From positions 1 through 24,583 of the forward strand of contig JBHLLU010000057.1 in the NCBI GenBank assembly GCA_048938895.1: 24,583 nucleotides of DNA. The letters are read 5' to 3'. Source of the DNA: Promethearchaeota archaeon (GTDB lineage: Archaea > Asgardarchaeota > Lokiarchaeia > Sigyniarchaeales > SOKP01). The translations under genes were made by a program, and so were the position numbers. Positions 1 to 24,583 of this stretch are shown piece after piece; the stretch's first letter is position 1, and each line of letters opens with the position of its first letter. The notes beneath the pieces are model-generated. The model did no database searches. It was given only the letters and a program-made list of their open reading frames with translations, and was not told where the DNA came from.

Positions 1-1145
1 CCTGCAATAATACCACCTTGAATAGAAGCCCCTATTGCCACACATTCCATTGGATCAACAGAATGTTCTGGTTCTTTTCCAAAGAATTTTCTAAATCTTT
101 CTTGCACAGAAGGCATTCGAGTAGGACCGCCGACTAGGATTATCTTATCTACTTCATTTACAGATATTTTTGCATCAGAAACTGCTCTCCGCATTATAGG
201 GTCAAGTCTTCTAAGGGTTGGTTCAATTAATTGTTCTAATTTTGCCCTTGTAAGTTCCATAGTCAAGTGTACGGGATTACCTTCCTTCTGTGAGATATAT
301 GGTAAATTGATCGTGGTTGTTAATGTTGTAGAAAGCTCAATTTTTGCTTTTTCACCAGCATCTTTAATCCGTATCCAAGCTTTACTATCTCCCTTTAAAT
401 CAATCCCTTCTTTCTTTTTAAATTCTTCAGTAACCCAATCAATAATTGCATTATCCATATCAGTCCCTCCAAGTTGTGTATCACCTGCGGTTGACATAAC
501 TTCCACTACGCCTTCTCCGTATTCCATAAGGGTGATATCGAAGGTTCCACCTCCCAAATCAAGTACACAGATTTTTAACAATTTGTTTTTTGTATCTTTA
601 TCCAGACCATAAGCCAAACATGCTGCTGTTGGTTCATTAATCATCCGTACGACTTCAAGACCTGCAATTTCCCCGGCATTTTTAGTTGCAGTTCGTTGGG
701 CATCATTAAAATATGCAGGAACAGTTATAACTGCTTTTTTAACTTCCTCTCCTAAATAGGCTGAAGCATCAGTTTTAATTTTCTTGAGAATCATCGCGCT
801 GATCTCTTCTGGAGAAAATTCCTGGGTTTTATCCCCCACCTTTAATTTCGCTTTATATGAAGTACCCATCTTCCGCTTAATAGCTGTTATAGTACCATCA
901 GGGTTACTAACGGCTTGTCTTCGAGCGGGTTCTCCTACTATTTTACGACCACTCTCATCAAATGCAACGTAAGAAGGAAAAGCTTTTCCACCTAATGTAC
1001 GTCCTTCGGCTGCTGGGATTATTTCAGGTTGACCTGTTGCACTCAAAACAGCACAAGCACTATTCGATGTCCCTAAATCTATTCCTACAATTTTTTCTTT
1101 TCGAGCAGTTTTTTTAGGTCCTTCTTTACTTTCTTCTTCACTCAT
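1..1145 (-). CDS. dnaK: Molecular chaperone DnaK (Hsp70), 5' part; runs off the left edge of the window
   Basis: Manual minus-strand translation from ATG at 1145: [31 protein letters not shown]...[11 protein letters not shown]...TVPAYFND...INEPTAA...DLGGGTFD...LVGGPTRMP...[16 protein letters not shown]. The Hsp70 ATPase-domain signatures are present and both ends read in the same frame. Absent from the ORF track because there is no stop in the window. Confidence 0.97.
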
Positions 1146-1222
1146 ATTTCACACATCCTTTATTCTAAGAATTATGAGTATTACTAAATTTCAATGGTTT
1201 TCGAATACTTAATAATTTAATG

Positions 1223-1294
1223 TTTATAAATTTGTAAATCTACAATTGCTAATTAAATATTAATTAAGATTGAATTAAAAATTTTATTTATAAA
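1223..1294. promoter_or_regulatory. Two TTTATAAA TATA-box candidates in the divergent dnaK/grpE intergenic region
   Basis: Palindromic TTTATAAA at 1223-1230 and 1287-1294 between divergent starts. The region is very AT-rich, so specificity is low. Confidence 0.3.
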
Positions 1295-1372
1295 GATCTT
1301 CAAATCATAAAAAATAAAAAATAAAATCAATTTTTCATCATATAATTTCAGTTATATTTCTTAGGGACTATA

Positions 1373-2218
1373 ATGACTGAAGAGGATAGTAATAAACCGA
1401 GTAAAACATCTCAAGGACAATCTAAGGATAACTCTAAAAGTACTGTATCTAATGAGCTTGAAGAACAAAAGGATGAAAACAATTTAGAATCTGAAGAGAA
1501 AGCAGAGGAAGTTAAACAATTAGAAGAAAAAGAACATTATGAGTTAGAATTTTTTTCCAAGGAGGAATCCCTTGAAAAAATTAGTAATTTAGAAAAGGAA
1601 CTTAAAGAGATCAAGGATAAAGCTCAAAAATTAAAGAGAGAGAACGATGAGTCAAAAAACAAGTATATGCACCTACAAGCTGAATTTGAAAATGCTCAGA
1701 AACGCTGGAACAAATCTCGACAAGATTTAAGAACTCAATATACTGCTTCTGTGCTAAAAAATTTCTTGCCGTTATATGATTCATTTAAAAAAGCCATGGA
1801 TACCGCAAGTGAAGCAGAAAAAAAAATCTTAAATGGTTTTTACACTCAATTTATGAATATCTTCAAATCCTACGGATCTCAACCAATTGAAGCTAAGGTG
1901 AATGATCCTTTTGACTATAGTTTACATGAAGCATTAACCTCAGTTGAAAGGGAAGATCTACCAGAAAATAGCATTGTTGAAATTGTACAGGATGGTTTTA
2001 AATATGATAAAGAGGTAATTCGATATACTAAAGTAGTAATCTCTAAAAAACCAAAACCACCCGAACCAGAACCAAAAAAAGAAGTAGATGAGGAAGAAAC
2101 AACTGAAGAATCGATGGCAAAAGAAGCTGAGATTGAAGAAGAATCTGAAGAGAAAAAAAGTAAAGAAAAGAAATCAAAAAAACACAACAAAGAAAAAGAT
2201 CCGGATTACATTTCCTAA
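1373..2218 (+). CDS. grpE: Nucleotide exchange factor GrpE with charged low-complexity N- and C-terminal extensions
   Basis: LQAEFENAQKR coiled coil, FLPLYDSFKKA, PFDYSLHEAL and IVQDGFKYDKEVIRYTKVVISK match the GrpE pattern. Adjacent to dnaK. Confidence 0.93.
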   Translation: MTEEDSNKPSKTSQGQSKDNSKSTVSNELEEQKDENNLESEEKAEEVKQLEEKEHYELEFFSKEESLEKISNLEKELKEIKDKAQKLKRENDESKNKYMHLQAEFENAQKRWNKSRQDLRTQYTASVLKNFLPLYDSFKKAMDTASEAEKKILNGFYTQFMNIFKSYGSQPIEAKVNDPFDYSLHEALTSVEREDLPENSIVEIVQDGFKYDKEVIRYTKVVISKKPKPPEPEPKKEVDEEETTEESMAKEAEIEEESEEKKSKEKKSKKHNKEKDPDYIS

Positions 2219-2252
2219 ATCAACTCTTTCCCTTTTAATCTGAAATTTTTAC

Positions 2253-2315
2253 GAATGAACCTAAAAGATTATAAATCTAATTTTTCTATAAAACATAGAT
2301 CCCAATCTAATTGGG
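2253..2315 (+). promoter_or_regulatory. Putative htpX promoter (BRE/TATA) with a downstream CCCAAT-N3-ATTGGG palindrome
   Basis: CCTAAAAG followed by TTATAAAT (2269-2276). A perfect inverted repeat at 2301-2315 lies near the expected transcription start. Confidence 0.4.
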
Positions 2316-2390
2316 GAATTATCTAAAAAAAAAATTAAAGATTTTACTAATTATAGGTGAAATATAATAGGATTAAGATTAGCCTCAGGA

Positions 2391-4070
2391 ATGGCTATAA
2401 CTGCCTTATTTGCACTACTGTATGCTGTAGTCTTTGTGATCGGTGTGTGGTTTCTACCCTCTAACTTTATTGGCTTAGGTCTTATGATTGGATTTACATT
2501 GCTTATAATCTTGTTTCAGTATGGTATCTCACCTTATATCATTCAATGGATTTATAGAATTGACTGGATTCCATATGAGGAGTTTGCAGCTCGCTTTCCT
2601 CATATGGCTGATTCTCTAGATAAAGTTGTGGCTTACAATGGTATAAAGATGCCTCGTTTAGGTATAATTCACGATTTAAATCCTAATGCATTTACTTTTG
2701 GTCATACTAAAAATAATGCGAGAGTGGTAATAACCGATGGGATATTAGAATACTTAGATGAGAAAGAGCAAAATGCGGTTTTCTCGCATGAATTGGGCCA
2801 CGTTGTACATTCGGATTTTATCATTATGACAATCGTTTTCGCAATCCCATTAGTTTTGTTAACAATTGCTAGATGGGCTTATTATGCAAGCTGGTTCCAA
2901 TCTGGAAGAAGAAGATCAAGTGATAATGAGGGAAATATAATTGGACTTGTATTAATTGCAATCGCGGTATTATCCTATATTAGTTATTATTTAGGATATT
3001 TAATATCACTTATTGTGAGTAGGATTCGGGAATATTATGCAGATCAACATAGTGCAGAAGTATTAGAAGATCCAAATGCATTATCAACCGGTTTAGTCAA
3101 AATAGCATACGGATTATTGGTTGATGGTGATATTAAAGAAAGAAATAAATCCCCGGTCAGAGCACTTAGAGGATTGGGTATCTTTGATCCAAACACAGCA
3201 AAAGGTTTAGGTATTATAAGTGTAACCACTACAAGCGTTTTATCGATGGATGCTATTGAAAAAGCAGCAGCATGGGATTTATATAATCCTTGGGCAAAGT
3301 ATTTTCAAATCTTTTCCACTCATCCGTTACCCGCAAGAAGAATCCAGCGATTAAATGATCAATGTGAATTATATGGTAAAAAACCTGAAATCGATTTCTC
3401 TCATGCAAAACAACTCATGCATGAACAGGCGGGAAAAACACTCTGGGATGAATTCCTCTTTGATATATTTATGAAAGCACTCCCTACATTAATTTTTCTT
3501 GCGCTTGTAGGAACAACAATTGCGTGGTTATTTAGTCTTGCTGAACTCATAACAATATCCTTTTTGAATCCAAAGACTATGTTACTGTTGTGGGCTGTAG
3601 GATTCTATATAATTGGATTTGGGTCAATAATAAAGACAAAATACATGTATAAGAGTGGTTTTTCGGCAAAACGAGTTGTAGATCTTGTCACTAATGTTAA
3701 AGCGAGTCCTATGAGGTCTGTACCTGCAATCCTGGAGGGAACCATTGTAGGAAGGGGAATTCCGGGATATTATTTTAGCGAAGATATGTATTTCCAAGAT
3801 GATACTGGGCTGATGTATGTAGATTATCGGTTTGGCATTGGTATTGTAGACCTTATCTTTTCACTAAGAACAGTGAAAAGAATTGTAGGACAGAGAGTTA
3901 GGATTAAAGGATGGTACCGAAGAGGTCCCTCACCATATATACAAGTAGACACAATTGAAACTGAGTTGGGTCGCAGACATAGAAATTATGCAAAGCACTT
4001 AAGGTATATCTGGGCAGCATTAGCATTCATTCTAGGCTTAGGTTGTCTTTATTTTTGGTTTGTAATCTAA
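2391..4070 (+). CDS. htpX: Long-form HtpX / M48 family membrane Zn metalloprotease with an extra C-terminal membrane-anchored domain (true start may be ATA at 2367)
   Basis: PNAFTFG, HELGH (HExxH), SRIREYYAD and FSTHP motifs. Multiple hydrophobic helices and a ~230 aa C-terminal extension. Confidence 0.9.
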   Translation: MAITALFALLYAVVFVIGVWFLPSNFIGLGLMIGFTLLIILFQYGISPYIIQWIYRIDWIPYEEFAARFPHMADSLDKVVAYNGIKMPRLGIIHDLNPNAFTFGHTKNNARVVITDGILEYLDEKEQNAVFSHELGHVVHSDFIIMTIVFAIPLVLLTIARWAYYASWFQSGRRRSSDNEGNIIGLVLIAIAVLSYISYYLGYLISLIVSRIREYYADQHSAEVLEDPNALSTGLVKIAYGLLVDGDIKERNKSPVRALRGLGIFDPNTAKGLGIISVTTTSVLSMDAIEKAAAWDLYNPWAKYFQIFSTHPLPARRIQRLNDQCELYGKKPEIDFSHAKQLMHEQAGKTLWDEFLFDIFMKALPTLIFLALVGTTIAWLFSLAELITISFLNPKTMLLLWAVGFYIIGFGSIIKTKYMYKSGFSAKRVVDLVTNVKASPMRSVPAILEGTIVGRGIPGYYFSEDMYFQDDTGLMYVDYRFGIGIVDLIFSLRTVKRIVGQRVRIKGWYRRGPSPYIQVDTIETELGRRHRNYAKHLRYIWAALAFILGLGCLYFWFVI

Positions 4071-4077
4071 AATCACA

Positions 4078-4086
4078 TTTTTTTTT
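4078..4086 (+). terminator. Oligo-T archaeal-type terminator candidate after htpX
   Basis: T9 run starting 8 nt after the stop codon, followed by further T-tracts. Confidence 0.4.
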
Positions 4087-4201
4087 ATACTCTAATTTTT
4101 TATTTTTAGAATGAAACCTAAAAGGTTAATAGGTTTGTTTTATTAAATAATATTAATTAGAACACCAAGATTATTGAAATAATAAAAAAGGTAAACACAC
4201 A

Positions 4202-4456
4202 ATGAGTGAAGAGCCACAGCTCCCTCCAATACCGGCTATTGGAGAGATATTAGACAGAAAGAAAAATCTAGTTGAGAGAAAACACAGTGTTATAAAATGC
4301 GGTGCTTGTAAGGCTGACTTTTCAAGAGAATTTAAACCTGGAGATTATGTATTTAAAAAGCTCTCAGATGAAAAGTGTGAAAAATGTCAAATGGGTGAAT
4401 CTCTTACAATTACAGAGATTTATTCAGAATGGGTCGATCCAAAGAAGAAATCCTAA
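4202..4456 (+). CDS. Small Zn-ribbon protein (CxxC...CxxC), hypothetical
   Basis: 84 aa with CGAC and CEKC pairs and an FKPGDYVFK segment. AAGGT SD-like site upstream. Fits between neighbours without overlap. Confidence 0.75.
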   Translation: MSEEPQLPPIPAIGEILDRKKNLVERKHSVIKCGACKADFSREFKPGDYVFKKLSDEKCEKCQMGESLTITEIYSEWVDPKKKS

Positions 4457-4461
4457 TTGTA

Positions 4462-5454
4462 TTATTTTTCAAAAAATAGTTTCAAGATTTCTCCTGCTAA
4501 AGAATAGGGATCCATTGATTTTTTAATTGCTTTTTCAATAAATTCTTCAATTTTCTCATTCGTATTAATTAATTTTTCAGCTTTTTTAGTTAATTTATGT
4601 TTTAAAATCTGAATCGTCTCATTCTTAATACGATTTTTCATGTAATTTGAAATGACTCCTGAATTTTCTAAGAATTGTCTATGATTATTTATAAGTTCAA
4701 GTAGAATATCAAAATTTTCCCCAGTTTTTGAATTAACTTTTGTGATTTCTGGAGTCCATTGATCAATTTTATCAAAAACATCACCAATACGCTTAGATTC
4801 ATATTTATATTGTTTCCTAAATTCTAACATCTGCATGATATCTGCCACTTTTTTGTCTGCACCAGCCAAATCCATTTTGTTGACCACGAAGATATCTGTA
4901 ATTTCCATTATCCCTGCCTTAATTGCTTGAACCTCGTCTCCTAATCCAGGAACAACTAATACGACCACAGTTTGAGCAGATTTAAAGATATCAACTTCAG
5001 ATTGACCAACACCAACAGTTTCAACAATAATTACATCACATCCATAAGCATCTAATATTTTAATAACATCTTCAGTTGCTCTTGCTAATCCACCAAGTTG
5101 ACCTCGATTAGCCATGCTTCTAATAAAGACATTATCAAGAGAAAAGTATTGTTTCATACGTATTCTGTCTCCTAAAAGTGCTCCCCCGGTCAAAGGAGAA
5201 GTCGGGTCAACACATATTATCCCTACTTTCATACCTAAATCAAGATAATTTTTTGTAAGGGTCGAAATAAAAGTAGATTTTCCAGTACCAGGAGCACCAG
5301 TAATACCTATAATATATGCTTTACCTGTGTGTGGATATATTGAACTTATAATCATTTCAGCAGCTTCTATATCATTTTCCGCTATGGTTATTAACCTTGC
5401 TGCTGCACGAGTATTACCATTTATTAGTTTTTCAGTTAAATCAGAGTAATCCAT
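4462..5454 (-). CDS. meaB: MeaB/ArgK family G3E GTPase, chaperone of B12-dependent acyl-CoA mutase
   Basis: GAPGTGKST (Walker A), VDPTSP, GGALLGDRIRM, ETVGVGQSE and NKMD. Starts 7 nt after the stop of the mutase small subunit. Confidence 0.95.
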   Translation of the reverse strand: MDYSDLTEKLINGNTRAAARLITIAENDIEAAEMIISSIYPHTGKAYIIGITGAPGTGKSTFISTLTKNYLDLGMKVGIICVDPTSPLTGGALLGDRIRMKQYFSLDNVFIRSMANRGQLGGLARATEDVIKILDAYGCDVIIVETVGVGQSEVDIFKSAQTVVVLVVPGLGDEVQAIKAGIMEITDIFVVNKMDLAGADKKVADIMQMLEFRKQYKYESKRIGDVFDKIDQWTPEITKVNSKTGENFDILLELINNHRQFLENSGVISNYMKNRIKNETIQILKHKLTKKAEKLINTNEKIEEFIEKAIKKSMDPYSLAGEILKLFFEK

Positions 5455-5461
5455 TATAATA

Positions 5462-5889
5462 TTATCTTTTTAAATTGTTTTTAACGAATTCAACAATTGT
5501 ATTCAAATCGGTTCCCGGTCCGTAGAAACCTCTCAATCCTTTCTCTTCTAAAAAAGGTTTATCTTCGTCAGGTATAATACCACCTACAGCAACAAGGACA
5601 TCATCAATACCTTGTTCTTCTAATTTTTCCATAATCACTGGACAAAGAGCGTTGTGAGATCCAGATAATATACTTAGCATTACAGCATCTGGATCCTCTT
5701 GGATAACTGTGTTTACAATATCATCTGGTGTTTGATGGATTCCTGTATAAATTACTTCCATCCCTGCATCTCTTAATGCCCTAGCTAGTACTTTGGCTCC
5801 TCTATCATGCCCGTTTAACTTAGAGTCTCTAAGTCTCTATCTAGTCCGGGCTTGCATACTAGAACCTTTATTTTTCTATCAACTGACAT
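5462..5889 (-). CDS. Cobalamin-binding small subunit of acyl-CoA mutase (IcmB / methylmalonyl-CoA mutase C-terminal domain type), 133 aa; join of 5889-5841 and 5814-5462, interrupted by a 26-nt putative intron
   Basis: Exon 1 encodes MSVDRKIKVLVCKPGL plus the first base of Asp. Exon 2 encodes the rest of Asp then GHDRGAKVLARALRDAGMEVIYTG...SILSGSH...GGIIP...GPGT. Joined length is 402 nt, with the KPGLDGHDRG motif restored. The ORF track found only the last 99 aa. Confidence 0.92.
5815..5840 (-). other. Putative 26-nt bulge-helix-bulge (BHB) intron in mRNA
   Basis: mRNA reads GCCCG-GACU-AG^A-UAGAG-(ACUUAGAGA)-CUCUA-AGUU-AA^A-CGGGC. This gives a 5-bp exon stem, a 4-bp central helix, two 3-nt bulges and a 5-bp intron stem. 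Cutting after the second base of each bulge removes 26 nt and restores CUA GAC GGG CAU (L-D-G-H). Confidence 0.85.
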
Positions 5890-5967
5890 TGTTATGTAGA
5901 GTAAATTATTAAATATTTTATTTATTGCGATTTAACTTGAAGTATTGACATTATAAAAACAGTTAAT

Positions 5968-7203
5968 TCATTTTGATCTTTTTTCTATTAGTTCTTTCAG
6001 TTCTTTTAGAACAGCACTTCTCACTTTATCACCACCTCTACGTGAACCTGATTTTGGAGTTTTTTCTCTTGTTGGAGGAGGTAAAGTAAATGGAATCGAT
6101 TGTTCTGGTAATATTTTAGATGATTTTATTTTATCAGTGCTTTGTTTTAAGTTTTCTAAATTTTCTACCCGTTTTTCAATAGCGCTAAACTGAAACATTA
6201 CTGCTTCTGATAACCGAATAATCCCATTCAATGTAGATTCTAAAATTGAAGCCATTCCTTCTAATTTATGATCTGACAATGTAGCTGTTTTTTCCATAGT
6301 TTCCTTTAGGTATTTTGAGAATTTAGGTTCTTTTGCTAAAACTGAATAAATTGAACTTAAATATATTTCATAATCGAATTTTTTCTTGCCAATAAATGTT
6401 TTTTTTACAAGATCCTTTACAAGTTCAATGTTTAGTAATATTTCCGGATCATCTTTCACATCAGGATCAAATTTATGGATAAAAATTAAAATATGAGGAT
6501 TTTCTTCCAGTTTTTCAAGAATATCAAGTATATTTTTAAAATATTCAATACTACTCTTGTATTTTTCTGGAGCTTGAACATCTATCACATAAATTACTAA
6601 ATCTATTTTTAAGAAATACTTATGAGGTTTTTGAAGATACATTTGTCTATATTCTTCTTGACCCCCAAAATCCCAAATTATTAAAATTAAATCACTAGTA
6701 ACAATTTCTTGACGTTCGGCACCCTTTGTTGGTTTCAATCTAGCTAAATCTTTTATTCCGATTTCACCCCCAAACTTCTTTAGTATTGTTGTTTTCCCAG
6801 CATTACTCAAGCCGACTACAATTACTTTTTGTTCCTTTTTTAAATAAGAGATTGATTCTTCTCTAATTTTGTAAATAATTTTGCTAATCGTAATTGCTTT
6901 TATTAGTTTATCTTCAATTTCTAAATCAGTTTGAAGTAAATGCTCAATTCTTTTTTTGTTTTTTTTGTCTTCATATAACTGCTTAAAAGGTTGGCTGGCA
7001 TCTAATGAATTGAATTGTCCTATATGATCAATTTGAAACAAATCAGAAATAAGAGTAGCATCTGCATCGCTTAAAAAATTAAATGAAGATATTGGGAGAT
7101 ATAAAATATCATCTATTGAAGTTATTCTATCAAAATTAACTACTTGAGATTTATCCAAAAATTTGGAAATTAATTTTATTCTTTCATTCTGCTGTTTTGG
7201 CAT
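5968..7203 (-). CDS. Arf/Rag-like small GTPase-domain protein with N-terminal extension and proline-rich/helical C-terminal tail
   Basis: G1 GLSNAGKT, G2 PTKG, G3 WDFGGQ, G4 HKFD, G5-like SSI. Confidence 0.85.
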   Translation of the reverse strand: MPKQQNERIKLISKFLDKSQVVNFDRITSIDDILYLPISSFNFLSDADATLISDLFQIDHIGQFNSLDASQPFKQLYEDKKNKKRIEHLLQTDLEIEDKLIKAITISKIIYKIREESISYLKKEQKVIVVGLSNAGKTTILKKFGGEIGIKDLARLKPTKGAERQEIVTSDLILIIWDFGGQEEYRQMYLQKPHKYFLKIDLVIYVIDVQAPEKYKSSIEYFKNILDILEKLEENPHILIFIHKFDPDVKDDPEILLNIELVKDLVKKTFIGKKKFDYEIYLSSIYSVLAKEPKFSKYLKETMEKTATLSDHKLEGMASILESTLNGIIRLSEAVMFQFSAIEKRVENLENLKQSTDKIKSSKILPEQSIPFTLPPPTREKTPKSGSRRGGDKVRSAVLKELKELIEKRSK

Positions 7204-7233
7204 CTAGATTCAGTTTTAAAATTAAATATTAGA

Positions 7234-8889
7234 TTAGAAAATGGAATCTTCGTGATAAGTTCCAAAAACCTCTTTTAATGTATTGATAATTTCCCCGATG
7301 GAAGCATAAACTCTTATCGCATTCATAATATATGGCATTAGATTTTCTGTTCCTTGTGCAGCTTTCTTTAGATCTTTTAATTTCTCATTAACTTTATCGT
7401 TATTTCTGTCTTGCTTTAAATTATTTAATTTTCTCACTTGCTTTTTAGCAACTTCTTCGTCTATTTTCAAGAGTGGAACTGTACAAGGTTCCTTTTGTTG
7501 ATATTGATTGACTGCAACAATTGTTCTCTCTCGATTCTCGATTTCTTGTTGATATTTGTAGGATGCATTTGCTATTTCTTTTTGAAAGAAATTTGCTTTT
7601 ATCGCAGGAATAACACCTCCTAATTTATCAATTTGTTGAAAATATACTTCTGCTTCTTCTTCCATCTTATTGGTAAGCCATTCTACATAATAGGAGCCCG
7701 CTAAAGGATCAACAGTATCGGTCACCCCTGATTCATAGGCAATGATCTGTTGTGTCCTTAAAGCTATCTTAACAGCATTTTCTGTGGGGAGACATAATGC
7801 CTCGTCAAAAGAATTTGTATGTAATGATTGGGTCCCTCCTAACACAGCAGCTAATCCCTGAAGTGTGACTCGAACTATATTGTTTTCAGGTTCTTGAGCA
7901 GTTAAGGAAACTCCCGCTGTTTGGGTGTGAAATCGAAGTCGTAGGGATTCAGGCTTTTTTGCACCATATTTATTCTTCATATGCTTCGCCCAAATCCTTC
8001 TCGCGGCTCGATACTTGCAGACTTCCTCAAAGAAATTATTATGAGAATTAAAGAAAAATGACAAACGAGGGGCAAAATCATCCACATCCAAACCTCTTTC
8101 CATAGCAGCTTCAACATATGCAAAACCATCAGCTAAAGTGAAAGCCAATTCTTGAACAGCGGTAGAACCTGCTTCTCGAATATGATATCCACTTATACTA
8201 ATTGTATACCATTGAGGAACATACTTAGTACAATATTCTATGGTATCAACAATCAATCTCATTGACTCTTCGGGAGGGTAAATCCATGACTTCTGTGCGA
8301 TATATTCTTTTAGGATATCATTTTGAATAGTTCCTCGTAACTGTTCCGGAGTATGTCCTTGTTTCTCAGCAGTAACTATATACATCGCTAATAATATAGA
8401 TGCTGGGGCGTTAATAGTCATTGAAGTACTAATCTTTGAAAGGTCAATTCCATCAAATAAAGTTTCCATATCTTTAAGGGTATCAATTGCTACACCTTCC
8501 TTCCCGATTTCTCCCAAAGCTCTTTGATCTGTGGCTTCAATACCATAAATAGTATGTAAACTGAAAGCAACACTTAAGCCTGTTTGACCATGTTCAATCA
8601 AAAACTTATAACGGTTATTGGTTTGCTCTGCGGTTCCAAAACCTGCAAATTGTCTCATTGTCCATAATCGCCCCCGATACATGTTAGGATAAGCTCCTCG
8701 AGTAAACGGGTATTGACCAGGAAATCCCAAATCTAATTCATAATTTAGATCTTTAATATCATTCGGGGTGTAAAGTCTCTGAATTTCAATATCGGAAAGG
8801 TTTCGAAAAGATTTTCTTCGTTCTTTATTACTTGGTAATGAATTTTGCCATTCTTCCATATCTTCTTTAATTTTATCAAATTCTGTCAT
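7234..8889 (-). CDS. B12-dependent acyl-CoA mutase large subunit (methylmalonyl-CoA mutase family; isobutyryl-CoA mutase IcmA-like residues)
   Basis: PGQYPFTRG, WTMRQFAGFG, SMTINA, GTIQNDILKEY, ISISGYHIREAG, FHTQTAG, QSLHTNSFDEA, DPLAGSYYVE. 551 aa with no B12 domain; the small subunit and meaB are downstream. Confidence 0.95.
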   Translation of the reverse strand: MTEFDKIKEDMEEWQNSLPSNKERRKSFRNLSDIEIQRLYTPNDIKDLNYELDLGFPGQYPFTRGAYPNMYRGRLWTMRQFAGFGTAEQTNNRYKFLIEHGQTGLSVAFSLHTIYGIEATDQRALGEIGKEGVAIDTLKDMETLFDGIDLSKISTSMTINAPASILLAMYIVTAEKQGHTPEQLRGTIQNDILKEYIAQKSWIYPPEESMRLIVDTIEYCTKYVPQWYTISISGYHIREAGSTAVQELAFTLADGFAYVEAAMERGLDVDDFAPRLSFFFNSHNNFFEEVCKYRAARRIWAKHMKNKYGAKKPESLRLRFHTQTAGVSLTAQEPENNIVRVTLQGLAAVLGGTQSLHTNSFDEALCLPTENAVKIALRTQQIIAYESGVTDTVDPLAGSYYVEWLTNKMEEEAEVYFQQIDKLGGVIPAIKANFFQKEIANASYKYQQEIENRERTIVAVNQYQQKEPCTVPLLKIDEEVAKKQVRKLNNLKQDRNNDKVNEKLKDLKKAAQGTENLMPYIMNAIRVYASIGEIINTLKEVFGTYHEDSIF

Positions 8890-9116
8890 AAGGATCGTTT
8901 TATTGAGGTTTTTTGATGTGTAAATAAAATTAGATATTATTGACTAATCTCAAATAGATAAGCATTCGGAATTATATTAATTTTTTTTCATAGAATTAAA
9001 TTAAATTTGCTTAGTACATCTATTTATAAAAATCTACATTGACTGATAAAAGAATTTAGTTTTAATTCTATAACACCTAATTTAAACTTATTAGATATTA
9101 AAAACAATAATTAATT

Positions 9117-9854
9117 ATGAGCAAACTTATTTATCTTGGATGTTTAAGCTCTCGACTCTATAATGCCACTTGTAGTAATGCCATTAAGGTGATCCAATTC
9201 TTAGATAGTGAATATCAAGTAATAGAAAATCCTCCTTGTTGTGGCTCTTTAGCATTTAATATAACTCCGGAAGAAGATATGAAAAACCATGTTAAATATG
9301 TAAACACGTGGTTTAAAAGTAATAATGTTACAGAAGTTGTTACTATATGTGCAGGATGTTACTCCTATTTTACTCGGTATTATAAGGAATTCTTAGGATC
9401 TGAATTTTCGATAAAGGTTCAACATTTTCTTCAATTTTTAGCTCAATCAAAAAATTTAGAAAAGCTAAATTTAAAGAATTCTGGAAATTTCCTAAAAGTT
9501 AATTATCATGACGCATGTCATCTAAGGAATTCATCTACACCAATAATTGAAGAGCCAAGAGAAATATTAAACTCCATTGATAATATTGAATTTGAGGAAA
9601 TGGATTTTAACAAAAGCAAAAGTATTTGTTGTGGTGCGGGTGGGGGAGTTTATTCAATATTTAAAGAAAACAGTGATTATAATTCTAAGTTAATTTTTGA
9701 TAATATGAACAAAGCTAAAATTCTTTTAACGGCTTGTCCCTTTTGTTATACAGCACTGAATCGAATAAAGGAACAAAATAAAATAGGAAAATCGGTCATT
9801 AAATTTGAAGACTTTATTGTTAAATTAATGGAAGGGGGTGACCCTCTAAGCTGA
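9117..9854 (+). CDS. Cysteine-rich (CCG) domain Fe-S protein, LutA/HdrB-like
   Basis: Two CCG repeats: PCCGS...CAGC and HDACH...CCGAGGG...ACPFC. Confidence 0.85.
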   Translation: MSKLIYLGCLSSRLYNATCSNAIKVIQFLDSEYQVIENPPCCGSLAFNITPEEDMKNHVKYVNTWFKSNNVTEVVTICAGCYSYFTRYYKEFLGSEFSIKVQHFLQFLAQSKNLEKLNLKNSGNFLKVNYHDACHLRNSSTPIIEEPREILNSIDNIEFEEMDFNKSKSICCGAGGGVYSIFKENSDYNSKLIFDNMNKAKILLTACPFCYTALNRIKEQNKIGKSVIKFEDFIVKLMEGGDPLS

Positions 9855-11155
9855 GTGATAAAGGAAAAGAAGGGTATGAGGAAGTTAAGGCTAAGATAAA
9901 TAAACTAAATACTAAAGGAACCTGGGAAAACAAGTTTGGATTTTTCTGGAAAATAGCATGTGCAATTAAATCAAAACAGCATGATTTAAAATATCTCTAT
10001 GAGGATTCTAGTCGTGAGTTTGTAGATAGATATAAAAATCAACTTATAGCAATGAGAGAGGAATTTGTAAATAATATAGACTATTACGTTGAAAAATGTA
10101 TACGAGTAATGCGAGAAGCGAATAACATGACTGTTCATTACGCGAAAACTAACGAAGAAGCTCAAGATATATTTATGAAAGAAATCGGAGATACAAAAGT
10201 TATATATAAATCAAAATCAAACGAAGCAAAAGATGTGGGAATAATTAAATTTTTAAAGAAAAATAATATACTAATTAAAGAAACAGATTTAGGTGATGTC
10301 CTTGTTCAATTATTCGATTATAAATTACCCAAATTCGGAGTAGGTCCTGGAGCTCATTTTTCAAAGGAAGAAATTGTAGAAAAAATAAAAGAGGTTCATG
10401 GAGTTGAACTAGAGCCCACTGCAAGTGCAATAGTAAAATATTATAGAGATTCCTTTCGTAAAGAATTATTAAATGATGTAAAAGTATCACTAACGTCTGC
10501 AAATGCTATTTCAGCTGAAGATGGAACTATTGTACTTGGAGAAAATGAAGGGAATATTAGTTTATTAACTAGAGCAACTGAAAAGCACATAGTCTTATGT
10601 GGAATCACTAAAATTGTACCAACCATAGTAGACGCTATTCTTGTGGCAAAAGTACAGACTCGCATTAATAATGTATCTTTTAACTATATCAGCCTTATAT
10701 CTGGACCTTCTGCTACTGCAGATGTTCAAGGTGAAAAAGTTCTCGGTATGTACGGAGCTAAAGAAGTAGTTGTAATTCTTGTAGATGATTGGCGTTCAAA
10801 AGCATTAAAAGAAGACCTTCTTTATAAGGAATTTTTAAAATGTATTGGTTGTAGAACGTGCAATTATGTGTGCACTGCATCCAGAGCATTTGGAAATATA
10901 TATGCTTCAAAATATGGATTAGGTGCTGATGGTATTATTCGAGATTACATACATAATGGTATTGAATCTGCAGTCAATGATGGTTTGTTCCTATGTACTG
11001 GATGTGAAAACTGTTTTCATTGGTGCCCAGTTTCAGTGAACTTAGGTGAAATTATGAAATCCATTAAAAAAGAAGCAACTAAAGCTGGTTTATGCCCTCC
11101 TGTGCTAAAAGAATATCAGGAAAAAATAATATATGAGAAGAATCCCTTTAAATAA
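9851..11155 (+). CDS. LUD-domain 4Fe-4S protein, LutB-like; probable CTG start at 9851 (ORF track start is 10052)
   Basis: KSKS, ETDLG, SANAISAEDG, ENEGN and ISGPSATAD LUD motifs, plus CIGCRTCNYVC and CTGCENCFHWCP ferredoxin motifs. The frame is open from 9842 and a GGGGGTGA SD precedes CTG at 9851. Confidence 0.88.
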   Translation: MSDKGKEGYEEVKAKINKLNTKGTWENKFGFFWKIACAIKSKQHDLKYLYEDSSREFVDRYKNQLIAMREEFVNNIDYYVEKCIRVMREANNMTVHYAKTNEEAQDIFMKEIGDTKVIYKSKSNEAKDVGIIKFLKKNNILIKETDLGDVLVQLFDYKLPKFGVGPGAHFSKEEIVEKIKEVHGVELEPTASAIVKYYRDSFRKELLNDVKVSLTSANAISAEDGTIVLGENEGNISLLTRATEKHIVLCGITKIVPTIVDAILVAKVQTRINNVSFNYISLISGPSATADVQGEKVLGMYGAKEVVVILVDDWRSKALKEDLLYKEFLKCIGCRTCNYVCTASRAFGNIYASKYGLGADGIIRDYIHNGIESAVNDGLFLCTGCENCFHWCPVSVNLGEIMKSIKKEATKAGLCPPVLKEYQEKIIYEKNPFK

Positions 11156-11160
11156 TCCTT

Positions 11161-12042
11161 TTACTTTAATCGATTTAGAATAAACTCTCCTAATTTACTC
11201 AATTTTTTAATATTATTATAAAGATTTGGAGACTTTTCTTCTAGAAATTGCTTAAAGTGATCCCAATCCTGCTTTTGGTCTACAGGAGCTTCTCTTATTA
11301 TCATTTTTAGAGCTTCAAAATTGCTAGGATAAATTAACTCATCATTAATTCTATTGGCCTCTTCAGATAAGGCAAATAAATAATAATCAGTCAAATCTAT
11401 TGGATCTAGGACTCCAGGAGGTTTATTTCCATCACCAGCTCTTCTCCCACGTAGCAATTTAGTATCTACTTGCATAGGAAGTATCATATTTACCAGAATG
11501 TTTTCCTTTTTATACTCCGTAGCCAACTCTCTTTGTAAGCCAACAACTCCATATTTGGATGCAGTATAAGATGAAAATCCCCCCATTACAGAAGGATATA
11601 CAGCACTTCCCGTAATGATGAACCGTGCTTTATCATTTTTATTTTCTTTATCTAAGTAAGGATAAGCTGCTCGAAAAGTATAAAAAACACCTAAGATATT
11701 AGTGTTAATCACCATCTCAAATTTTTCTGGTGGTACTTCGTGAGCACTAGCACGCCAAGAGGCTCCTGCATTAGCGATAATTCCATTGAAATTTCCTAAT
11801 TCTTCATGAAATAACTTAAAAGCATCAGTAACTTCTTTTAATTTAGTGATATCAGCTGGTTTTACTACACATTTTACTCCTGTATCTAAATCATCAATTT
11901 CTTTTTTAACTGCACTAAGTTGTTCAAGAGTTCTAGATGTTAATCCAACATTTGCGCCCTCCTTAGCGCATGCAATTGCTACTGCTCTACCAATGCCTCT
12001 ACCAGAACCAGTGATTACAATATTTTTACTTTTTAAAAGCAT
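11161..12042 (-). CDS. Short-chain dehydrogenase/reductase (SDR)
   Basis: TGSGRGIG, NAG and YTASK (YxxxK). ATG at 12042 preferred over GTG at 12054. Confidence 0.9.
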   Translation of the reverse strand: MLLKSKNIVITGSGRGIGRAVAIACAKEGANVGLTSRTLEQLSAVKKEIDDLDTGVKCVVKPADITKLKEVTDAFKLFHEELGNFNGIIANAGASWRASAHEVPPEKFEMVINTNILGVFYTFRAAYPYLDKENKNDKARFIITGSAVYPSVMGGFSSYTASKYGVVGLQRELATEYKKENILVNMILPMQVDTKLLRGRRAGDGNKPPGVLDPIDLTDYYLFALSEEANRINDELIYPSNFEALKMIIREAPVDQKQDWDHFKQFLEEKSPNLYNNIKKLSKLGEFILNRLK

Positions 12043-12122
12043 AATTAAATTCACATAGCTAGTTAGACATATATATAATTAATTAAAAAAGCGAGAATCG
12101 TTATAAATTTTAAGTAGTAAAT

Positions 12123-13586
12123 TTATCCCCAAAATGGTTTCCAACTATTCCATACATCCCATCTTTGTATATTTTTTATATTGTACAAAAACGCCTTTTG
12201 TCTATATCTACTTTTCAATGTTTTGTAAATCTGGCGTGATATAAAACGAGGACGTTGCATAAATTTTACATGTGCATTTCTTATTCGTAACATTAATTCA
12301 CTTAAAGGAATATTGAGAACAGCAGTACCTACCTCCCAACATTCCTCCGGATTAATTTGTTTTTCATCTACCATTTGATCCCAAATCCAATTCCCTGGAA
12401 TTATACCTAGAATATGAAATTGTGGAAAATCAATATCCAATTTGAGTGCCAATTTAATTGTATCGATTATTTCCTCACGTGTTTCAATTGGTGCGCCTAA
12501 TATGAAATTAGCTAAAATAATATCAATTCCAACCTTCTTCGAATTCTTCACTGCCTCGTAGACTTGATTTAGTGTAATTTTTTTATTATACCAATCCAAA
12601 ACTCTTTGAGAACCACTTTCAACACCATAACTGATAATTCTACAGCCCATATGCTTCATAGCAGTCAAGATTTCTCTTGAACTCATAGTCACCCTCCCCT
12701 CTGCCATCCAATTTAAATCTATCTTTTCTTTTCTAATTAAATATGATAATTCCAATAATCTTTTTTTACTTAGAGTAAAATTATCATCAACCCAATACAA
12801 ATTTTGATACCCCTGATTCTCGAGAAGAGAGAGTTCTTCGATTATATTCTTTGGAGATCTCGGACGCCATTTGTCCCAGAATTTAGAACTTGAGCAGAAT
12901 GTACATTGAAACGCACAACCTCTCGAAGATGAAATTGTAGTAAAGTTACCTAAAGAAATATCAAGTCCTTCAACCATACTTTTATATTCTACATTTCCTA
13001 ATAATTCTCTGTTTGGAAAAGGAAGTATATCAATATTCTCTATAAGAGGTCTATCTTTATTTCTTATAATTCTACCATTATTCCTATACGTTACTCCTCT
13101 TATATCTTCAAAACCATGACCTTTTTCAGATTTTTGAGTGATTTCTAAAAGTGTATTTTCCCCTTCTCCTCTAATACAAGCATCAATATATGGATATTTG
13201 TTTAGGATTCTAGTATCATTAAAAGTTGCATGATAATTCCCGAATAAGATTTTCACATTTGGATTTATTTCTTCCTTTACGCGTTTAGAAATTTCCGCCG
13301 AACTGATTCCAGTTCCTGATGTTGTTATTGTTGAAAAACCTAAAATATCAGGATCTTCATTTTTTATCCACTGTAAAGTTTCGTCAATCGACGATCCTTG
13401 TGCGAATTGATCATATATAGATACATCAAAATTGTTTTCATTTAGATATGTTGCTAGAGATAGGATTCCCAATGGAGGAAAACCGTAAAAATCTATTTTT
13501 TCTTTTACATATTGCTCTGCCTCTTTAACGGTGCCACAAAATATTCCTTTTTCTGGAGGTTTTGGAAAAATTAATGATACTTTCAA
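12123..13586 (-). CDS. B12-binding-domain radical SAM protein
   Basis: PPLGILSLA and GEGE in the N-terminal B12-binding region; SRGCAFQCTFC (CxxxCxxC), DDNF, GVESG. TTG start. Confidence 0.9.
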   Translation of the reverse strand: MKVSLIFPKPPEKGIFCGTVKEAEQYVKEKIDFYGFPPLGILSLATYLNENNFDVSIYDQFAQGSSIDETLQWIKNEDPDILGFSTITTSGTGISSAEISKRVKEEINPNVKILFGNYHATFNDTRILNKYPYIDACIRGEGENTLLEITQKSEKGHGFEDIRGVTYRNNGRIIRNKDRPLIENIDILPFPNRELLGNVEYKSMVEGLDISLGNFTTISSSRGCAFQCTFCSSSKFWDKWRPRSPKNIIEELSLLENQGYQNLYWVDDNFTLSKKRLLELSYLIRKEKIDLNWMAEGRVTMSSREILTAMKHMGCRIISYGVESGSQRVLDWYNKKITLNQVYEAVKNSKKVGIDIILANFILGAPIETREEIIDTIKLALKLDIDFPQFHILGIIPGNWIWDQMVDEKQINPEECWEVGTAVLNIPLSELMLRIRNAHVKFMQRPRFISRQIYKTLKSRYRQKAFLYNIKNIQRWDVWNSWKPFWG

Positions 13587-13762
13587 ATTATCAATTTAAA
13601 TTCGATTTAATTTTTTTGGTTCTATGAATTAAATCATCATCATTTTAATTTTTAATTAAATTTATTACACTTACAAACAAAATTAATTTTTGAATTATTT
13701 ACTTAAGAAGACATTATAAATCAACTAGCATAATGTATACTACCAAGGAAATGACTTATTAA

Positions 13763-15223
13763 ATGAAATTATTTGACAAAAACATCCAAAAAGTAGCGCT
13801 CATAAATCCGAATTATATTACTAAAAGTATTACAGACAAATTTACAATCCCTGCATTAGGGTTAGAATATCTTGCTGCTTCTGTTTTAGATCTTGTTGAA
13901 GTGAAGATAATAAATGCTAAAGTGAGGAATTTAAACCTTAATGAAATATTAGAAGAAGTTAAAGAATTTAATCCAGATCTCATTGGTATATCATGTTGTT
14001 TTACAATCGGAGTTAATTTTGCATTGGAAATTGCAAAATGGTCCAAAAATCTTGGATATCCAATTGTACTGGGGGGTTGGCATCCTAATTTTATCCCTAC
14101 TGATGTAATTAAATATCCATTTATAGATATTGTTGTTCGAGGAGAAGGAGAATTAACCTTTCGGGAATTAATAGAAAATAAAAACCTAGAAGATATAAAG
14201 GGAATTTCATTTAAAAAAAATGGATCAATCATAAACAATCCAGATCGTCCATTAATCAAGGATTTGAATGAATTACCATTCCCAGCAAGGCACTTAAGAC
14301 ATAATAAGTCATACTTTCAAATCTTTCAGATGCCTGTAGATGCAATTGAAACATCAAGAGGGTGCCCATTCAACTGCACTTTTTGCAATATTCATCTCTT
14401 TTATCGGGGAGCCTATAGGACTAAAAGCCCCGAACGGGTTATACAAGAGTTGAAAATTATCACAAATGGAAAAAAACTTATGAATGTAATGATTGTAGAT
14501 GATAATTTTACAGCAGATATTAAAAGAGTTGAAAAAATCTGTGATATAATAATCAATGAAGGGATAAAAGTAGATTTAACTTGTCAAAGTCGCATTGATG
14601 TGATAAAAAGGAATCCTGATATAATTAAGAAAATGGCTAAGGCAGGATTTTGGTGTTTTTTCCTTGGGATAGAATCATTTAATCAAAATTCGCTAAACGC
14701 TATTCAAAAAAGAATAAAATTAAAAGATATCTTTGATGCCATCAAAATACTTCACAATAATAATATAGTAATAATAGGGAGTATGCTAGTTGGGTCAAAT
14801 CTTAATGAGAAAGAAGAAGATACTGATATAATGATAAAAATTGTTAAAAAATTAGGTATTGATTTTCCCTTATATTCTATTATGACACCTCTTCCAGGTA
14901 CAAAATTCAGAGATACAATAATCGAGAAAGGGTATTTATTAACTCATAATTGGAGTAAATACAATTTTACTACAGCTGTTAATCGATTGAATAAATTATC
15001 CAAACAAAGGTTGGAACACCTTTTATCTAAGGCATATTACTATGGATATTTTAAAAGAGGGTGGAAAGATACTTTTATAAGATTGTTTAGGAAAAAAGGA
15101 ATAAATTTGCTGTTAAATATGAAAAATATTCAAGCTATTAAGGATCTTTTTGGATTATTTAGCAATATTAGAAAAATGAAACCTGAAAGAGATACAATGT
15201 CTCCTACTATAAAATTTAATTGA
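13763..15223 (+). CDS. B12-binding-domain radical SAM protein
   Basis: PALGLEYLAA, GGWHP, GEGE, SRGCPFNCTFC, DDNF, GIES, TPLPGT. Confidence 0.9.
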   Translation: MKLFDKNIQKVALINPNYITKSITDKFTIPALGLEYLAASVLDLVEVKIINAKVRNLNLNEILEEVKEFNPDLIGISCCFTIGVNFALEIAKWSKNLGYPIVLGGWHPNFIPTDVIKYPFIDIVVRGEGELTFRELIENKNLEDIKGISFKKNGSIINNPDRPLIKDLNELPFPARHLRHNKSYFQIFQMPVDAIETSRGCPFNCTFCNIHLFYRGAYRTKSPERVIQELKIITNGKKLMNVMIVDDNFTADIKRVEKICDIIINEGIKVDLTCQSRIDVIKRNPDIIKKMAKAGFWCFFLGIESFNQNSLNAIQKRIKLKDIFDAIKILHNNNIVIIGSMLVGSNLNEKEEDTDIMIKIVKKLGIDFPLYSIMTPLPGTKFRDTIIEKGYLLTHNWSKYNFTTAVNRLNKLSKQRLEHLLSKAYYYGYFKRGWKDTFIRLFRKKGINLLLNMKNIQAIKDLFGLFSNIRKMKPERDTMSPTIKFN

Positions 15224-15259
15224 AAATATACTTAAAGTTCAAAACTTTAGTTAAAGGCA

Positions 15260-16411
15260 ATGTTAAACAATTTACATAAATCAAAAGACCAAACATATCA
15301 TTTGCCAATATCTGGATATATAGCATATTTTTTAACTAAATTCCTTCAATTGTTTACACCCTTTACATACTTTTATGAAAAATTTGAAACTATGGTATTA
15401 TTTAAAGAAATTCGTAAATTTAAGATTAATAAACCTATTTATATTACAGGTTTAGCTCGTTCAGGAACAACAATTATCCTTGAGATGTTGAGTAAGCATC
15501 CAAATTTAGCATCACATCAATATAAGAATCTTCTTATACCCTATTGCCCTTATTGGTTATATAAACTTACTCTTAAGCTTAGAATTTTTTCTAAACCAGT
15601 TGAAAGGGTTCATATGGACAGAATAATGATTACTAAAGATAGCCCGGAAGCTGTAGAAGAAATTTTTTGGAGAAAATATTTTAAACACACCCATAATGAA
15701 AAATATTCCCATATAATTAATAAAAACACTCAAAAGCCTAAATTTGAGAAATTTTACTCAAATCATATCCGTAAACTCTTGATTGCTCAAGAGCGACCTC
15801 AATATTTAGCAAAAAATAATTATAATATCACCAGAATGGAATATTTACTAAAAATCTTTCCCTCTGCTAAGTTTTTATTAATTGTTAGGAATCCGGTAGA
15901 TCAGATTGCATCTTTAATTAAGCAAACAAAACTCTTTATGAATATAGAAAAGGATATCCCCTTCTTCAATGATTGGTTGAATATTTTAGGTCATCAAGAA
16001 TTTGGGTATCAACGTATCTGTATAAATGTAAATGATCCAGATGGAATTTATAAAATTCGTAAATTGTGGAATAAACAAAAATCATATGTAAAAGGATGGG
16101 CATTCTATTGGGCATCAATTTATAATTTTATAATAAATCAGTTGGAAGAAAATGACAAACTACGAAAAGCAACTCTTATTGTTAAATATGATGAATTATG
16201 TGAAACTCCTGCCAAAATGATTAATCTCATATTGAACCATACGGAGTTACCCTCTGAAAACTATATGAAAGTAAAAGAATATTACATTAAAAACTTCCAT
16301 AAACCAACGTATTATACTCCAGATTTTTCAAAACAAGAACTTAAAGATATAATTGAGATAACACAAAAAACTGCTTCACGATTAGGCATAAATCTTGAAA
16401 ACTTTTGGTAA
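15260..16411 (+). CDS. PAPS-dependent sulfotransferase family protein
   Basis: PIYITGLARSGTT (5'-PSB loop), LIVRNPVDQIAS (3'-PB motif), VKYDELCETP. Confidence 0.85.
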   Translation: MLNNLHKSKDQTYHLPISGYIAYFLTKFLQLFTPFTYFYEKFETMVLFKEIRKFKINKPIYITGLARSGTTIILEMLSKHPNLASHQYKNLLIPYCPYWLYKLTLKLRIFSKPVERVHMDRIMITKDSPEAVEEIFWRKYFKHTHNEKYSHIINKNTQKPKFEKFYSNHIRKLLIAQERPQYLAKNNYNITRMEYLLKIFPSAKFLLIVRNPVDQIASLIKQTKLFMNIEKDIPFFNDWLNILGHQEFGYQRICINVNDPDGIYKIRKLWNKQKSYVKGWAFYWASIYNFIINQLEENDKLRKATLIVKYDELCETPAKMINLILNHTELPSENYMKVKEYYIKNFHKPTYYTPDFSKQELKDIIEITQKTASRLGINLENFW

Positions 16412-16436
16412 GTAAATAGATTATCATAAAAATTAA

Positions 16437-17189
16437 TTATGTTAATAATTGTTCTAAAGTAATGAATTCACTTTTCTTGGAGATCGCTTCTCTAAGAAAA
16501 TTATTGAATCTTTGGTTAAATTGACTTCCTGTATTATACCAACGATCAGGTCTAAATATTACATTTCTAAGTAAATTCACAACTCCTTTCTGATTTAATA
16601 AAATTCTCTTCATATTTATAGCTTCCCAAGGATGGAAATATAATACAACTATATCCTTTTTAATTATCCAATTTCGGAAAATTGGAATGCTTAAAGGTAA
16701 TCTGAAAAAAAAATTAGAGTTTAAAGGATGGAATTCTTGAATTGAGGTATCTTCATATTGCATATATTTCATTCTCTTAGATGATACAATTGAAGAGTCG
16801 TATTTAAATCCTAAATCGTTTAATATTTTAAATAAGAAATTTGGAGGCTTTAAGTACGGAGCTCGAAAACCTATTACGTTTGAATCATCAATGATCTTTT
16901 CTATTAACTCTTTGTTATGAAAAATTATGTCTTTACATTTTTTATATCCAAGTTGATTTAATCTTTCATGGTTTAATCCATGGCAAGAGATTTCATGTCT
17001 TTTGCTTTTTATCAATTTTATATATTCAGGATAAGCTTTGACGACATTTCCAGTGCAAAAAAAGGTAGCTTTGATATTATAAAAATCTAATATGTTCAGT
17101 ATCTTAGATAATCCAAATTTTACACCAAAAAAGGTATCAGAAAAATGAGGAATGTCAGATTCAATATCAAAAGTCAACGCGATTTTCAT
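16437..17189 (-). CDS. Polysaccharide deacetylase (CE4/NodB-like)
   Basis: LTFDIE, ATFF, HEISCHGLNH, GFRAP, YDSS, YFHPWE. ATG at 17189 preferred over TTG at 17216. Confidence 0.88.
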   Translation of the reverse strand: MKIALTFDIESDIPHFSDTFFGVKFGLSKILNILDFYNIKATFFCTGNVVKAYPEYIKLIKSKRHEISCHGLNHERLNQLGYKKCKDIIFHNKELIEKIIDDSNVIGFRAPYLKPPNFLFKILNDLGFKYDSSIVSSKRMKYMQYEDTSIQEFHPLNSNFFFRLPLSIPIFRNWIIKKDIVVLYFHPWEAINMKRILLNQKGVVNLLRNVIFRPDRWYNTGSQFNQRFNNFLREAISKKSEFITLEQLLT

Positions 17190-17351
17190 TATGACAACCG
17201 AAATAATTAGATACAAAAATAATTTTTAACTCTGGTGTAATAATAAATAATAATGGATAATTAAAAATTTCAATCAAATAAATAGCTTTTAATATTTGGT
17301 TAAATTTTAAAGAAAGACATACTAATTCTTAAATTTAAAGGTGGTTTATGT

Positions 17352-18542
17352 ATGAACTCTGATAAATTTTATAAAGATTTAGAAAATACGATAAAAGAAA
17401 CTGCAAAAGATTGTGAAATTTATAAAAACCAATGTGTTAGATTAGATTATGATATAGATTCAAAGATAAAAGAATCTACATTAGGTGATATTCCTTACAT
17501 CCCCTGGGAATTTTTCAAATTGTCGAACAATAAATTTAAGCAACTATTACGTGGAAATGTCTTTCATGAATTAAAGTATTGGATGGAGTCATCTTCAACA
17601 ACAGGAGATCCTAGCATAATTGGACGACTTCAGAAAGATATTGAAGTATTAAAGTCTAATTATAACTATGTTTTTAATTCTTTTTCTGTAAAAGATCAAG
17701 TAAATAATCTAATTTTATTTGCCCCAAAACAGAATATCATCAATAAAATAAGGCATAATTTCTATGAAAAAGATGCATACCTTTTATACAAAAGCATCGT
17801 TGATATTTGGGAAGATAAACACATTACTTATCTGTTACAATTTTTTTTAGGAAAAACGGTAAGAAAAATATTAACCACCTTTAAACTAAGAGCAGTTATT
17901 GGAATTAATGGCAAACTTTTAAAATCTGAACTTATTCATATCGAAAAGAATAAAATCCCAACTATTATGGCAAATTCTCCAATTTGGATGCATAAAATTT
18001 TAAAAGATTATTATAAAAAAGAGAAAAAAACTTTCGATATGAATGAAAATTTGTACATTATAACTGGTGGTGGTGGTTGGGATGGAGTTAAAGGTCGAGT
18101 TAAATTAGACTACTCAATTGAAAAACCAGAATTCATTAAACAGATGTGCAGTATGTTCAATATCACTACTGAAAAATTTTGTGATAATTTTGCTGCGACT
18201 GAAAGCCCTTTGACATGTGGTGGACATTGGTCCAATAAGTATAATGATTTTTTACATCATGTCAATATCCTTCAAGGTAGGATAGTAATTCGAGATATAG
18301 ATACATTAGAACCAATAAAAAAGACAGGAGAAACTGGAATTCTAGAATTAATTACCCCTTATGGCGTGGAAAGTTATGCGGGAGTAGCAGTCTTATTGGA
18401 TGATCTAGTTCAAATTGTAAATTGGGAACGATGCCCTGAGTGCGATCGAGAAGGAACAGTATTTAGGATTATTGGACGACTAACACCTTCCATTGGAAAA
18501 GGATGTAGTTCATTATTCAGTACAGATCCAGTTAAAATGTGA
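17352..18542 (+). CDS. LuxE/PaaK-like acyl-protein synthetase
   Basis: SSSTTGDPS (adenylation P-loop-like), TGGGGWDG, GILELITPY..SYAG...LLDDL, and C-terminal CPECDREG..FRIIGR...GKGCS. AGGTGG SD upstream. Confidence 0.75.
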   Translation: MNSDKFYKDLENTIKETAKDCEIYKNQCVRLDYDIDSKIKESTLGDIPYIPWEFFKLSNNKFKQLLRGNVFHELKYWMESSSTTGDPSIIGRLQKDIEVLKSNYNYVFNSFSVKDQVNNLILFAPKQNIINKIRHNFYEKDAYLLYKSIVDIWEDKHITYLLQFFLGKTVRKILTTFKLRAVIGINGKLLKSELIHIEKNKIPTIMANSPIWMHKILKDYYKKEKKTFDMNENLYIITGGGGWDGVKGRVKLDYSIEKPEFIKQMCSMFNITTEKFCDNFAATESPLTCGGHWSNKYNDFLHHVNILQGRIVIRDIDTLEPIKKTGETGILELITPYGVESYAGVAVLLDDLVQIVNWERCPECDREGTVFRIIGRLTPSIGKGCSSLFSTDPVKM

Positions 18543-18579
18543 AATTATAAAAATTTAGAAAAGGGGTTTTAAAGAAGGA

Positions 18580-19701
18580 TTGCGAATTTTAATCTTAGGA
18601 GCTGGATTAACAGGATGTACTTTAGCAAGAAAATTGAAAGATAGAGGGTATAATGTTTCAATTAAGGAGAAACTAAGTCATATTGGGGGTTTGTGTCATA
18701 CAAAAAAAAGTCCTAATGGAATATTATATGAACCATGTGGTGGGCATGCATTTCATACCACAGATCATCGGGTTAAACAATTTGTGCTTAATTTCTCAGA
18801 TTTCAATAGTTATAGGCACACAAAAGGGATTTTTATTAATGAAGTCTTAAGGCATTTTCCCCTAAGTATAGACACAATTGTTAACATGGATAAGAGTGAA
18901 CAAATACTTAAAGAATTAGAAGAACGTCCTAAAAAACCTGATCTAACGAATTTTGAGACTTATGCTATTTCGAGATTTGGAAATACTTTATATAAATTAT
19001 TTATATATAATTACTCTAAGAAAATGTGGGGTATCGAACCACGAGAATTAACAACAGTATATATAAAAAACCGTATTAATTTGAAAGATAATGATGCTCA
19101 GATATTTGAAGATGATTTTCAAGGACTTCCTGTTAATGGATATACTCAATTTCTTGAGAATATGATATATGATATCCCTTTAGAATTAAATCAATCTGAA
19201 TTTGATGAGACTTTATATGATCTTATTCTTTATTCTGGTCGAATAGATGAATTGTTCAAATTTAAATTTGGTACATTAGAATTTAGATCCTTGAAATTTC
19301 ATTATAAGGAAAATGATGATTGGGAAAACGAAAACTATGGTTCAATTAACCTCCCACAACATCCTAAATATATTCGAAAGGTAAATTTCAAAATTATGTA
19401 TCAACAGAAGACAGAAAATTCATGGATCCAATTTCAAGAACCCATTCCCTTCAATAAGACTAGTCAACCATTATATCCAATATATACTAAAAGAAATATT
19501 GAATTGTTTGACAAATACCTAGTTGAAGCTAGTAAATCTGAAAAAATTGTTCCAGTAGGACGGTTAGGATTATATAAATATTTAGAAATGGGGCAAGCTA
19601 TTTCCTTAGCTATAGATATGATCCCATTAATTGAAAAATGGAAGGAATTAAATCCTAAGGATAGATATTTTGAATTTAAATGCTTATTAAATAATTCTTG
19701 A
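18580..19701 (+). CDS. glf: UDP-galactopyranose mutase family flavoprotein
   Basis: GAGLTG, HIGGLC, GHAFHT, YSKKMWG, FQGLPVNGYT, FRSLKF, GRLGLYKYLEM. TTG start. Confidence 0.82.
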   Translation: MRILILGAGLTGCTLARKLKDRGYNVSIKEKLSHIGGLCHTKKSPNGILYEPCGGHAFHTTDHRVKQFVLNFSDFNSYRHTKGIFINEVLRHFPLSIDTIVNMDKSEQILKELEERPKKPDLTNFETYAISRFGNTLYKLFIYNYSKKMWGIEPRELTTVYIKNRINLKDNDAQIFEDDFQGLPVNGYTQFLENMIYDIPLELNQSEFDETLYDLILYSGRIDELFKFKFGTLEFRSLKFHYKENDDWENENYGSINLPQHPKYIRKVNFKIMYQQKTENSWIQFQEPIPFNKTSQPLYPIYTKRNIELFDKYLVEASKSEKIVPVGRLGLYKYLEMGQAISLAIDMIPLIEKWKELNPKDRYFEFKCLLNNS

Positions 19702-19717
19702 ATTTAAAAATATGATT

Positions 19718-20488
19718 TTATAATTGCTCTGAAAAATTCTTACTTTTAGCTAAATTATAATAAATTTCCTTATTTGAGCGATAATCCCCAAGTCGTTTTA
19801 AACTACGACGAATATTCAAAGTTCTTCCACTAGTATATACTGAAACAAAATTCAATGTTTTTACTTTACCTTGTTTCATTTTTCTTTTTAAATGTATTAA
19901 GGAATCAGAGAATACTTTATCAATTCCTGTTAAATTATATGGTAATTGTCGAAATCCACCAGCTTTCAAAAATATATCCCTTCTAACGATAATATTACAT
20001 CCTATTAGTTCAGGAAATCCTAATAATGATTTAAAGAAATAATATATATGCATCCCTAAATTTAGAAAAAAGTATGGAGTTATACTAAATCCTTGTGATC
20101 CTAAATTAAGTGAAATGGATTTCCCATCATAATACTTCACTCTGGCGCTACAAGCAAGGAGCTTTTTATGTCTTTCAAATATTCTATAGACTTTCTGTAA
20201 GAAATATGGCTCTATCAATGTATCAGCATCCAAAAAAACTAATAAATCTCCAGACGTTTTAGGAATAACGTAGTTTAACTGATTAGCTTTTCCTTTTTTG
20301 GGTGATATATACGTTTTTGCATATTCTTTAGCTTCAGATATAGTTTGATCAGAACTTTGACCATCAACTACAATAATTTCATATGGAACATTACATCTTT
20401 GTTTTGTCACAGAAATTAAGGTTTCTTTTATATGGGCCTCTTCATTGTACGTAGGAATAACGACAGATATCTTACTCTTATCTCTCAT
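19718..20488 (-). CDS. Glycosyltransferase family 2
   Basis: ISVVIPTYNEE, IIVVDGQSSD, FLDAD (DxD), GGF. Confidence 0.9.
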   Translation of the reverse strand: MRDKSKISVVIPTYNEEAHIKETLISVTKQRCNVPYEIIVVDGQSSDQTISEAKEYAKTYISPKKGKANQLNYVIPKTSGDLLVFLDADTLIEPYFLQKVYRIFERHKKLLACSARVKYYDGKSISLNLGSQGFSITPYFFLNLGMHIYYFFKSLLGFPELIGCNIIVRRDIFLKAGGFRQLPYNLTGIDKVFSDSLIHLKRKMKQGKVKTLNFVSVYTSGRTLNIRRSLKRLGDYRSNKEIYYNLAKSKNFSEQL

Positions 20489-20594
20489 AATATATTTGTC
20501 AATTGAAAATTTATTTATTTGGGGAAGACGATGTCTTATTATTCTATAAAAGATTTAAATATTTTAAAAAATTAATTGATTCCGAAATAAGACA

Positions 20595-21710
20595 ATGTCA
20601 AAAGTCTCCAGTAAAGCAAGGTTTTTTACTCCTGGTTTTATACTTTCATTTCTATTTCTTTTATTAAGCTCAATTTTGATATCCTTATTAATAATAAATC
20701 ATGTTTTTTTTCCAATTCCCTGGATTGACACAGTGTATAAAATAATAAGACCATATTTATTAGCGTTCTTCTTTGATTATACTTTATATGTATATAGTAT
20801 AATATTTATCTGTTATTCACTCTTTCTTATTCTCTATGTGCTAGGATATAATTTAGCAAAAGTTAAACATATGACAGGTTCGATAGTATATGTCTTTAGC
20901 CTGCTAGGATTTGTGTTCATTACATTCATAGCAAGCTATTATGCATACTTTAGTCTACTCTTTAATCAAAATATAGTGCTCAACACTAGGCTAATGTTAT
21001 TAATACTTTTTTTACCTATTAATTTTGCACTTAGCTTATTCCTATTTTTAGTAAATATAGATTTCTTTATTTTTTTTAAAGATCTCATCAAAGCAAGAAA
21101 AGTATGGAAACATAGAAGGCCAAATTTTAAAATAGAAGAAGCGGGTAGTATAACCAATATAAAAATTGAAACGGATGAATTCATTTTTACACCGGTACCA
21201 ATGTTAATTATAGCACAATACCTTCAGACTAAGGGATTTTCAGTATCTTGGTTTGTAAGAGGTGCTTTTAATCATTTAATAACTCTAATCATTACATATT
21301 TAACTGGGTGGCCCAGAGCTAGGAATGTTTTGTTTAAATTTACAGGAATGAAAATCGGGAAAAACTGCAATATTTCTCAAAAAGCTATACCAGACCCTCT
21401 TTTACCAGAATTAATTGAATTTGAGGATGGTAGTGGCTGTGGAATTGGTGTAAAATTATTAACTCATAATGCAATGAATATACAACATGGAGCATTTAGT
21501 TTTGGACCAATAAGAATCTGTGAAAATGCTAGAATAGGTGCATATTCAGTAATAATGCCTGGTGTTACTATAGGGGAAGGTTCAATTATAGGAGCGAATT
21601 CATTAGTTACAGAGGATATCCCTGCATATACAATTGCCTTTGGTTCTCCAGCTAAAGTTATACGTGAACTAACTGAAGAAGAAAAAGAGATGGTAAATAA
21701 AAAATACTAG
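20595..21710 (+). CDS. Membrane protein fused to a C-terminal hexapeptide-repeat (left-handed beta-helix) O-acyltransferase
   Basis: About 4 hydrophobic segments in the N-terminal half. The C-terminus reads GMKIGKNC..PDPLLPE..LLTH..IGAYSVIMPGVTIGEGSIIGANSLVTEDIP..GSPAKVIR. Confidence 0.85.
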   Translation: MSKVSSKARFFTPGFILSFLFLLLSSILISLLIINHVFFPIPWIDTVYKIIRPYLLAFFFDYTLYVYSIIFICYSLFLILYVLGYNLAKVKHMTGSIVYVFSLLGFVFITFIASYYAYFSLLFNQNIVLNTRLMLLILFLPINFALSLFLFLVNIDFFIFFKDLIKARKVWKHRRPNFKIEEAGSITNIKIETDEFIFTPVPMLIIAQYLQTKGFSVSWFVRGAFNHLITLIITYLTGWPRARNVLFKFTGMKIGKNCNISQKAIPDPLLPELIEFEDGSGCGIGVKLLTHNAMNIQHGAFSFGPIRICENARIGAYSVIMPGVTIGEGSIIGANSLVTEDIPAYTIAFGSPAKVIRELTEEEKEMVNKKY

Positions 21711-21711
21711 C

Positions 21712-22494
21712 TTAAGAATTTATAAAATCTTCTATGACTTTATTGATTTTTTCATGATTTTGAAACATTAATCTATGTTGGCCATCTTCAATGACAATCA
21801 GTTGAGAAACTGGTAATGCATCATGAAGATTGTTAATCATTGAATTTGTAACAATTTTATCATTATTACCGTGTATTATAAGTGTAGGTTGAGAAATTTT
21901 ATTTAACATCGTTTTAGGATTATTTCTATTATTCATATTTTTAAAACTGCTTAAAACTGTCGATTTCGGGAGTTTTAATGCATATTTAATTAATCTCTGA
22001 AAATCTATTCTTTCGGTTTTAGGATCTATAATTCGCTTGATGATTTCTTTTAGAACTTTTTTATATGCTAATTTAAAGAAGATCTTTAGAAAAAATAACA
22101 AGAACTTCTCCTTATTAGTGAGAGAGCCAGCATAAGGAGTACTGATTAATATTAATTTTTTTACCATATCTGGATAAAGATAAGCTATATTCTGAGCTAT
22201 TAATCCTCCAAGAGAATGCCCGATTATGTAAACTTCATTGAACCCTGTTGAATTCAAAAAATCAATTATAGTCTCAGTAAAGAATTTTATAGAATATTTT
22301 GTCTTTGGCTTATCTGATCTTCCAAAACCAGGTAAATCTAATATGATAATATGGTTTCTAGGATTAAAATAACTAAATTGATAAACCCATTCTCTTGATC
22401 TTCCTAACCAACCGTGAATAAACAATAGAGGTATTCCATCTCTATTATTTTCATAATAAAATATATTCAGATTACTAATTTTAGAATATGGCAT
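21712..22494 (-). CDS. Alpha/beta hydrolase
   Basis: FIHGW, DLPGFGRS, GHSLGG nucleophile elbow, HGNNDKIV and GQH. Confidence 0.9.
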   Translation of the reverse strand: MPYSKISNLNIFYYENNRDGIPLLFIHGWLGRSREWVYQFSYFNPRNHIIILDLPGFGRSDKPKTKYSIKFFTETIIDFLNSTGFNEVYIIGHSLGGLIAQNIAYLYPDMVKKLILISTPYAGSLTNKEKFLLFFLKIFFKLAYKKVLKEIIKRIIDPKTERIDFQRLIKYALKLPKSTVLSSFKNMNNRNNPKTMLNKISQPTLIIHGNNDKIVTNSMINNLHDALPVSQLIVIEDGQHRLMFQNHEKINKVIEDFINS

Positions 22495-22511
22495 TTTATC
22501 TTTTAAAAGTT

Positions 22512-23549
22512 TTATCTAAATCGGAATTTAAAGAGAAAGTTCTTGAGTGGATTTCTCACTACGCTGGTAGGATTCCAATAGCATGGTTTAAAACAATCAC
22601 AGTATTCAAATTTGTATGCATTTAATTTTTTTACTCTTAACTTATAAGGTAAATTAAGAAAATCATTAAATTTAATTGGAGATTTCACTTCTTCACATAG
22701 CATTATTGTTCCATCATTATCAATTGCATAATATAAATCACCCGCATCACATTTCCACGAATATTGATTGTTATACCATTTATTCATATAATAATAATAG
22801 TTATTAGGTGACATAATTTGGACTCCTTGTTTTTTTAAATTTAAGATAACCTTACCTAATTTTCCCATTGAAGATTTCTCTAATAATAACTCTGGGCAAT
22901 AACTCCTATAATGATATTGTTCTTTCGGAGCCATTGAGGAATGCACAGGATCTATTGAGAATCTGCAATCTAATGTTTCTTTAATCAATTTAATTAATGG
23001 AATTAAATCTTTGATATTTTCGTTAGTATTAATTATATGGATACAAAAATCAAGGTTATTTGGATATTTTATTTGAATTTCTCTAAGCAATTTAAATAAT
23101 TGTGGATTAAATCTTTTCGGAGTATAAGGTGCATTATTAACTGTATCTACACTTATCCCTAAAAGAAAATATCCATAAGTAGCAAAATCATCAAGTAAAT
23201 CTTTACTTAATAAAGAACCGTTTGTAACTAGATGAGTAAATATCCCCAAATCTATACAGTGTCTTAAAAGTTCATTTAAATCAGATCGAAGTGTTGGTTC
23301 ACCACCATAAATAGCTATATGACGACATCCTTCATTGTAAATTTGATTTACGATATTTTTCCAATGTTTAATGGAAATATCTGAATTTACATGACCTTTT
23401 GAGGTGTTACAGTAATAACAATCATAATTACATTTTCTGGTAAAGAATAAACTTGCGAAAACAGGTCCCTTTATTATTCTAAATATTCTCTTAAGGTAAC
23501 TTATTCCTAAATTTCTTAATATTATTGTTTTCTTATTGCTTGTACCCAT
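22512..23549 (-). CDS. Radical SAM protein with C-terminal twitch/SPASM-like Cys motif
   Basis: CNYDCYYC, GGEP and TNG, plus C-terminal CDAG...DGTIMLC...CDCFKPC. Confidence 0.88.
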   Translation of the reverse strand: MGTSNKKTIILRNLGISYLKRIFRIIKGPVFASLFFTRKCNYDCYYCNTSKGHVNSDISIKHWKNIVNQIYNEGCRHIAIYGGEPTLRSDLNELLRHCIDLGIFTHLVTNGSLLSKDLLDDFATYGYFLLGISVDTVNNAPYTPKRFNPQLFKLLREIQIKYPNNLDFCIHIINTNENIKDLIPLIKLIKETLDCRFSIDPVHSSMAPKEQYHYRSYCPELLLEKSSMGKLGKVILNLKKQGVQIMSPNNYYYYMNKWYNNQYSWKCDAGDLYYAIDNDGTIMLCEEVKSPIKFNDFLNLPYKLRVKKLNAYKFEYCDCFKPCYWNPTSVVRNPLKNFLFKFRFR

Positions 23550-23620
23550 TTTTTAAAATCTTTTTCATAATAAAAACATTTTAAATATTTATTTAATATT
23601 TAATTTTGGTAATAAAAATA

Positions 23621-24583
23621 GTGATAATTACAACCTTAAATCCAGTATCAATTGTAGTTCCAATAAAGAATAGAAGTGAGTTATTACCTAATTTAATTAA
23701 GAATTTATTAAATATTGATTATCCTGAGTTTGAAATTATAATTGTAGATGATCACTCCTTAGATAATACAAAAGAATTATTAAAAGTTTATCCTATCAAA
23801 TCCATTAGTTTACACAGATCTGTTGGATCCGCTAAGGCAAGAAATATTGGAATTAAAATGGCAAAATATGATATAATAGCAATAACAGATTCTGACTGTA
23901 TTGTTTCAAAGAATTGGTTGAGGAATTTGATACCTTATTTGAAAGATTTTGATGTTGTTGGTGGTAAGGTTGTTTTCAGCGATCAAGCGGAAAAAGGATT
24001 GAATCCATTCAACAATAATAATGAAATAATTATAACTGAACATTCTAATCTGAATTTTCTCAATACTAGCAATATGATATTAAAAAAAGACACCTGGAAG
24101 TTGTCAGGTGGCTTTTTAAATCAACGGATTGAAGATTTAGAATTTTCCTGGAGATTGTTAAAAAAAGGATTTAAATTAGTTTATTCGCCAAAAGGCTCAG
24201 TTATTCATTTTGATAATAGAAATCCTATTCAAAATATCAAAAAATATCTACAATATGGTAAATCTTATTCATCGATAGCATATATTCATAATATGAGTTT
24301 TCCGTTTAAAACTGACAGAATTCTAGGGAGAAATGGTTTATTAGATTTTATTAAATTGATTTCATTTCCGTTTCTTTTACTCTTAGTTTCTTTAATTCTA
24401 AATTATATAGTTTTAAACGTAATGTTTAATCTAACATTTAATGTTATTTCATATATACTATGTTTTTACATTTTACTTAAGCAAATAGGCAGATTTAATT
24501 TGCTATTTAAAATTTATAAGTTTTCAATTCTTTTTGCTATCGTTAATTATACTTTAATATATTTAACTAAAAGGAAATATAAA
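23621..24583 (+). CDS. Glycosyltransferase family 2 with C-terminal hydrophobic helices; runs off the right edge
   Basis: Manual translation from GTG at 23621 (exact start uncertain): VSIVVPIKNR...IIIVDDHSLD...ARNIG...ITDSDC (DxD)...GGF...EDLEFSWRL. The frame is open to 24583, hence absent from the ORF track. Confidence 0.88.
   Translation, partial: MIITTLNPVSIVVPIKNRSELLPNLIKNLLNIDYPEFEIIIVDDHSLDNTKELLKVYPIKSISLHRSVGSAKARNIGIKMAKYDIIAITDSDCIVSKNWLRNLIPYLKDFDVVGGKVVFSDQAEKGLNPFNNNNEIIITEHSNLNFLNTSNMILKKDTWKLSGGFLNQRIEDLEFSWRLLKKGFKLVYSPKGSVIHFDNRNPIQNIKKYLQYGKSYSSIAYIHNMSFPFKTDRILGRNGLLDFIKLISFPFLLLLVSLILNYIVLNVMFNLTFNVISYILCFYILLKQIGRFNLLFKIYKFSILFAIVNYTLIYLTKRKYK

What the first reader, a model, noticed from the sequence alone, without database searches (positions are those of the whole stretch)
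5809..5851. Canonical bulge-helix-bulge intron in a protein-coding gene (B12 mutase small subunit) of a probable Asgard archaeon
Seen in sequence: the minus-strand ORF from ATG 5889 reads MSVDRKIKVLVCKPGLD, drifts into RDLETLS and stops (TAA 5817-5815), while GHDRGAKVLARALRDAG continues in another frame. The offset is exactly 26 nt. The pre-mRNA folds as follows: exon stem GCCCG(5851-5847)/CGGGC(5813-5809); 4-bp central helix GACU(5846-5843)/AGUU(5820-5817) with one G-U pair; 3-nt bulges AGA(5842-5840) and AAA(5816-5814) on the 3' side of the central helix on each strand; intron stem UAGAG/CUCUA closing a 9-nt loop. Established knowledge: the archaeal tRNA splicing endonuclease (EndA) cuts BHB motifs after the second nucleotide of each bulge and RtcB ligates the exons. 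Applying that rule removes 5840-5815 and gives CCC GGA CUA G|AC GGG CAU GAU AGA (PGLDGHDR), a full 133-aa subunit. BHB introns are well known in tRNA and rRNA; the protein-coding example I know is crenarchaeal cbf5. Inference: this lineage splices a metabolic mRNA with tRNA-splicing machinery, and standard annotation would misread such genes as truncated or pseudogenes.
Basis: partly seen in the sequence, partly recalled or inferred. Interest (0 to 1): 0.96.

Follow-up and report, generated by a model that had tools for sequence, protein, structure and literature searches.

The report
tRNA-type intron splitting an archaeal enzyme gene
A 26-base insert that folds into the exact shape cut by the archaeal tRNA-splicing enzyme interrupts a vitamin-B12 enzyme gene in an Asgard archaeon, and related genomes show it is a maintained intron, a very rare thing in archaeal protein genes.

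Summary
On the minus strand, the small B12-binding subunit gene of methylmalonyl-CoA mutase is split by 26 nt (5840-5815). The lowest-energy fold is a strict hBHBh' motif. Cutting after the second nucleotide of each bulge gives a 133-aa protein, collinear with intronless orthologues (127 of 133 residues identical to the nearest).

The insert is genomic: a contig from another sample carries it unchanged, and a roughly 94%-identical strain in another study lacks exactly 26 nt.

In the genus, 7 of 39 orthologous loci carry an insert at this site (six of 26 nt, one of 28 nt). All keep the bulges and helices; 98.3% of pair cells are paired and 7 pairs show compensatory changes. Exons are under strong purifying selection (dN/dS 0.01-0.06). 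The genome encodes two EndA paralogues and RtcB.

Two more genes in this genome carry similar inserts: formylmethanofuran dehydrogenase subunit B and an AIR-synthase-like gene.

No RNA data could be found, so splicing itself is inferred. In the searched literature, the only BHB intron reported inside an archaeal coding region is crenarchaeal cbf5. Verdict: a genuine new member of a known but very rare kind, in an Asgard lineage.

The parts
5841..5889 (-). Exon 1 of the methylmalonyl-CoA mutase small (B12-binding) subunit. It runs from ATG 5889 through 16 codons (MSVDRKIKVLVCKPGL) plus the first base (G 5841) of the Asp codon.
   Evidence: The same exon-1 reading frame, ending ...KIKVLVCKPGL, is intact in 7 of 7 intron-bearing orthologues.
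5815..5840 (-). The 26-nt BHB intron. It comprises the third base of the 5' bulge, the h' hairpin (5839-5821), the 3' strand of the central helix (5820-5817), and the first two bases of the 3' bulge.
   Evidence: A roughly 94%-identical contig in run X5 lacks exactly 26 nt here. Six of the other 38 genus orthologue loci carry an insert at the same site.
5462..5814 (-). Exon 2: AC (5814-5813) completes the Asp codon, followed by GHDRGAKV... (116 aa) and the stop at 5464-5462.
   Evidence: PF02310; TIGR00640 positions 14-128 of 132. dN/dS against orthologues is 0.010-0.056.
5847..5851 (-). 5' strand of the outer (exon-exon) helix h, GCCCG. It pairs with 5809-5813.
   Evidence: 100% of cells paired in 7 sequences, with one C-to-U change kept as a G-U pair.
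5809..5813 (-). 3' strand of the outer helix h, CGGGC.
   Evidence: The synonymous codon choices needed for h are present in 7 of 7 intron-bearing alleles and in 3 of 32 intronless alleles.
5843..5846 (-). 5' strand of the 4-bp central helix H, GACU (coding). It pairs with AGUU at 5817-5820.
   Evidence: The other six alleles have GGCU/GGCU, so the A-U pair is replaced by G-C, a change on both sides.
5840..5842 (-). 5' three-nucleotide bulge AGA. The predicted cut lies between 5841 and 5840.
5814..5816 (-). 3' three-nucleotide bulge AAA. The predicted cut lies between 5815 and 5814.
5821..5839 (-). Inner hairpin h': UAGAG/CUCUA closing a 9-nt loop.
   Evidence: All 6 h' pairs show changes on both sides across the 7 alleles.
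7234..8889 (-). Methylmalonyl-CoA mutase large subunit, in the same gene cluster.
   Evidence: PF01642, E 2.9e-226.
5968..7203 (-). Arf/RagA-type small GTPase with a long N-terminal extension, lying between the two mutase subunits.
   Evidence: PF04670, PF00025.
4462..5454 (-). MeaB-type mutase-associated GTPase, immediately downstream of the split gene.
   Evidence: PF03308, E 2.2e-85.

Best explanation
Bases 5840-5815 (minus strand) are a bulge-helix-bulge intron of the kind otherwise found in archaeal tRNA and rRNA. It sits inside the coding region of the B12-binding small subunit of methylmalonyl-CoA mutase.

Proposed mechanism:
1. In the pre-mRNA, exon sequence on both sides pairs (GCCCG/CGGGC).
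2. Four coding bases pair with four intron bases.
3. Two 3-nt bulges are presented symmetrically.
4. The host's two-subunit splicing endonuclease (EndA) cuts after the second base of each bulge.
5. RtcB joins the exons.

This restores ...KPGL-D-GHDRG..., including the Asp of the DxHxxG cobalamin-binding motif, and a 133-aa protein.

Shown here: the structure, its genomic reality, its conservation with compensatory changes in 7 species, purifying selection on both exons, and the presence of EndA and RtcB genes. Inferred, not shown: cleavage and ligation in the cell.

The intron is old enough to have diverged, yet it is present in only a minority of species. It is scattered on the gene tree, which points to repeated loss and possibly gain.
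For: 1. Fold. The minimum-free-energy fold is a strict hBHBh' motif.

2. Product. In-silico excision gives a 133-aa product, identical at 127, 126 and 122 of 133 positions to three intronless orthologues of equal length. Exon 2 starts at position 12 of PF02310 and 14 of TIGR00640.

3. Genomic reality. An 886-nt contig of run X2 (a different sample) spans 5615-6400 with 0 differences. A 2473-nt contig of run X5 (a different study) has 48 other letters over 5558-6398 and lacks exactly 26 nt at 5810-5838.

4. Distribution. 7 of 39 orthologue loci, from 38 of 54 genus genomes, carry an insert at the same site: six of 26 nt and one of 28 nt. None of 11 fetched loci of other genera in the order does.

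5. Covariation.
   - 98.3% of 119 pair cells are paired, against at most 51.3% when partners are slid.
   - 7 pairs show changes on both sides; 0 of 500 shuffles reach this.
   - All 6 h' pairs covary.
   - The 28-nt variant differs only inside the hairpin and gives the same junction.

6. Codon choice. The synonymous codons needed for helix h (AAG, CCC/CCT, GAC, GGG) occur together in 7 of 7 intron alleles and 3 of 32 intronless alleles.

7. Selection. dN/dS is 0.010-0.056 in 14 pairs, including intron-bearing pairs with dS above 1.6. Exon 1 is intact in 7 of 7.

8. Machinery. There are two EndA paralogues (202 and 200 aa, 30% identical; both match PF01974 and PF02778) and RtcB. This matches the (alpha-beta)2 enzyme reported for Asgard archaea (PMC5829648, passages read).

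9. Two further genes of the same genome carry BHB inserts whose excision restores conserved motifs.
Against: - There is no RNA evidence of any kind. No listed run holding this DNA is on record as RNA, so spliced mRNA, circular intron and junction peptide are all unobserved.
- BHB-like folds are common by chance in this 31% G+C genome: 40,901 strict-geometry hits. Genome-wide, the number of hits whose excision joins two open frames does not exceed shifted-site controls (for example 231 against 221-233, and 45 against 41-48). The motif alone proves nothing.
- The z-score of the fold is modest (-2.87).
- The seven alleles are related, so the shuffle test overstates independence (tool caveat).
- The gene tree rests on 348 columns, so the count of 7 gains or losses is uncertain.
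Confidence: 0.85

Rival explanations
1. Translational bypassing (ribosome hopping, as in phage T4 gene 60). The ribosome takes off at the Leu codon before the insert and lands on a matching Leu codon near its end. The central-helix strands form a near direct repeat (GGGCUU...GGGCUU in most alleles).
For: Near-matching Leu codons flank the gap in the alleles (sequences). Hopping would give PGL-N-GHDR in G000 and four other alleles. Asn at this position exists naturally in 5 of 32 intronless alleles.
Against: - Hopping would put Tyr at the motif position in 2 of 7 alleles (G067 and G022, which read ...GGGCUAUAC GGG). Tyr is seen in none of the 43 intronless alleles. The EndA rule gives Asp in 7 of 7.
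- Hopping explains neither the conserved exon-exon helix, the two exact 3-nt bulges, nor the covarying hairpin.
- No stop codon follows the take-off codon.
- In the fwdB insert of this genome no matching landing codon restores the frame.
- That T4 gene 60 needs a stop codon next to take-off and a nascent-peptide signal is recalled knowledge.
Confidence: 0.04
2. A non-spliced insertion. The gene is inactivated, or only a truncated product is made from an internal start (for example Met at 5761, 99 aa) that lacks the His-ligand motif.
For: Standard ORF calling gives only a 24-aa and a 99-aa ORF. A paralogous small subunit exists elsewhere in the genome (C142, 47% identity) and might compensate.
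Against: - dN/dS is 0.010-0.056 over all of exon 2, including the part upstream of the internal Met.
- Exon 1 is intact and in frame in 7 of 7 alleles.
- The insert keeps a perfect BHB through compensatory changes in species with saturated synonymous divergence.
- A 2-nt length change in one allele leaves the EndA junction unchanged.
Confidence: 0.05
3. EndA cuts the motif but the exons are not, or not always, rejoined. The BHB would then act as a regulated cleavage or decay site, or as a splicing-dependent switch, rather than as a constitutive intron.
For: The genome encodes the enzyme. In Haloferax, removal of a BHB intron in a 5' UTR seems important for efficient expression of that gene (PMC7714728, passage read).
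Against: The exon sequence is arranged so that ligation restores the conserved motif exactly in 7 of 7 alleles. That precision would not be needed for a mere cleavage site. RtcB is present.
Confidence: 0.05
4. An assembly or binning artefact created the insert.
For: The genome is a fragmented metagenome assembly: 174 contigs, 7.49% contamination.
Against: Independent contigs from two other samples carry the insert unchanged (X2 record 3; X3 records 10 and 12). Six other assemblies of different species carry diverged versions at the same site.
Confidence: 0.01

Closest known systems
BHB intron in the cbf5 (pseudouridine synthase) gene of Crenarchaeota (Watanabe et al. 2002, seen only as a citation; Yokobori et al. 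2009, PMC2738675, abstract read)
   Same: A short bulge-helix-bulge intron lies inside a protein-coding region and is removed by the tRNA splicing endonuclease. It occurs in archaea with hetero-oligomeric EndA. It is present in some lineages and secondarily lost in others. Gene callers miss it.
   Different: The gene here is a metabolic enzyme subunit, not an RNA-modification enzyme. The phylum is Asgard, not Crenarchaeota. The organism is mesophile-like and AT-rich. The cbf5 gene of this genome is uninterrupted (profile positions 5-319 in one 342-aa open frame). Presence and absence vary among species of one genus (7 of 39 loci). At least two other genes of the same genome are interrupted in the same way. 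For cbf5, splicing was shown experimentally; here it is not.
BHB intron in the 5' UTR of HVO_1309 mRNA of Haloferax volcanii (PMC7714728, passages read)
   Same: An mRNA substrate of the archaeal splicing endonuclease outside tRNA and rRNA.
   Different: That intron lies in the untranslated leader and does not interrupt the reading frame. It was shown in vivo and in vitro. The organism is a euryarchaeon.
BHB introns of archaeal tRNA and rRNA genes, abundant in Asgard tRNA genes (PMC11291895, passages read; bioRxiv 10.64898/2026.10.13.758758, passages read)
   Same: The same hBHBh' geometry and similar size. The same presumed enzymes. The same picture of many lineage-specific gains and losses.
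   Different: The host RNA is a messenger. The outer helix and half of the central helix are made of codons, which constrains synonymous sites.
IRE1/RtcB splicing of HAC1 and XBP1 mRNA in eukaryotes (recalled; mentioned in PMC13149111, passages read)
   Same: Spliceosome-independent removal of a short (26-nt in XBP1, recalled) intron from an mRNA by a protein endonuclease and an RtcB-type ligase, changing the reading frame.
   Different: The endonuclease is different (IRE1, which recognises two stem-loops rather than a BHB). The reaction is a regulated stress response. No homology of the introns is implied.

Membership tests
Archaeal bulge-helix-bulge (EndA-type) intron | [quoted passage not shown] | tested here: met
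   (it is the minimum-free-energy fold). Kept in 7 of 7 alleles.
Archaeal bulge-helix-bulge (EndA-type) intron | Flanking helices h (exon-exon) and h' (within the intron), which is the strict hBHBh' form | tested here: met
   h has 5 G-C pairs plus 2 further pairs. h' has 5 pairs. In the 7 alleles, h is 100% paired and h' 95.2% paired.
Archaeal bulge-helix-bulge (EndA-type) intron | Excision at the canonical bulge positions yields a functional mature RNA | tested here: met
   In silico only. The product is 133 aa and collinear with intronless orthologues, and the DxHxxG Asp is restored.
Archaeal bulge-helix-bulge (EndA-type) intron | Structure maintained by compensatory substitutions | tested here: met
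   7 pairs have changes on both sides; 0 of 500 shuffles reach this. Caveat: the sequences are related.
Archaeal bulge-helix-bulge (EndA-type) intron | The host encodes the splicing endonuclease and the RtcB ligase | tested here: met
   Two PF01974 genes and one PF01139 gene.
Archaeal bulge-helix-bulge (EndA-type) intron | Cleavage and ligation observed: spliced RNA, circular or linear intron, in vitro cutting | not testable with these tools
   No RNA run was listed for this DNA. There is no bench.
cbf5 pre-mRNA intron of Crenarchaeota | The intron is located in the cbf5 gene | tested here: not met
   The host gene is a mutase subunit. The cbf5 gene of this genome is uninterrupted. The intron works like the cbf5 intron but is not a member of that orthologous group.
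Methylmalonyl-CoA mutase small subunit (B12-binding domain) | Match to the family profile, with the DxHxxG motif and mutase gene neighbours | tested here: met
   PF02310 E 6e-22; TIGR00640 E 2e-41. The large subunit and MeaB lie in the cluster. The motif is complete only after excision. The motif name DxHxxG is recalled.

The most novel reading that the evidence does not exclude
This Asgard genus holds a small, evolving population of endonuclease-spliced introns inside protein-coding genes. There are at least four intron positions in three metabolic genes: the mutase small subunit, an AIR-synthase-like gene, and fwdB at two sites 7 nt apart. Each is present in a minority of species, scattered on the tree, and lost both precisely and by deletion between the repeated helix strands. 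If so, gain and loss of protein-enzyme-spliced mRNA introns is an ongoing process in close archaeal relatives of eukaryotes. Expression of these enzymes would then depend on the capacity of the tRNA-splicing machinery.
Probability: 0.55. Interest if true: 0.85.

Novelty: new member of a known kind. Interest (0 to 1): 0.78.

Why it matters
In the papers I could search, BHB introns inside archaeal coding regions are known only from cbf5 of Crenarchaeota. A 2020 study states that cbf5 was the only additional example reported to that date (PMC7714728).

This case adds a metabolic gene, plus two more genes, in an Asgard lineage whose tRNA genes are already known to be unusually rich in such introns.

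It gives concrete substrates for asking:
- whether the Asgard (alpha-beta)2 endonuclease acts on messengers;
- how such introns are gained and lost;
- whether codon usage is shaped by RNA structure around them.

On the practical side, gene callers split or truncate these genes. Here they yield a 24-aa and a 99-aa ORF in place of a 133-aa subunit, so metabolic reconstructions of Asgard genomes may wrongly score such genes as broken.

Tried and rejected
RNA evidence. The look-up of sequencing runs (kind any, window 4462-8889) listed 16 runs, none on record as RNA: no RNA holder listed. Contigs of X6 gave no cover over 5818-6039, and nothing is concluded from that.

Genome-wide intron census by motif.
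- A strict hBHBh' scanner found 41,663 hits (40,901 with intron length 16-120).
- The count of hits whose excision joins open frames was no higher than with splice sites shifted by 1-2 nt (3630 against 3531-3631; tables). The scan therefore cannot estimate how many mRNA introns exist.
- Only hits checked by homology are claimed.
- Candidates rejected on inspection:
  - C142:42512-42558: the gene is continuous in another frame.
  - C141:15264-15282: a continuous GGSSGG region.
  - C150:13331-13267: an ordinary gene start.
  - C100, C55, C162, C53, C88, C122, C83 and others: the junction peptides are unconvincing. They were not followed further.

Rfam and ARAGORN on the window found nothing: 0 families and 0 tRNAs.

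A blastn-short search of the three introns against the own genome found no other copy beyond chance-level 11-16-nt matches. They are not a dispersed repeat family.

Covariation for the AIR-synthase-like intron: 98.0% of cells are paired, but the covariation score does not exceed shuffles (168 of 500 as high). That intron rests on structure conservation and motif restoration, not on covariation.

The fwdB 'type B' insert of G069 does not fold into a BHB as its minimum-free-energy structure. I read a relaxed form by eye (central helix and inner stem, no outer helix) and rate it as a candidate only.

Self-splicing group I or II introns, inteins and programmed frameshifting were considered and rejected on size (26 nt), in-frame stops and the 2-nt length variant.

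Supplementary files of papers were not opened. Supplements of PMC11291895 and of the 2026 preprint list Asgard introns and could mention protein-gene introns that I could not see.

None was found in the held library. Subscription journals are not covered.
Full report
**What is in the sequence**

On the minus strand an ORF starts at ATG 5889 and reads MSVDRKIKVLVCKPGLDRDLETLS. It stops at 5817-5815. A second frame reads GHDRGAKVLARALRDAG... for 116 residues to a stop at 5464-5462.

The second piece matches the B12-binding domain:
- PF02310, E 6e-22, from profile position 12.
- The methylmalonyl-CoA mutase C-terminal domain model TIGR00640, E 2e-41, from position 14.

The start of the domain is therefore missing from that piece.

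The neighbours are a mutase large subunit (7234-8889), an Arf/RagA-type GTPase (5968-7203) and a MeaB GTPase (4462-5454), all on the minus strand. The window is otherwise densely coding. This is its only stretch without a long ORF.

**The fold**

RNAfold returns exactly that structure as the minimum-free-energy fold of 5860-5800:
- an outer helix of five G-C pairs, plus two more pairs beyond a mismatch;
- a 4-bp central helix;
- a 3-nt bulge on the 3' side of each central-helix strand;
- an inner hairpin.

The energy is -15.6 kcal/mol and z is -2.87; 2 of 200 shuffles fold as well.

Cutting after the second base of each bulge removes 5840-5815. The result is a 133-aa protein with ...VCKPGLDGHDRGAKVL... 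at the junction. It has the same length as three intronless orthologues and is identical to them at 127, 126 and 122 of 133 positions.

**Is it real DNA?**

No RNA run was listed, but DNA runs were. Contigs from four runs were laid on 5300-6400:
- An 886-nt contig of X2, another sample of the same study, covers 5615-6400 without a single difference.
- Two contigs of X3 cover the insert from both sides without differences.
- A 2473-nt contig of X5, a different study, matches 5558-6398 with 48 other letters. It lacks 22+2+1+1 = 26 nt within 5810-5838.

The insert is therefore genomic, and a strain about 94% identical has the uninterrupted gene.

**Relatives**

The window lies in a 4.65-Mb, 31% G+C genome. 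Its genus has 54 genomes in the collection. Of these, 38 have the orthologue at E <= 1e-50, giving 39 loci. I read the site in all 39.

Seven loci carry an insert at the same codon: G000, G020, G011, G022, G045 and G067 with 26 nt, and G049 with 28 nt. A pattern search had found six of these, with none for the reversed control pattern. It missed G049, whose outer helix has one C-to-U change. None of 11 fetched orthologue loci of other genera of the order has an insert; two further rows were not fetched.

Same-genus records are titled Promethearchaeota archaeon and Candidatus Hermodarchaeota archaeon. This supports the Asgard assignment.

**Evidence that the structure is under selection**

Across the seven alleles, 98.3% of 119 pair cells form standard pairs, against 15-51% when the partners are slid by 1-3 columns. 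Seven pairs show changes on both sides, including all six pairs of the inner hairpin and one pair of the central helix (A-U in G000, G-C in the others). None of 500 shuffles reaches these values. The sequences are related, so this is not a probability.

The 28-nt allele differs only by two extra bases inside the hairpin. Its EndA junction is the same, so the mature message would be unchanged although the genomic frame offset differs.

The outer helix is made of codons. The four synonymous choices it needs (AAG, CCC or CCT, GAC, GGG) occur together in 7 of 7 intron alleles and in 3 of 32 intronless alleles, where AAA, CCA, GAT and GGT are the most common.

**Evidence that the gene is alive**

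dN/dS for exon 2 is 0.010-0.056 in 14 comparisons. These include intron-bearing pairs whose synonymous sites are saturated (dS 1.6-3.8). Exon 1 is intact and in frame in all seven. This rules out a decaying pseudogene.

**Machinery**

The genome has two genes with both tRNA-intron-endonuclease domains (202 and 200 aa, 30% identical) and one RtcB gene. In the pairwise alignment, the second paralogue has Ser where the first has His in the stretch ...EHS.... From recall, that His belongs to the catalytic triad, so one catalytic and one structural subunit is my inference.

This agrees with the (alpha-beta)2 enzyme with a broad-specificity loop reported for Asgard archaea (PMC5829648), and with 44 of 60 Asgard genomes holding two paralogues (2026 preprint).

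ARAGORN finds only 34 tRNA genes, 17 of them with introns. This is in line with the heavily interrupted tRNA genes described for Asgard archaea (PMC11291895).

**History**

On a maximum-likelihood tree of exon 2 (348 columns, 50 rows), the seven intron alleles need 7 changes, and well-supported branches force at least 6. They are no more clustered than shuffled labels. Each is sister to an intronless allele. The closest pair, G049 and G019, has dS 0.25. The tree is short and recombination is possible, so the number of events is uncertain.

Two intronless alleles look like products of loss:
- G054 reads exactly as the spliced form of a G020/G045-type allele over the junction (AAG CCC GGG CTT GAC GGG CAT GAC).
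- G024 reads as that allele would after deletion between the two GGGCTT copies formed by the central-helix strands. That turns Asp into Asn.

A loose end in run X2 shows the same Asn form. These routes are inference.

**Other interrupted genes**

A strict-geometry scan of the genome is swamped by chance hits and shows no global excess of frame-joining hits over shifted controls. Among the 116 hits with at least five G-C pairs in h+H, two others stand up to inspection.

(a) C101:4435-4464, 30 nt with two in-frame stops.
- It joins 162 and 304 open codons of an AIR-synthase-related gene. Exon 2 starts at position 43 of PF00586. Exon 1 carries the DDAGAV motif, which I recall as typical of that family's N-terminal domain.
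- 10 of 46 genus loci read have it: nine of 30 nt and one of 29 nt.
- Excision gives Thr-Arg, as in most intronless loci.
- 98.0% of pair cells are paired, but covariation does not exceed shuffles.

(b) C12:120818-120846, 29 nt.
- It splits CPF|CGTLCDD at the start of formylmethanofuran dehydrogenase subunit B. Exon 2 matches TIGR03129 from position 7, E 6e-179.
- 3 of 42 loci read have it, and all three fold as hBHBh'.
- Four other genomes have a different 29-nt insert 7 nt downstream. By eye this forms only a relaxed motif, and it is not the minimum-free-energy fold in the one tested.

The cbf5 gene of this genome is uninterrupted.

**Rivals**

*Ribosome hopping.* It deserves mention because the central-helix strands make near direct repeats, and because Asn at the junction occurs naturally. 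But hopping would give Tyr in two alleles. It explains none of the structural conservation, and it cannot repair fwdB.

*Assembly artefact.* Excluded.

*Dead or truncated gene.* Excluded.

*Cleavage without ligation, or splicing used as a switch.* Cannot be excluded without RNA.

**Comparison with what is known**

In the held literature, BHB introns inside coding regions are reported only for crenarchaeal cbf5 (PMC2738675, abstract read). PMC7714728 states that this was the only additional example besides its own 5' UTR case. Six full-text searches found no report for Asgard archaea. Subscription journals and supplements were not visible.

I therefore file this as a new member of a known, very rare kind: same mechanism, new genes, new phylum, and several genes per genome with presence and absence varying within a genus.

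**Scores**

- Confidence that this is a spliced BHB intron: 0.85.
- Interest: 0.78.

Noticed in passing
L058:836-865 (= G000 contig C101:4435-4464, + strand): A 30-nt BHB insert with two in-frame stops splits an AIR-synthase-related gene (162 + 304 codons). It is present in 10 of 46 genus loci read, one of them 29 nt long. 98% of pair cells are paired, but covariation does not exceed shuffles.
   Followed up: yes
L059:419-447 (= G000 contig C12:120818-120846, + strand); second site in L086, L220, L223, L230: A 29-nt hBHBh' insert splits the CxxCxxxC motif (CPF|CGTLC) of formylmethanofuran dehydrogenase subunit B in 3 of 42 genus loci. Four other genomes have a different 29-nt insert 7 nt downstream, with only a relaxed motif.
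   Followed up: partly
window 5968-7203 (-): A 411-aa Arf/RagA-type small GTPase with a roughly 120-aa N-terminal extension sits between the large and small mutase subunits, next to the usual MeaB GTPase. This is an unusual partner for a mutase operon.
   Followed up: no
L008, L015, L044, L045, L054 (orthologue loci), junction codon: Five of 32 intronless genus alleles have Asn instead of Asp at the first position of the DxHxxG cobalamin-binding motif. The G024 allele (L015) equals an intron allele after deletion between the repeated GGGCTT strands of the central helix.
   Followed up: partly
G000 whole genome: ARAGORN finds only 34 tRNA genes, 17 with predicted introns (two of them implausibly long). 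Many tRNA genes are probably missed because they are heavily interrupted.
   Followed up: no
G000 contig C142:41000-44400 (L060): A second, paralogous mutase-like cluster: a large-subunit-like gene followed by a small subunit 47% identical to the window's. A BHB-like hit in it is spurious, because the gene is continuous.
   Followed up: partly
L231 (G000 contig C5:23828-24775, -): The cbf5 gene, host of the classic crenarchaeal mRNA intron, is uninterrupted in this genome.
   Followed up: yes
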